Origin: an uncultured delta proteobacterium | GTDB lineage: Bacteria; Desulfobacterota; Desulfobacteria; Desulfobacterales; JAHEIW01 | Assembly: GCA_963706575.1 (NCBI GenBank) | Contig: CAVPNL010000004.1 | Span: forward strand, 32,001 to 96,000 | Length of the DNA stretch: 64,000 nt | Direction: 5' to 3' | Part shown: piece after piece, positions 1 through 64,000 of the stretch | How the letters are laid out: every line of letters begins with the position of its first letter | Numbering within the stretch: position 1 is the first letter of the stretch | Made by a program: the position numbers and the translations under genes | The notes under the pieces: generated by a model | The model's database searches: none | Told to the model about the DNA's origin: nothing | Seen by the model: only the letters and a program-made list of their open reading frames with translations

Positions 1-45
1 AGCTTTTTATTTTAGATTTTGGATTGCGGATTGCGGATTTTATAT

Positions 46-1395
46 CTAATCAGTGTTTTTAAGTTTCTGGCAGCCGGTGCGGTCTGAAATGATATCTTTC
101 AGCTTTTTTCCCAGAACGGAATAGGAATAGTATTTTCGGGCGGTTTCATAATTATGGGTGACCATTTTTTTTCTCAGTTCGGGGTCGGTTAAAACTTTTT
201 TGGTTTTGCGAACCGCTTCATCGGTGACATATCCGTCGATTTCGATGACCGAAAAGCCTTTGGGTTTGATGTCGATGGTGTATATGGAATACGTATTGAC
301 GACAATCGGGCGGCAGAAGTACATGGCTTCAAGAAAAGCATTGCCAAATCCCTCAAAATTCGAAGGATACGTTATCAGATCCGCATGCGGATAGATATCT
401 TCCAGGGTATAAACCTTGCGCCCGTTCTTGGTTTTGCCCCTTTGCTCATTGATGATATTTGACACAAAATACGTATCGACTTTCAACAACTTGGAATATT
501 CCCTCACCCGGCGCTCATAGTCATAGCCTTCGTCTCCGGACGCATGGGAGATGACGAGCTTGGCTTTCATCCCCAAACGATGAACCAGCTCAATTGCATG
601 CTCGATCCCTTTACGCTTGACCACTCGCGTGGGTTGCAGAATTAGCAATTCATCATCGGCAACCCCCAGCGCGTGGCGCACATCCGCCGCATATTCATCG
701 CTCGACGATGGTTTTTCACCTGAATCCAATGCGCAGGACTCAAAATTTCCCGTCACCGGAGGCGGATTATCAAAATCCATAACATTGGGTATTATTGTTG
801 CTGAAATACCGGTCCGCAGGCTCAATTGATTGTCGGCGGATGAATTGATGACCACGTGCGAAATCGCCGGCAGATGCGGCGGAAACGCCATATTCAGATA
901 TTCCCAGCAGGCATTGATCATGAAATGCTGTCTTTCCCAGAAAAAATCATGATGGTGCGCAATGGTGGGCATGCCCGTCTCAGAAATCACTTCGGTAAGC
1001 GCAATACCCAATGGAATATTTAAAGGTATGGTCAACGCATTTTCGGACACCAAGAGATCAAGGTCAAACTTGTCTATAAACTTGTAAAGGTGATCCTTTA
1101 ATTTCTGCTTTACCTCATAGATTTTACGGGTCACAAAGCGGGCGCGCACGCTGGCACCAAAACAGTTCCGATATATATCCTTCACATCCGGATGCTGAAA
1201 ATGGGCTTCCTTGGCCGGATAGGAATTCTCGGTGGGCCGATCAAGCTCACCGGCAAAGTAAAAACAGGTGAACCCGACCTTCTCAAAGACATTTGCCCAT
1301 TTGGCTGTCTCTAACGATACGCCGTCAGTCCCGGCAAAACGTGTGGAGATGAATCCAACATTATGATGCTTCCCGCAGGATGAACAATAGGACAT
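46..1395 (-). CDS. Glycosyltransferase family 4 (GT-B), similar to mannosylglucosylglycerate-synthase-type enzymes
   Basis: Motifs DGVSLETAKW, HHHDFFWER, QPTRVVKRKGIEHA and EGFGNAFLEA (GT4 ExFGxxxxEA). Start moved to ATG 1395 to avoid overlap with tag. Confidence 0.85.
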   Translation of the reverse strand: MSYCSSCGKHHNVGFISTRFAGTDGVSLETAKWANVFEKVGFTCFYFAGELDRPTENSYPAKEAHFQHPDVKDIYRNCFGASVRARFVTRKIYEVKQKLKDHLYKFIDKFDLDLLVSENALTIPLNIPLGIALTEVISETGMPTIAHHHDFFWERQHFMINACWEYLNMAFPPHLPAISHVVINSSADNQLSLRTGISATIIPNVMDFDNPPPVTGNFESCALDSGEKPSSSDEYAADVRHALGVADDELLILQPTRVVKRKGIEHAIELVHRLGMKAKLVISHASGDEGYDYERRVREYSKLLKVDTYFVSNIINEQRGKTKNGRKVYTLEDIYPHADLITYPSNFEGFGNAFLEAMYFCRPIVVNTYSIYTIDIKPKGFSVIEIDGYVTDEAVRKTKKVLTDPELRKKMVTHNYETARKYYSYSVLGKKLKDIISDRTGCQKLKNTD

Positions 1396-1420
1396 ATTTA
1401 ATACCTTTGTATTTGTTTGT

Positions 1421-1981
1421 CTAGACCTGATGGTATCGAAAACAGTCCACCACATGATCATTTACCATGCCGGCTGCCTGCATAAAGGCATAACAGATAG
1501 TCGGTCCCACGAACTTGAAACCTCTTTTTTTAAGATCTTTGCTCATCGCCGCTGAGACGTTTGTCTGAGCGGGTATTTCCGCCATCGTTTTCCAGGCATT
1601 CTTGATGGTTTTACCGCCGGCAAATCGCCAGATGTAATCATTAAAACTTCCAAATTCTTTTTGTACGACCAGAAAAGCCCTCGCATTTTTAACGGCAGAT
1701 TCAATTTTAAGCTTATTTCTGACAATGCCTTTATCCGAAAGCAACTCCTTTACCTTACGCAAATTGTAGTCCGCTATTTTTCCAGGGTCAAAATGATCAA
1801 ACGCTTTGCGGTAGTTGGGCCGTTTTTTTAAAATCGTAATCCAACTCAATCCGGCCTGAAAGCCATCCAGCACAAGAAACTCAAACAGTTTGCGGTCATC
1901 ATGCAGGGGAACGCCCCATTCGGTATCGTGGTATTTTATGTATATCGGATCGGTCCCGGCCCATGTGCATCTTATTTTCAT
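1421..1981 (-). CDS. tag: DNA-3-methyladenine glycosylase I
   Basis: RCTWA, YHDTEWG, FQAGLSW, GFKFVGPTICYAFMQAAGMVNDHVVDC. Confidence 0.97.
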   Translation of the reverse strand: MKIRCTWAGTDPIYIKYHDTEWGVPLHDDRKLFEFLVLDGFQAGLSWITILKKRPNYRKAFDHFDPGKIADYNLRKVKELLSDKGIVRNKLKIESAVKNARAFLVVQKEFGSFNDYIWRFAGGKTIKNAWKTMAEIPAQTNVSAAMSKDLKKRGFKFVGPTICYAFMQAAGMVNDHVVDCFRYHQV

Positions 1982-2093
1982 AAGGTCAAATTCTTACCGG
2001 AAGGTGGTGGCTAGAAGTGGTTTCAAAACCCCATCCGAGCCCAATGGTCCGCCGAAGGCGGATTGACATGATTTTGGGAACCCAAGAACACGG

Positions 2094-2570
2094 TCAACTG
2101 AAAAGATAGAAACCCAGTGCCTTATCAACGGTTTCAAAAGGCGCAAATTCAGCGCCGATAAACTGATCACGCTGATTTTTTATGATGACTGTTTTTTTGA
2201 TCAATGTTCGCTGCGCATCGTCTAAATGGAACTCAATTTGCATCTGATCTCCGATCATAAAGTTCTGTTTTACATTCAAATGAAGTTTTACGCCGGACGT
2301 AGACAGATCTTTAATCGTCATTAGACCCCGGCTCTGGGGTTGGCCCTCAATGAAATGGACATAAGTCCCGGGAAGGTTTGCCTCTTTACGATATTGCTTT
2401 CTTTTTTCCAAAACGGCTTTGTAAGCATTCCCGCAAGGGCATTTGACGCTTACCCTGACAATTTTATCAAGGGACGCATATTTGGAAACATCGACAGTTT
2501 TCGACCGGTTGCACTGTGGGCAGGTAAAGGTCGCCATCTGTTTGCTGGTTACATAAACTTTTGAAGTCAT
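2094..2570 (-). CDS. PilZ-domain protein with N-terminal Cys-pair (zinc-ribbon-like) region
   Basis: CPQC...CPCG, followed by the RxxxR (RKQYR) and DxSxxG (DLSTSG) c-di-GMP-binding motifs. Confidence 0.85.
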   Translation of the reverse strand: MTSKVYVTSKQMATFTCPQCNRSKTVDVSKYASLDKIVRVSVKCPCGNAYKAVLEKRKQYRKEANLPGTYVHFIEGQPQSRGLMTIKDLSTSGVKLHLNVKQNFMIGDQMQIEFHLDDAQRTLIKKTVIIKNQRDQFIGAEFAPFETVDKALGFYLFS

Positions 2571-2822
2571 ATGATTGAACCTGGATAACGCTCATTTTGG
2601 GTTTAGCTAGATTTTTATCATAGAATCCCGGTTTTTCAAAGTGATATTTGCGCCTTAGCCACGAAGCGGGAAACAATTGGATGCCGCGCAATCCCTGCAT
2701 CCGGAACAGCTGCAAAACTTTGTTTGAATAAATTGCAAATATTGAGGAACGGCAAACTGTGTAACAGCAGCTCTTTAGAATGAGTTCTTCTTGCGAAGCC
2801 AATAAAGATAGACTTTTATTTA

Positions 2823-2851
2823 TTGACTTTAGATCGCTTTTACTATAGACT
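2823..2851 (+). promoter_or_regulatory. Putative sigma70 promoter of the HU gene
   Basis: TTGACT-17 nt-TAGACT upstream of the AGGAGG RBS and ATG 2905. Confidence 0.5.
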
Positions 2852-2904
2852 TTTAGAAAAAAATGACCCAAAATAAATCTTACCATCTAAAGAAGGAGGC
2901 TTAA

Positions 2905-3177
2905 ATGACCAAAGCAGAATTAATCAGCAAAATGGCAAAAGACGCGAAGATTTCGAAAGTCGCCGCAGGCAACGTTCTTGATTCTTTCGTGAGCAATGTT
3001 ACCAAAGCGTTGAAGAAAAAGAGCGGAAAAGTCACTCTGGTGGGTTTTGGAACCTTTAAGAAAGCGCGCCAGAACGCTCGTAAAGGCCGCAATCCCCAGA
3101 CCGGTGCCCCAATTAAAATCAAGGCAAAAAATGTTGTTAAATTTAAAGCCGGCAAGGGATTGAAAGCTGCCATCTAA
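2905..3177 (+). CDS. hup: DNA-binding protein HU (paralog 1)
   Basis: MTKAELI...VTLVGFGTF...RKGRNPQTG signature; AGGAGG RBS. Confidence 0.97.
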   Translation: MTKAELISKMAKDAKISKVAAGNVLDSFVSNVTKALKKKSGKVTLVGFGTFKKARQNARKGRNPQTGAPIKIKAKNVVKFKAGKGLKAAI

Positions 3178-3191
3178 CACAATTTGTGATC

Positions 3192-3240
3192 AAAAAAGGC
3201 AGTTTATCGGTAACAGTGATGCTGATAAACTGCCTTTTTT
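3192..3240 (+). terminator. Rho-independent (possibly bidirectional) terminator
   Basis: AAAAAAGGCAGTTTATC...GATAAACTGCCTTTTTT inverted repeat directly after hup. Confidence 0.85.
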
Positions 3241-3418
3241 ATTGGTCGCGGCCAAAACGCATTTGCTTTCCTTGCATATGCAAGCGATGGCGGAAATGCT
3301 GTTATTTCTTTTTGGCCCGCACGGGGTGATTTCTCTTTGGTCGCCATAATTTTTTCTAGAACCCATCTCAAAATTGGTTTTGATAAAAACGGCAACTGGA
3401 AATTGGAGGGCATCAAAA

Positions 3419-3733
3419 GTGGGCACCGAGCATCCGCAAAATCAGGAAGGCCTTCTTGAAGAGATTAAAGAAAAAATTACTGAACCCCCGATGTATAAGG
3501 TGCTGCTTCACAATGATGATTATACGACAAAGGCCTTTGTCGTCGAAATCATGACGGCCGTTTTCAACAAATCCATTGAAGATGCCACGCGTCTCATGTG
3601 GCAGATACATCGAAATGGCCTCGGCGTGTGCGGAATTTATCCATACGAATTGGCCGAAACGAAAATAAATATCGTGACAAAAGCCGCCCGCGAAAATGGT
3701 TTCCCGCTCAAAGCAACGATGGAAAAAGAATAG
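3419..3733 (+). CDS. clpS: ATP-dependent Clp protease adaptor ClpS
   Basis: PPMYKVLLHNDDYTT...FVV...IH..G.GVCGIY..E.AETK...FPLKATME; GGAGG RBS before GTG 3419. Confidence 0.93.
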   Translation: MGTEHPQNQEGLLEEIKEKITEPPMYKVLLHNDDYTTKAFVVEIMTAVFNKSIEDATRLMWQIHRNGLGVCGIYPYELAETKINIVTKAARENGFPLKATMEKE

Positions 3734-3792
3734 AACCCATCTCAAAAATGTTGTCGAAAATGTTGTTAAGTCCTGAGGCGTTCTACCCATCC

Positions 3793-3857
3793 GTCATTCC
3801 CGCGCAGGCGGGAATCCAGGCGTCTTTGAGCTGGACTCCCGCCTGCGCAGGAGTGAC
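3793..3857. repeat. Paired REP-like palindromes with ATTCCC-N8-GGGAAT core
   Basis: GTCATTCCCGCGCAGGCGGGAATCCAG...CTGGACTCCCGCCTGCGCAGGAGTGAC; related copy at 24777-24832. Confidence 0.8.
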
Positions 3858-3909
3858 AATCATTTTGTAAATTATTTGCGGGACACGACACTAGCGAAAG
3901 GACCCCCAT

Positions 3910-4173
3910 ATGACGACATTAAATGAAGGTGACATTCTGACAAAGACTGTCAGATATAATCTTATTCGCAACGAAAGATTAATTTATATTGATGTACACG
4001 AAACAAAGGCTGGAAAGCTGGCTGGAAAATTTGTGGCCGTGCCCAATCTGATAAATATCGTTGCCAGGCAGGAATTCCAGGGCATCGGTGATACGGAGAC
4101 CGCAGCGCTGGAAAACTGCTTGCAGAAAATAAAGGATTTTGAAATCGAAGACCTTTTCCCCAAAAATGAATGA
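3910..4173 (+). CDS. Hypothetical protein, 87 aa
   Basis: ATG with AAGGA upstream, plausible composition, fills the gap and converges on rseC. Confidence 0.7.
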   Translation: MTTLNEGDILTKTVRYNLIRNERLIYIDVHETKAGKLAGKFVAVPNLINIVARQEFQGIGDTETAALENCLQKIKDFEIEDLFPKNE

Positions 4174-4605
4174 TTAAGTTATTATTTTGGTAATCTTGGG
4201 CTGGTAGGCATTCTTTTTGGCCATTTTATTGGCACGGGCTTTGATGATAAACAACGCGGAGAAAAAAAAGGCAAATCCCAAAAGGACGGACAACGCAGAG
4301 GGACTAAATGCTATGAAGGGGGCCAGCACCTGTCCGAGTACAGCGCCAGCGATCATCAGGATAATTGGAAATACGTAGATCAAAAAGGTGGCTTTTAACA
4401 GTGAGGCGGTCTCAAAGCTCAAAACGATCCGATCCCCGACGCCGGCACCGGCTGAATTTATGGCCTTAACCTCCATATCCTGGCCGCCTCCTGTGGTGTG
4501 ACACGACCCCCTTGCGGTGCAGCCTTCACATGCGCTGCTCCGAACCGTTTTTACCCAGGCGGTCTCAAAATCGGTTCGCAGAACGACCCCTTGTTCAGTA
4601 GCCAA
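4174..4605 (-). CDS. rseC: SoxR-reducing system RseC / RnfF-like membrane protein
   Basis: N-terminal EQGVV, SACEGC...GSC motif, AGVGDRIV, two C-terminal hydrophobic helices; TTG start at 4605. Confidence 0.85.
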   Translation of the reverse strand: MATEQGVVLRTDFETAWVKTVRSSACEGCTARGSCHTTGGGQDMEVKAINSAGAGVGDRIVLSFETASLLKATFLIYVFPIILMIAGAVLGQVLAPFIAFSPSALSVLLGFAFFFSALFIIKARANKMAKKNAYQPKITKIIT

Positions 4606-4654
4606 TGGCAACCCCGTAAATGAATGGGTTCTTTTGTTTAGAAGCGGATGAAAG

Positions 4655-6763
4655 TTATCCGGAGGCTTCAGTCGATTCTTCCTTCTCATCAGACACTGCG
4701 GTTGCGGTGTGCTCATAGCAGATCAAGCCGCATTGCAGGCACCTTGAGGCTTCTTGCTGCGCCATATCTGCTGAGAAGCCCCTTTCGATCTCACCGCATA
4801 TCGCCAGCTCTTTGCCGCTGCAAATCGGCATGATCTGTCGCTGACTCGCTTGAACCTTTTCCACATGATAGACATTTTGCAGGACCGATTGCGGTGTGAT
4901 CACATGCTCCGCCAAATTAGGCGACAGCCCATGCATCACCTGATGAATAGATGCGGCGGCCCTTCGGCCGGCACCGATTGCTTTGATGGCTGCGCTGTAA
5001 TCCGCCAGCACATCGCCTTCGGCAAACAATCCCCGCTCATCTTTGAAGGCCGTTTGTTTATAGGGTTGAATACCTTCCCAGCGCAGAGACAAATCCGGTG
5101 GTGTTTCCACTTCCGCCCCCTGGTCTTCTTCAGAACCAGCACCTTCCGGTTTTGGCCTGATAAAAACCAATTCTGGAAATCGGCCGGTGGCAAACACCAG
5201 TGTCTGGACAGGAAGGACTGTCCTTTCATCGGTATCGGTTTCAATATATTCCACCTGCTCGAGCCGATCGGCCTCTCCGAAAAGGCGGTTTATGGCTGCA
5301 TTATAAATCACATTCACGCCGGCCAGACCGCGTTTCTGCACCTCATCATCCGAAACAGGACTGTTTTCCCAGCTCTGGCGAAACAAAACAGTAATCGTCT
5401 TGGCTCCCCGCTCTTTGAGAATTTCAGCCGCGTCAAGGGCCAGCTTGCCCCCGCCGGCAATCACAGCATCGGACTCAATCGATAGGGTCTTCGCCTGCCG
5501 GGTACCGAATCGAATGAGATCCACCAGCATATAGGTCCCCGGAATCGGTGATTCAATATCAGCTTTCGCCCCGCGTGCCAAACGGCTGTCCCAGCCTCCG
5601 GAAGCTAAAAAAACCGCATCAAATCCTTCCTGAATCAATGATTTTATGGAAAACTCCCTGCCGAGCGCCTTTTGAGTTTCGATTTTAACCCCCATTTCAA
5701 TGATACCTTCAATATCCCAATCCAGTATCTCCTCGGGCAGCCTATCCTTTGAAATGGCGCTCCGGAGCAATCCACCCAGCTTGGAGGTGGCTTCAAATAC
5801 GGTGGTAGCGTGTCCCAGGCGGGCTGCAAAAAAGGCGGTCGACAAACCTTGCACGCCGCCGCCGACAACTGCGATCCTGCGGTCGGTATCCGGAGCCTTA
5901 TAGGGTAGAATGCGGTTGCCGCTTTCTTTTTCGTAATCAGCGGCGTAGCGTTTTAAAAAATTTATGGCAACCGGCTCATCAATATAATTTCGTCGGCACT
6001 CCAGTTCACAGGGTCGCGGGCAAATCCGGCCGATCACCGCCGGGAAGGGATTGCGTTCCTTGATGACCTGAACGGCGCGATGATTGTTTCCCAGTGAAAT
6101 TTGACGAATGTATTCCCGAATATTAATCCCGGCCGGGCACCCCCGCTGACAGGGGGTCGTGCATTCTTCATTGGTGTACTCCCGGATAATTCTTCGGGTA
6201 ATCGATGACAGGTTGATAATGTGCTTCGGGCACACCCGTTCGCAGGTTCCGCAGCCGGTACATTTATTTTCGCTTACCACCGGCAAACCCTCGGGCCCCA
6301 TGGAAATCGCATCAAACGGACAGGCTTTGGCGCATGTTCCCAGACCCAGGCATCCGATGGTGCAGACTTTCATACCGCCACCCAGCAGCGCCACCGCCCG
6401 GCAGTCATCTAAACCATTATACACATACTTGGTATCCGCTTTGTGGACGCCAAAAAAACAGCCCGGCAAGGCGATGTCCGGTTCAACCGCTTCAATTTTA
6501 ACGCCCATGATGCCGGCAATGGCTTCGGCGACTTCCGACCCGGCGGCCACACATGAGTTGGCTGCCGAAAGACCGGCCACAACGGCTTCGGCATTGGCGC
6601 TGCAACCCGGCAGCCCGCAACCGCCTCAGTTGGCGCCCGGCAATTCTTCCTCAATAGCAATGATCTTAGGATCAACATATACGTAAAAAACTTTGGAGGC
6701 GATGGCCAAAATGATACTGATCGCCAATCCCATGCCGCCCATTAAAATAATTGCTTCAGTCAT
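4655..6763 (-). CDS. Membrane-anchored RnfB-like polyferredoxin fused to a GltD/NfnB-like FAD oxidoreductase; probable selenoprotein (in-frame TGA at 6626-6628), 702 aa if read through
   Basis: Frame from ATG 6763 reads MTEAIILMGGMGLAISIILAIASKVFYVYVDPKIIAIEEELPGAN*GGCGLPGC, matching RnfB LPGANCGGCGxPGC. It continues with CxxGCLGLGTC/CTGCGTC clusters, PCQRGCPAGINI...GRICPRPCE (Fer4_20), GGGVQGL FAD motif and EASRCLQCG. Confidence 0.88.
6596..6628 (-). promoter_or_regulatory. Putative bacterial SECIS element after the in-frame UGA
   Basis: UGA, then 11 nt, then stem GCUGC / loop CGGGUU / GCAGC. The loop starts 16 nt after UGA with G in its second position. Confidence 0.6.
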
Positions 6764-6823
6764 TAGAACCCCTTGGGAGAGTAAATTTAAAGTGAGCTAA
6801 AATGCTTATAGTTGATTTGTTTA

Positions 6824-6902
6824 TTCACCCCAGAGCACACAGAGAAAAAATTAACTTAGATTTTGTGCTCTAAAATTAAATCTCTGTGGTCTCTGTGGTA
6901 AA
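6824..6902. repeat. Short-period inverted repeat element (CACAGAG/CTCTGTG family)
   Basis: TTCACCCCAGAGCACACAGAG...CTCTGTGGTCTCTGTGGTAA; related copies at about 13763-13844, 18505-18579 and 19383-19477. Confidence 0.7.
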
Positions 6903-6912
6903 ACAAATCGAT

Positions 6913-8700
6913 TTAAAATATAGCGTCGAACTTACACTTATCAAAACAGGTCATGCATTTAATGCATTTTTCCTTATCAATAACGGCAATTTCTTTCTTT
7001 TTCCAGATGATGGCATCCACCGGGCAGCTTCGGAAGCAAAGCCCGCATTTGGTGCAGCTTTCCGGCTCAACTTCAAATTTTAACAGCTCGATGCACCGTT
7101 TGGCCGGACATCGTTTCTCATGGACATGCGCCTCATATTCATCCCTGAAATACCGTAAGGTTGAAAGAACCGGATTGGGCCCGGTCTGACCCAGGCCGCA
7201 AAGCGCTGCCTCTTTAATCGTGTCTGAAAGTTCGAAGAGCGTTTCAATATCTTCAGGTCTTCCCCGACCCTCACAGATTTTTTCCAGCAGTTCTAAAAGG
7301 CGCCGCGTCCCCTCCCGGCAGGGTGTGCATTTACCGCAGGATTCGTCCTGGACAAAATCCATAAAAAATCGGGCCATATCGACCATGCAGGTATTATCGT
7401 CCATAACGATTGCGCCGCCGGAACCCATAATGGCACCGACTTTGGCAATTTCCTCATAGTCAATGGGGATATCCAGATGTTCTTCGGGCACGCAACCGCC
7501 CGAAGGCCCACCAAGCTGAACTGCTTTAAACTTTCTCTTTCCCGGGACTCCCCCGCCGATATCATAAATCATCCTTCTCAGGGTGGTTCCCATCGGCACT
7601 TCAACCAACCCGATGTTGTTCACATCTCCGGAAAGCGCAAACACTTTAGTCCCTTTGCTGCTTTCGGTACCGATGCTGGCATACCATTCCCCGCCGTTCA
7701 TGATAATCTGCGCAATATTGGATAGGGTTTCGACATTATTTAAAATCGTCGGCTTTTCCCATAGCCCTTTATGGGCCGGAAACGGCGGCCGCGGCCGCGG
7801 CATGCCGCGTTTGCCCTCAATCGATCGCATCAAGGCGGTCTCTTCACCGCAAACGAACGCACCGGCACCCTGATAAATATCAATGTCGAAGTCGAAGCCG
7901 GTTCCCAGGATATCGGTTCCCAGCAATCCGTAATCGCGGGCCTGTTTGATGGCAATTCCCAATCTTCTGATGGCCAGCGGATATTCTGTTCGCGCGTAAA
8001 TGTACCCCTGATGGGCATTAATTGCACGCGCTGCAATCAGCATGCCTTCCAAAATAGCATGCGGGTCGGATTCCAGTAGGCTTCGATCCATGAAAGCACC
8101 CGGATCACCTTCATCCGCATTGCACAACACATACTTAACCTCACTGGGGCTTTTGCTGGCAAACTCCCATTTCAGCCCGGTGGGAAAGCCCGCCCCGCCG
8201 CGCCCCCTTAAACCCGATGTTTTTACCTCGCCGATAATCTGCTCCGGGCTCATCTCCTGCAAGGCTTTGGCGGCTCCGAAATAACCGTCTCTGGCGATGT
8301 ACTCATCGATGACCTCCGGATCGATGGCACCTTTATTGCGCATCGCCCAAAACATCTGATGCTTGAAAAACGGAATTTCGTTCATACCGGGAATGGTTTC
8401 TTCAGAGGCCGGTTCGACATAAAATAGTTTTTTTACCGGACGGCCTTTGAGAAAATGCTCTTCGACCAGGTGCGGAACGTGTTTAGCCTTCAGCTTTTGG
8501 TAAAAGATCCCTTCAGGCTGAACCAGCATAACCGGCCCGACCGCGCAAAAACCGTTACAGCCGGTCTCTACGATCTTAATTTCATCCGCAAGCCCCTGGC
8601 GCTCCAGCTCTTTTTGAAGTGCTTTCCGAAGATGACCACTCTCATATGCCTGACAGCCGGTACCGCCACACAACATCAACTGGGTTCTTACCTTATTCAT
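6913..8700 (-). CDS. NuoF/HydB-like NADH-binding flavoprotein subunit (bifurcating-type architecture)
   Basis: N-terminal 2Fe-2S thioredoxin-like domain (CGGTGC, GCNGFC), GRGGAGFPTG, NADEGDPGAFMD, GAGAFVCGEET, GGPSGGC, ESCGKCTPCREG, C-terminal 2x[4Fe-4S]. Confidence 0.95.
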   Translation of the reverse strand: MNKVRTQLMLCGGTGCQAYESGHLRKALQKELERQGLADEIKIVETGCNGFCAVGPVMLVQPEGIFYQKLKAKHVPHLVEEHFLKGRPVKKLFYVEPASEETIPGMNEIPFFKHQMFWAMRNKGAIDPEVIDEYIARDGYFGAAKALQEMSPEQIIGEVKTSGLRGRGGAGFPTGLKWEFASKSPSEVKYVLCNADEGDPGAFMDRSLLESDPHAILEGMLIAARAINAHQGYIYARTEYPLAIRRLGIAIKQARDYGLLGTDILGTGFDFDIDIYQGAGAFVCGEETALMRSIEGKRGMPRPRPPFPAHKGLWEKPTILNNVETLSNIAQIIMNGGEWYASIGTESSKGTKVFALSGDVNNIGLVEVPMGTTLRRMIYDIGGGVPGKRKFKAVQLGGPSGGCVPEEHLDIPIDYEEIAKVGAIMGSGGAIVMDDNTCMVDMARFFMDFVQDESCGKCTPCREGTRRLLELLEKICEGRGRPEDIETLFELSDTIKEAALCGLGQTGPNPVLSTLRYFRDEYEAHVHEKRCPAKRCIELLKFEVEPESCTKCGLCFRSCPVDAIIWKKKEIAVIDKEKCIKCMTCFDKCKFDAIF

Positions 8701-8760
8701 CTAGACTCCTGCATGTGATGATTGACTATTTTCGATTGTCGCTCTTTACCTTATTAGCAA

Positions 8761-9114
8761 TTACCATGAGCCGTCCAGCCCGCGAAGCCCATTGACATAA
8801 AGTCGGCCGCTGGCAACAAACAGGGAGTATGCAGTCAGCAGACAGGGCATCTGATAGGATTTGGCCAGTTCGAGGACGGGCGGATCGGGTCTTTTACCCC
8901 TGACAAAAACAACGGCCGTTACCTCGGCAAGTTTGGCAGTCCGCAAAACATGCTCGGTCGTCAGACCGGTGAGCAAGACTGCGTCTTTGGCGACAGCCGA
9001 TAAGACATCTGCCATCAAATCCGCCCCTCCGGCCCCCACGACAGCGCGATCCAGCTGATCTTCACCCGTCAAAATGGTGGCATCTAATATGTTTTGAATC
9101 TCATATAGCTTCAT
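8761..9114 (-). CDS. DRTGG-domain protein
   Basis: GADLMADVL, VLLTGLTT..VLRTA, VVFVRGKRP; clearly paralogous to 15895-16248. Confidence 0.88.
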   Translation of the reverse strand: MKLYEIQNILDATILTGEDQLDRAVVGAGGADLMADVLSAVAKDAVLLTGLTTEHVLRTAKLAEVTAVVFVRGKRPDPPVLELAKSYQMPCLLTAYSLFVASGRLYVNGLRGLDGSW

Positions 9115-9131
9115 GTTGAATAAGGCTCTCG

Positions 9132-9626
9132 TTATTCATACTTATCAAGCATTTCAATGACTTTGTCGGCTTTGACATCCCCGTAAGTATCCTGATCCAC
9201 CACCACAACCGGTGCCAGGCCGCAAGCTCCCAGACATCGGACCGCTTCCAGCGTAAAACGCCGATCTTCGGTCGTGTCGCCTTCTGCGATCCGGTATTGG
9301 TTGCCGATACGACTTATGACTTCTTTGATGCCTTTCACATAACAGGCGGTGCCCATGCAGGCCTTGATCTGGTGCCTGCCTTTGGGCGCCAGCGCAAAAA
9401 GCGAGTAAAAGGAAGCCACCCCGAAAACTTCACTGCGCGAAAGATTGAGACCGTCGCTGATATAATCGATAAGCTCAACCGGCAGCCAGCCGACGACATC
9501 CTGGCATTCACGCAAAACACCTATGATCGAACCGGGGATTTCTTTGTTATCACCAATAATTTTCTCAATCTTAGGCCACATTTCATCTGTAATTTCAGGA
9601 TGTTCAGGACGGGCGTCAGGTGTCAT
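9132..9626 (-). CDS. NuoE/HydC-like 2Fe-2S subunit
   Basis: GVASFYSLF, CMGTACYVKG, RCLGACGLAPV. Confidence 0.95.
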   Translation of the reverse strand: MTPDARPEHPEITDEMWPKIEKIIGDNKEIPGSIIGVLRECQDVVGWLPVELIDYISDGLNLSRSEVFGVASFYSLFALAPKGRHQIKACMGTACYVKGIKEVISRIGNQYRIAEGDTTEDRRFTLEAVRCLGACGLAPVVVVDQDTYGDVKADKVIEMLDKYE

Positions 9627-9864
9627 TTGCAGATCTCCCTCGTTTGCACACGTTTACGACAGATCCGATTGAGCCGGATTGTAAACGATCATCAACAGGC
9701 GTCATCAATTACCCAAAAGAATCACGGGCGGGGTCAGGTGTTTAAGGGAGTGTGTATGCCACAGTGTAATAAAAAAGTCAACGAGAACATATTGTTTCCA
9801 CACTTGATATCTGTTGGCTTGACGAAGACAATTTGCTGCACTAAAATGGCGTTTTCTCTAACCT

Positions 9865-9997
9865 AATTTGAGCGATTGTCGAGGTTGCCGCAGCTACAAG
9901 GAAGATGTCGTTCCGCTATAGTTGACTATGCAAAAAGGCGGACGGCATCTGACGCCGTAGATGCGGTAAGATCGGCAATCCCGAAGGGTTTCAAATT
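9865..9997. repeat. ~130-bp long imperfect palindrome (MITE-like or structured RNA)
   Basis: Nested pairings AATTTGA/TCAAATT, GATTGTCGA/TCGGCAATC, TTGCCGCA-GCTAC/GTAG-ATGCGGTAA, AGATGTCG/CGGCATCT around a central ATAGTTGACTAT. Confidence 0.7.
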
Positions 9998-10090
9998 TAA
10001 ATCGATATGATTCCTTAATAATAAGATATTTCACCTATTTTTTAAGTTTGAAACGATCAATTTAGGTCCTAAGTACCTTAAGAGGGCAGC

Positions 10091-10930
10091 ATGCAAAACT
10101 TGACGCAACGACTGGCAGAAACGGTCGATTTTATTAAAGGCCGGATAAAGGATATGCCCTATATCGGTCTGCTAACCGGCACCGGCCTGGGTGAAAGTGC
10201 CGAATCGATAACGGTCGAGACAAGCATCAATTATCAGGATATTCCTCATTTTCCGATATCAACGGTTCAAACCCATATTGGCCGCATGCTCAGTGGCTAC
10301 ATGAACGGCTGCCCGGTCATTGCCATGCAGGGCCGATTTCATTTATATGAAGGGTATCATCCCCTCGAAGTTACTTTTCCCATCAGGGTAATGCAGCAGC
10401 TCGGCGTAAAAATTCTGATCCTTTCAAATGCCGCCGGCGGCCTGAATCCTGAATTTAATCCGGGCGATATCATGCTGATAGCCGATCATATTAATCTCAC
10501 CGGAACAAACCCGCTGATCGGCCCCAATATAGACAGCTGGGGCAAACGATTCCCCGACATGACCCGGGCCTATGATGAAACGCTAATCGATGCGGCCGAG
10601 CGCATCGCCAAAACAGCCGGAGCACGTCTGCAAAAAGGAATATACGTAGGGCTCACAGGGCCCTCGCTTGAAACGCCGTCGGAAGTAAAATTTTTACAAA
10701 CCATTGGCGCCGAAGCCGTCGGGTTTTCAACCGTGCAGGAAGTTATTGCCGCCGTCCACAGCGGTATGCGGGTGCTGGGATTATCAATTATTACCAACGT
10801 CCATAATCCGGACGATCCCGTTCCGGCTACTGTTGAAGAAATCATTGAAGTGGCCAAAGGGGCGACTCCCCTGCTGGAAACGATTATAAAAGGGATCACT
10901 GAAAAAATATATGAAACCGAAATCCGCTGA
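10091..10930 (+). CDS. punA: Purine nucleoside phosphorylase, trimeric (PNP/MTAP) family
   Basis: GTGLG, QGRFHLYEG, SNAAGG, DHINL, GPSLETPSE, IITN. Confidence 0.9.
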   Translation: MQNLTQRLAETVDFIKGRIKDMPYIGLLTGTGLGESAESITVETSINYQDIPHFPISTVQTHIGRMLSGYMNGCPVIAMQGRFHLYEGYHPLEVTFPIRVMQQLGVKILILSNAAGGLNPEFNPGDIMLIADHINLTGTNPLIGPNIDSWGKRFPDMTRAYDETLIDAAERIAKTAGARLQKGIYVGLTGPSLETPSEVKFLQTIGAEAVGFSTVQEVIAAVHSGMRVLGLSIITNVHNPDDPVPATVEEIIEVAKGATPLLETIIKGITEKIYETEIR

Positions 10931-12228
10931 TACCCTGGTGACGAACGGAACCGTACTGACCCTATGTGCAGGCGATACCGAAATTATCAATGGCGCAGTT
11001 GCCATCGACAAAGATACCATCACGGCCGTCGGGTCGGCCGATGAATTTAACGACTGGCGCATATCACAAGTTATCGATGCTCACGGCGGAATCATCATGC
11101 CGGGATTGATTAATTCCCACACCCACGCCGCCATGACCTGTTTCAGAGGGCTGGCCGATGACCTTCCTTTGATGACCTGGCTCAATGATCATATTTTCCC
11201 GGCCGAGGCAAAACTGGATGATCAAAAGGTCTATTCAGGCACATTGCTGGCCTGCGCTGAAATGATCATGTCCGGCACCACCTGTTTCTGCGACATGTAT
11301 CTGTTTGAGGATGCGGTCGCCCGGGCCGCCAAAGACGCCGGCATGCGCGCTGTTGTCGGAGAAGTTCTCTATGATTTTGATTCACCCAATTATGGGCCCA
11401 TCGAAAACGGAATTGGATATACCCAAAAACTGATCGATTCCTGGCAGGAAGATCCCCTGGTCAGCATAGCCGTCGAGCCGCATTCAGCCTATCTTTGTGC
11501 GCCGGAATTGCTGCAAAAAGCCTTTAAGCTGGCGCAATCCCATAATCTAACGTTTGTGATCCATCTGGCCGAATCCAAAAGTGAGGTTGAACAAATACAG
11601 CAACGCTTTGAGCGCACACCGGTCGAATACCTTGCTGAACTCGGAGTTCTAGCCCCCAACGTACTTGCCTGCCATTGTGTAGAGCTCACTGAAAAGGACA
11701 TCGCCTTGCTGCAGCGCTTTGATGTAAAAGTCGCTCATAATGCCGAAAGCAATATGAAACTGGCATCCGGGGTGGCACCGATCCCCCGGTTAATTGATGA
11801 AGGCATCTGTGTGGGGATGGGAACGGATGGATGTGCCAGTAACAACGATCTGGATCTTTTTCAGGAAATGGATAGCGTGGCCAAACTTCACAAGGCCAAA
11901 AGTCTGGATCCAACGGTAATGGACGCCCGGACCGTATTAAAAATGGCCACCATCAGCGGCGCAAGGGCTCTGGGCCTCGATCCGGTTCATCGGCTCCCTC
12001 GAGAAAGGCAAAAAAGCAGATCTAATCATTGTCGACACAAACAAGCCTCATCTGACGCCCATGTACAATCCGGTCTCTCACCTGGTGTACGCGGCGATAG
12101 GAAGCGACGTCACCACCTCAATCATTAATGGCCATGTCGTTATGGAGGATGGCACGATTAAAACGATGGACATCAAAGCGGTCATGGACGATGTCAACAT
12201 GATAGCAAAAGAAATAGCAACCGGATAA
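10911..12228 (+). CDS. mtaD: MtaD-like amidohydrolase (MTA/SAH or 5'-deoxyadenosine deaminase), one +1 frameshift near 11985
   Basis: [31 protein letters not shown]. After the shift it reads [14 protein letters not shown]...HLVY to TAA 12226-12228. Confidence 0.85.
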
Positions 12229-12301
12229 AGAATTGCCTTGAGGATTTTTCACATAGCTGCTTGATGGCCATTTGGAGCAATGGAGTGTTGGAGTAAATTC
12301 A

Positions 12302-12390
12302 ATTGCGGATTTTAGATTGCGGATTGCAGATTGAAATATTAGACATGTCGTACATTTAAAATCCGCAATCCGCAATCCAAAATCTAAAAT
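12302..12390. repeat. Heptamer (GATTGCG)n inverted repeat element
   Basis: GATTGCGGATTGCAGATT...AATCCGCAATCCGCAATCCAAAATCTAAA; window positions 11-40 are the exact reverse complement of the right arm. Confidence 0.75.
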
Positions 12391-12402
12391 CAGCGTGATC
12401 CC

Positions 12403-13726
12403 ATGCCTTACGATCTAGTCGTCCATAATGGAACCATTGTGACCGTCAATGATTCATTTGAAATTATCCCAAATGGTCTGATTTGCGTAAAGGCAGGCAA
12501 ACTCGAGCGTGTCGAAAACCTGGCGGACGATCAATCGCTTCCGGCCGCAGATGAAATCATCGATGCCGGGGGCGGTCTCGTTATGCCGGGTCTGATCAAC
12601 ACCCACACCCATCTTCCCATGACCCTGTTTCGCGGCCTGGCGGATGATCTGCCGCTGAATATCTGGTTAAACCAACACATTTTTCCCGCAGAGAGTGCCC
12701 ACATCAACCCCGAGCGTGTTCGCTGGGCGATCTTTATTAGCCTGCGCTGAAATGTTACTTTGCGGAGCGACCACTTGCTGTGACGGATATTTTTATGAAA
12801 ACGAGGTGGCTGAGGCCGTGCAAACCAGCGGCATGCGCGCCGTATTGGCCCAGGGGGTGATTGACTTTCCGGCACCGGGCGTGCCGGATCCGAAGAGATA
12901 ATCTTAAGATACCCGCTGCCTTTATTGCCAGATGGCAAAACCGGACGTCTCTGATCAGCCCATCCGTATTTTGCCATTCGGCCTATACCTGCAGCGCGGA
13001 AACCTTGAAAAAAGCCAAGGCGCTTTGCGTTGAAAAAGGCTTGCTCTTTCAAATTCACGTGGCGGAAACCCAATATGAGTGCCGGCAAATCCAGGATGAA
13101 CATCAGTGCACCCCGATCCAGTATCTCGATCGTTTGGAAATACTGGATGAAAATACCTTGCTGATACATTGTGTCTGGTTAACCGATGAAGATATCGCAA
13201 TTATCGCTGCGCGCAAAGCCGGCATTTCCCACAACCCGGAGAGCAATGCCAAATTGGCTTCGGGGATCGCACCGATACCGGAAATTTTGAGGTTCGGCAT
13301 ACCGGTCGGGCTCGGCACAGATGGATGTGCCAGCAACAACAACCTGGATCTGTTTCATGAAATGGACATGGCGGCCAAACTTCACAAGGCGGCCTCATTT
13401 GATCCAACCACAATGGATGCGAGAACCGTGGTTGAGATGGCAACCATCGGCGGCGCCAAAGCCATCGGCCTTGGCACCCATACTCGGCTCTCTTGAAGTC
13501 GGCAAACAGGCGGACGTGATCATCATCGATACCGCAAGATCGCATCTGTCACCGATTTACCACCCGGAGTCTCATATCGTCTATGCGGCCAAGAGCTCGG
13601 ACGTGCGCGACGTCGTGGTGGACGGTCGTGTCCGGGTTCGAAGATCGAAAGGTGCTCAGCCTGGATGTTGAAGAGATTATGGCCAAGGTCCGGGAGATCG
13701 CAAATCATATCAAAAAAGACCGGTGA
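12403..13726 (+). CDS. Second MtaD-like amidohydrolase, four apparent +1 frameshifts (~12728, 12892, 13484, 13640)
   Basis: Consecutive ORF pieces join into one enzyme: PGLINTHTH, LACAEM...[39 protein letters not shown], ending TGA 13724-13726. Confidence 0.8.
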
Positions 13727-13873
13727 TACCTGGCCAATAGATTTAAGGTTAATTAATGTATCATTCACCACAGAGTTCACAGAGCACACAGAGAAAATAC
13801 TCAACATTGGTTTCTATCATTTTATTATAAATCTCTGTCGTAAAACAAACTCATATAAAAATGGACCTTAACA

Positions 13874-15587
13874 ATGAATCTGAATGAAATCATTAAAGGC
13901 GGCACACGGCGAAAAACCGGTTGATCTGCTTTTAACAAACGCGCAGATCATCAATGTATTTGCGGGCGAGGTCGTAGCGGATTCAATTGCCATCAGTGAT
14001 GGGATGATCGTCGGCTTCGGACCATACGAGGCCCAAAATGTCGTGGATCTAAACGGTCGATATGTCGCTCCCGGTTTTATTGATGGACATGTCCATATTG
14101 AAAGCTCAATGGCTTGCATTTCCGAATTCGCCCGGGCAGTCGTCGTACATGGTACCACGACCGTAGCGGCCGATCCCCATGAAATCGCTAACGTGCTGGG
14201 ATCAGCGGGAATCGAATATATGCTGCAGTCGGCAGAACAACAACCCATGAATATCTATTTTACCCTGCCGTCGTGCGTACCGGCTACCGATATGGAAACC
14301 GCCGGTGCGCGCCTAACCGCTGAAGACCTGCGGCCATTTTTAAATAAAGAAAGAATTATCGCACTGGCTGAGATGATGAATTTTCCTGGCGTTATCTATC
14401 GGGATCCGGATGTTTTGGCCAAAATACTCGCTGCCCGGCAGCAAAAAAAGCCGATCGACGGTCACGCGCCCGGGCTCACAGGACAGGCGCTTTATGCTTA
14501 TATCTCAGCCGGCATTCAAAGTGATCATGAATGCACCACCGCGCAGGAAGCCAGAGAAAAGCTCATGGCCGGTATGTACATCATGGTCCGACAGGGAACC
14601 TGTGCCAAAAATTTGCAGGCTCTGTTGCCGGCCGTGAGCGAAAAAACAGCCCGGCGGATGATGTGGTGCACTGATGATCGGCACCCCCATGATCTGATCG
14701 CAGAGGGTCATATTGATTCTATCGTGTATGAAGCCATTCAATCCGGTCTGGACCCGATTTTAGCGATCCAAATGGCGACCCTGAATCCGGCAGAATATTT
14801 CAAATTAGACCACCTGGGCGCTCTTGCGCCCGGCAAACAGGCCGATCTGGTTGTATTTTCAAATTTAAAAAAACCGATCATTGAAAAAGTATATTGCCGG
14901 GGAATCTTAACTGCCGAAAACGGAAAAATATCACCGAATATTCAGGTTCCTCCAGCGGCCACCGTCCCTCCATCGATGCATGTTAATCTTCAGAATATCG
15001 ATTTCGCAATATCTGCTGATAAAAAACAAGTTCGAGTAATTGAAATTGTGCCGGAACAGGTGATTACCCATCAGCTTATCGAAGAGATAACGGTTAAAAA
15101 TAGTCAAGCGGTAAGCGATCCTTCAAAGGATATGCTTAAAATAGCGGTTATTGAACGTCACAAAGGCACCGGCAATATCGGCATGGGCTTTGTTAAAGGC
15201 TTCGGCTTAAAACACGGCGCCCTGGCTTCCAGTGTTGCCCATGATTCTCATAATATTATTGTGGCCGGCACCACAGATGAGGACATGCGAGCCGCAATGG
15301 AAGCGGTGGTGAAAATGGGAGGCGGCCTGGCTGCCGTATCTGATACCCATATTCTGGCTGAACTGGCGTTGCCGGTTGCGGGACTGATGTCTTTGGAACC
15401 GGTCCAGAGTATCCGCGATCAACTGGACAGCCTCATTGGAGTTGCACATGGCATGGGGACCACATTAAAGGATCCGTTCATGACCCTTTCCTTTTTGGCC
15501 CTGCCCGTGATACCGGAGTTAAAGCTGACCGATATCGGGCTGGTCGATGTGAATAAGTTTGAAGTGGTGCCATTGTTTGTTGAATAG
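13874..15587 (+). CDS. ade: Adenine deaminase
   Basis: PGFIDGHVHIESS, DPHEIANV, DGHAPG, SDHEC, CTDDRHP, SSVAHDSHN. Likely true start ATG 13874 (MNLNEII) with a +1 error near 13897. Confidence 0.95.
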
Positions 15588-15606
15588 CAGCTGGTCGCTG
15601 TCATTT

Positions 15607-15724
15607 AGGTGTCAGTGTTCAGGTGTCAGGATTACGAATCTGATGACGCGAGAATCATGAAATTCCGCATTCTGTCATCTGTTTGCTGATCCGCCTCCGG
15701 CGGAACACCCGAAACCTGAAACCT
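15607..15724. repeat. Short-period inverted repeat (AGGTGTC/GAAACCT family)
   Basis: AGGTGTCAGTGTTCAGGTGTCAGG...CCCGAAACCTGAAACCT. Confidence 0.55.
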
Positions 15725-15763
15725 TTATTAATAACAAGCAATCAGGAACAGCCGCACTTACCA

Positions 15764-15793
15764 TTGACACGCGTGCATGCTATACTTTATAAT
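15764..15793 (+). promoter_or_regulatory. Consensus sigma70 promoter of the DRTGG/kinase/hydrogenase-like operon
   Basis: TTGACA-18 nt-TATAAT about 100 bp upstream of ATG 15895. Confidence 0.7.
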
Positions 15794-15894
15794 TTTGCAT
15801 TCTTTAATTGGATTTTTTTTAACGGGAATTGTCAAGCGGTCGGCTTTGAGACACGGCCGGCCCTAAAAACGGAGTGAAATGACGGTAACCACAT

Positions 15895-16248
15895 ATGAAG
15901 CTATCAGAAATAGTTGAGACCCTGGATGCGACCCTTTTGATCGGCGAGGATAAACTGAATCAAGATATCACCAAATGTGGTGCCAGCGACTTGATGAGCG
16001 ATGTTCTGGCTGCAATTTGTGAAGGCTGTATTTTATTGACCGGCCTGACAACAGTCCAGGTGATACGGACCGCCAGCGTCGCCGGGGTCGGGGCGGTGGC
16101 ATTTGTCAGGGGTAAAAAGCCTCCCCCGGAAGTGGTCGAAATGGCCGGCATTCAGGGGCTGCCGTTAATATCGAGCCCGTATTCCATGTTTGTCTCCTGC
16201 GGCAGGCTGCACGCCTGTAATCTTACGGGGCTTAACGGGCAACGATAA
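15895..16248 (+). CDS. DRTGG-domain protein
   Basis: GASDLMSDVL, ILLTGLTT.QVIRTA, FVRGKKP. Confidence 0.88.
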   Translation: MKLSEIVETLDATLLIGEDKLNQDITKCGASDLMSDVLAAICEGCILLTGLTTVQVIRTASVAGVGAVAFVRGKKPPPEVVEMAGIQGLPLISSPYSMFVSCGRLHACNLTGLNGQR

Positions 16249-16305
16249 CCGATCGCAAATTGCCTCATATCAACGATATAGCGCTACAGTGATTTTCCAG
16301 CGACG

Positions 16306-16746
16306 ATGGTTAAATTCAAAAAAAGCTTTCATATAAAAGGTAGAGATTTTATCCGCGCCGGAGAAGCCGCGATCAACGTGCAAAATCTTCTCAAGTCGAT
16401 GGATTTTGATTCCCGCCTGATTCGGCGCGTTGCCATCTGCGGCTATGAAAGCGAAATGAATGTCGTCATGCACGCCGGCGATGGCTCCTTGAGCCTTGAG
16501 ATCGACACGGACAGGCTGACTCTAGAAATTTCCGATGATGGCCCCGGTATCGAAGATATTGACCTGGCGATGCAGGCCGGTTACTCGACAGCCAACGACG
16601 ATCACCGTGAAATGGGTTTCGGAGCCGGCATGGGCCTGCCGAATATGAAAAAAAATTCAGATCAGATTCACATTGAGTCAAACAATGGCCAGGGAACTGT
16701 GGTTCGAATGATTTTTTTCCTGCCGGAGGGAGGGAAAACAGATTGA
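16306..16746 (+). CDS. RsbT/RsbW-like anti-sigma factor Ser/Thr kinase (HATPase_c)
   Basis: YESEMNVVMHA (N box), DDGPGIEDI, GYSTA, GFGAGMGLPNM, GQGTVV. Confidence 0.9.
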   Translation: MVKFKKSFHIKGRDFIRAGEAAINVQNLLKSMDFDSRLIRRVAICGYESEMNVVMHAGDGSLSLEIDTDRLTLEISDDGPGIEDIDLAMQAGYSTANDDHREMGFGAGMGLPNMKKNSDQIHIESNNGQGTVVRMIFFLPEGGKTD

Positions 16747-18053
16747 GCCCAAAACTAACATCGACTCACTATGTCCGTTTTGACCAAGACCTCTGCGCCG
16801 GCTGTGGCTCGTGTCTGCGGGTCTGCCCCACCAAAGCCATCCGCGTTAAAAAGAAAAAGGCCATCCGCATCGTAGAACAATGCATCGGCTGCGGCGAATG
16901 CATTCGCATCTGCCGCGAAGGCGCCGTCAGTGCGGCCAGTGAAAGCCCCAAAGTGCTGGGAGAAAATCATGTGGCTATCGCCCTGGTTTCACCGGTGCTC
17001 TATGCGCAGTTTCCCGGGGTGATGCCCAAAGACGTGCTCCTGGGACTGCGCCATATGGGCTTTGAGCACACCATCGACATGTCTTATTTTCTTGAAATAT
17101 TCCAATTTGCGACCGAAGAATTCATCAGCCGCAATCGAAAATCCCAAACGGCCCCCTGGCCGCTGATTTCTCCGGTATGCCCGGTGGTGGTGCGGCTCAT
17201 CGCTTTTCGATTTCCCAACCTTTTACCCAATGTGTTGCCGGTGTTGAGGCCGGTGGCCCTAATGGCGCGGGAAGTCAAATCGCGCCTGATACCCGAGTAC
17301 AGCAAAAAAGGAAAAGGCGTTGTCCTGTATTATATCAATCCCTGTCCCACTAAAAAAGAACCGGCACCCTTGCCCCGCCACAAACGAACGGGTCCCGCTG
17401 AAGTCGCTCTGGGAATCAACGATATATATCCCGAACTGGTCAAACATGTGGACCAGATAGAAGCCGCGGACGGTATTCCTTTTTATCAAACCCGTTTTGA
17501 ATATGAAACATGCGCAACCGGCAACGCGTCCATGTGGGGGATGTCCGGTGGAGAAATTGCCGACATGGATATTGAGAAATCTCTGGCGGTTTCCGGCATG
17601 GAGGAAACCATCAGCTATCTGGAAAAAATTGAATTGGGGTTGTTTCAGGATATTGAGTATATCGAGTTTAGGACCTGCCGCGAAGGCTGCCTGGGCGGCG
17701 TGCTGACCGCCATAGATAAATACCTTGCCAAGGGCGCCGTCCAAAAGATGATCAAACGGTTTGGGCTGGGAAGACGCTTGCACCGCGAAAATATTATGCG
17801 GATGTACGATAAAGGAGAATTCCAAAGCGAAAAAAAACCAGCCAAATTGACCAGTCTGTTTGGCACCAATAAAGAAGCCCTGTCGATCGATAGTATGCAG
17901 AAAATTGAGAAAGTTATGGAATTAATCCAGGGCACAGACTGCTCAGCATGTGGCGCACCGGACTGCCGGACTTTTGCTGAAGATGTGGTGCGGGGAAATG
18001 CCGCCCTGAAGGAATGTCTTTTTATCGGCGCGCGCGCAAAAAAAAAGGATTGA
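16743..18053 (+). CDS. [FeFe]-hydrogenase-like protein, group D/sensory type
   Basis: N-terminal 2x[4Fe-4S]; H-cluster-like motifs ISPVCP, INPCPTKK, EFRTCREGCLGG; C-terminal DCSACGAPDC...EC FeS domain. Confidence 0.85.
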   Translation: MSPKLTSTHYVRFDQDLCAGCGSCLRVCPTKAIRVKKKKAIRIVEQCIGCGECIRICREGAVSAASESPKVLGENHVAIALVSPVLYAQFPGVMPKDVLLGLRHMGFEHTIDMSYFLEIFQFATEEFISRNRKSQTAPWPLISPVCPVVVRLIAFRFPNLLPNVLPVLRPVALMAREVKSRLIPEYSKKGKGVVLYYINPCPTKKEPAPLPRHKRTGPAEVALGINDIYPELVKHVDQIEAADGIPFYQTRFEYETCATGNASMWGMSGGEIADMDIEKSLAVSGMEETISYLEKIELGLFQDIEYIEFRTCREGCLGGVLTAIDKYLAKGAVQKMIKRFGLGRRLHRENIMRMYDKGEFQSEKKPAKLTSLFGTNKEALSIDSMQKIEKVMELIQGTDCSACGAPDCRTFAEDVVRGNAALKECLFIGARAKKKD

Positions 18054-18105
18054 GCCGCTGATTGACAATCATACGGCGAAAACAGACGGGAAAGGATTTT
18101 GACGG

Positions 18106-18456
18106 ATGTTGGTAAAAGATCTGGTGGAAAAATTTGACCTATCAATCGTTGCGGGCAAAAATGGGCTTGATCGTGAGGTCCTCGACGGTTACTGCGGCGA
18201 TTTGTTGAGCGAAATAATGGGCAACGCTCCGGCAGGCTGTGTCTGGTTGACGGTTCAGGGGCATCAAAATATTGTCGCGGTGGCCGTGCTGCGTGAAATG
18301 GCCGCCATCCTTATCACCGGTGGCCAAAAGCCGGATGAAGAAACCATCCGGAAGGCGGATCAGGAGGGCATTCCCATTTTATTATGGCCCGAATCATCCT
18401 ATCGCTTGGCCGGCCGCATTTTTAGTGCCGGCGTCGGGAATCTAAGCACCGAATAA
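18106..18456 (+). CDS. DRTGG-domain protein (HPr-kinase N-terminal-like)
   Basis: GYCGDLLSEIMG, VWLTVQGHQNIVAVA. Confidence 0.88.
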   Translation: MLVKDLVEKFDLSIVAGKNGLDREVLDGYCGDLLSEIMGNAPAGCVWLTVQGHQNIVAVAVLREMAAILITGGQKPDEETIRKADQEGIPILLWPESSYRLAGRIFSAGVGNLSTE

Positions 18457-18609
18457 TTTACGGATTCAGCATTTAACAGCACGAATGTTAGTACACCTTA
18501 CAATTTCACCACAAAGTTCACGAAGGGCACAAAGAAAGAATTTACTATTATTAAAAAATCTTTGTGTACTTCGTGGTTGGGTAACCGCTCCATTTTAGGG
18601 AACCAGCCG

Positions 18610-19356
18610 TTGTTAAAAAAATACAAAGCCGACCTCCACATTCACTCCTGCCTTTCACCATGCAGCGATTGGGATATGAGCCCCAAAAAAATTATCGAGA
18701 AAAGCCTTGAACGACAGCTCGATTTAATCGCCATCTGTGACCACAACACCGCCGAAAACGCGGCGGCAACTTCACGGGAGGGAACCCGGCAGGGCATTAC
18801 CGTTTTGCCAGGGATGGAAATCTGTTCCAGAGAAGAAGTGCATCTGGTAACCCTTTTTAAAAAAATTGAAGACGCTCTGAAAATGCAGGAATTTATTTAC
18901 GCCCATCTGCCGGGGGAAAATCAACCGGAAGTATTCGGGCATCAGGTCGTCGCCGATGAGCACGACCAGGTCCTGGGAGAAAACGCCCGCCTGCTGATCG
19001 GTGCCACCCGGCTCAGTTTACATGATATTGTTGCTAAGGCTCATCATCTCGGCGCCATCTGCATCAGTTCCCATGTTGACCGTCCGTCGTACAGTCTGAT
19101 CGGCCAGCTTGGATTCATCCCCGAGGATTTACATTTGGACGCCGTGGAGGTTTCTTATCGGATACCCCTTGATAAAGCCCTGACCGAGGTGCCGGGCATA
19201 AAGGATTATCCCTGTGTGACCGCTTCAGATGCACATTTTTTGAGAGATATCGGCAAGGTGTGGACGGAATTCATCTTAGCCGCCCCCACACTGGAAGAAA
19301 TCCAAATGGCACTGGCCGGAACCGAAGGGCGCAGGATTGTCAACAAGAGCGAATGA
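18610..19356 (+). CDS. PHP-domain phosphoesterase
   Basis: ADLHIHSCLSPC, ICDHN, GMEI..REEVH, SHVDR, SDAH; TTG start 18610. Confidence 0.92.
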   Translation: MLKKYKADLHIHSCLSPCSDWDMSPKKIIEKSLERQLDLIAICDHNTAENAAATSREGTRQGITVLPGMEICSREEVHLVTLFKKIEDALKMQEFIYAHLPGENQPEVFGHQVVADEHDQVLGENARLLIGATRLSLHDIVAKAHHLGAICISSHVDRPSYSLIGQLGFIPEDLHLDAVEVSYRIPLDKALTEVPGIKDYPCVTASDAHFLRDIGKVWTEFILAAPTLEEIQMALAGTEGRRIVNKSE

Positions 19357-19541
19357 TATCCAGTCTTGTGTAGATTGAGACTTAACCACAAAGTTCACAA
19401 AGGACACAAAGGAAATAATTTATAAAAAATTTAATTCATCTGTTTTCACCTTTGTGCTCTTTGTGTCTTTGTGGTGAGTAAAGTCTTCACAATCGATCTG
19501 AAAACAGCAGTTGTAGCACAGCGGAAAGTCTTATGGTATAA

Positions 19542-20099
19542 ATGCGAGAGTTATCTTTACATATTTTAGATGTCGCTGAAAACGGGATTACCGCCGGAGG
19601 GGATTGCATCTGGATCGAGGTTAATGAGGAACGCAAAACGGATCAGTTAAAAATTGTGATTCGCGATAATGGCCGGGGGATGCCTGTCGAAAAACTGGAA
19701 AATATCGACGACCCTTTCATAACAACCCGAACCACACGCAGAGTCGGTCTGGGTCTCTCTCTTTTGGCGGCCGCTGCCGGACGGTGTGAAGGGACAATGC
19801 ATGTAGATAGCAAGCCCGGCAAAGGCACAGAAATAATAGCGACATTCCGTTTCAATCATATCGACCGTGCGCCTCTGGGCGATATGGCCGCGACGATTAC
19901 GACTTTAATCATGGGTAATCCAGGAATCGATTTTGTTTATTCACATCGCATCGATGGTAATGAGTATAGACTGGATACCAGGGAAATCCGGGCAGAGATG
20001 GAAGATCTTTCTCTGTCCGACCCGATAGTAATTCACCATTTGACCGAAACCATCCGTTCTGCACTCGAAAAGCTGTCATCAAATGAGAACGAATCTTGA
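19542..20099 (+). CDS. Stand-alone HATPase_c (histidine-kinase-like ATP-binding) protein
   Basis: MRELSLHILDVAENG, DNGRGM, DPFITTRTTRRVGLGL, GKGT; the type found between hydC and hydD in hyd operons. Confidence 0.9.
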   Translation: MRELSLHILDVAENGITAGGDCIWIEVNEERKTDQLKIVIRDNGRGMPVEKLENIDDPFITTRTTRRVGLGLSLLAAAAGRCEGTMHVDSKPGKGTEIIATFRFNHIDRAPLGDMAATITTLIMGNPGIDFVYSHRIDGNEYRLDTREIRAEMEDLSLSDPIVIHHLTETIRSALEKLSSNENES

Positions 20100-20137
20100 A
20101 CACTGAATAAAGGTCAAATCAATGGAGGAAAAACGAC

Positions 20138-20506
20138 ATGGCAAAGCTGACAATTGATGATCTAAAAAAGATTAAGGAAAAAACCGCCAAAGAAACCTCA
20201 CTGCGCGATGGCCCCGCAAGTATAAAGATCACGGTGCACATGGGCACCTGCGGAATAGCAGCCGGTGCCCGTGATGTCATGAGTGCGCTTATGGAAGAGA
20301 TGGCCGAGGCAGATCGACAGGATATCCGGGTCGTTGCTTCCGGCTGCATGGGGATGTGCAGTAGCGAGCCCAATGTCACCATTGAGGCCCAGGACAGCGA
20401 GCCCATTGTTTATCAGCTGATGGATTCCAACAAAATGCGCCAGGTTTTCAAGCGGCATGTCCTGCTGGGTGAGGTCCAAACCGATTTTGCGCTGGCTAAG
20501 ATGTAA
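20138..20506 (+). CDS. Thioredoxin-like 2Fe-2S ferredoxin (HydD/HndB-like)
   Basis: VHMGTCGIAAGAR, SGCMGMCSSEP; GGAGG RBS. Confidence 0.9.
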   Translation: MAKLTIDDLKKIKEKTAKETSLRDGPASIKITVHMGTCGIAAGARDVMSALMEEMAEADRQDIRVVASGCMGMCSSEPNVTIEAQDSEPIVYQLMDSNKMRQVFKRHVLLGEVQTDFALAKM

Positions 20507-20536
20507 CCTGACACCTGAATCCAAAGAAGGGTTTAT

Positions 20537-21649
20537 ATGAAGGTAGATGGCAAAGACCTGCGAACCATCTGGCTGGCCCCGGATGAGAAAACAGTCAGAA
20601 TCATCGACCAGCGACGTCTGCCCCACGAATTGGTATTGGTCGATTTACACACCGTTGATGATGTGATCACTGCCATCAAAGACATGTATGTGCGGGGCGC
20701 ACCTCTCATCGGTGTCACCGGGGCTTACGGAGTCTATCTGGCCGCCTTGCAGGCACCGCACCACCCGGTTGAGGACACCTATCTGGTTGCAGAATGTGAC
20801 CGCATCAAAGCCGCCCGACCCACGGCAGTAAACCTTTCCTGGGCTGTCGATAACGTCCTGGCCGCCGTATTGAGGGCCAGCCCGCCCGAAAAACGCATCA
20901 CCGCTGCCGGAGACCAGGCTGCATTAATTACTGAGCTGGAAGTCGAAAATTGCAAAAAAATCGGACAGCACGGCCTGCCGCTAATCGAGGCGATCAGCCG
21001 TCGCAAAAACGGCCGGCGGGTCAATATACTGACTCACTGCAATGCCGGCTGGCTGGCCTGCATCGAGCACGGCACGGCCACCGCGCCCATTTATGCGGCT
21101 TATGATCAGGGTGTTGATGTGCATGTCTGGGTGGATGAGACCCGGCCATTGAATCAGGGTAACCGCCTGACCGCATGGGAACTGGGCAAACACGGTGTCG
21201 ACCATACGATCATCACCGATAATGCCGGGGGTTACCTGATGCAGCAGGGAAAAGTGGATATCGTTATCGTCGGAACCGATCGGACGACAGCTACCGGAGA
21301 TGTCGCCAACAAAATCGGCACCTACTTGAAAGCGCTGGCAGCCAGAGACAACAACATCCCTTTTTATGTCGCCCTGCCTTCAAGCACCTTTGATTGGAAC
21401 ATCAAAGAGGGCGTCAAGGAGATTCCCATCGAGGAGCGTGACCCGGATGAAATCCGCTATATCGAAGGCCTGGTCAAAGATAAATCAACGCGTGTGCTGA
21501 TATGCCCTGAAAAAAGCCCTGCGGCCAATTATGCCTTTGATGTCACGCCGGCAAAATTGGTGACCGGTTTTATTACTGAACGAGGGTTATGCAAGGCAAC
21601 GTCGGAGGACATAAAGCGGCTTTTCCCCGAAAGATTCAGTAAACCATAG
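20537..21649 (+). CDS. mtnA: Methylthioribose-1-phosphate isomerase
   Basis: VRGAPLIG, RPTAVNL, LTHCNAGWLA, DETRP..QG.RLTAWEL, GDVANKIGTY. Confidence 0.96.
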   Translation: MKVDGKDLRTIWLAPDEKTVRIIDQRRLPHELVLVDLHTVDDVITAIKDMYVRGAPLIGVTGAYGVYLAALQAPHHPVEDTYLVAECDRIKAARPTAVNLSWAVDNVLAAVLRASPPEKRITAAGDQAALITELEVENCKKIGQHGLPLIEAISRRKNGRRVNILTHCNAGWLACIEHGTATAPIYAAYDQGVDVHVWVDETRPLNQGNRLTAWELGKHGVDHTIITDNAGGYLMQQGKVDIVIVGTDRTTATGDVANKIGTYLKALAARDNNIPFYVALPSSTFDWNIKEGVKEIPIEERDPDEIRYIEGLVKDKSTRVLICPEKSPAANYAFDVTPAKLVTGFITERGLCKATSEDIKRLFPERFSKP

Positions 21650-21676
21650 TATAATGTCAGGTTTCACGTATGAATC

Positions 21677-21767
21677 TGTTTAATTGGTTTGATTGGTTTA
21701 ATTTGTTCAATTGGTTCGCTTTAAGCCAACCAATAAAACCAATGAAACAAATAAAACTAATTTAACA
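21677..21767. repeat. Short-period inverted repeat (TTAATTGGT/ACCAATAAA family)
   Basis: TGTTTAATTGGTTTGATTGGTTTAATTTGTTCAATTGGTT...AACCAATAAAACCAATGAAACAAATAAAACTAATTT. Confidence 0.6.
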
Positions 21768-21848
21768 AGTTTTAGAAGCCCAGAACCTTTGAACCTTGAA
21801 CCCTATTAAATATTGACATATCTACCATCAAATGCCTATAGGCACCCC

Positions 21849-22328
21849 ATGCTGACTGAACTGGAAAAAAAGATCATCGCGTCGGTCCAGGAAGATATGG
21901 CTGTCGCCGAGCGCCCGTATCTGAAAATCGCACAGAACCTTGGAATTACCGAAACGCAATTGCTGGAAAAACTGAAAGACCTTTGCAACCGGGAAGTCAT
22001 TCGCCGATTTGGAGCCACCCTGCGGCATCAGCGCACCGGGTTCACCGCGAATGCAATGGTGGCCTGGAAGGTTGAAGAGGATCGCATTGAAGCTGTCGGA
22101 CAGAAAATGGCTGCTTTTGGCCAGGTATCCCACTGTTACCGCCGCAACCCCAGCCGTGACTGGCCGTATAACCTGTACACCATGGTACATGCCAGTGATG
22201 AACGATCATGCCATGCAACCGCTCGTAAAATGTCCGAAGCCACATCGGTGAAAGAATACGCGCTACTGTTTAGTCGTGAAGAATTGAAAAAAACATCCAT
22301 GGTGTATTTTCCCTCGAATGAAGCGTGA
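21849..22328 (+). CDS. ahbB: Siroheme decarboxylase beta subunit-like (AhbB/NirH-type Lrp/AsnC fold)
   Basis: IRRFGATLRHQRTG..ANAMVAW, VSHCYRR..DWPYNLYTMVH, EELKKTSM. Confidence 0.8.
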   Translation: MLTELEKKIIASVQEDMAVAERPYLKIAQNLGITETQLLEKLKDLCNREVIRRFGATLRHQRTGFTANAMVAWKVEEDRIEAVGQKMAAFGQVSHCYRRNPSRDWPYNLYTMVHASDERSCHATARKMSEATSVKEYALLFSREELKKTSMVYFPSNEA

Positions 22329-23670
22329 TGTTCCGCATATCCTTCTGATCAATCCCTGGATTCATGATTTCGCCGCCTATGATTTCTGGGCCAAACCGTT
22401 GGGGATACTTGCCCTGGCAGCCCTGCTCAGATCCCATGGGTTATCTGTGTCCTACATCGATTGTCTGGATCGCTTTCATCCCAAAGCACCTGGCGGGGAT
22501 CCTTCAGCGCGCTACGGCCGGGGCCCCTATTTAAAAACACGGATTGCCAAACCCCACGCCCTCAGGGATGTTCAGCGCACCTTTTCGCGGTACGGCATCA
22601 AGCCCCGGTGGTTCGAGGAAGATCTTCAGGCGCTGCAGCCGCCTGATCTTATTATGATCACTTCTTTGATGACCTACTGGTATACCGGTGTACAGGAAAC
22701 CATCACAATCCTGCGGGCATTTTTTCCGCACACGGCGATCATTTTAGGCGGGATCTATGCCAGTCTTTGCGATAAACATGCGTCCAAAAGCGCCGGGGCT
22801 GATGACATCTTTCGCGGGCCGGCCGAGGACGCTTTGTTTGGCCTTATCGCCCAATATACGCAATTCACGACCGCACCCCGCTTCAACTCGCAAAAACTAG
22901 ATACCTACCCCTACCCTGCTCTGGATTTGCAAAACCGCGTCAACTACGTCCCTCTGCTGACTTCAAGAGGCTGTCCGTTTAAATGCACCTACTGTGCGTC
23001 GCATTTCCTGAATCCCACCCGAATGTGGCGCAGCCCGGATTCCGTCCTCGAAGAAATAAAATTCTGGCACCAATCCTATCAGGCCCAAGATTTTGTCCTC
23101 TATGACGATGCCTTTTTGGTCGACGCTGAACGGCATGCCATCCCGCTGCTGGAAAAAATTATACAAGCCGATATGCGCCTGCGTTTCCATACACCCAACG
23201 CACTTCATATTCGCGGCATAAACACCCAAACCGCCCGTCTTTTGTTCAGAGCCGGATTTAAAACCATCCGTCTGGGACTGGAAACGGCCGAATTCGATCA
23301 GCGGGAAATCATCGACCGCAAGGTGACGGAAGAAGATTTCCGGCAAACCGCCAAATATTTGAAAGAAGCCGGTTTTGAAAAACACCAGGTTGGTGCCTAC
23401 TTGCTCATGGGGCTGCCGGGCCAGGAATTGGCTACCGTTGAACGTTCAATTCGAGCAGTTCAAGAAACGCAAATAACACCTATTTTAGCCTATTACTCGC
23501 CGATCCCGCACACGGCAATGTGGCCAAGGGCGGTCGCCGCGTCTCGCTATGATCTGGAAGCAGATCCAATTTTTACGAATAATTCAATCATCCCCTGTCA
23601 GTCTGAAGCATTTAACTGGGAGACCGTCTCTGCTCTGAAAGAACTTGCTTCTGCTTCAGCCACAGCGTAA
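22318..23670 (+). CDS. B12-binding-domain radical SAM protein
   Basis: LLINPW...KPLG N-terminus, ILGGIYAS, TSRGCPFKCTYC (CxxxCxxC), YDD, LGLET. Confidence 0.9.
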   Translation: MKRDVPHILLINPWIHDFAAYDFWAKPLGILALAALLRSHGLSVSYIDCLDRFHPKAPGGDPSARYGRGPYLKTRIAKPHALRDVQRTFSRYGIKPRWFEEDLQALQPPDLIMITSLMTYWYTGVQETITILRAFFPHTAIILGGIYASLCDKHASKSAGADDIFRGPAEDALFGLIAQYTQFTTAPRFNSQKLDTYPYPALDLQNRVNYVPLLTSRGCPFKCTYCASHFLNPTRMWRSPDSVLEEIKFWHQSYQAQDFVLYDDAFLVDAERHAIPLLEKIIQADMRLRFHTPNALHIRGINTQTARLLFRAGFKTIRLGLETAEFDQREIIDRKVTEEDFRQTAKYLKEAGFEKHQVGAYLLMGLPGQELATVERSIRAVQETQITPILAYYSPIPHTAMWPRAVAASRYDLEADPIFTNNSIIPCQSEAFNWETVSALKELASASATA

Positions 23671-23748
23671 AGTCTGTATGCAGTCTTATATCTATGTCTG
23701 AATTTTAAGTGAAAATTTGAGCTTATAAAAGGCAAAAAAGGAGCCGCT

Positions 23749-24744
23749 ATGAAGGAACACTCAGCTTATCGTAAATTTGCCGCAATGATGCTGCAGGAAG
23801 ACTCCGAATATATTCCGCAGATTCTCAAGTGCATGATCAATGATGCGCAGGCCGAATTGCTGGTGTCTCTACCGGGGACCGCAGCCCAGCTGGCTGAAAA
23901 ATTGGACCGCGCTGTTGATGCGATCCAGGCAGATCTGAACGATCTGTTCCGCAAAGGTCTGGCATTTAAAAAAGAAAAAAAGGAAGGGATGCTCTGGCGG
24001 ACCCCTGCCCACCTCGCCCAGTTTCATGATGCTTCGATTCTGTGGCCGGAGGCGCCCGCTGAATTTTATGATCTGTGGGCCACTTACATGGAAAAAGATT
24101 GGCCTAAACTGGCGCCCGTACTGACGGAACTGATGCCCAGACCGTATACCCGGGTGATACCGGTGGGCAAGTCCCTGGAAACCGGGAAGGTCCAGGTCCT
24201 GGCGCCGGAAAATGTCAGAAAAATCATCGACGATGCAAGCCGCCTGGCGGTGACCCAGTGCACCTGCCGTCTGAGCATGCGCAAATGCGATACCCCGGTG
24301 GAGGCCTGCCTGCAAATCAACCGTGCCGCCGATTACACCATTGAAAGAGGCTCCGGCCGCGAAATCACCAGAGCAGAAGCCCATAAAATTATTAGCGAGA
24401 CCGAAAAGGCAGGTCTCGTGCATGTCACCATGAACAAGGCCAATGTCGGCCATTTTATCTGCAACTGCTGCGGATGCTGTTGCCAATCGTTCACCCTGCT
24501 GATTGCCGATGGCCTGCACATCTGCGATCCCAGCCGCTACCGCCCCGAGGTTGATATCGACGTTTGCACCGGCTGCGGGACCTGTGAGGAGCGCTGCTGG
24601 TTTGATGCCATCGCTGTCTCTGAAGATGAAGTGGCAGCAGTGGTCGCAGATAAATGCCTGGGATGCGGGCAATGTGCGGTCGGGTGCCCGGAGGAGGCCA
24701 TCCGCATGACCGAGGTACGGGAGCCAGGATTTATTCCAGAGTAA
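23749..24744 (+). CDS. 4Fe-4S-binding protein with CNCCGCCC motif
   Basis: CTCR, ICNCCGCCC and two C-terminal CxxCxxCxxxC ferredoxin motifs; AAGGAG RBS. Confidence 0.85.
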   Translation: MKEHSAYRKFAAMMLQEDSEYIPQILKCMINDAQAELLVSLPGTAAQLAEKLDRAVDAIQADLNDLFRKGLAFKKEKKEGMLWRTPAHLAQFHDASILWPEAPAEFYDLWATYMEKDWPKLAPVLTELMPRPYTRVIPVGKSLETGKVQVLAPENVRKIIDDASRLAVTQCTCRLSMRKCDTPVEACLQINRAADYTIERGSGREITRAEAHKIISETEKAGLVHVTMNKANVGHFICNCCGCCCQSFTLLIADGLHICDPSRYRPEVDIDVCTGCGTCEERCWFDAIAVSEDEVAAVVADKCLGCGQCAVGCPEEAIRMTEVREPGFIPE

Positions 24745-24776
24745 CACATTAAAATGGGGCCTTGGGGAGTTTTACC

Positions 24777-24832
24777 GTCATGCCCGCGCCAGGCGGGCAT
24801 CCAGCCTTCATCCCCGCGCAGGCGGGAATGAC
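24777..24832. repeat. Second paired REP-like palindrome (ATTCCC/GGGAAT family)
   Basis: GTCATGCCCGCGCCAGGCGGGCATCCAG...CCCCGCGCAGGCGGGAATGAC. Confidence 0.7.
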
Positions 24833-24890
24833 ACGCTTGGAATGAAAAAACTTTTCGCCCCCTCAATTAAATGAAATGGAGAGACGAAAA

Positions 24891-26360
24891 ATGATAGGTC
24901 TAAAAGCCGCAGATCTTCAAAGACAAAAAATCGATACGCTTATCGTGCCGGTATGCCAAGACCGGAAAATCCACGAAGACCGTATTATCAACGGGATCAT
25001 CAAGAAGGCATTGCAGCTGAAAGAATTTAAAGCCGAAAAAGATAATGAGTTAACCCTTTATGATTTAAAAGATCTCAACACAAAGCGGGTTATCTTTGTC
25101 GGACTTGGCAAACTTAAAAAAATTGACCATGAAACCTTGCGGGCATTTTGCGGCGCAATTGTCAAAAAATGTATCGCCGCTGATCTTGAGGTTATTTGGG
25201 TTACAGTACCGGCAGCCCAAAAGCTTAAAATGGAGATGCCGGACGTTGTTAAGGCCCTGATGGAAGGCGCCTGCCTGGGAAATCATTTGTTTGACAAATA
25301 TAAAAAGGAGAAGAAAAAGAAACCCTTAAAACAAATTAACTTTCTGGTAAAACCAGAGGCATTGGGCAAACTAAGAAGAATCGCTCCTAAAGTTAACACC
25401 GTCTGCGCAGGCACCATCCTTGCGCGTGAATGGATCAGTACACCGTCAAACGACAAAACGCCGGAGCAGTTTACGCGCTCAATTGTCTCAAAGGCCAAGA
25501 AATACGGTCTTAAAACCCGAGTGCTGCGTGAAAAGGATTTAAAGCAGCACAGGTTTGGTGCTTTGCTGGCGGTGGCTGCCGGCAGTCAGAGCAAGCCCAG
25601 CATGGTGGTATTGGAACATAAGCCTGCCGGCGCTAAAAAAACCCTGGCGCTGGTCGGAAAAGGGGTCACCTTTGATTCCGGCGGCCTCAACATTAAAACC
25701 GGCGAGTCCATGGCCGGCATGAAAGCGGATATGTCCGGTGCCGCTGTTGTCGCCGCCACCATGATCACCCTGGCCAGACTTAAAACAAAATCCCACGTTA
25801 TCGGCGCCATACCGATTGTTGAAAATATGCCATCCGGCAAAGCAACCCGGCCCGGCGACATCGTGCGCAGCTATGGAGGCAAAACCATTGAAATTGGAAA
25901 CACCGATGCCGAAGGCCGTTTGATTTTGATTGACGCCATGTCTTATGTCGTAAAAAAGCATAAACCCCAGGTGATGATTGACCTGGCAACCCTGACCGGC
26001 GCCTGTGTTGTGGCCCTGGGGGAAAAAATCGCCGGGGTTTTTTCACCGGATAATGAGTTGGCCGAAGCCATTATTGCATCCGGCAATAAAAGCCATGAGC
26101 GCTGCTGGCAGATGCCGCTGCCGGAAGATTATAAAGAGCTTCTCAAAAGCGATTTTGCCGACCTCAACAATATGTCCAATTCCCGCTGGGGCGGCGCCAT
26201 CACCGCGGCTTTATTTCTATCGGAGTTTAGCGGCGATACCCGGTGGGCCCACATCGACATTGCCGGCCCGGCCTATCTCAAAAAAGGTAATGCCTACTGC
26301 GGCCCCGGCGGCACCGGTTTTGGTGTCCGGTTGCTGTGTGATCTAATTCAAAAGCTTTAA
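24891..26360 (+). CDS. pepA: Leucyl aminopeptidase (M17)
   Basis: VGKGVTFDSGG, MKADMSG, NTDAEGRL, DLATLTGA, WAHIDIAG. Confidence 0.95.
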   Translation: MIGLKAADLQRQKIDTLIVPVCQDRKIHEDRIINGIIKKALQLKEFKAEKDNELTLYDLKDLNTKRVIFVGLGKLKKIDHETLRAFCGAIVKKCIAADLEVIWVTVPAAQKLKMEMPDVVKALMEGACLGNHLFDKYKKEKKKKPLKQINFLVKPEALGKLRRIAPKVNTVCAGTILAREWISTPSNDKTPEQFTRSIVSKAKKYGLKTRVLREKDLKQHRFGALLAVAAGSQSKPSMVVLEHKPAGAKKTLALVGKGVTFDSGGLNIKTGESMAGMKADMSGAAVVAATMITLARLKTKSHVIGAIPIVENMPSGKATRPGDIVRSYGGKTIEIGNTDAEGRLILIDAMSYVVKKHKPQVMIDLATLTGACVVALGEKIAGVFSPDNELAEAIIASGNKSHERCWQMPLPEDYKELLKSDFADLNNMSNSRWGGAITAALFLSEFSGDTRWAHIDIAGPAYLKKGNAYCGPGGTGFGVRLLCDLIQKL

Positions 26361-26381
26361 TGCCTTTCCAGTCGCAAATAA

Positions 26382-26475
26382 CGCATAGCGCATGGCGCAT
26401 AGAGCATAGCGTTGAATGAATGAAAGGCTTTTTCAAGTTTTTTAACTCTATGCGCTATGCGCTTTGCCCTTTGCC
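26382..26475. repeat. Heptamer (GCATAGC/GCTATGC) inverted repeat element
   Basis: GCATAGCGCATGGCGCATAGAGCATAGCG...CTCTATGCGCTATGCGCTTTGCCCTTTGC; related copies at about 56160-56240 and 62095-62125. Confidence 0.7.
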
Positions 26476-26530
26476 ATTTAAGAAGTCCTAGTGGCAGGGT
26501 GTTAGCGCTTGAAAACGTGAGGATTCTGAC

Positions 26531-27661
26531 TTGATTGAACATGCTGAAGTTATTCACAAAGGCGATGACAGCGGCAACGAAATGCTGGTGCGCTTCCGGC
26601 TGCCGTCCGGGCTTGAAATTTTCGGTTTGCCGACCAAAAACTTTTACGGCGGTCATTGGGATTTGGGACCGACCTGGAATTATGCGGTCCTGTCCGACAA
26701 ACCGTTTCTGGTGGACGCCGGCCGCTTCGGCCAGGGCAAAAATCTGGTCGGAATGATGAAAGAAATCGGCATCACCGCCGCCGATCTTGAGTTTGTTTTG
26801 ATCAGCCACGGCCATGAAGACCATGACGGCGGGCTGGCCGAGCTGATAGACACCACCCATCTGAAGGTAAAAGCGCACGCTATTTACGGCCGGCTGATCA
26901 ACACATATCCCGCCAAATCTCCCGCAGGTAATAAAAAGGATTTTCCAGCCAAATGCTGGCACTGTCCCATGCCGGAGACATTTTACACCCAAAATTGCCT
27001 TGAATATCATAAGGTATTGCAGGAATTAAAGATCGATCCGATTGGCGACGGTGAAACCGAGATCGGATCGGATATCCGCACCCGTCATCTGCCGGGGCAC
27101 AGCCCGGATTGTCTGGCCGTGCGGCTGGGTGAAGAAGCCATCATTGTCGGGGACATCATTCTGCCGGATATCTCCCCGTGGCCGACGCGTGAATCTTTAT
27201 TCGACGAAGTCGCCGCAGTCATCAAGCCCCACTATACGGATGCCGCGGCAATCTTTGGTTTGCGGCGCTATATCCAGTCGCTCAAAGAATTAATCAAAAT
27301 TGCCGCTGACAATCCCGGATTGCTCGTGCTCCCGTCGCATCGGTTTTATTACCGTGGCTGCTGGAACCCGGTTGATCTTAAAAATAGGGCAAAGGAACTG
27401 CTGGAGCATCACATCCAGCGTTGCGGGGCCATTATCGACATTTTAAACAACGGGGCCAAAACGGCAGAGGAAATCGCTGCCGAGCATTTTGAAGAAAGAT
27501 TGCTCGAGGGCTTCGGCAGCATAATGGCAATCAATGAAATTGTCAGTCATTGCGAATTGCTCATCGAAAGCGGTGATGTGACCCTGGTAAACGGCCAGGC
27601 ATATGCCGCCACCGGCAGCATGCAATTTGAAAGATACATCAAGGACTTTGGCGCAGAATAG
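26531..27661 (+). CDS. MBL-fold metallo-hydrolase with C-terminal winged-helix-like tail
   Basis: LVDAG, SHGHEDHDGG (HxHxDH), PGHSPD, VGD, LPSH. Confidence 0.85.
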   Translation: MIEHAEVIHKGDDSGNEMLVRFRLPSGLEIFGLPTKNFYGGHWDLGPTWNYAVLSDKPFLVDAGRFGQGKNLVGMMKEIGITAADLEFVLISHGHEDHDGGLAELIDTTHLKVKAHAIYGRLINTYPAKSPAGNKKDFPAKCWHCPMPETFYTQNCLEYHKVLQELKIDPIGDGETEIGSDIRTRHLPGHSPDCLAVRLGEEAIIVGDIILPDISPWPTRESLFDEVAAVIKPHYTDAAAIFGLRRYIQSLKELIKIAADNPGLLVLPSHRFYYRGCWNPVDLKNRAKELLEHHIQRCGAIIDILNNGAKTAEEIAAEHFEERLLEGFGSIMAINEIVSHCELLIESGDVTLVNGQAYAATGSMQFERYIKDFGAE

Positions 27662-27741
27662 GTGTTGGGATGTAACGCAATTAACGGTCAACCGCCAGCG
27701 TCAAACCACTCTGGTGATTAAAGAGTGACTGGGAAAATAAG

Positions 27742-29083
27742 ATGGCCGATTATCAGCTTTACTGGAATAGCGAAAAGGAGACGCTTTCAGAGAAGGAATA
27801 TCGCTTCATTCAAGAGAAAGCGTTTTTAAACCAACTCGCTTATGTCTGGAAAAATTCAACCTTTTACCGGCAAAAATTCAATGAAACAGGACTGGCGCTC
27901 AAGGATATCAAAGGTCTTGATGATCTTCACAAGCTTCCTTTCACCGAAAAAACAGAGTTGCGCGACAGTCAAATCAATCATCCGCCTTTAGGAAAACATG
28001 CTATTGTTCCCCTGGAAAAGGTATCACGGGTTTATTCGACAAGCGGAACGACCGGCCGCCCCACTTATATTGGCCTGACCCGGCATGATATTAAAATCTG
28101 GCGCGAGAGTGCCAGTCGAGCCTTATGGACGGGTGGGTTTCGGCCCAGGAGCATTGTCCCGCTAATTGTCGCTCCTTACCTGATTGCCGATTCTTACACT
28201 GATGCCATCGAAAATATCGGCGCCACCTGTTTGCCGACAGGTGTGGGGGCCACGGATAGACTCATCGGTGCTTTTCAAAATATCGGAGCCAATGCGTCTG
28301 CTGGCAACGTCATCCTTTCCACTGCACTTTGCACGATCTCTCAAAAAGCGGGGCATCGAACCTAAAAGCCTGGGGCTTAAAATTATACTGGCCGGCGGCG
28401 AGCCGGGAGCCTCGATTCCGGCAATCCGTCATAAAGTCGAGGAGACATTTGGCTGTATCTTTCTGGAGATGATGGGAAACGGTGATATGGCCGGTGAAAT
28501 CTGGTCCGAATGTAGAGTATAAAAGCGGCATGCATTTTATTGCCCAGGGTATCGTTCATCCTGAAATCATTAACCCGGAGCTCTGGAGAACCGCTGGAGA
28601 TCTGTGAGGGAACTCAGGGAGAACTGATCTATACATCCATTGATCGGGAGTGTATGCCGCTCATCCGTTTTCGAACCCGTGACCATGTGATTGTCACACA
28701 GACCGGTTGTGAATGCGGCCGAACCGGTTTCGGGATACGGTGCATCGGCAGGACCGATGACATGCTCATCGTCCAGGGCGTCAATGTGTACCCTTCTGCC
28801 GTAAGGGATGTGGTCAGCAGTCTGGTACCCGATACAACCGGTGCCATAGAGATTCAATTAAAAAAGCAGCCACCCGAAGGATGGCAGCCGCCCATTCACA
28901 TAAAAGTGGAGCACGGGCAGAGGAACCGATGATTTGCTCAAACTCAAACAAAAGATTGAAGCGCTCATTCGCGAAAAACTTATCTTTCGAGCGGATGTCG
29001 AATTGGTCGCACCGAACAGTTTGCCAAAGTTTGAATACAAAGCAAAGCTTGTGAGAAAGCTTTACGAAGAAAAAAGCGGATAG
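27742..29083 (+). CDS. Phenylacetate-CoA ligase family (PaaK-like) protein, four apparent +1 frameshifts
   Basis: LPFTEKTEL, STSGTTGRP, GGEPG, PLIRFRTRD, IGRTDDMLIVQGVNVYPS, LPKFEYKAK to TAG 29081-29083; breaks near 28300, 28514, 28578, 28920. Confidence 0.8.
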
Positions 29084-29121
29084 TATATTAGGAAGTGGGA
29101 AGTTTCCAAGGAGATCATTAA

Positions 29122-31376
29122 ATGAGAAAGCTCACACGATACGGTCGTATTTCAATCCGTCTGTCAGGAGTGCTACATGGGAGATGGGGTATTGGTTTAT
29201 GTTAAAAACGGTAAAGTGGTTAAAATAAAGGGTGATCCCGATTCACCTGTCACCGAGGGTGACAATCTCTGCTCCAAGTGCCGCAACGTGATAAACGGAA
29301 CCCTTTATAATCCTGACCGGCTTAAATATCCTTTAAAAAGACGCGGCCAAAAAAGGAGAAGATAAATGGGAACGCATCTCCTGGGATCAGGCCATTGACG
29401 AAATCACGGATCAAATCATAAAAATTCATGAACAACAGGGCCCGCTTGCATTTGCGGCCTCTGTTGACGGGTGGCATTATACCCTTTGCTGCATGCTGAT
29501 GCGGGCCCTTGGCAGTCCGAATCTGCTCAAGAGCATGGAACACTGCGAAGGTCCCAGTCGGGTCATGGATTTGGCTGTTGTCGGAGATATCTGCACCCAA
29601 TTCGGGCATGGTCCCGATACACGAGACAGTAAATGCGTTGTGATCTGGGGACAAAATCCGCCCGAAACCCACCTGCCGCAATGGCGCTGGATTCAGGAGG
29701 CCAGAAAAAACGGCGCCATACTCATCACGATTGACCCGCGCAACATTTCAGTTGCCAAGCAGGCCGATGTCTGGCTCCAGGTCAGACCGGGTGCAGACGG
29801 TGCCCTGGCATTGGGTATGATAAAAGTTATGATCGAAGAAGATCTCTATGATAAAGACTTTGTCAATCAGTGGTGTCACGGTTTTGACGAACTCAAAACG
29901 CATGTTAAAAACTAGTCGCTCGAAAAAATCGAAGAGATTACCTGGGTGCCCAAAAAAGACATTATAAAGGTCGCCCGCCTGTATGCCGGCATTAAACCGG
30001 CATCTCTGGTCAGTGGCATCGGCGTGATGCAGGGATACGGTTCTACGGCAACCGGACATGCCCATTCCATTTTAGTGGCGATCAGCGGGAATCTCGATGT
30101 GCAGAGGGGGCAATCTTTTATCCGGAGAACGGAAACCACCCGGTTTTTATTCGGCCTATGAATTCCTCAAACCGAGCTACCCCCAGCATCTGTTGCCCGT
30201 TGAAATCGAGGAAAAAAGAATCGGTTACAATGAATTTCCACTCTGGTCAGGGGTTAAGGCGCCGATTAGCGCCTGCCATAACGAGCTGACAATAAAGGCC
30301 ATGCATACAGGCAAACCATACCCGATTAAGGCCTTGATCAACCATGGAACCAATCTTCTAACCCAGTTTCCCGAGCCCAGGACGGTTTACAACGCTTTAC
30401 AACAGCTCGATTTAAGCATTCATTTTAACTATATGATGACGCCGACTGCAGCACTAGCAGATTATGTGTTGCCTGCCGCTCACTGGCTGGAAAGGGATGA
30501 AATACCGCTGATTGCCGGACTGTGGCAGCCGGCCATAGAAGCTCGTGTTCAGACGGTCAGAACCCTATGGCGAATCCAGAAATGAACAGCAGGTCATATT
30601 GGATATTTATTGGAAGTTGATCGAAAAAGGGTTCAAACCCCAAAAGAGCCGCACCGATGCTGATTTCATCCAATGGCGAACAATCCCCGAATTTCTCGAT
30701 TATTGCCTGAAAGGATTTGGAGCGACGTGGCAGGAATTAAAAGAACGTCATGTATTGCCGTTTCCAGCCAAGCCATACCGGTTATATGATCAAGACGGTT
30801 TTAAGTTTAAGACACCTACGGGAAAAGTGGAGTTATTTTCAACCACCATGGAACAATTGGGTCTCGATCCGCTGCCGAATCACCGTGAACCACCCGAGTC
30901 CCCGATTTCAACCCCCGGGCATGCTGAGGAATACCCCCTTATTCTTATGGAGGCCAGGGTAAGAGGCGGGGCTTTTATGCATTCAAGCAATCGCTGGGCC
31001 CCGTGGGCGAGAAAATCCCACCCTTATCCCCAGATGGACATCCACCCGGATACAGCAGGAACGCTCGGCATCAGGAACGACGATTGGGTCTGGATTGAAA
31101 ATTCGCGGAGCAAAAATAATGCACAAAGCCAGGATCACCAGAAATATCGATAAACGTGTGGTGAGCTGTGAGCCGGGATGGTGGTATCCGGAAAAAGGCG
31201 GGCCTTTATATGGTGTCTGGCAGTCCAATATCAGCCTCTTCACCTCCCTGGATGGGCCTTATGACCCTGCCCAGGGGACACCCACTCTGAGGACGATGCT
31301 TTGCAGGGTTTCAAAAGTAAGTGAAAAGGACCTGCCGGATGAAGATCAGTTCTGGTTATCTGCAAAGATAAGATAG
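29122..31376 (+). CDS. Molybdopterin (bis-MGD) oxidoreductase, acetylene-hydratase-like subfamily; several frameshifts and one in-frame TAG (error-prone assembly or pseudogene); start approximate
   Basis: CQEC...VKIKGDPDSP...LCSK, DRLKYPLKR, WERISWDQA, WGQNP, IDPR, VRPGADGALA, ADYVLPAAHWLE, TPTGKVEL, EEYPLIL, IHPDTA..LGI. Confidence 0.8.
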
Positions 31377-31409
31377 ACGGCTAAACACACTTGGGGACAG
31401 GAGGAAAAA

Positions 31410-31557
31410 TTGAATACTGTGAAACTTGGCGGAATGCATCGAATGCGGTCAATGTGAGGAAAAGTGCCCCTATAATCTGCCGATCGCCGACCTGCTTAAA
31501 GAGAACCTGGCGCTTTTTAAAGAAATCGAAGAAACCAAAGATCTGCCAGGTACTTGA
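31410..31557 (+). pseudogene. Internally deleted remnant of an aldo/keto-reductase with 4Fe-4S tail
   Basis: GGAGG RBS + TTG start giving MNTVKLG, joined out of frame to ECIECGQCEEKCPYNLPIADLLKEN...TGA. Confidence 0.55.
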
Positions 31558-31639
31558 AAGACGGTTGTTCTATCGTGTATATGGATAACGCGTAGAAAGA
31601 CATCTTACAACAGGATCACCCTGTAAAAAGGAGGCAATC

Positions 31640-31843
31640 ATGGAAATGAAAAAAGTGTTGGCAGGATGGAACAAGATCTGTCCCGGCTGCAACATCGGAC
31701 GTAAATATCCGGATTCATTTATCGGCAAAAAAGTGAGAGAGCACTGGGAGAAAGGCTGCCCATCCCATAACGCCTATGTCCAGGTTTACGGCAGCGATGA
31801 GCCTTCGCCGAAGGGTATCCGGGAAAAATCCGACGACAAGTGA
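31640..31843 (+). CDS. Small Cys-motif hypothetical protein, 67 aa
   Basis: Strong AGGAGG RBS; CPGC...GCPSH motifs. Confidence 0.75.
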   Translation: MEMKKVLAGWNKICPGCNIGRKYPDSFIGKKVREHWEKGCPSHNAYVQVYGSDEPSPKGIREKSDDK

Positions 31844-31995
31844 TGTCTTTGGCGGATTATTGGGTTGAAACGGGTGAAAGATATCATTAATGTGCTTAGA
31901 TGGGGTTTCGAAACCACTTCTAATAAAATACCAGATCGGTTGAATAATAAAAGAAGCGCTCAAGATTATTCGTATTGCCGTTAACACTATTTTAC

Positions 31996-32130
31996 GCGCA
32001 AGGACTCGGCTAACCGTAAGGCGCCGCAAGGGTTGAAAGGCACTCAACGTCTTGGGATGTCCTTGCGCTACTTTTAACAATCAAATAGCCAGCGGATAAC
32101 CCAATGGCGGTTTCCATGAGCTGAATTTCA
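31996..32130 (+). ncRNA. Unidentified structured RNA candidate (three-way junction plus second hairpin)
   Basis: 10-bp stem GCGCAAGGAC/GTCCTTGCGC enclosing a CC-GTAA-GG GNRA-capped arm and a CAAG..GTTGA/TCAAC..CTTG arm; followed by a terminator. Confidence 0.5.
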
Positions 32131-32168
32131 AAGCCCCACTTCTCATTAAGAGGTGGGGTCTTGTTTTT
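32131..32168 (+). terminator. Rho-independent terminator
   Basis: CCCCACTTCT-CATTA-AGAGGTGGGG followed by TCTTGTTTTT. Confidence 0.8.
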
Positions 32169-32328
32169 GGGATATCGGGTTGATATCTGTTAAATTAACA
32201 AAGTTTTAATATTCTCAATCATTATTTGACCCCACAATGGCATAAAAACAATTTCGAATATGCTCAGTTGGTAGAAATCGATGAATATAGACAATTGCGT
32301 CTTGAGCTAAATAACAAGGAGATGTGTT

Positions 32329-32931
32329 ATGTTTAGTTTGAGTAAACGCTCCAAGCGCATAATGTTATACTTCTTTGTAATAATATTTTCGTCAATCGGA
32401 TATGCGGCAGGCGAACCCTTACACGATGCTGCAAAAAAAGGAGACATGGATCAGATAAATCGATTGATTGAAAATGGTGCCACTGTAGATGCCATGGACG
32501 AAAACAGCAATACTCCTCTTTATATTGCAGTCGGTCAGGGCTACAAAGATGTTGTGGAACTTCTCATTTTAAAAGGCGCTAATGTAAATGCCGTTTGTTT
32601 TCGTGGTTATACGCCTTTGCACTGGGCAGTAGCTGCTTTGGGAGGAGAAAGAGAATTGGCCGAACTGCTGATCGCAAAAGGCGCGAATTTAGATGCAGTT
32701 GATCTTAAAGGTAGGACGCCGCTTTCCCATGCTGCTTATAGTGGGTACAATAAATTAGCTGAACTGTTGATCTCTAAAGGTGCTAATGTAAATGCAGTTG
32801 ATAACAAAGGCCGGACTCCATTGGATTGGGCAACTTACAGTCGCCATAAAAATTTGGTGGAACTGCTCATTAGATCTGGTGGCGAAACTCGAACACCATG
32901 GTCTGGCTCGCCTTATGGAAAATGGTTTTAA
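32329..32931 (+). CDS. Ankyrin-repeat protein with signal peptide
   Basis: About five TPLH/GA.VNA.D ankyrin repeats; hydrophobic N-terminus ending GYA-A; AAGGAG RBS. Confidence 0.92.
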   Translation: MFSLSKRSKRIMLYFFVIIFSSIGYAAGEPLHDAAKKGDMDQINRLIENGATVDAMDENSNTPLYIAVGQGYKDVVELLILKGANVNAVCFRGYTPLHWAVAALGGERELAELLIAKGANLDAVDLKGRTPLSHAAYSGYNKLAELLISKGANVNAVDNKGRTPLDWATYSRHKNLVELLIRSGGETRTPWSGSPYGKWF

Positions 32932-32958
32932 GATTCTGATTCTTGAGACTGTACTGTT

Positions 32959-34254
32959 TTATAATCTGACCTTGATCGATCCGGCATGAGCTCCCAGTCC
33001 CTCGATTTCCGCCAGACGAATAATGTCGGGGGCTTCGCGCTCAAACGCCTTTTGCGTGTACTGAATCAGGCTGGTCTTTTTTATAAAATTGTCCACTGAA
33101 AGTGCGGATGCGAAGCGGGCGGTTCCGGCGGTGGGCAGCACGTGGTTGGGACCGGCGATATAATCGCCCACCGGCTCCGGGGTATAGTCGCCCAGAAATA
33201 CCGCACCGGCGTTGCGGATTTTGCCCACCACCTCTAAGGGATCCCTCGTTTGCAGTTCAAGGTGCTCCGGAGCGATACGGTTGGCCATTTCGATGGCAAC
33301 GCCGATATTCGGCACAACAATTACGGCCCCATACTTGGTCATAGATTCACTGGCAATTTCTGCGCGCGGTAGATCAGCAAGCTGCCCCTTAATTTCTTTG
33401 ACGACGGCTTGGGCCAGCTTTTTTGAATCGGTAATCAACAGGGCCGAGGATAAGACATCATGCTCGGCCTGGGACAGCAGATCCGCTGCGATAAAATCCG
33501 GGCGGGCGCTCTCATCGGCAATGATCAAAATCTCGCTGGGCCCGGCGATCATATCGATGCCGACGATGCCGACTAAAATTTTCTTGGCAAGCGTGACATA
33601 AATATTACCGGGCCCGACAATGACATCGACCTTGGGTATGGTTTCGGTTCCATAAGCCAGGGCCGCAATAGCCCAGGCGCTGCCGGCTTTATAAACGGCG
33701 TCGACACCGGTCTTTTTTGCAGCCACCAGCAAATGAGGGCTCACCCCGCCGCCCTTGGTCGGTGGCGTGACCATTGCGATCTGTTTGACACCCGCGACTT
33801 TGGCAGGAATCACACCCATCAGCACCGAAGACACCAGTGGGGTCCGCCCTCCCCTGGCGCCGGGCACATAAACCCCGGCCGCATCCACCGGATGGATCAG
33901 CTGGCCCAGCAAGGTCCCGGGCCGATCGGTTTGCATCCAGGACCTGCGCAGCTGCTGCTCGTGAAATCGTTTGATATTCGCCGCCGCCCGGTTTAAGGCC
34001 CGCTTAAAAGACCGATCAACCTTTTTGGCTGCATCCGAAAATTCTTTATCCGTCACCTGCTGCGACTGAATCGTCACGCGCGCGGAGTCAAACTTCCGGG
34101 TATAGGACACAACCGCCTGGTCTCCTCGTTTGCGGACATTTTCGCAGATGCGGCTAACGGCCGCCATATCTTTTTTATCAAATGCCAGACCGCGATTGAC
34201 AATTCGGTTAATGCGCTGCTCGGCCGAGCGCGACGGATGGTTGTAAATTTTCAT
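32959..34254 (-). CDS. hisD: Histidinol dehydrogenase
   Basis: GVYVPG, GPGNIYV, IDMIAGPSE, DLLSQAEH, APEHLE, GDYIAGPNHVLPT. Confidence 0.97.
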   Translation of the reverse strand: MKIYNHPSRSAEQRINRIVNRGLAFDKKDMAAVSRICENVRKRGDQAVVSYTRKFDSARVTIQSQQVTDKEFSDAAKKVDRSFKRALNRAAANIKRFHEQQLRRSWMQTDRPGTLLGQLIHPVDAAGVYVPGARGGRTPLVSSVLMGVIPAKVAGVKQIAMVTPPTKGGGVSPHLLVAAKKTGVDAVYKAGSAWAIAALAYGTETIPKVDVIVGPGNIYVTLAKKILVGIVGIDMIAGPSEILIIADESARPDFIAADLLSQAEHDVLSSALLITDSKKLAQAVVKEIKGQLADLPRAEIASESMTKYGAVIVVPNIGVAIEMANRIAPEHLELQTRDPLEVVGKIRNAGAVFLGDYTPEPVGDYIAGPNHVLPTAGTARFASALSVDNFIKKTSLIQYTQKAFEREAPDIIRLAEIEGLGAHAGSIKVRL

Positions 34255-34272
34255 AGCTATATCCTTCCTTTG

Positions 34273-34447
34273 TAGAACCTATCTCAATCTGCCTGGGGCG
34301 CATATCGCGGCAAGATGCCGCTCCCACAGTTGACAATGTGATGTGGCAGTGGCTTCGACTCGGCTGAGCCCTTCGGCCGTGAGCTCAGGGCCGAACGGCT
34401 CGTCGCAGGCCAGCCACGAATGGTCTGCTATTTTTGAAATAGGTTCA
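34273..34447. mobile_element. MITE-like composite element with TAGAACCTATCTCAA terminal inverted repeats and nested REP-like palindromes
   Basis: Left TAGAACCTATCTCAA, right TTGAAATAGGTTCAA. Inside are ATCGCGGCAAGATGCCGCTCCCAC and a GGCTTCGACTCGGCTGAGC element that recurs inverted near 44160-44193. Confidence 0.6.
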
Positions 34448-34650
34448 ACATACAGATGCTGGTTACATATAGAGGATTTAGGGTGATCTTTGCAAGTAAT
34501 AACCGGCAAAGATCTTGACATTCCCCTTCAATCCGAATATGAAAATTAGGGATATACTTGCCGACATTTATCGAACGATTAACCAGAAATTACAATTAAA
34601 CACAACAGATCAATAGTGACCTATCATTTAACTCAAAAAAGGAGGTGCAC

Positions 34651-36393
34651 ATGGACAAGATTTTAAGAATCAACATGGGTGCGGATGGAGGCCCGGCGAT
34701 TAATACTGAGCCCGCAGGGGATTATGCCGGCTCAGGCGGTCGTGGCTTAACCTCAGCCATCGTCTCAAAAGAAGTTCCTCCATTATGTCACCCGCTGGGA
34801 GAAGATAACAAACTGGTTATCGCTCCCGGGCTTTTAAGCGGCTCAACTGCGGCAATGTCCGGACGCATATCTGTGGGCTGTAAGAGCCCGTTAACCGGCG
34901 GCATTAAAGAAGCCAATGCCGGCGGACAGCCATCACAAATGCTCGGTCGCTTGGGCTATGCCGCCATCGTACTGGAAGGTAAACCCCAAAAAGAGGCCAT
35001 TTATAAAATTATAATCAATAAAGATGGAGTCGACATTCAGGAAGCCAATGAACTGTGCATGCTGGGAAATTATGACACGGTCGATAAAATGAAAGCTGAA
35101 TACGGCGAAAAAATAAGTTGCATCTCCATCGGCCCGGCCGGTGAAATGAAATTGGCCGGCGCTTCCATCGCCTTCACGGATATGGAGCTCAGACCCACCC
35201 GTCACGCCGGTCGCGGTGGTGTCGGCGCGGTCATGGGATCAAAGGGAGTAAAGGTTATCGTTATCGATGATGCCGGGATGAAGATGAGACAGCCCCAGGA
35301 CCCGGATGCTTTCAAAGAAGCCAACAAGGAATGGGTCGCCGGGCTGAAAAAACACCCGGTTAGCGGTGAAGGATTGCCGGCATACGGTACCAATGTACTA
35401 ACAAATGTCATTAATGAAGCCGGTGCGTATCCGACAAATAACTTTCTTAAAGGCCAATTTGATGGCGCCAATAATATCAGCGGGGAAACCCAGGCGGAGT
35501 TGGAAGATGCCCGGGGTGGCAAAGGCTCTTCAACTCACGGTTGCCACCGGGGCTGTATCATTCGCTGTTCCGGTACGTTTTATGATAAGGACGGCCAATA
35601 TGTGACCAAACAACCCGAATATGAAACCGTCTGGGCCCATGGCGGAAACTGCGGTATCGATGACCTGGATGCCATCGCACAGCTGGATCGCCTGGATGAT
35701 GATTTCGGGCTGGATACAATTGAAATGGGTGCCACTATAGCAGTCGCCATGGAGGCCGGGCTGGCTAAGTTTGGCGATGCCGAAGCCGCCATCAAACTGG
35801 TCAAGGAAGTCGGCGAAGGAACGCCATTGGGACGAGTTCTTGGCAGCGGCGCTGCCGTAACCGGAAAGGTTTTCGGCGTGGAGAGAGTCCCCGTGGTCAA
35901 GGGACAGTCCATGCCGGCCTACGACCCCCGCGCAGTTATGGGCATCGGGGTAACCTATGCCACCACCACAATGGGTGCAGATCATACCGCCGGTTATGCC
36001 GTCGCATCCAACATTATGGGTGTCGGCGGAAGTGTGGATCCTTTGAAGCCGGAAGGACAGATCGAGCTATCCAGAAACCTGCAGATTGCTACGGCTGCAG
36101 TTGATGCGACCGGTATGTGTCTGTTCGTTGCTTTTCCGGTGCTGGATCAACCGGAAACATTTCAGGCTTTAATCGACATGATTAACACCTTTTATGGTTT
36201 GAGTCTGACTGCCGATGACGTGACAGAGCTGGGCAAATCTATTCTAAAGAATGAACGCGAATTTAACCTGGCGGCCGGTCTAAATTCTAAACATGATCGC
36301 TTACCCGATTACTTTAAGAAAGAAAAGCTGCCGCCGCATGATATTACGTTCCAGGTAACAGATGAAGAGTTGGATGAGGTTTTTAATTGGTAA
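34651..36393 (+). CDS. aor: Aldehyde:ferredoxin oxidoreductase (tungstopterin AOR family)
   Basis: KSPLTGGIKEANAGG, AGRGGVGAVMGSK, GCHRGCIIRC, PEYET, DDFGLDTI, YDPR, GMCLF. Confidence 0.93.
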   Translation: MDKILRINMGADGGPAINTEPAGDYAGSGGRGLTSAIVSKEVPPLCHPLGEDNKLVIAPGLLSGSTAAMSGRISVGCKSPLTGGIKEANAGGQPSQMLGRLGYAAIVLEGKPQKEAIYKIIINKDGVDIQEANELCMLGNYDTVDKMKAEYGEKISCISIGPAGEMKLAGASIAFTDMELRPTRHAGRGGVGAVMGSKGVKVIVIDDAGMKMRQPQDPDAFKEANKEWVAGLKKHPVSGEGLPAYGTNVLTNVINEAGAYPTNNFLKGQFDGANNISGETQAELEDARGGKGSSTHGCHRGCIIRCSGTFYDKDGQYVTKQPEYETVWAHGGNCGIDDLDAIAQLDRLDDDFGLDTIEMGATIAVAMEAGLAKFGDAEAAIKLVKEVGEGTPLGRVLGSGAAVTGKVFGVERVPVVKGQSMPAYDPRAVMGIGVTYATTTMGADHTAGYAVASNIMGVGGSVDPLKPEGQIELSRNLQIATAAVDATGMCLFVAFPVLDQPETFQALIDMINTFYGLSLTADDVTELGKSILKNEREFNLAAGLNSKHDRLPDYFKKEKLPPHDITFQVTDEELDEVFNW

Positions 36394-36414
36394 TTAATAA
36401 ATAGTCGGAATCGT

Positions 36415-36450
36415 AAAATGGGGAGATCTGAAACGGGTCTCCCTATTTTT
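36415..36450 (+). terminator. Rho-independent terminator after aor
   Basis: GGGAGATCT-GAAAC-GGGTCTCCC followed by TATTTTT. Confidence 0.7.
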
Positions 36451-36520
36451 GATACACGTCCAGCTGAAGTAACAAAAACTTATTTCGACGATAGAAAATA
36501 AAACCTAACACGACGATATT

Positions 36521-37114
36521 ATGAAAATATACATCGTTACCACGAATGAGCTGTTGCCTAAGTTTTTCAAACTATTGGAGCAGGGCTTTATTGTCAAAAC
36601 CCAGGCAGGTTGCAGTATTAAGGATCTGCTCTGTGAGCAACTGCAAATTGAAGAAGAATATCTCGATAAAAGAATCCAGACCCTATTTCTGAACGGAAAG
36701 GCGGTGGATAATGCGGAAAGGGCTTACATTCAAGATAATGCGACGCTGGCACTCTCCGCCGCAATGCCGGGTCTGGTAGGGGCCACGTTTCGCAAGGGCG
36801 GTACCTATGCTGCAATGCGAAATACGATTTCCTATAACGCAGAAATATCAAATAAAGACAAGGGTGAAGCCCGGGTAAAATTAAAGCTCTTTAATATGGT
36901 ATTAAAAGAGCTAGGCCCCCTTTTTCTGACAAATGGGGTGTGGATCCGTCAAGAAAAGTTTGACGAATTTCTATCTCGATATTTAAAGGAAATAAAGGCC
37001 GCCTGCTCCTTAATTCATTTAAATGACGAGAAAGTTGATATCGTCAAACTTGAACAAATGAATTTGAAAAACACGGAGATATTTTTACAGGTCAGATCTG
37101 AAAAATCAGCCTGA
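36521..37114 (+). CDS. Hypothetical protein with a beta-grasp/ThiS-like segment
   Basis: 197-aa ORF; SIKDLL...TLFLNGKAVD...IQDNATLALSAAMPG resembles a MoaD/ThiS fold. Confidence 0.7.
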   Translation: MKIYIVTTNELLPKFFKLLEQGFIVKTQAGCSIKDLLCEQLQIEEEYLDKRIQTLFLNGKAVDNAERAYIQDNATLALSAAMPGLVGATFRKGGTYAAMRNTISYNAEISNKDKGEARVKLKLFNMVLKELGPLFLTNGVWIRQEKFDEFLSRYLKEIKAACSLIHLNDEKVDIVKLEQMNLKNTEIFLQVRSEKSA

Positions 37115-37210
37115 TTGAATACGAATTGTGGCCTATCACCTTTAACATCTAAAATAGCAGATCAAGCCTATTCTTCTCCCGCTTAGCGGGATCCCACATC
37201 GCCTTATAAC

Positions 37211-37235
37211 AGTGGGAGCGGCATCTTGCCGCGAT
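37211..37235. repeat. GTGGGAGCG REP family palindromes
   Basis: GTGGGAGCGGCATCTTGCCGCGAT; inverted copy at about 34304-34327 and a pair at about 38533-38611. Confidence 0.75.
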
Positions 37236-37329
37236 ACGATATAGCAAAAAGCATTTTTGTAATAGCGCATTAAAAAGACTGCCGACATCGGCAGCCTTTT
37301 TAATTGATCAAACCGCCTGGATACAAACA

Positions 37330-38508
37330 TCAGCCACACAATTCAAACAATGCCGCGGCACCCATACCTCCGCCGATGCACATGGATTCCACACCGTATT
37401 TGACACCGCGCTGCTGCATGTTGTTGAGCAGGGTAGCGCACAGTTTGGCGCCGGTGCAGCCCAGCGGATGGCCCAGGGCAATGGCGCCGCCATGAATGTT
37501 GACGTTTTGCCGATCGATCCCCAGCTCATCGATGCAGTAAATGGCCTGAGAGGCAAAGGCTTCGTTGATCTCAAACAGATTGATATCTTTCAGATCCATA
37601 TCGGCCAGCTTCATCAACTTGGGGATGGCCAGCTTGGGTCCGATTCCCATCTCATCCGGCCGGCAGCCCACGGTGGTATAACACTTGAATTTGGCAATCG
37701 GTTTGACACCCAGGGCTTTGACTTTGCCTTCACTCATAATAACGCTGGCGGCGGCCCCGTCGGTCATCTGGGATGAGTTGCCGGCGGTAACGGATCCGCC
37801 GGCGGCAAATGCCGGATTAAGACCGGCCAGTCCCTCCAGGGTCGTATCCTCCCGGATGCCGTCGTCAAAATCCTGCAAAAAGGTTTCTTTTTTATAGGTC
37901 CCGTCTTTCTGTTGCACATAGCGGGTGGCCGGTGTGGCCACAATTTCCTTAAAGTGCTTTTTGTTTTTGGCCTCGGCCGCTTTCATCTGGGATTGATAGG
38001 CAAATTCATCCTGGGCCTCACGGGGCACCTTGTACCGGTTGGCCACATTTTCAGCGGTAATGCCCATGGAGGCATACAGATCGGCCAGTTTTCTGGTGTA
38101 TTCCGGATGCGGCCGCGGCAGGTTCCCGCCCATGGGAACATAGGTCATGGATTCCAGACCGCCCCCGATGACAATATCCGACCAGCCGGCCATCACCCGC
38201 ATGGCAGCCTGGGCAATGGCTTCCAGGCCGGAAGCGCAGAAGCGGTTTACGGTGGCGCCGGTCACATCCACCGGAAAACCGGCAATCTGGGAGGCCACCC
38301 GCCCGATGTTAAGACCCTGCTCGGCTTCCGGAAAAGAGCAGCCGATCATAATGTCCTCCACATCCTTTTTTTCCAGGTTTTGCGTTTTTTCAACGGCTGC
38401 GCTCAGAATAAAGGACAGCAAATCCTCCGGCCGGGTATCTTTAAACGCCCCTTTACTGCGTTTGCATCCCGGTGTCCGAATCGATGTAACGATATAAGCA
38501 TCTCTCAT
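37330..38508 (-). CDS. fadA: Acetyl-CoA C-acyltransferase (thiolase)
   Basis: NRFCASGL, NEAFA, GHPLGCTG, SMCIGGGMG. Confidence 0.95.
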   Translation of the reverse strand: MRDAYIVTSIRTPGCKRSKGAFKDTRPEDLLSFILSAAVEKTQNLEKKDVEDIMIGCSFPEAEQGLNIGRVASQIAGFPVDVTGATVNRFCASGLEAIAQAAMRVMAGWSDIVIGGGLESMTYVPMGGNLPRPHPEYTRKLADLYASMGITAENVANRYKVPREAQDEFAYQSQMKAAEAKNKKHFKEIVATPATRYVQQKDGTYKKETFLQDFDDGIREDTTLEGLAGLNPAFAAGGSVTAGNSSQMTDGAAASVIMSEGKVKALGVKPIAKFKCYTTVGCRPDEMGIGPKLAIPKLMKLADMDLKDINLFEINEAFASQAIYCIDELGIDRQNVNIHGGAIALGHPLGCTGAKLCATLLNNMQQRGVKYGVESMCIGGGMGAAALFELCG

Positions 38509-38635
38509 GATCGCTCCTCCTATTTATGGCTTTCGCGGCTGGAAGCCGCTCCCACAAGCAGGCACTTCCGCATATCACCCTGGGCGAGTGGGAGCGACTT
38601 CCAGTCGCGATTGTAACCGAATAAAAAATAAATTG

Positions 38636-41042
38636 CTAATTCCGCAAGGGTTTACCGGTGGTCAGCATATGATCAATGCGCGCCAGGGTCTTTTCTTCTT
38701 TCAAAAGTTCCAGAAAGGCTTCACGCTCGAGGGTCAAAATAACATCTTCGGCCACTTCTGAATTGTCCCGCACATCTCCGCCGCTGATGACATAGGCAAT
38801 CTTTTTGGCCAGAAAGGCATCATACTCGGAGATAAATTTGCCGCTTAGCATATTGGATATTTCGGCGTTCACCATGCCCTGGGCGGCCTGACCCAGCACT
38901 TTTATTTTCCTTCTGGGCGGCGGCGCATAGCCCTCGTCCACCATTTTTAGAACGTCTTTTTTGGCCTCACCGATGAGATAGTCTCGATTAAACACGATGC
39001 GATCGCGGGGCCCCAGGAAACCATTGGCCCGGGCATCAGCAGCCGATGTGGAAACTTTGGCCATGGCGATAGCCATAAATACCGGCAGAAAAAATTTGGC
39101 CAGATCAAAACCGGTCACCGCCTCCGGAACCGAACTTAAGAATTTTTTCATAAGGTTCAGGCAAGCCCCGCCGGCAGGGACCAAACCGACACCAATTTCG
39201 ACCTGTCCCATATACAGCTCGGCGTGAGCGACGATCTTATCCGCCGCCAGGCAAACCTCACACCCACCGCCGAGGGTCAATCCATAAGGGGCTGCGACCA
39301 CCGGAAAGCCGGCGTACCTGAGATCCTGAAGTCCGTATTGCAGATTTTTGACCATCAGATCGATGCCCGCATATTCGCCTTCCTTTACGGCAGCGGCCAC
39401 ATCGGCCAGATTGGCACCGGCTGAAAAGGCACCCGGCATCCCCCCGGCCTGATTGCCGATCACCAGACCGAGGCCTTCTTTATCGGTAAATTCTCTGGCT
39501 TCATGAACCGCTTCCACGATTTGCTGATTCAACGAATTCAGCTTGGTGTGAAACTCCAGGCAGAAAACGCCGTCATCCAGGTCGATGAGGCTGGCTGATT
39601 CAGATGTCTTGACGGCTTTGCCTTTAGCCTTCACAGCTGTCAGGTAAATAATGTTTTCGCTGATCACCTGTTCTTTGTAGCTTTCAGATTCAAAATCATA
39701 GTAAAACACCGTGCCGTTTTCCGTTTTGTAAAATGAAGTGTTGCCGGATTTGAGCATCTGCTGGATTTTTTGCGGCACATCAAATCCTTCTTTTTGCATG
39801 CGCTCGACAGCGGTTGCCAGACCGATGGCATCCCAGGTTTCAAACGGCCCCATCTCCAGATTAAAGCCCCAACTTCATGGCATTGTCGATATCCACAATG
39901 GTATCTGAAATTTCCGGAATCCGGTTGGCGGCATAAATCAGATTATTGGCGACCGCTTTCCAGGCAAATTTGGCGCCCTTGTCTTCACCATACACAACGG
40001 TCTGCATTTTTTGCGGCAGGGTCTTGGCTTTTCGCGCTGCCGCCAGACAGGGTAATTCCGGCGGTCGGGCCTCTTCATATTCAAGGGTTGCCGGATCGAT
40101 GACTTTGCGGATTTTCTGCCAGTCCGGTGTCAGGTCGGTTTTATAAAATCCGCTCTGACTTTTTTTGCCCAGTAAATTCTTATCGATCATGGTATTTACG
40201 AACTCCGGCAGAACAAAACTTTCACGGTCCTCATCATGAGCGATCATCTCATAGGTATTACTGGCCACATGGGCCAGGGTATCCAGCCCCACGATATCGG
40301 CTGTTTTAAACATACCGGTTCGGGGTCTGCCCATGACCGGTCCGAACAGGGCATCCACCTCCGGAATGCTGATCCCTTCCTCCAGCATCAGCTGCATCAC
40401 CTTCACCATGCCCTGCACACCGATTCGATTGCCGACAAAATTTGGGGTGTCTTTGGCCCACACAATTCCTTTGCCCAAAATTCGTTCCCCAAAGTCGGCC
40501 ATAAATTCAAGAATCTCGCTCAGGGTTTCTTCTCCGGGAATAATTTCAAGCAGCTTCATATATCTGACCGGATTAAAAAAGTGGGTTCCCAGAAAGTGCT
40601 GCTTAAATTCTTTGCCGCACCCTTTGGACATCGCCTTTAACGGGATGCCGGAGGTGTTCGTAGAAACGATGGTGTCTTTTTTGCGAACCGGCTCAATTCG
40701 CTTTAAAAGATCCTGTTTAATCTTTAAGTTTTCAACGACGACCTCGACAATCCAGTCGCAATCGGCAATCTTTTCAAAATCATCTTCCAGATTGCCAATG
40801 GTAATGCGTTCCGCATCCCGGGGGGACATAAAAAGCGCCGGTTGGATCGCCAACGCGGCATCCAGACCGGCCTTCACGATTCGGTTGCGTGTCAGCGGAT
40901 CCTTTTTTTCTTCCGCCTTTAAATTCGCCGGCACGATATCCAGCAAAAGTGTTTTTATGCCGGCCCCGGCCAGCAAGGCGGCGATACCGCCCCCCATAAT
41001 TCCTGAACCGATGACAGCGGCAGATTGAATCTTCCTTGGCAT
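38636..41042 (-). CDS. fadN: 3-hydroxyacyl-CoA dehydrogenase / enoyl-CoA hydratase (FadN type), one +1 frameshift near 39866
   Basis: GSGIMGGGIA, EVVVE, NTSG, HFFNP; the C-terminal part has FSAGANL, LGGGCEV, GKPLRN. Removing one T restores MK-WGFNLEMGPFETWD. Confidence 0.9.
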
Positions 41043-41075
41043 AATGGCCTCCTCGTCAATAGTGGGCAAGTTTAA

Positions 41076-41093
41076 TGAATGAATATTCATTCA
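41076..41093. promoter_or_regulatory. Perfect 18-bp palindromic operator, FadR(YsiA)/TetR type
   Basis: TGAATGAATATTCATTCA between a minus-strand TTGACA (41116-41121) and the fadN RBS. Confidence 0.75.
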
Positions 41094-41370
41094 CTTATCA
41101 AAGACATTATTTGCCTGTCAAGCAAAAAACCACATCGCTTCAAAATAGAAGGATGTGTTTATAATATATAATTTCAAATAATTATATAAATAAGTATCTT
41201 GGAAACCAATAATAAGAAAATTAGAATGGATTTATAAGAAAAATGATAAAAGTGAATAATCATTCAATTAGGCGCATTGGTATGATTTTCAAAGGTCGTG
41301 TGGTTGCTGTGGAAAACAGAAAATAAGGGTTAACATTTTAGTAGAAGTGGTCTCAAAACACCAGATCAGG

Positions 41371-42108
41371 TTATTGCTTAGGGCCGAACAACTGGATCTT
41401 CTTCGGTTTGTCAGCAGGAGGCGTCGCCGTGTTGGCCGCGGTTGCTGTCGGTTTTTTGGCCGATTTGACAGCCGATATCTGATCCGATCGGGCGACCATC
41501 GACTTGCGGGTTTTTAACAAGCTCGCAGGAATATATATTTCGTCGCCGACCAGCAAAAAATTCGGATCAATGTCCGGATTGGCTTTGGCAATGGCCTTAC
41601 GGTTTTCCGCATTCCCGGTGTACCACTGGGCGATGGCGCTAAATTTTTCGCCCGATCGGGTCACCGTATGCGCAAAATACCCCGGAAGGGTTTTGGAGAC
41701 CACTTTGCGGGGCAACGGTTTTTTGGTTTTCATCATTTGCGGCGGAATGTTGATGATATCTCCAACCGCAATTCGATTCGGATTGAGGCCTGGATTTGCC
41801 TGGGCAATCGCTTTCCAGTTCGCATAGCTCCCCGTATACCATCCTGCAATCAAGGACAGCGTCTCTCCGGGCCATTTTACCCGGTGCTCAAAATAATTAA
41901 TTCGCTGAGGCTCAATGGCTGTTTCCTCATCTTCGGAAGGTGAAAATTTGGAACCCACCGCCTGCCATTTTTCTTTAAGCCAGTTTTTAGAAGCCGCGTA
42001 TTTTTGGTTGGCAGTCGTTTCTTTAGTGCCGGCACAGCCAAACAGCATCACCATGATCACCCCGCCAATGATGCAATTTCGAACCCGGTTTCTGACTAAA
42101 AACTCCAT
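41371..42108 (-). CDS. LysM-domain lipoprotein (two LysM-like repeats)
   Basis: Lipobox MLFG-C; HRVKWPGETLSLIAGWYTG...IAQANPGLNPNRI.VGD.I.IP present twice. Confidence 0.85.
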   Translation of the reverse strand: MEFLVRNRVRNCIIGGVIMVMLFGCAGTKETTANQKYAASKNWLKEKWQAVGSKFSPSEDEETAIEPQRINYFEHRVKWPGETLSLIAGWYTGSYANWKAIAQANPGLNPNRIAVGDIINIPPQMMKTKKPLPRKVVSKTLPGYFAHTVTRSGEKFSAIAQWYTGNAENRKAIAKANPDIDPNFLLVGDEIYIPASLLKTRKSMVARSDQISAVKSAKKPTATAANTATPPADKPKKIQLFGPKQ

Positions 42109-42113
42109 GGGAT

Positions 42114-43916
42114 TTACTCCTTTTGTCTCGTTATTTGATTTAAATAGGCCACGGCTGGCGCATTGTCAGGATTGATTTCAATAGCCCGTTTGAGGCTCTT
42201 TAAGCATTGGCGGCGTTCGCCCAGCAGCTCCTGAACCATGGCAAGATTAAAAAGGGCTTCATCCAGAAAAGCAGGCTCCATTTGGACCACCCGCGCATAC
42301 ATCTCCTTGGCCCTGGTATAATTTTCAGTGACCGCATAAATATATCCAAGGTTAAAAAAGGCATTCGGCAGCTGGGGTTCGAGCTCGGCGACCTTCTGAT
42401 AAGTATCGAGGGCCTGCGGATAATTGTTATCACGCAGGTAAATGAACCCGAGTTTGGACAGTACCGGCAAGCTGGTGGGCTTTATATCCAGTGCCTTGAG
42501 CAACAAGCCCTTCGCAAATTCCTTATCCGTTGAGATCATCTCTTCGGCCAGACCCCGCAATGCTTCGACGTAGGCATCTGATAATCCATTGATGGCGGAT
42601 TTATCATCGGCTAAAACCGTTTCAAATAACGCCACTGCTGAAGAAAATTGTCTGGCTTCAAGCGCGTCACGGGCGGCTTTAAGTTGGTCAGCAATCGTAT
42701 CGACATGCGGTGGCGTCAATTCAATCGAATAGGCCGCAACGGATCGGTCTGATGGTGTAAACGGCAGTTCGGCCAGACTGAGATTAAACACAAGACCAAT
42801 GAGGGCCATAGCGGCCAGCGGCATAAAACGCCAGATGTTGCGCCGAAGTAACTTCCATTTTCCGGGAGCGGCAAGAAAAACGGTGCTTCCGTATGTTCCC
42901 TCAGCGTCAGGTGTCAGGCTGCCCGGATCGGATCGCTCATCACCGTAAACCTGTGTTTTTTCCCATAATGCGGTTTCTTCTACGGCCAATTCTTCCTTAA
43001 AAAATTCTTTGACAAAATTGGCAAAACTTCTGCCGTTCGTCCGGACAGACAGCTCAAAAATGCATTCTTCCAGATCGGCGAGCATTTCCCCGCAGGTTTG
43101 ATAGCGCTGATCGGGATCCTTTGCCAGGGCCCCTTCCACAACCTCATGAATTTTTGCGGGAAGATCCGGCAACAGCTTGTCCAGCGGTTCATATTGGGCT
43201 TTACGCACCTTGGAATAAACCTGCATGGTTTCACCTTCGAACATTCGCCGTCCGGCCAGAAGTTCATAAAATATAATCCCGGTTGAAAAAATGTCGGACC
43301 GGTGATCAATGGTTTTGCCGGTGGCCTGCTCCGGTGACATATAGGCCAGTTTGCCTTTGATCAAACCCTCGTGAGTGGTGCTGTTGTGGCTGGCGGCCTT
43401 GGCGATGCCGAAATCAATAATTTTCACCTGACCTTCATAGGTCAAAAAAATATTTTGAGGATTGATATCACGATGGATGATATTTAGCGGCTTGCCCTGC
43501 AGGTCTTTTAAATTGTGCGAATAATCAAGCCCGGCACAGATACGCGAAATGATATAAAGGGTATTTTCCAGGCCCAGGGGCATGGCGGTTTTTCTGGCCT
43601 TACGGGTCAGCTTGCGCAGGTCCTTGCCAAAAAGGTATTCCATGGCGATAAAGTATTCGTCATCGATGCTGCCGAAATCGTAAATCTGGACAATGTTTTC
43701 ATGCTGAAGCAGTGCCGCAAGCTTGGCCTCATCAATAAAGGCCTTCACCAGGTTGCCCTGATCGGTGAGGTGCGGCAATATCTTTTTTATGGCGACCTGT
43801 TTTTCAAAACCATGCGCCCGGGTGACCTTGGAACGATACAGTTCGGCCATACCGCCCACAGCAATTTTCTGCAGCAGCTGATATTTACCGAATTTTTTAT
43901 GCTCGAAGTCTTTCAT
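42114..43916 (-). CDS. Hanks-type Ser/Thr protein kinase with transmembrane helix and C-terminal TPR repeats
   Basis: IAVGGMAELY, VAIKK, HRDINPQN, DFGIAK, YMSPEQ, DIFSTG; TM FMPLAAMALIGLVFNLSL; TPR-like AFFNLG repeats. Confidence 0.93.
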   Translation of the reverse strand: MKDFEHKKFGKYQLLQKIAVGGMAELYRSKVTRAHGFEKQVAIKKILPHLTDQGNLVKAFIDEAKLAALLQHENIVQIYDFGSIDDEYFIAMEYLFGKDLRKLTRKARKTAMPLGLENTLYIISRICAGLDYSHNLKDLQGKPLNIIHRDINPQNIFLTYEGQVKIIDFGIAKAASHNSTTHEGLIKGKLAYMSPEQATGKTIDHRSDIFSTGIIFYELLAGRRMFEGETMQVYSKVRKAQYEPLDKLLPDLPAKIHEVVEGALAKDPDQRYQTCGEMLADLEECIFELSVRTNGRSFANFVKEFFKEELAVEETALWEKTQVYGDERSDPGSLTPDAEGTYGSTVFLAAPGKWKLLRRNIWRFMPLAAMALIGLVFNLSLAELPFTPSDRSVAAYSIELTPPHVDTIADQLKAARDALEARQFSSAVALFETVLADDKSAINGLSDAYVEALRGLAEEMISTDKEFAKGLLLKALDIKPTSLPVLSKLGFIYLRDNNYPQALDTYQKVAELEPQLPNAFFNLGYIYAVTENYTRAKEMYARVVQMEPAFLDEALFNLAMVQELLGERRQCLKSLKRAIEINPDNAPAVAYLNQITRQKE

Positions 43917-44033
43917 TGGCTAGTTGATATATCGGCAATTCGGGGAGGATACTTGAGAATGGATTTTTGAATAATGACGCGAATTTGGATAAGCCAGGCA
44001 GGCTTGGACGACTGAATGTTGAAATAGAACTAA

Positions 44034-44122
44034 TTATCCACAGATTACGCAGATTGCACAGGTTAAAAAAGAGATATTTATGATGTTGATCAATAATCTG
44101 TGTGAATCTGTGTAATCTGCGG
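44034..44122. repeat. Nonamer (CAGATTACG/GTAATCTG) inverted repeat element
   Basis: TCCACAGATTACGCAGATTGCACAG...AATCTGTGTGAATCTGTGTAATCTGCGG; related copy at 61154-61238. Confidence 0.7.
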
Positions 44123-44307
44123 CAGTATTGTTATTTTGCATCTCGGCACGAATTCGTGGCTGGCCTGCGACGAGCTCAGCCGAGTCGAAGCCACTCCCAC
44201 ATTTCATTTTCAGCAGTGGGATCCCGATCAGCAGGAGATATGATCTGGTATTTTGCGCCAGATTCCAACAGCGCCCTCGGACAGGAAGCATTGTTTTTAG
44301 GCCATTT

Positions 44308-45834
44308 TTAGATTTTGTAGAGCAAATCGATATATCTCTCCAGCAGATTGCCCACAACGCTGCGGACCGGCAGATTGGCTGCCAAGCCGTAAATGGGTGC
44401 CATGCGGCTGTCAGCGTCCGGATGATTGCGGACCATGTCGACGCCGGCTTTTAAATCGTCGATAAATCGTTCGGCCACACCGGGCTGGGTGTGTCTCAGC
44501 GTTACGCAAAGATGCACACAAGAGGGATGGTGCAGACCGTTAAGGCTCCATTTTCTGGATGTCAGATAATCCATCACCCGGTAGATATCCAGTGTTTTGG
44601 AACCAAAAGCGATGACCCACAGCGGATCGCCCAATATGTGAAGATCGGAAATATCTTGAATTCCCTTTTTGATTTTTGAGGCGGTTTCAAGTATTTTCCG
44701 ACTGGCCGTCAGGTAACCGCTTTTTCCGGTTTTGACCATGGCCGCCCAGCAAGCGGCACTCAGGGCACCGGGACGACTGCCCGCAAAGGTCGGCGAAAAA
44801 TAAAGCCCTCCGGGCCAATCGGTTGATGTAAAATACTGATAACGTCTCAGTTCCGGGCCCCGATACAAAATCACAGAGGTCCCTTTGGCCGCATATCCAT
44901 ATTTATGCGTATCTGCCGAAATTGACGTCACCCCGGGCAGTCTGAAATCAAATAGCGGCACTTCATAGCCGAGCTTTTCCGCCCAGGGCAAAACAAAACC
45001 GCCTAGGCAGGCATCGGTGTGAAACCCAATTCCCTTTTCTCTGGCCACCTCGGACAGCGCCTCAATCGGATCCACCATCCCGTGGGGAAACGAAGGCGCC
45101 GATCCGACCAATACAACAGAATTGCGAGTGACCGCATTGCGGGCTGCTGCTACATCCGCCCGGTAATCGGCGTCCACCGGTATGCGTTTGATTTTGATCT
45201 TGAAGTATTCCGCTGCCTTATCAAAGGCGGCATGGGCGGTGATCGGAAGGATCATCTCGGGCCGTGTGATCTTTTTTTGGTCCCGGGCCCAATCCCGGTA
45301 AGTTTTCATTGCCAGCAGAATACTTTCGGTTCCTCCCGACGACACTACCCCGCAGACTTTCTGATCCTTACCCGATTCGGCTGCAGCCGTATCGGCCCCC
45401 AGCATTTTGGCCGTCATGGACACAATTTCAGATTCGTATTTGGCACTGCTGGGCCACAGATCGGAGTGCAGGGGATTGCTCTGGGAATTCAGCGCGTAGA
45501 TCTGATTTAAAAACTGGATGTGGGCCTCATCACCGTGGTATACAGCACCGGAGGCGTATCCTTCTTTCCATTTGGCCTGCTCCAGATCAGACAGGGCCTG
45601 CATGTCTTTGAGGATATCGGATTGATCGCAGCCGATATCCGGTAATTCGGCCCAGGTGTCAAAATGGCCCCGGTAGGGTTTGACGACCCCTTCGAGCTCA
45701 TTGATGAGGGTTTCAAATTCTTTCTCAACCTTTTGTTTCACGGCAGGTATATGTTTGATGCGATTGTAGAACCAGGTCGCCATTCGGGGGTTGATTTTAC
45801 CAAGAAAACTTTCGCTAATTTTCTGAATATCCAT
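44308..45834 (-). CDS. Sphingosine-1-phosphate-lyase-like PLP enzyme (group II decarboxylase fold)
   Basis: [52 protein letters not shown] (PLP Lys), [17 protein letters not shown]. Confidence 0.88.
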
Positions 45835-45882
45835 TCATCCTCCCCAACTCCATCCCACCCTGTTGCTCAAATGGTGAGCAAT

Positions 45883-46027
45883 TAGAACCTATCTCAAAAA
45901 TAGGATTTTGGTCCAAGATCTCGGCGGGGCCTAGTTTTTAACCGGAGGCATACTGCTGTATGTCGAGGATTAGAAACGCGGAACCAACAAAGATATTGGG
46001 CCAAAAGACATTTTTGAGATGGGTTCT
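45883..46027. mobile_element. ~145-bp MITE-like palindromic element
   Basis: TIRs AGAACCTATCTCAAAAA / TTTTTGAGATGGGTTCT with internal pairings TTTTGGTCCAA/TTGGGCCAAAA and CATAC/GTATG. Confidence 0.7.
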
Positions 46028-46032
46028 GGCCG

Positions 46033-47625
46033 TCAGGTACGGTTGAGCCGTTTGAAAATCGGTTTGTTGCGTTTATAAAGCGTTAGAAATTGGCGGTATA
46101 ACCGATCATAGAGGTTGCGGTTTTTCGGATCCGGTTGATAGGTTCGCGCAATTTCAACATGATCGGCAATGTCATCGACCGACAGGTAACCCATTGAAAT
46201 GGAGGCCAGAAACGCGGCACCGCGTAAATTGGCCTGGATGGGATCTTTGACCTGCTTGATGGTGCGATCGAAAACATCTGCAAAAATTTGACACCAGACA
46301 TTGGAATTGGCACCCCCACCGATAAAATGGATGGGGTCCAGTCGTCGTTTAATGAACTTTTCCAGGTACCCCAGCAACCACCTTGAATTATACGCCACGC
46401 CTTCGAAAATCGCTCTGATTAGATGCTCACGGGTCGTGCTTAACGAAAGATTAAAAATACCCGAACGAACCGAATCGTTTTCGACGGGCGTGCGCTCACC
46501 ATAAAGCCAGGGCATAAAAATCACGTTGTTGCTCCCGGCCGGCGTATTTTCTGCAATCTCATCAAAAATCTTGTAAACATCCGGCAGACTGGACTCCACC
46601 AGCAGGCGATCTTTATGATACAAAATATTGTCTCTTAAGAAGGTCAGGCAGGCACCCGCGGTTTCCTGCTCATTGGCGATAAAATAACGCTCCGGAATCG
46701 CCGAAGGCAGCGCCGCCATATTGTGAAACAGATCGGTTTTTTTAAATGGCACGTGGCAGGTGATCCAGGAGGATGTCCCCACGTAAAGATGCCCCTCGAA
46801 ATCTCTGACAGCGCCGGAGCCGACGGCGGCACCGGGGAGATCCGGTGTGCCGGTTATCACGGGAGTGTTTTCAGCGAGTCCCAATTCTTGGGCGACTTCT
46901 TTTTTTAGCGGGCCCAGTATGTCAACCGCACGCCTAAGATCGGGGAATTTATCGCGGGGAACGCCACAGAGTCGAAGGAGCCGGTCATCGTAGTCAACTT
47001 TGGCCAGGTTGCGATTATCGGTTATCCAGTGGAGGGCAATTGAATCGAAGGAGGCGGCGAATTTGCCGGTGAATTTCAGATTAATATAATCCTTGGGCTC
47101 CAGGAATTTGTAGGTCTGCTGATAGCGTTCAGGGTGTTCGTGTTTTAAAAAGAGGATATGGGCAATCGGGTCCTTGCCGGCGTGACCAGGCACACCGCCG
47201 GTTAAACTCAACCAACGTCTCAGTTTATGGATGCCGTAACCCGCGATATTGATCAAGCCGCTTGTGGTTTTTTCAATGTATCGGCTGCCGCGGGTATCCA
47301 TCCATATGATAGCATTGGTCAGGGCATTGCCGTCTCGATCGACTGCCACAGTTCCGGACCATTGGGTGGTGCAGCTTACGCACACAATATCTTTGGCTGC
47401 CACCCTTTTTTTGTTGAGAACCCGTTTAACGGTGTTGATGATGGCCTGCCACCACTGATCCGGATCTTGCTCGGCGCCGCCATTCGGCAGGATAAGCAGA
47501 TCGATGCTTTCAAATTCATAATCAACTACCTCACCGCGAGTGGAAACCAGTGCTGATTTTGGCCCGGAGGTTCCCAGGTCAATGGCCAGAATATATTTAT
47601 CAGTAGCGGCTTTCTTTTTACCCAA
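46033..47625 (-). CDS. FGGY-family carbohydrate kinase (xylulokinase-like)
   Basis: LAIDLGTSGPK, EQDPDQWW, WMDTR, YVGTSSW, PWLYGERTP, RAIFEGVA, GGGANS. Confidence 0.92.
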   Translation of the reverse strand: MGKKKAATDKYILAIDLGTSGPKSALVSTRGEVVDYEFESIDLLILPNGGAEQDPDQWWQAIINTVKRVLNKKRVAAKDIVCVSCTTQWSGTVAVDRDGNALTNAIIWMDTRGSRYIEKTTSGLINIAGYGIHKLRRWLSLTGGVPGHAGKDPIAHILFLKHEHPERYQQTYKFLEPKDYINLKFTGKFAASFDSIALHWITDNRNLAKVDYDDRLLRLCGVPRDKFPDLRRAVDILGPLKKEVAQELGLAENTPVITGTPDLPGAAVGSGAVRDFEGHLYVGTSSWITCHVPFKKTDLFHNMAALPSAIPERYFIANEQETAGACLTFLRDNILYHKDRLLVESSLPDVYKIFDEIAENTPAGSNNVIFMPWLYGERTPVENDSVRSGIFNLSLSTTREHLIRAIFEGVAYNSRWLLGYLEKFIKRRLDPIHFIGGGANSNVWCQIFADVFDRTIKQVKDPIQANLRGAAFLASISMGYLSVDDIADHVEIARTYQPDPKNRNLYDRLYRQFLTLYKRNKPIFKRLNRT

Positions 47626-47690
47626 TTGATTTTCAACCCGATGTTAAGCGATCCCGTTATAAAGCTTAAAGAATTAAGGTCCGCTCTATT

Positions 47691-47813
47691 TGGAATATTG
47701 GAATGATGGAGTAATGGAAAGATGGGTTCCGGGACAATGGAAGAATGTTTTAATAGAATGAGAAACAGAGAGCATCCTTATAACATCAACATTCCACTAT
47801 TCCATTATTCCAT
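47691..47813. repeat. Octamer (TGGAATAA/TTATTCCA) inverted repeat element
   Basis: TGGAATATTGGAATGATGGAGTAATGG...CATTCCACTATTCCATTATTCCA. Confidence 0.6.
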
Positions 47814-47895
47814 TTCCGCAATAAATTCGAAAGCCTTGAAGAAGTGCGAATTCTCGTCAAACGGTATAAATTACGCAACGGCAATCCAGAAGGAT

Positions 47896-49239
47896 TTACC
47901 TGCCTACCGCTCGAGCCGGCCGTTCGCTGAAATCGGCATTCTCCTTGAGCTTCTCCTTGCGCACACGGTTGAATTTTTCGGCTACGGCTGTAAAAGCATT
48001 AACGATCTCCGGATCGAAGTGTTTGCCCTTTAACGCTATGATCATATCCCTGGCTTTACCGTGGGAATAAGCATTTTTGTAAAATCGCTTGGTCGTCAGC
48101 GCATCATAAACATCTGCCAATGCAATGATACGGGCAGACAAAGGGATGGCTTCTCCTTTTAGTCCCCTCGGATAGCCGGACCCATCCCATTTTTCATGAT
48201 GGTTGTAGGCAATTTCTTTTCCCATCGCCAAAAAGGATTTTCCCTCGATCTGCGATTCGATGGCCTGTAGCGCATTACCACCCATTAAGGTGTGGCGTTT
48301 GATGATTTCAAACTCTTTTTCTGTGAGCTCTCCGGGCTTTAGCAATAACGCATCCGGTGTACCGACTTTTCCAATATCGTGCAAAATCGAAGACTGGTAA
48401 ATGTCGTCAATGTATTGCTGATCGATGAGGCCTTTAAATTTGTAGCTCTTTGCCAGTTGCACCGTAAGGATTCTGGCATACTCCCGGATTCTTTCAAGGT
48501 GTGTGCCGGTCCCTTCATCTCTGTATTCGGCAAGCTTGGCAAGACCCAGGATTGTTGCGGCTCGCGCTTCCTGTACTTTGCGGTAAGATTCCAATAAATC
48601 CATTTCCATTTTTTTCTTTTCGGTCCGGTCGCGCAGTACCCCGCGATATCCGGTTGGCTGGCCTTTTGAATCCCGCAGCAGGGACGCCGACGCTTCGATA
48701 TGCCGGATGTTGCCATCGATATTAAATTCACAGTCAAAGGCTTTAGCCGGCTCGCCGGTGCGCCGGCATTCCGAAAAAATTTCATATATCCTTCCGCCAT
48801 TCTCATCGTCCATAAAATCCCAAAAATTCATAAACCTTAAATCAACCTTGGAGACGCCTAAAATTTTGCTCAACGAATCATTTACAAAGATGAAATAGCC
48901 CTCAAAATCGACCTCATAGTAACCTTCTTCAATGCTTTCCAGAATGGTTCGGTATTTTTCCTCGCTTTCTTTTAAAGCTTCCAGCGCTTTTTTGCGTTCA
49001 TTAATGGTAAACTGGACGTGGGAGCCAAACATCAGGAACAGACAAAATACAATTAGGCGCGGCCAGACCTCGCTGATATTCGGCCCGAATATTTCTTGAT
49101 AGAAACTGATTTCTTCCGGAGAAAAAACGTTTAGCAGGGACTCCAGGGCCCAGTATAAAGCCCCCAGAAAGATTCCGGTCAGGACCATATAATCGGCCAT
49201 ATCAACCCGGTTTTGGAAAAGTTTTTTGAATTTATTCAT
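47896..49239 (-). CDS. Membrane PAS-HD-GYP c-di-GMP phosphodiesterase
   Basis: Two N-terminal TM helices, PAS (EEKYRTILE), HLERI, LHDIGK, HHEKWDGSGYP, ADVYDAL. Confidence 0.92.
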   Translation of the reverse strand: MNKFKKLFQNRVDMADYMVLTGIFLGALYWALESLLNVFSPEEISFYQEIFGPNISEVWPRLIVFCLFLMFGSHVQFTINERKKALEALKESEEKYRTILESIEEGYYEVDFEGYFIFVNDSLSKILGVSKVDLRFMNFWDFMDDENGGRIYEIFSECRRTGEPAKAFDCEFNIDGNIRHIEASASLLRDSKGQPTGYRGVLRDRTEKKKMEMDLLESYRKVQEARAATILGLAKLAEYRDEGTGTHLERIREYARILTVQLAKSYKFKGLIDQQYIDDIYQSSILHDIGKVGTPDALLLKPGELTEKEFEIIKRHTLMGGNALQAIESQIEGKSFLAMGKEIAYNHHEKWDGSGYPRGLKGEAIPLSARIIALADVYDALTTKRFYKNAYSHGKARDMIIALKGKHFDPEIVNAFTAVAEKFNRVRKEKLKENADFSERPARAVGR

Positions 49240-49420
49240 GGAGTCGCTTCCCAAAGAAACGAAATCTTTAATAACGGCTGCAAAAACGAGAAGTTGTTTC
49301 CAAGGATATTTTTGAAATGGCTTCTACAAAAGTTGACGGTTTGGGCACTATTTGATAAAATTTTAGCATCAGACAATAGCGGCGTGGCCATGTTTTTAAC
49401 TGAATAAATAAGGTAATATA

Positions 49421-49705
49421 ATGAATTCAAGAATTAAGCAATACATTCTGATTGCGGTTCTCGCGGTGGCTGCATATTTCATGATGAGTAATCATTTCAT
49501 ATTTTACGGAACCAACCTCCATCTGTTAAAGAAACCGACACTCCACCTGCACTACACCTTTTTCAGCATTAAAGAGAAAAGGCCCAGAAGTGTCATGAAA
49601 ATCGATTATCTGCGGGAAGCCGGTATCGGTGACTTGCTCGTGGAATTGGGAATGATTAATCAACAGCAAAGAGCGGACCTGGAAAGCGAATATTCCTACG
49701 AGTAA
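49421..49705 (+). CDS. Small membrane-anchored hypothetical protein
   Basis: AAGG RBS, N-terminal TM ILIAVLAVAAYF, GIGDLLVELGMI tail. Confidence 0.7.
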   Translation: MNSRIKQYILIAVLAVAAYFMMSNHFIFYGTNLHLLKKPTLHLHYTFFSIKEKRPRSVMKIDYLREAGIGDLLVELGMINQQQRADLESEYSYE

Positions 49706-50835
49706 CTGGTTTGGTTTAGCGTGTTGGCAAAAACAACCAGCAATCCGCTCATTTGGGGCGACATTTCTTCAAATCGAATACCCAGTGCCATGGTCCGCTG
49801 CTCCTCCTGATAAACTTCATGGCTCCAGACAATCGATCCCAGCACATTGACGGTTATCGCCTCTGATGGCATTGAAATTTCAATTTTTGCGTTTTTTATA
49901 TTTTTATATATTGTAGGCACATTGGCATACTTGGCATCCAGCTCAATACACATCCCATCGACGGAAATATCTCTGGACTTGCCATCGAGTATGAGTCCGT
50001 AATAGCCGGCTGTGCCCGGCCATATTTTCAGATTCATCTTAACCGGCAGTTTATGTCGATTGGCCTTGCGAACTGCGCGCAGCGCTTCCACTTCCTCTTT
50101 GTTCGAACGCACCTTGAACAAATCAATAATTCCCAATTCGATGCGGGTATGACGCTGGCACATTGGTATTAATTTTTCCAGGGAAATTCTGGCCAGTTCA
50201 GTCGGACTGGTAGATGCTGTGTGGCAATGCGACAGCGTGCTTTCATTTAACGGATAAATATGCCCGAAAAAATCGTTTTCAGATAAATAAACGGTTGATT
50301 TGCGATGATCCAAATCAGTTTTCTTTAAGGGTTCATATGTTGTCGCTTTGATATTGCCTGCAACTATAAAGTAAAGGGCATTTTCCTTATCACCGATTTT
50401 GTTAATCGTTTTGCCGCCCGGCAGACGCATCAACTCCATCGCATTCATTACGGTAACCAACTCTGCATGGGATAGGCACGCTAAAAACGCATTTGTTGGT
50501 ATTTCATGATACTTGCTCTGGTGGAGGACGTCCCAGAATTTTTGGGTTTCCGCATCAGTCGGCGGCTGGATCCGCCATTTTAAAACCTGACAGATGACAG
50601 CCTGCAATAATAACCCGGCCGCAGCGTAGAGCTCAGCCGCCTGATGGTAAGACTGCACGGCCGTCTCTGATAATTGCTTGCGCACCAAAAGGTCGGCGTA
50701 GGCCCGATGCAACGCCGGGTCATTTGGAAAGATCTGAAGCATACCTTGAAATTCTTTAACGGAATCAATGGTGATCGATCCGTCAACAATATGCTTGGCA
50801 ATACTGATTTGTTTGCTCAACTGACCTTTCATCAT
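49696..50835 (-). CDS. TPR-like + cNMP-binding-like + PilZ domain protein
   Basis: ALYFIVAGNI...DFFG (cNMP fold, degenerate); RKANR and DISVDG PilZ motifs. Confidence 0.8.
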   Translation of the reverse strand: MMKGQLSKQISIAKHIVDGSITIDSVKEFQGMLQIFPNDPALHRAYADLLVRKQLSETAVQSYHQAAELYAAAGLLLQAVICQVLKWRIQPPTDAETQKFWDVLHQSKYHEIPTNAFLACLSHAELVTVMNAMELMRLPGGKTINKIGDKENALYFIVAGNIKATTYEPLKKTDLDHRKSTVYLSENDFFGHIYPLNESTLSHCHTASTSPTELARISLEKLIPMCQRHTRIELGIIDLFKVRSNKEEVEALRAVRKANRHKLPVKMNLKIWPGTAGYYGLILDGKSRDISVDGMCIELDAKYANVPTIYKNIKNAKIEISMPSEAITVNVLGSIVWSHEVYQEEQRTMALGIRFEEMSPQMSGLLVVFANTLNQTSYS

Positions 50836-50895
50836 TATTATATCTTATCGCAAATCCACTCCAAAGCGCAATCAACAAATTGATATAAAATCAAA

Positions 50896-53004
50896 TTAAT
50901 CGCCTTGATCCGCCAGTGCATTTAATTCCAGGGTAAGGGGTCTTTCTTCTTCACTTTTACCGGTGAATCTTATCGGGCCGGGTCTTCTGAAGTGATCCCC
51001 TTCCGAGTCCACCGCCAGCCATTTCTCCCGCTTGGTTTTGACCACCTGGAACGCAATGGAGTTAACATCGACGATACTTTTTTCCAGTACCAGTGCCAGC
51101 TTGCCTTTGCGTTCTTCCAGATGCATCAGGGGCGCAATCGGGATGCCGATGGGCTGCCATTTTGAAAAATCTTTTTCTAGATTTCGAATAGCCGCCATCT
51201 GGCCTGTGGCGCCGTTGGCAATCAGGCTGAAAACAGTGCGCCCCAGATTATAGGTATAGATACAGTCAAATCGCGTTGGGTCATTGCCCCTGCCGTCGTA
51301 TCCGTAAAAATGAATCTGGGTTTTGAAAGACGGCACTGACTTCTTATAAATTTCCTCGATGATCGTCGGTATGTCATCATCCGCTTTTAGCAGCCCCCCT
51401 TTCTCAAGAGACTGTCTTAAGGTTTTGACTGATATAATCTCGGTTTTTCTTAACAGGTATTCAGCTTGCCCGTAATTTTCAAATAACAGAGGACCGTAAG
51501 TGTCCGGGTCCAGATTGTCACGCATCAGCATTTTCTGAAAATAGGTTTGCTTAATTCCCAGACGGTAACGCCCTTCTTCTTTTAATATGTTAAGGTAATC
51601 CTTGACGAGGTCCATTATCACTTTCTCGGTTTCCACCTGGGAAAATGGAAAATTGCCGTGGCTGTCTCTTTCCATGAGCAAGCCTTCCTGGAAAAAAGCC
51701 GGGATATCGTTAAAAAGATCATCGTCACGGGTATTCCAGAGCGTATATGAAGCATCTTCCCGGGAGCGCTGGGCAAGCCGCCGCAGATATTCCAGTTTGT
51801 CTTCCAGCAGCAGAAAGGCCGCGTGAAAATCTTTGTCGTGGGTCTGGTTATGTTCGGCAATAATGGTATTGAGCTTAATGATAAATACCTGGATTTCGTT
51901 GATGAATTCCAGAACCCCTTCCGGAAGGATGATGACACCGTAGCTTTTGCCAACCGCGGCCCGCCGCAGAATGGATTCGCAAATCACGCGAGAGAGATGC
52001 CGCAGGGTCATGCCGTACGCATGAAAATCGATGGTGCCTTCCTGCCGGGCCTTTTTCAGGCGACCCTTGTCTATATAATCTGCCAGGTCCTCTCCAATCA
52101 GCGTCAGGTTTGCATGGGTTTGCAGGGCCGCCTCCAGAGCCAGGTGACTGGCCACCCGTCCCATGACTTTGCAGATATGCCAGTATTTGACATCCGAACT
52201 GCTGTCGGTACACAAATTGCTGATGGAATTGGCAAAAGCCCGGGCAGCGGTGTGAAACCCAAAAGACATGGCGCACAGAACGCTTCCATTGTCATCTCTG
52301 ACCTGGATATCGCCGTCGATCGTCTTGGGCACACCCAGAACCTGGATCCCGTCGGCAAACATTTCCTGGGCTAAAAATGCAGCATTGGTGTTGGAATCAT
52401 CTCCGCCGACAATCACCAGCGCATCCAGGTTGAGTTTTCGGCAGGTCTCTCTGGACAATTCCATCTTTTCGCGGGTGTCGATTTTGGTGCGCCCGGTTTT
52501 AATCATGGTAAAGCCCCCCAGGTTGCGATAGGCATCAACCAGATCATCATGGAGTTCAAGCGTTTCATTTTCGATAATCCCATCCGGGCCGACCAAAAAC
52601 CCGTAAACCCTGGATTCTGGATTGGCCTTTTTGGCCGCATCATACAGACCGGCGATGACATTATGCCCGCCGGGAGCGGGTCCCCCGGAAAAGACGATGC
52701 CGATGTTACGCTTTTTGCCATATGCTTCGGCAAAGGATGCATCCGCAGTTTTCAGACCTTCGATATTCTGTACCTTATTGTCGATAATATTCGGCAGCTG
52801 TTTCTGAGCTTCCTTGTCCACCGTGAACTTAAACTGGTCGGTTTCTTTCAGGATTGTAAATTTCTGCGAAAAGGCGTCACAGACCGGCGGCGAATATTGC
52901 CGTCTTTCAAGCATTTCCGGGTTTGTATCGTCGGTGACCCTCAGCACGACGGGGTGCTTCAACACATTTTTCATTTCCATTTTATACCTTTTTTTTCCTG
53001 GCAT
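50896..53004 (-). CDS. pfp: Pyrophosphate-dependent phosphofructokinase (long form)
   Basis: SGGPAPGGHNVI, GGDDSNT, PKTIDGD, MGR, FYGYDGR. Confidence 0.9.
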   Translation of the reverse strand: MPGKKRYKMEMKNVLKHPVVLRVTDDTNPEMLERRQYSPPVCDAFSQKFTILKETDQFKFTVDKEAQKQLPNIIDNKVQNIEGLKTADASFAEAYGKKRNIGIVFSGGPAPGGHNVIAGLYDAAKKANPESRVYGFLVGPDGIIENETLELHDDLVDAYRNLGGFTMIKTGRTKIDTREKMELSRETCRKLNLDALVIVGGDDSNTNAAFLAQEMFADGIQVLGVPKTIDGDIQVRDDNGSVLCAMSFGFHTAARAFANSISNLCTDSSSDVKYWHICKVMGRVASHLALEAALQTHANLTLIGEDLADYIDKGRLKKARQEGTIDFHAYGMTLRHLSRVICESILRRAAVGKSYGVIILPEGVLEFINEIQVFIIKLNTIIAEHNQTHDKDFHAAFLLLEDKLEYLRRLAQRSREDASYTLWNTRDDDLFNDIPAFFQEGLLMERDSHGNFPFSQVETEKVIMDLVKDYLNILKEEGRYRLGIKQTYFQKMLMRDNLDPDTYGPLLFENYGQAEYLLRKTEIISVKTLRQSLEKGGLLKADDDIPTIIEEIYKKSVPSFKTQIHFYGYDGRGNDPTRFDCIYTYNLGRTVFSLIANGATGQMAAIRNLEKDFSKWQPIGIPIAPLMHLEERKGKLALVLEKSIVDVNSIAFQVVKTKREKWLAVDSEGDHFRRPGPIRFTGKSEEERPLTLELNALADQGD

Positions 53005-53387
53005 GGTGATCTCCCCAAAGATAGATTTTATGGATTAAAATATATGCTGCCAATATCACTTAAGTTCTTATCCAACCTCATCTTATCGTGTCAATATTAT
53101 TTACAATAACGCAACGTTTCCACATCGCAAACTCGTCCCATCGATCCTCAAGCGGTTTAAATGCCGTTTAGTGAATGAATGGCTTTGAATTAAAGAACCG
53201 AATTTAAAAAAACGACTTGCCATTTATTATTATTGTGATAAGTATCTATCGTTTATAAGAGGCCGCATCAAGGTGGGGGAAAGAGAACAAACCTAAGAGA
53301 GAAATCTGTTAATGATGCGGATAGGGACGATGCGATTCGGTTTAACCCCTAAAAGTAAATTTTAACTAAATAAGGAGGAGGTTCAGA

Positions 53388-54215
53388 ATGAAAAAAGTAT
53401 TTTTATTGGGTGTAACTGCGTTATTTCTATGCGGGATTATTTTCAGCACGTCAGTGTTTGGGGCGGACATCGAACTCGCCAAAAAATCGACCATTGAAAA
53501 AATCCTGAAAAGTGGCAAATTGCGGGTCGGCTTCGAATCCGGTTACGTCCCGTTTGAAATGACCAACAAAAAGGGACAATTTATCGGATTTGACATGGAT
53601 TACGCCCGCCGATTAGCCAAAACCATGGGGGTTGAATTCGTACCGGTCAACACGGCCTGGGACGGCATCATCCCGGCCCTGATGACCGACAAATTCGATA
53701 TCATCATGGGCGGCATGACCATCACCCAGGAAAGAAATCTTAAAATCAACTTTGCCGACCCTTACATCGTTGTGGGGCAAACCATCCTGTTAAATAAAAA
53801 ACATGAAGACACGGTTAAAGACTACCGGGACCTCAACGACCCCAAATACATTATCACCTCCAGATTGGGCACCACCGGCGAACAGGCCGTTAAAAAATAC
53901 ATCCCCAAAGCCACCTACAAATCCTTTGAAACCGAAGCCGACGCCGGCATGGAAGTGATCAACGGCAAAGCCGACGCCCTCGTATATGATTTACCGTTCT
54001 GCGGGTTTCTGTACGGCAGCCAGGGCCAGGGCAAGACCATTTTTCTGAGCGACCCCTTCACCTTCGAACCGCTGGCCTGGGCCATCAACAAGGGAGACCC
54101 GGATTTTCTGAACTTTCTAAACAACTTCTTGAGACAGTCCAGGGGCGACGGCTTCTATGAGAGGCTTTTCAAAAAGTGGATCATTGGTACCGACTGGAAA
54201 GCAGAAGTTGAATAA
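53388..54215 (+). CDS. Polar amino-acid ABC transporter substrate-binding protein
   Basis: Signal peptide, YVPFEM, GFDMD, WDGIIPAL, GMTITQER; AGGAGG RBS. Confidence 0.95.
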   Translation: MKKVFLLGVTALFLCGIIFSTSVFGADIELAKKSTIEKILKSGKLRVGFESGYVPFEMTNKKGQFIGFDMDYARRLAKTMGVEFVPVNTAWDGIIPALMTDKFDIIMGGMTITQERNLKINFADPYIVVGQTILLNKKHEDTVKDYRDLNDPKYIITSRLGTTGEQAVKKYIPKATYKSFETEADAGMEVINGKADALVYDLPFCGFLYGSQGQGKTIFLSDPFTFEPLAWAINKGDPDFLNFLNNFLRQSRGDGFYERLFKKWIIGTDWKAEVE

Positions 54216-54250
54216 GCAATCCGTCTCGCCAGTAATTGTTTTTCAACCAC

Positions 54251-54332
54251 AAACATGCCGGCCCTGCCTGTTGCAGGCGCGGCCGGCATGTTTATGCCAG
54301 CCCTGCCTGTTGCAGGCGCGGCCGGCATGTTT
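54251..54332. repeat. Tandemly duplicated GC-rich hairpin between binding-protein and permease genes
   Basis: ATGCCGGCCCTGCCTGTTGCAGGCGCGGCCGGCATGTTT occurs twice head-to-tail with one mismatch. Confidence 0.85.
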
Positions 54333-54420
54333 CACAACAAAGTGAAAACCGGGCGGGTTCATCCGTTTCGGCTGAACCGCCTTAGCACCTGCACCCTTTT
54401 TAAGGACGGAAAAACAGGTT

Positions 54421-55431
54421 ATGGGAAAATCTGAAAATAAGCAGCCGACAGTGAGGCCCGCTCATTACAATCTATGGGTCGGTGTTTTCTGTGTAATTAT
54501 CTTGGTCGCGGCCGGCGCCTTTTATTATGCGTCTCAGAGAATCGAGTATGTGTGGCGCTGGAACCGGGTCCCGATCTATTTCGCATACAAAGACGATATT
54601 CAGATCACCTCGGGAATTGATGGAGATGTCGAATCGATCACGACAGCCGACAAAAAATCCATTATCACCATAAAAGGCCTCGACGGAAGCGAATCATACA
54701 AAGCACCGGCCGTCAGCGTCAGTGTTGAAGAAGGTGAGATGATCTCCATCGGCGACACCCTGGCGACATACCAGGAGTGGAAACCCGGTCTTCTGATCAT
54801 CGGCCTGTGGATTACGCTGCAAATCAGTGTGATTGCAACCATTTTGGGCGTGATTATCGGCATCGTCGGCGGTCTTGCGCGCATTTCATCCAACCCCGCA
54901 TTGAAATGGCTGACGATCATCTACGTTGAAATCATCCGCGGCTCGCCGTTGATGGTCCAAATTCTGATCTGGTATTTCGTTCTGGGAACGGTGATCAATG
55001 AACTGCTGGCCACTTCCGGGATGGGACGACTGCCGGCCTTCTGGTACGGGGTGGCGTCTTTGGCCTGCTTTGCCGGCGCATATGTCACCGAAATCGTCAG
55101 GGCCGGCATCCAATCCATCCATCGCGGACAGACGGAAGCCGCCCGTTCGCTGGGCATGTCATACGCCCAGTCCATGCTGCATATTATTTTGCCCCAGGCC
55201 TTGCGAAGAATTCTGCCGCCGCTGGCGGGTCAGTTCATCAGCCTGATCAAAGACTCTTCTTTGCTCGGAATGATTGCCATCCGCGAATTAACCAAGGCGG
55301 CCAGAGAAGCGGTTACCGTCAGTTTACAGCCTTTTGAAGTTTTTTTTCTGGCAGCGGCACTGTATCTCGTCTTAACCTTTACACTTTCCATGGTTGTTCA
55401 ACGACTTGAGAAAAGGATGGCATTCGAGTGA
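54421..55431 (+). CDS. Polar amino-acid ABC transporter permease
   Basis: [35 protein letters not shown] (EAA motif), LIKDSSL. Confidence 0.95.
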
Positions 55432-56159
55432 TCGATGTAAAAAACATATATAAAACGTTTTGGGTGCCCCAGGAAGTCAAGGCCCTGGTCGATGTTTCCA
55501 CCAAAATTGAAGCCGGAGAGGTGGTGGTGGTTTGCGGCCCTTCCGGATCGGGCAAAAGTACTTACCTCAGATGTCTGAACCGTTTGGAAAAAGCAGACGC
55601 GGGGCATATTTTCATTGACGACGTCGACGTTCTGGATCCAAAAACCAATATCAACAAGATCCGGGCCGAGGTTGGCATGGTGTTTCAATCGTTCAATTTG
55701 TTCCCCCACAAAACCGTCTTTGATAATGTGACGCTGGCCCAAAAAGTGGTCCGCAAACGCTCCACGGCCGATGCGAAAGAAAAGTCTGATTTTCTTCTAA
55801 AAAAAGTCGGTATCCATGATAAATCCAATGCCTATCCCGACAATTTGTCCGGCGGCCAGCAGCAGCGGGTGGCTATCGCCCGCGCCCTGGCCATGGATCC
55901 CAAGGTGATGCTGTTTGACGAACCCACCTCGGCGCTGGATCCCGAGATGATCGGCGAAGTGCTGGATGTCATGAAAACGCTGGCCAAAGAGGGCATGACC
56001 ATGGTGTGCGTGACCCATGAAATGGGGTTTGCCCGGGAGGTGGCCGATCGCGTCATATTTATGGATGAAGGGGCGATTGTCGAAGTCGGCACCCCTGAGC
56101 ACTTTTTTAAGAACCCCACCCATGAGCGCACCAAGCTGTTTTTGAGCCAGATCCTCTAG
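55428..56159 (+). CDS. Polar amino-acid ABC transporter ATP-binding protein (GlnQ family)
   Basis: [36 protein letters not shown]. Confidence 0.96.
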
Positions 56160-56244
56160 ACGCAAAGCGCGTAGCGCAGAGCGCAAAGCGTAAAATGAAT
56201 CTAAAGTGATACGCCATGCGCTATGCCCTTTGCTCCATGCCTAT

Positions 56245-56292
56245 ACACCACATCTTGTATCTAAGGCATTAAAATTATACCGTAACTTGTGT
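56245..56292. promoter_or_regulatory. Tandem NrdR-box-like sites upstream of smc
   Basis: ACACCACATCTTGTAT (56245-56260) and ATACCGTAACTTGTGT (56277-56292), starts 32 bp apart. Confidence 0.55.
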
Positions 56293-56508
56293 TTTTCCTT
56301 TACAAGCGGTTCTCATCCTGCTATGATTTGCCAGTGAAATTCAAAACAGCTTTCCGATCATCTTTGAAGCCCAGATTTACCTGAAAAAAGCTTCAGCAGG
56401 TAAGTTTCAGGCTTTTTTCACCTAATGGGTTGTAAACAAAATTAAAAACAGGGGTATGGAAGATAAGTGCGTCAATTCAAGTAAAACGATCCGGGGAGAT
56501 CTTGATAT

Positions 56509-59500
56509 ATGAAATTAAAGAAACTTGAAATTATTGGATTCAAATCTTTTTACGACAAGGCCAACATTCAATTCCCACAGGGCATCTCGGCGGTGGTGGG
56601 GCCCAATGGTTGCGGTAAAAGCAATATCATTGATGCCTTGAGATGGGTCATGGGGGAACAAAGCATCAAACAGCTGCGCGGTAAATCAATGGAAGACGTA
56701 ATCTTCTCGGGCGCCAACAGCAAGGCGCCGCTAAATATGGCCGAGGTCTCTTTAACCCTGTCAAACGATAATGGTGATAGCCCCGAAGAACTGAAAGATT
56801 TTACCGAAATTAACCTTACCCGTCGTCTTTACCGCTCGGGTGAAAGCGCTTATTTTTTGAACAAACAGCCCTGCCGGCTAAAGGACATTCACAATGTCTT
56901 CTGGGGCAGCGGTCTCGGTTCTAAATCTTATGCCATTATCCAGCAGGGAAAAATTGGCGCCATCACCGATGCAAACCCGGAAGAGCTCCGCTTTTTCGTC
57001 GAAGAGGCCGCCGGCGTCACGCGCTATAAAAACCGCAAATACGAGGCGCTGCGAAAAATCAACACCACCCAGAACAATCTGCTGCGCGTCACCGACATAA
57101 TTTCGGAAATTAAACGCCAGATGGCCAGTCTGAAACGTCAGGCCCGCAAGGCTGAAATCTACAACAATTACCAGAAGCAGATTCAAGCCCTGGAGATATG
57201 CCTGGGCGTGCATTATTTTGAGGATTACGCCAGCCGGATCCAGGAGACGGATTCCCTGTTAAACGAACTACAGGATTTGGACCTCAGCCATGTCACCGAA
57301 ATCAAAAAGCTGGATGCTTCAGTTGAAGAAATCAAGCTAAAACGCTGGCAAAAAAACCAGGAAATATCCGAACAAAAATCCAGCCAATTTGAAACCCAAC
57401 GCAACATAGACCGCAACGAGAATGACCTCATTCACTTGCGCAAAGAAATCAAAAGACTTTCGGAAGAGTCTGTCGAGCTTAAAGCCGCCCGGGTTCAACT
57501 GGAAGAAAAAAACCATCAGATGCTTTCAGAAATTGACCAGGTAAGAAATGAAGCCTCTGCGATTAATGCAGAAATCACCACGGTCAGGACCCGGATCGAT
57601 CAGGAAAAAGCGTCTAGCGAAACGATTACCGAAAAATTAGCGCAACTCAATAACGATCTGGAATCGAATAAAGCCGGCTTAATGGATTTGGTCGCCCGGG
57701 AAGCGCAATACAAAAACATTTATCAAACCACCATCAACAATAAAGAAAGCCTGCAAAAACGTCTGACAAAAGTTGATGAAGATCTGGATCAGGCTAAAAA
57801 GGAAATTCGCCGGACCCGCGGGCTGGAAGGCAAAGCCCGTGAGCAGCTTGCGACCATTAAACAAGAGATAGCGGATCTGACGGATCAGGTCACGACTACC
57901 GGCAAGCAGTTGGAGCAAAAAAACGGTGCCCTTGGCCAGCAGGTCAAATTGACCCAGAAGACAGAACTGGAGCGCAATACGGTCAAATCAAACTTAAATA
58001 CTTTAAAGAAAATGGAGGACAATTTCGAATGGTACCGGGACGGGGTCAAGGCCATTATGAGGCCTCAAAACACCGATGAGTCCTCGATCAGCCAGGAAGT
58101 ATCTGCTAAAATCATCGGACTTATGGCGGATATTATTGAGGCCAAACCGACATTTGAAACCGCGGTGGAGGCAGTTCTGGGCGACGCCCTCCAATATATC
58201 ATTGTTAAAGATCAGGATGCCGGCCTTAAAGCCATCGATTATTTGCAATCCAGCAGTGCCGGCCGAAGTGGCTTCATCCCGCTTCCCGCCGTGAAACGCG
58301 TCGATAGCGATCAGGCGGGCAAAGCCGTTTCAGGGCAGCTGCTTTTAGATCAGATTAAGGTCAAGTCCGGCTACGAACCCATTGTTGATGCCCTGCTGGG
58401 TCATGTGGTTTTCACGGAAAATATGGCCGAAGCCATAGAGATGTATAATCGCAATGGCGAGTCAAAGACGATTGTCACCAAAAATGGTGATCTTATATCC
58501 CCCCAGGGCATCCTGATCGGCGGCAGCAAAGACAAACTGAACGGTATTCTAACCAAGAAGCAAGAGATCAAAGATCTCAGCCGCCGCAGTATTGAGGTGG
58601 ATAAAAAACTGGAAAAAGCCCGCCGGGACCAGAGCACATTGGAATCGGAAGCTCGCCAACTCGAAAGCCAGCTGCAACAGCTTACTGAAAAGAAGAATAA
58701 CGCTTCAAAAGCCGAAATCGAGGCCGAAAAAGAGCAGGTAAAGGCTTCTGAAGAACTCAAAAACGCCAACCGCCATCTGGAAATCATCACACTGGAAAAA
58801 GAACAACTGCAGGGCGAAGCCAGTGATATCGATGAAGAAATGAGCAAATATAATACGGCCCTGGCTGAGCTGTCGACGGAAGTTACGGCTGCTCACGATA
58901 AAGTTACCAATATCTCCGCAACCATCGGCACGGTTTCGCAGGAACTGGAAGCATACCATCAAAAAGTCGTCGATCTGCAGATGAAGTCAACAGAGCTGAA
59001 TGCAAAATTGGAAAATGCCAATAGCAGCTTAAGACGACTCACAGAATATCATAATGATAGCTTAAGCCGCCTGGAACAACTTGCAGCGGAAATTCATGAA
59101 AAACAACACAAGGAAGAAACCGCAAAACAGCAAGTAACCGAATATGATCAAAAGCTTTCCGAAATGTATCAGAACATGGAAACGCTTGATCAGTCCCTCA
59201 AAACCAGCGAAGCGCATTACCAGGCCATTGATCAGGAACTCAAAGAAAGCGACGGCAAGATATCGGGCATAAAAAGCCAACGCGAAAAGACATTGGAAAA
59301 AGTCCGCCTGCTGGAGCTTGAACAATCGGAGCGTAAAATTAAGAAAGAAAATATTGCCAAACAGCTGGAGGAAAAATATCGCAAGTCGTTTTCGGTACTA
59401 AAAGCCGAGTTCAATCATGATTCCGAGAGTATCGAATTGACTTCGGAAAAAACCTTCGAGCAAATGGAAGAGGAACTGGAAACCACCAAAGCCAAAATCG

Positions 59501-60117
59501 TTAAAATTGATGATGTTAATCTGGGCGCCATTCGGGAATATGAACAGCTCAAAGATCGATTTGATTTTCTCGAGGAGCAGCGCGATGATCTGGTTCGTGC
59601 CATTAAGGATCTGCACAAAGTGATCAAGAAAATTAACGCCATCACCCAGAAACGCTTCCTGGAAACCTTTGATTTGATCAATCAGAAATTAAACGAAGTT
59701 TTTCCCAGGCTTTTTGGCGGTGGTAAGGCCAACCTTATCTTGCAAGACCCAAACGATCCTTTGGAAACCGGTGTGGAGTTTATGATCCATCCGCCGGGAA
59801 AAAAGCTGACCCGTTTAAGTCTTCTTTCAGGCGGTGAAAAGGCCATGGCCGCCATTGCTTTCATATTTTCAATCTTCTTGATCAAACCGACTGCTTTTTG
59901 TCTTCTGGATGAAATCGATGCCCCGCTGGATGATGCGAACGTATATCGGTTTAATGATCTGCTTAAGATTATCGGGGAAAAATCACAGATCATAATGATC
60001 ACACACAATAAAAACAGCATGGAATTTGCCGATACCCTCTTCGGAATTACCATGGAAGAAAAGGGCATATCCAAGATCGTCTCAGTTAACTTTGATGCTG
60101 CATATTCCCCCAATTAA
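56509..60117 (+). CDS. smc: Chromosome segregation protein SMC
   Basis: GFKSF, GPNGCGKSN, coiled coils, hinge GRSGFIPL, LSGGEK, LDEIDAPLD. Confidence 0.98.
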   Translation: MKLKKLEIIGFKSFYDKANIQFPQGISAVVGPNGCGKSNIIDALRWVMGEQSIKQLRGKSMEDVIFSGANSKAPLNMAEVSLTLSNDNGDSPEELKDFTEINLTRRLYRSGESAYFLNKQPCRLKDIHNVFWGSGLGSKSYAIIQQGKIGAITDANPEELRFFVEEAAGVTRYKNRKYEALRKINTTQNNLLRVTDIISEIKRQMASLKRQARKAEIYNNYQKQIQALEICLGVHYFEDYASRIQETDSLLNELQDLDLSHVTEIKKLDASVEEIKLKRWQKNQEISEQKSSQFETQRNIDRNENDLIHLRKEIKRLSEESVELKAARVQLEEKNHQMLSEIDQVRNEASAINAEITTVRTRIDQEKASSETITEKLAQLNNDLESNKAGLMDLVAREAQYKNIYQTTINNKESLQKRLTKVDEDLDQAKKEIRRTRGLEGKAREQLATIKQEIADLTDQVTTTGKQLEQKNGALGQQVKLTQKTELERNTVKSNLNTLKKMEDNFEWYRDGVKAIMRPQNTDESSISQEVSAKIIGLMADIIEAKPTFETAVEAVLGDALQYIIVKDQDAGLKAIDYLQSSSAGRSGFIPLPAVKRVDSDQAGKAVSGQLLLDQIKVKSGYEPIVDALLGHVVFTENMAEAIEMYNRNGESKTIVTKNGDLISPQGILIGGSKDKLNGILTKKQEIKDLSRRSIEVDKKLEKARRDQSTLESEARQLESQLQQLTEKKNNASKAEIEAEKEQVKASEELKNANRHLEIITLEKEQLQGEASDIDEEMSKYNTALAELSTEVTAAHDKVTNISATIGTVSQELEAYHQKVVDLQMKSTELNAKLENANSSLRRLTEYHNDSLSRLEQLAAEIHEKQHKEETAKQQVTEYDQKLSEMYQNMETLDQSLKTSEAHYQAIDQELKESDGKISGIKSQREKTLEKVRLLELEQSERKIKKENIAKQLEEKYRKSFSVLKAEFNHDSESIELTSEKTFEQMEEELETTKAKIVKIDDVNLGAIREYEQLKDRFDFLEEQRDDLVRAIKDLHKVIKKINAITQKRFLETFDLINQKLNEVFPRLFGGGKANLILQDPNDPLETGVEFMIHPPGKKLTRLSLLSGGEKAMAAIAFIFSIFLIKPTAFCLLDEIDAPLDDANVYRFNDLLKIIGEKSQIIMITHNKNSMEFADTLFGITMEEKGISKIVSVNFDAAYSPN

Positions 60118-60123
60118 GCAGAC

Positions 60124-61131
60124 ATGATTTTTCGCAAATCAAAAAAAAATCGAAGCGAAGACAAGAACACTTCGTCAGAGTTTTCAAAATCACCTGTTGA
60201 AGAAACCGACCGGCAGTCTGAGACCGAGGCGGCCGACGGATATTTCCGACGGTTAAAGGAGGGGTTATCCAAAACTCGCAAAACCTTCTCCGACGGCTTT
60301 GATCGAATTTTTGCCGGTAAACAAAGAATCGATGATGACCTTTTGGAGGAACTTGAAGAATTATTAATTACATCAGACATTGGTGTGCAAACTGCAATGA
60401 CGCTAATGCAAAAGGTATCATCATCGAAAATTTCTGAGGTAGATCAGGTAAAATCCTTTCTTAAAGATGAAATTTTAGCCATTCTCGAGCCCCAAACAAC
60501 GGAACCGGAAATAGCGTTGCCTGTTCCCCGGGTAATAATGATCGTTGGCGTAAACGGAACCGGCAAAACCACCACCATCGGCAAACTTGCGGCCAGAGCA
60601 ACCGCCTCCGGGGAAAAGGTCCTGGTCGGAGCGGCGGACACGTTCCGTGCCGCCGCGATAGAACAACTGATGATATGGGCCGAAAGAGCAAAGGCAGATA
60701 TCGTCAAACACAAGGAAATGGCTGACCCGGCGGCAGTTGCTTTCGATGCGGTTGAGGCCGCAAAAGCCCGCAGCGCCGATCTGGTGTTGATTGATACGGC
60801 CGGCCGGCTGCATACAAAAGTCAATTTAATGGAAGAATTAAAAAAAATAAAACGCGCCATTTCAAAAAAAATACCGGATGCTCCCCATGAGATATTGCTG
60901 ATTCTGGATGCAACCACCGGTCAAAATGCATTATCCCAGGCCGAGCTATTTAACGACGCCTTAGGTGTCACCGGTTTGGCGCTGACGAAACTTGACGGCA
61001 CGGCTAAAGGCGGCATCGTCATCGGCATATGCAATGCCTTGAAAATACCCTTAAAATACATCGGCATCGGCGAAAAGGTCGAAGACTTGCAGAAGTTTAA
61101 TGCCGCTGAATTCGTTGATGCGCTTTTCTAG
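60124..61131 (+). CDS. ftsY: Signal recognition particle receptor FtsY
   Basis: GVNGTGKTTT, DTFRAAA, DTAGR, TKLDGTAKGG. Confidence 0.97.
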   Translation: MIFRKSKKNRSEDKNTSSEFSKSPVEETDRQSETEAADGYFRRLKEGLSKTRKTFSDGFDRIFAGKQRIDDDLLEELEELLITSDIGVQTAMTLMQKVSSSKISEVDQVKSFLKDEILAILEPQTTEPEIALPVPRVIMIVGVNGTGKTTTIGKLAARATASGEKVLVGAADTFRAAAIEQLMIWAERAKADIVKHKEMADPAAVAFDAVEAAKARSADLVLIDTAGRLHTKVNLMEELKKIKRAISKKIPDAPHEILLILDATTGQNALSQAELFNDALGVTGLALTKLDGTAKGGIVIGICNALKIPLKYIGIGEKVEDLQKFNAAEFVDALF

Positions 61132-61429
61132 ATCCTATGTGCAAGAATAATACATCCGCAGATTACGCAGATTCACGCAAATTATTTTTCAAGACCATGT
61201 TTTTTTTTAATCCGTGTAATCTGCGTAATCTGCGGATAATATCGAAAAATTGAAAAATAAATTCCCGTAAATGCCATCATGCAGCAGTTTGACGGAGATT
61301 ATTTCAGAAAAAGTGTTGTAAAATGTAGATTTCTGTTGACATCGATTTTAACTTTCTATATGGAAACAGAGAAATAGGCGATCGGTTAAGATTAACCTAA
61401 CTAATTGAACAAGAAGGGGGTAAAGCATT

Positions 61430-61702
61430 ATGACAAAGGCAGAACTGGTAGAAAAAGCGGCCAAAGATGCAAAAATTTCAAAAGTTGCAGCTGCAGCTGC
61501 GCTGAACTCATTCATGGAAGGTGTAACCAAAGCCCTGAAGAAAAAGGACGGTAAGGTTACACTGGTCGGCTTCGGCACATTCCAAAAAGTCCGCCGTAAA
61601 GCCCGTAAAGGACGGAATCCGCAAACCGGCGCGCCGATTAAAATTAAGGCCACCAACGTGGTTAAATTCCGCCCCGGCAAAAAACTCAGAGACTCCGTCT
61701 AA
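61430..61702 (+). CDS. hup: DNA-binding protein HU (paralog 2)
   Basis: MTKAELV...GFGTF...RKGRNPQTG. Confidence 0.97.
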   Translation: MTKAELVEKAAKDAKISKVAAAAALNSFMEGVTKALKKKDGKVTLVGFGTFQKVRRKARKGRNPQTGAPIKIKATNVVKFRPGKKLRDSV

Positions 61703-61712
61703 TCAAATCAAA

Positions 61713-61790
61713 AAACAACGGGCGATTTATGGTTAACATAGATCGCCCGTTCTGTTTCTACTGCCCCAATTGATTTAAGATCAATTGGGC
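61713..61790. terminator. Two hairpins between convergent hup and acyP
   Basis: AACGGGCGATTTATG/CATAGATCGCCCGTT followed by CTGTTT, and CCCAATTGAT/ATCAATTGGG. Confidence 0.75.
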
Positions 61791-61791
61791 G

Positions 61792-62070
61792 TTAGGTAAT
61801 ATCAAAACTTTCAAACTCTCCGGTGTAATCCTGCCACTTCACATCCACCTTATCCACGCGGGCCATCCGCGGCCCCTGCCGGCACCAATTCAGCGTGGCA
61901 TCAACATCCTGCTGCCGACCTTCAAAAACAGCTTCGACCGTGCCGTCGCGCTTGTTCCGCACCCATCCTAAAACGCCAAAGCCCTCAGCCGCACGTTGGG
62001 TTTCAACCCGAAAAAACACTCCCTGAACCCGTCCGGATATGACGGCATGGGCCCTTGCCTGTTTTTCCAT
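61792..62070 (-). CDS. acyP: Acylphosphatase
   Basis: ISGRVQGVFFR, GWVRN..DGTVE; GGAGG RBS before ATG 62070. Confidence 0.95.
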   Translation of the reverse strand: MEKQARAHAVISGRVQGVFFRVETQRAAEGFGVLGWVRNKRDGTVEAVFEGRQQDVDATLNWCRQGPRMARVDKVDVKWQDYTGEFESFDIT

Positions 62071-62222
62071 GTTTACCTCCTTGCGCTTCGCGCTGCATAG
62101 GGCAAGGCGCTTGGCGCATGGCGTTAAACAACATTTCAAATAGGATTAAGATGAAACCGGGTAAATCTCATCAAAATCGTGGAACCCTGGCCCTTTTTCT
62201 TTATGCGGTCAAGCTGCCTGCT

Positions 62223-64000
<1,778 letters not shown>

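Follow-up and report, generated by a model that had tools for sequence, protein, structure and literature searches.

The TGA-containing gene and its neighbourhood

The window analysed here is a 64,000-nucleotide stretch of DNA from an uncultured delta proteobacterium. Its minus strand carries, at 4655..6763, a gene that runs from ATG 6763 to a stop at 4655 and comprises 702 codons when an in-frame TGA is read through. A ribosome-binding site, AAGGGG (minus strand, 6769..6774), lies 5 nt ahead of the ATG. A mechanical ORF list puts the gene start at GTG 6580, ahead of which no RBS-like sequence was found. The initial annotation had taken ATG 6763, with its AAGGGG site and a transmembrane helix, as the real start, and both the sequence and the hydropathy bear this out: the best 19-residue Kyte-Doolittle mean is 2.49, from residue 4, and a membrane helix is predicted at residues 2-25 (6689..6760), as in the structure model made of P0003, a Cys-containing relative that is 92% identical. 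This helix is lost if the start is placed at 6580. Among related loci (the best 80 of 293 matches in species-representative genomes), the upstream frame is open for 45 codons in 80/80 and a Met stands at position -45 in 70.

The TGA (minus strand, 6626..6628) is codon 46, in the context LPGAN-TGA-GGCGLPGC, and likely encodes selenocysteine (Sec). It falls in the FdI / PF04060 Fe-S domain recognized by Pfam at residues 41-72 (6548..6643). Frame and alignment to homologues agree with the earlier claim that codon 46 is the first Cys of the RnfB motif. That motif had been given as CxxCxxxxC; here it extends to C-x2-C-x4-C-x16-C, so that the predicted ligands are four (U46, C49, C54 and C71) rather than three. 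The other three Cys are invariant in 80/80 loci. The domain aligns to RnfB of 9ERI, 7ZC6 and 8AHX and, with weak homology (E 0.003-0.008), to the corrinoid iron-sulfur proteins (CFeSP) 4DJD and 2H9A. Residues 7-185 match 9ERI_B at E 1.8e-50 and residues 5-186 match 7ZC6_B at E 1.9e-49; in the solved RnfB chains, position 46 falls on the first Cys of PGANCGGCG, with the motif intact. In the model made of the Cys relative, confidence is no more than moderate across FdI (block means 64-86) and falls below 50 for residues 90-140.

A 2x[4Fe-4S] ferredoxin domain follows at residues 137-184 (6212..6355; Pfam). With membrane helix, FdI domain and ferredoxin clusters, the protein has the parts of a canonical RnfB and scores 74.5 against TIGR01944, above 68.7. 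Beyond residue 201, Pfam finds a GltD-type Fer4_20 and Pyr_redox module (residues about 201-684; 4712..6163), whose best match is NfnA/StnC; the match covers the GltD-like part only, starting near residue 99 in the solved chains. Its nucleotide-binding motifs, judged by inspection against canonical forms, a paralogue's among them, are altered: GGGVQG, GGGKLA and FRQ in the window copy versus GGGPAG, GGGNTA and YRR in the paralogue linked to rnf genes. Across the gene family the first motif is GGGVQG or GGGVEG and the second is variable. Judging by these motifs, the GltD-like module has probably lost NADPH binding.

The gene lies in a conserved cluster with the order hydC–DRTGG–hydB–TGA gene–rseC, all on the minus strand. 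HydB/BfuB (6913..8700), a NuoF-like flavoprotein with AFM, GAGAF and GGPSG motifs, is encoded beside the gene in 69/80 loci, the DRTGG-domain protein (8761..9114) in 45, and HydC/BfuC (9132..9626), a NuoE-like [2Fe-2S] protein, in 59. On the other side, an RseC-family membrane protein with three invariant Cys (4174..4716; 63/80 loci) probably has its true start downstream of 4716. The AFM, Phe and GGPSG signatures are reported for bifurcating Bfu enzymes in the available parts of two papers (PMC10482914, PMC12018979).

The cluster is not part of an rnf operon. None of the 80 loci has rnf genes near the TGA-type gene, within flanks of at most 4 kb on contigs of which some are short, and the window gene is not encoded with rnfCDGEA. 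A full-length paralogue on another contig, C18, has Cys at the site, is 38% identical over its full length, and lies upstream of a cytochrome c gene and rnfCDGEA, the sole Rnf core found in the genome. The RnfB domain named in the initial annotation stands; the protein itself is a HydBC/RseC-linked long paralogue, not the RnfB of the rnf operon.

Several features of the surroundings are recorded here. The large Cys-type rnfB on C18 (G000:C18:118079-126276, L224) lies upstream of rnfCDGEA, not after rnfA. Two cNMP-binding-like genes and the cytochrome c gene lie in between, and one cNMP-binding-like gene ends in a ferredoxin resembling that at window 20138-20506. In the same region rnfD (G000:C18:123479-124457, L224) is split between two frames, probably by an assembly frameshift. 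At G000:C14:104599-108227, a GltD-like gene comes after a second hydC-hydB pair, and the three may encode a conventional NfnABC/Stn-type complex. On the plus strand of the window, 15895-20506 is a gene cluster in which one product, an Fe-S protein, itself ends in a PF04060-like motif. We take its genes to be those for a DRTGG protein, a kinase-like protein, the Fe-S protein, a DRTGG-like protein, a PHP-like protein, a second kinase-like protein and a thioredoxin-like ferredoxin. The cluster resembles regulatory sets adjoining bifurcating hydrogenases; no hydrogenase gene was seen in window positions 1-36000.

Conservation of codon 46 and of the hairpin behind it

Of 293 related loci, the 80 best matches were compared, and codon 46 is either TGA or a Cys codon in every one of these: TGA in 36, TGC in 42 and TGT in 2. 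Neither TAA nor TAG occurs among them, nor any other residue. The comparison of homologues proposed in the initial annotation, TGA versus TGC/TGT, thus gives 36/80 and 44/80, and the UGA, which falls on a conserved Cys position in homologues, is shared with other genomes. DNA comparison of 79 of the 80 loci (35 with TGA) resolves the TGA loci into 19 clusters at 90% DNA identity. The TGA loci are 76-93% identical to the window and average 80% DNA identity. In the window's own family, all 25 genomes were matched; a single TGA is present in 22/24 close-orthologue rows (at least 84% identity), while a distant paralogue has a stop at the site in 0/22 site-covering rows. Across 301 genomes of the order, TGA stands at the site in 17 of the 150 matches listed (410 in all), all within two families. 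Some genomes carry two TGA-bearing copies of the gene (L012/L038 of G420; G402), reflecting duplication or bin contamination.

With TGA at this codon in 36 of the 80 related loci and Cys in the other 44, the TGA is not an assembly error. Frameshift-like breaks do occur elsewhere in this genome, rnfD in two pieces on C18 being one example, and they would be the ground for suspecting the codon; but the same TGA recurs in 36 loci of other assemblies and in 22 of the 24 close orthologue matches of the family, so that a sequencing or assembly mistake can hardly account for it. Contigs of four sequencing runs, all from relatives, showed no difference at 6626-6628 among the rows listed, with 580 further rows outside the listing; RNA coverage likewise does not speak for expression. 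No run containing half of the words of the stretch was found among those searched. Database protein records have C at the site in all 120 matches listed (of 2627), a set in which a Sec form would appear cut short, or with its U possibly entered as C.

A hairpin, GCUGC-CGGGUU-GCAGC, lies at nucleotides +12..+27 after the TGA (minus strand, 6599..6614), just 3' of the UGA where a SECIS is expected in a bacterial selenoprotein gene. The loop begins after 16 nt, and stem, loop and spacing are as first described. Its folding energy is not beyond chance (z = 0.11, 0.39, 0.13 and -0.63 in four sequence windows), and about 7% of Cys codons are followed by folding as good as the hairpin's. A SECIS geometry rule, fixed only once the window had been seen, fits the window and 9/20 known-family Sec sites of the genome; it also fits 19/731 TGA ends of long ORFs and 78/3000 Cys codons.

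The case for the hairpin is carried by silent sites. Codons +4..+9 form the hairpin, and their silent-site heterozygosity in 36 TGA sequences (35 loci plus the window; L078 was left out because of its shortness) is 0.027, where the background is 0.46. None of the other windows, 156 in all, gives so low a value. In 44 Cys sequences the same codons give 0.62 versus a background of 0.52. The six codons are thus nearly frozen in TGA carriers and vary freely in Cys carriers. All five Watson-Crick pairs are present in 36/36 TGA sequences versus 6/44 Cys sequences, and the sole variation among the former is one loop wobble base. Kinship contributes to this uniformity, but the frozen wobble positions need selection because the TGA loci average so low a DNA identity. 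The SECIS reading of the initial annotation is borne out by this selection on silent sites, confined to TGA carriers: by its pattern of substitution, the hairpin behaves like a SECIS.

Decoding of the UGA codon

The genome encodes tRNA-Sec (selC), selA, selB and two selD, both of which contain TGA. The complete set asked for in the initial annotation is thus present and, judged from this gene content, the genome decodes Sec. A coding-potential scan of the genome returned 87 read-through candidates, the window site included; 34 were fetched and 31 scanned, of which 17 match families with known Sec forms, among them HdrA, FdhA, MvhD, PrdB, HesB and ArsM. Three further loci, L156 (G000:C15:166453), L174 (C4:554795) and L183 (C9:226491), have an in-frame TGA in apparently intact genes with no NCBIfam match at 1e-6; by their appearance they may be OsmC-, DUF3179- and DsrE-type selenoproteins.

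The genome also has a tRNA-Pyl at G000:C15, about 118400-122500 (L225), followed by pylS-, pylB-, pylC- and pylD-like genes, labelled from their translations, near methyltransferase and corrinoid genes. From these genes it appears to use both Sec and Pyl, a combination published for the Olavius delta-1 symbiont in the available part of the 2007 Olavius paper.

Taken together, the evidence makes it very probable that TGA codon 46 is decoded as Sec by way of the hairpin; U46 is then predicted to replace the first of four [4Fe-4S] ligands in a 702-residue membrane-anchored protein. As for the first step, SelB would almost certainly bind the hairpin and insert Sec at codon 46. If the UGA were instead a true stop, the locus would be a conserved split gene or a pseudogene, or would encode a 45-residue membrane peptide and, started separately at GTG 6580, a soluble protein of 641 residues. 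An in-frame GTG does exist at 6580, and annotation pipelines would start there, but it has no RBS-like sequence, and the break would fall inside a cluster motif with the codons between staying conserved. Moreover, the stop would be TGA in 36/36 cases and never TAA or TAG, and the silent sites of the hairpin are frozen in TGA carriers only. This reading is very improbable, and so, to the same degree, is one in which a near-cognate tRNA or a variant genetic code makes the UGA a Cys or Trp codon. Cys is functional at the site in 44/80 relatives; yet TGA is an ordinary stop in this genome, ending 731 long ORFs, a dedicated tRNA-Sec and SelB are present, and the hairpin has SECIS spacing.

A different alternative accepts Sec insertion and denies iron binding, with U46 and C49 forming a UxxC redox or protective pair. 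The catalogues list the family by its UxxC motif alone, and the FdI cluster is not resolved in the Rnf structures as described in the available parts of PMC9588780 and PMC12174285. According to the same parts, the FdI domain is mobile and was proposed as the electron carrier to RnfA/E, the four-Cys motif and the comparison with corrinoid iron-sulfur proteins being the grounds on which its cluster was assigned. Against a non-ligand role, all four invariant Cys/Sec positions coincide with those of the cluster-binding Cys motif in CFeSP and RnfB, and the domain is not thioredoxin-like; we regard such a role as improbable. A [4Fe-4S] cluster also forms on a synthetic peptide whose first Cys is replaced by Sec, and its potential hardly shifts (-476 versus -471 mV), as given in the available part of PMC10946529. 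With Sec as a ligand, U46, C49, C54 and C71 would in all likelihood, by homology, hold the [4Fe-4S] cluster of a mobile FdI domain. Sec-ligand contacts are mostly inferred from Cys homologues, according to the accessible text of a 2026 review (PMC13188914).

Relation to known systems, origin and possible role

For short RnfB, Sec in place of the first FdI-motif Cys is already catalogued, and the site is not a discovery. The initial annotation had presented a hidden selenoprotein; the Sec reading holds, through the conserved TGA, the frozen hairpin and the machinery, and the site itself is already listed as a predicted family. PRK07118 / NF005503 (UxxC) is catalogued as a Sec family on computational prediction alone (PMC12013277), with the deep-Sep representative WP_258165141.1 a short RnfB that has U in GAQ-U-GGCGFAGC (PMC12013277 supplement). 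In the window protein, as in this family, the predicted Sec replaces the first FdI-motif Cys, at an identical position after an N-terminal membrane helix. The two differ in length, however: about 290 aa for the catalogued short RnfB, and 702 aa, with a GltD-like module, for the window protein. The latter is also encoded outside an rnf operon and has a different SECIS stem. Because of its architecture it falls below the NF005503 cut-off (181.7 versus 252 bits, over residues 3-261 only). Its Sec site is thus like that of the catalogued family, in a carrier of another kind.

Three other systems resemble the window protein in part. A large RnfB of about 700 aa, with an RnfB N-terminus and a nucleotide-binding module, belongs to the Rnf2 type of Desulfobacula toluolica Tol2, described for Desulfobacteraceae in the available portion of PMC5109826; as far as that portion goes, the rnf-linked Cys copy on C18 matches it, with canonical motifs. 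The window copy, in contrast, adjoins hydBC and rseC and lacks intact nucleotide-binding motifs in its GltD-like module. NfnABC and StnABC (BfuABC-type; 9N5U, 9BOV, 8OH5) likewise have HydB/HydC-type subunits and a GltD-like module, NfnA/StnC being the best match of the module here, and the BfuB and BfuC genes of the window carry the bifurcation signatures. The window protein departs from this type, however: where StnC has NuoG-like docking parts (from the available sections of PMC10482914 and PMC12018979), it has a membrane-anchored RnfB N-terminus, its NADPH motifs are altered and RseC is added. The RnfB of the solved Rnf complexes (9ERI_B, 7ZC6_B, 8AHX_B) differs in having a Cys ligand, a short form and a place in an rnf operon.

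In the literature searched, no RnfB is named as a selenoprotein, and BSepDB or Haft & Tolstoy 2025 could already cover the long form. No RnfB-type entry was found in the available parts of the 2008 family paper and the 2007 Olavius paper, or in the 2016 family list, and no description of a HydBC-RnfB-RseC arrangement was found. The departure from the catalogue lies in the carrier: a long fusion of RnfB and GltD-like parts, usually mis-called, that is encoded in a HydBC/RseC cluster. Gene callers cut the gene at the TGA, and the membrane anchor and first cluster are lost; in metabolic reconstructions of Desulfobacterales a membrane protein then becomes an apparently soluble 'glutamate synthase beta-like' protein.

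In a quick maximum-likelihood tree that left out codon 46 and the next ten codons, all 37 TGA rows and four Cys rows form one clade with 99% support. The simplest reading of the tree is one Sec gain in the long form followed by four Cys reversions. That the revertants come from genomes that lost Sec use is ruled out by their TGA-containing HdrA (4/4) and SelD (3/4); in the two revertant genomes tested for selB (68% and 87% complete), no match was found. Because four reversions to Cys have occurred in genomes still using Sec, Sec looks exchangeable with Cys here, and dispensable. Together with the nearly unchanged potential of the Sec peptide in the available part of PMC10946529, the reversions suggest that the advantage of Sec is probably modest. 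Natural U/C pairs of about 92% identity within one genus offer a convenient system for the effect of selenium on a [4Fe-4S] shuttle.

A short rnfB in genome G073 also has TGA at the same site, within an rnfCDGEAB operon, and its product passes the NF005503 cut-off at 426.8. The TGA recurs in this short form in 4/5 genomes of its family; the stem there is another one, at almost the same position. A tree constrained to unite all 13 TGA rows was rejected (p-AU 0.0002), under a constraint that also excludes the revertants; when these were included (21/45 rows, after removal of L219, a long branch), the test did not reject a single clade (p-AU 0.156). The tree topology and the different stems favour two origins, and two separate Sec gains, one in short RnfB and one in the long paralogue, are suggested by these comparisons.

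With Sec as a cluster ligand, the FdI domain would shuttle electrons toward membrane subunits, as proposed for Rnf complexes. The chances are about even that the protein serves as an alternative electron-input subunit, linking a HydBC-type NADH/ferredoxin module to a membrane acceptor, with its GltD-like part no longer binding NADPH. The acceptor would most simply be the genome's one RnfAEDG core, whose genes lie apart from this cluster, or alternatively RseC. A fuller scheme, in which hydC-hydB-gene-rseC specifies a bifurcating membrane complex that plugs into Rnf via the Sec-ligated shuttle, and in which Sec was recruited at least twice for a kinetic or oxygen-stability advantage, is speculative and on balance doubtful.

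Among the short Cys-type RnfB relatives, three (L202, L208 and L209) have a strong hairpin at the SECIS position, possibly a relic of lost Sec.
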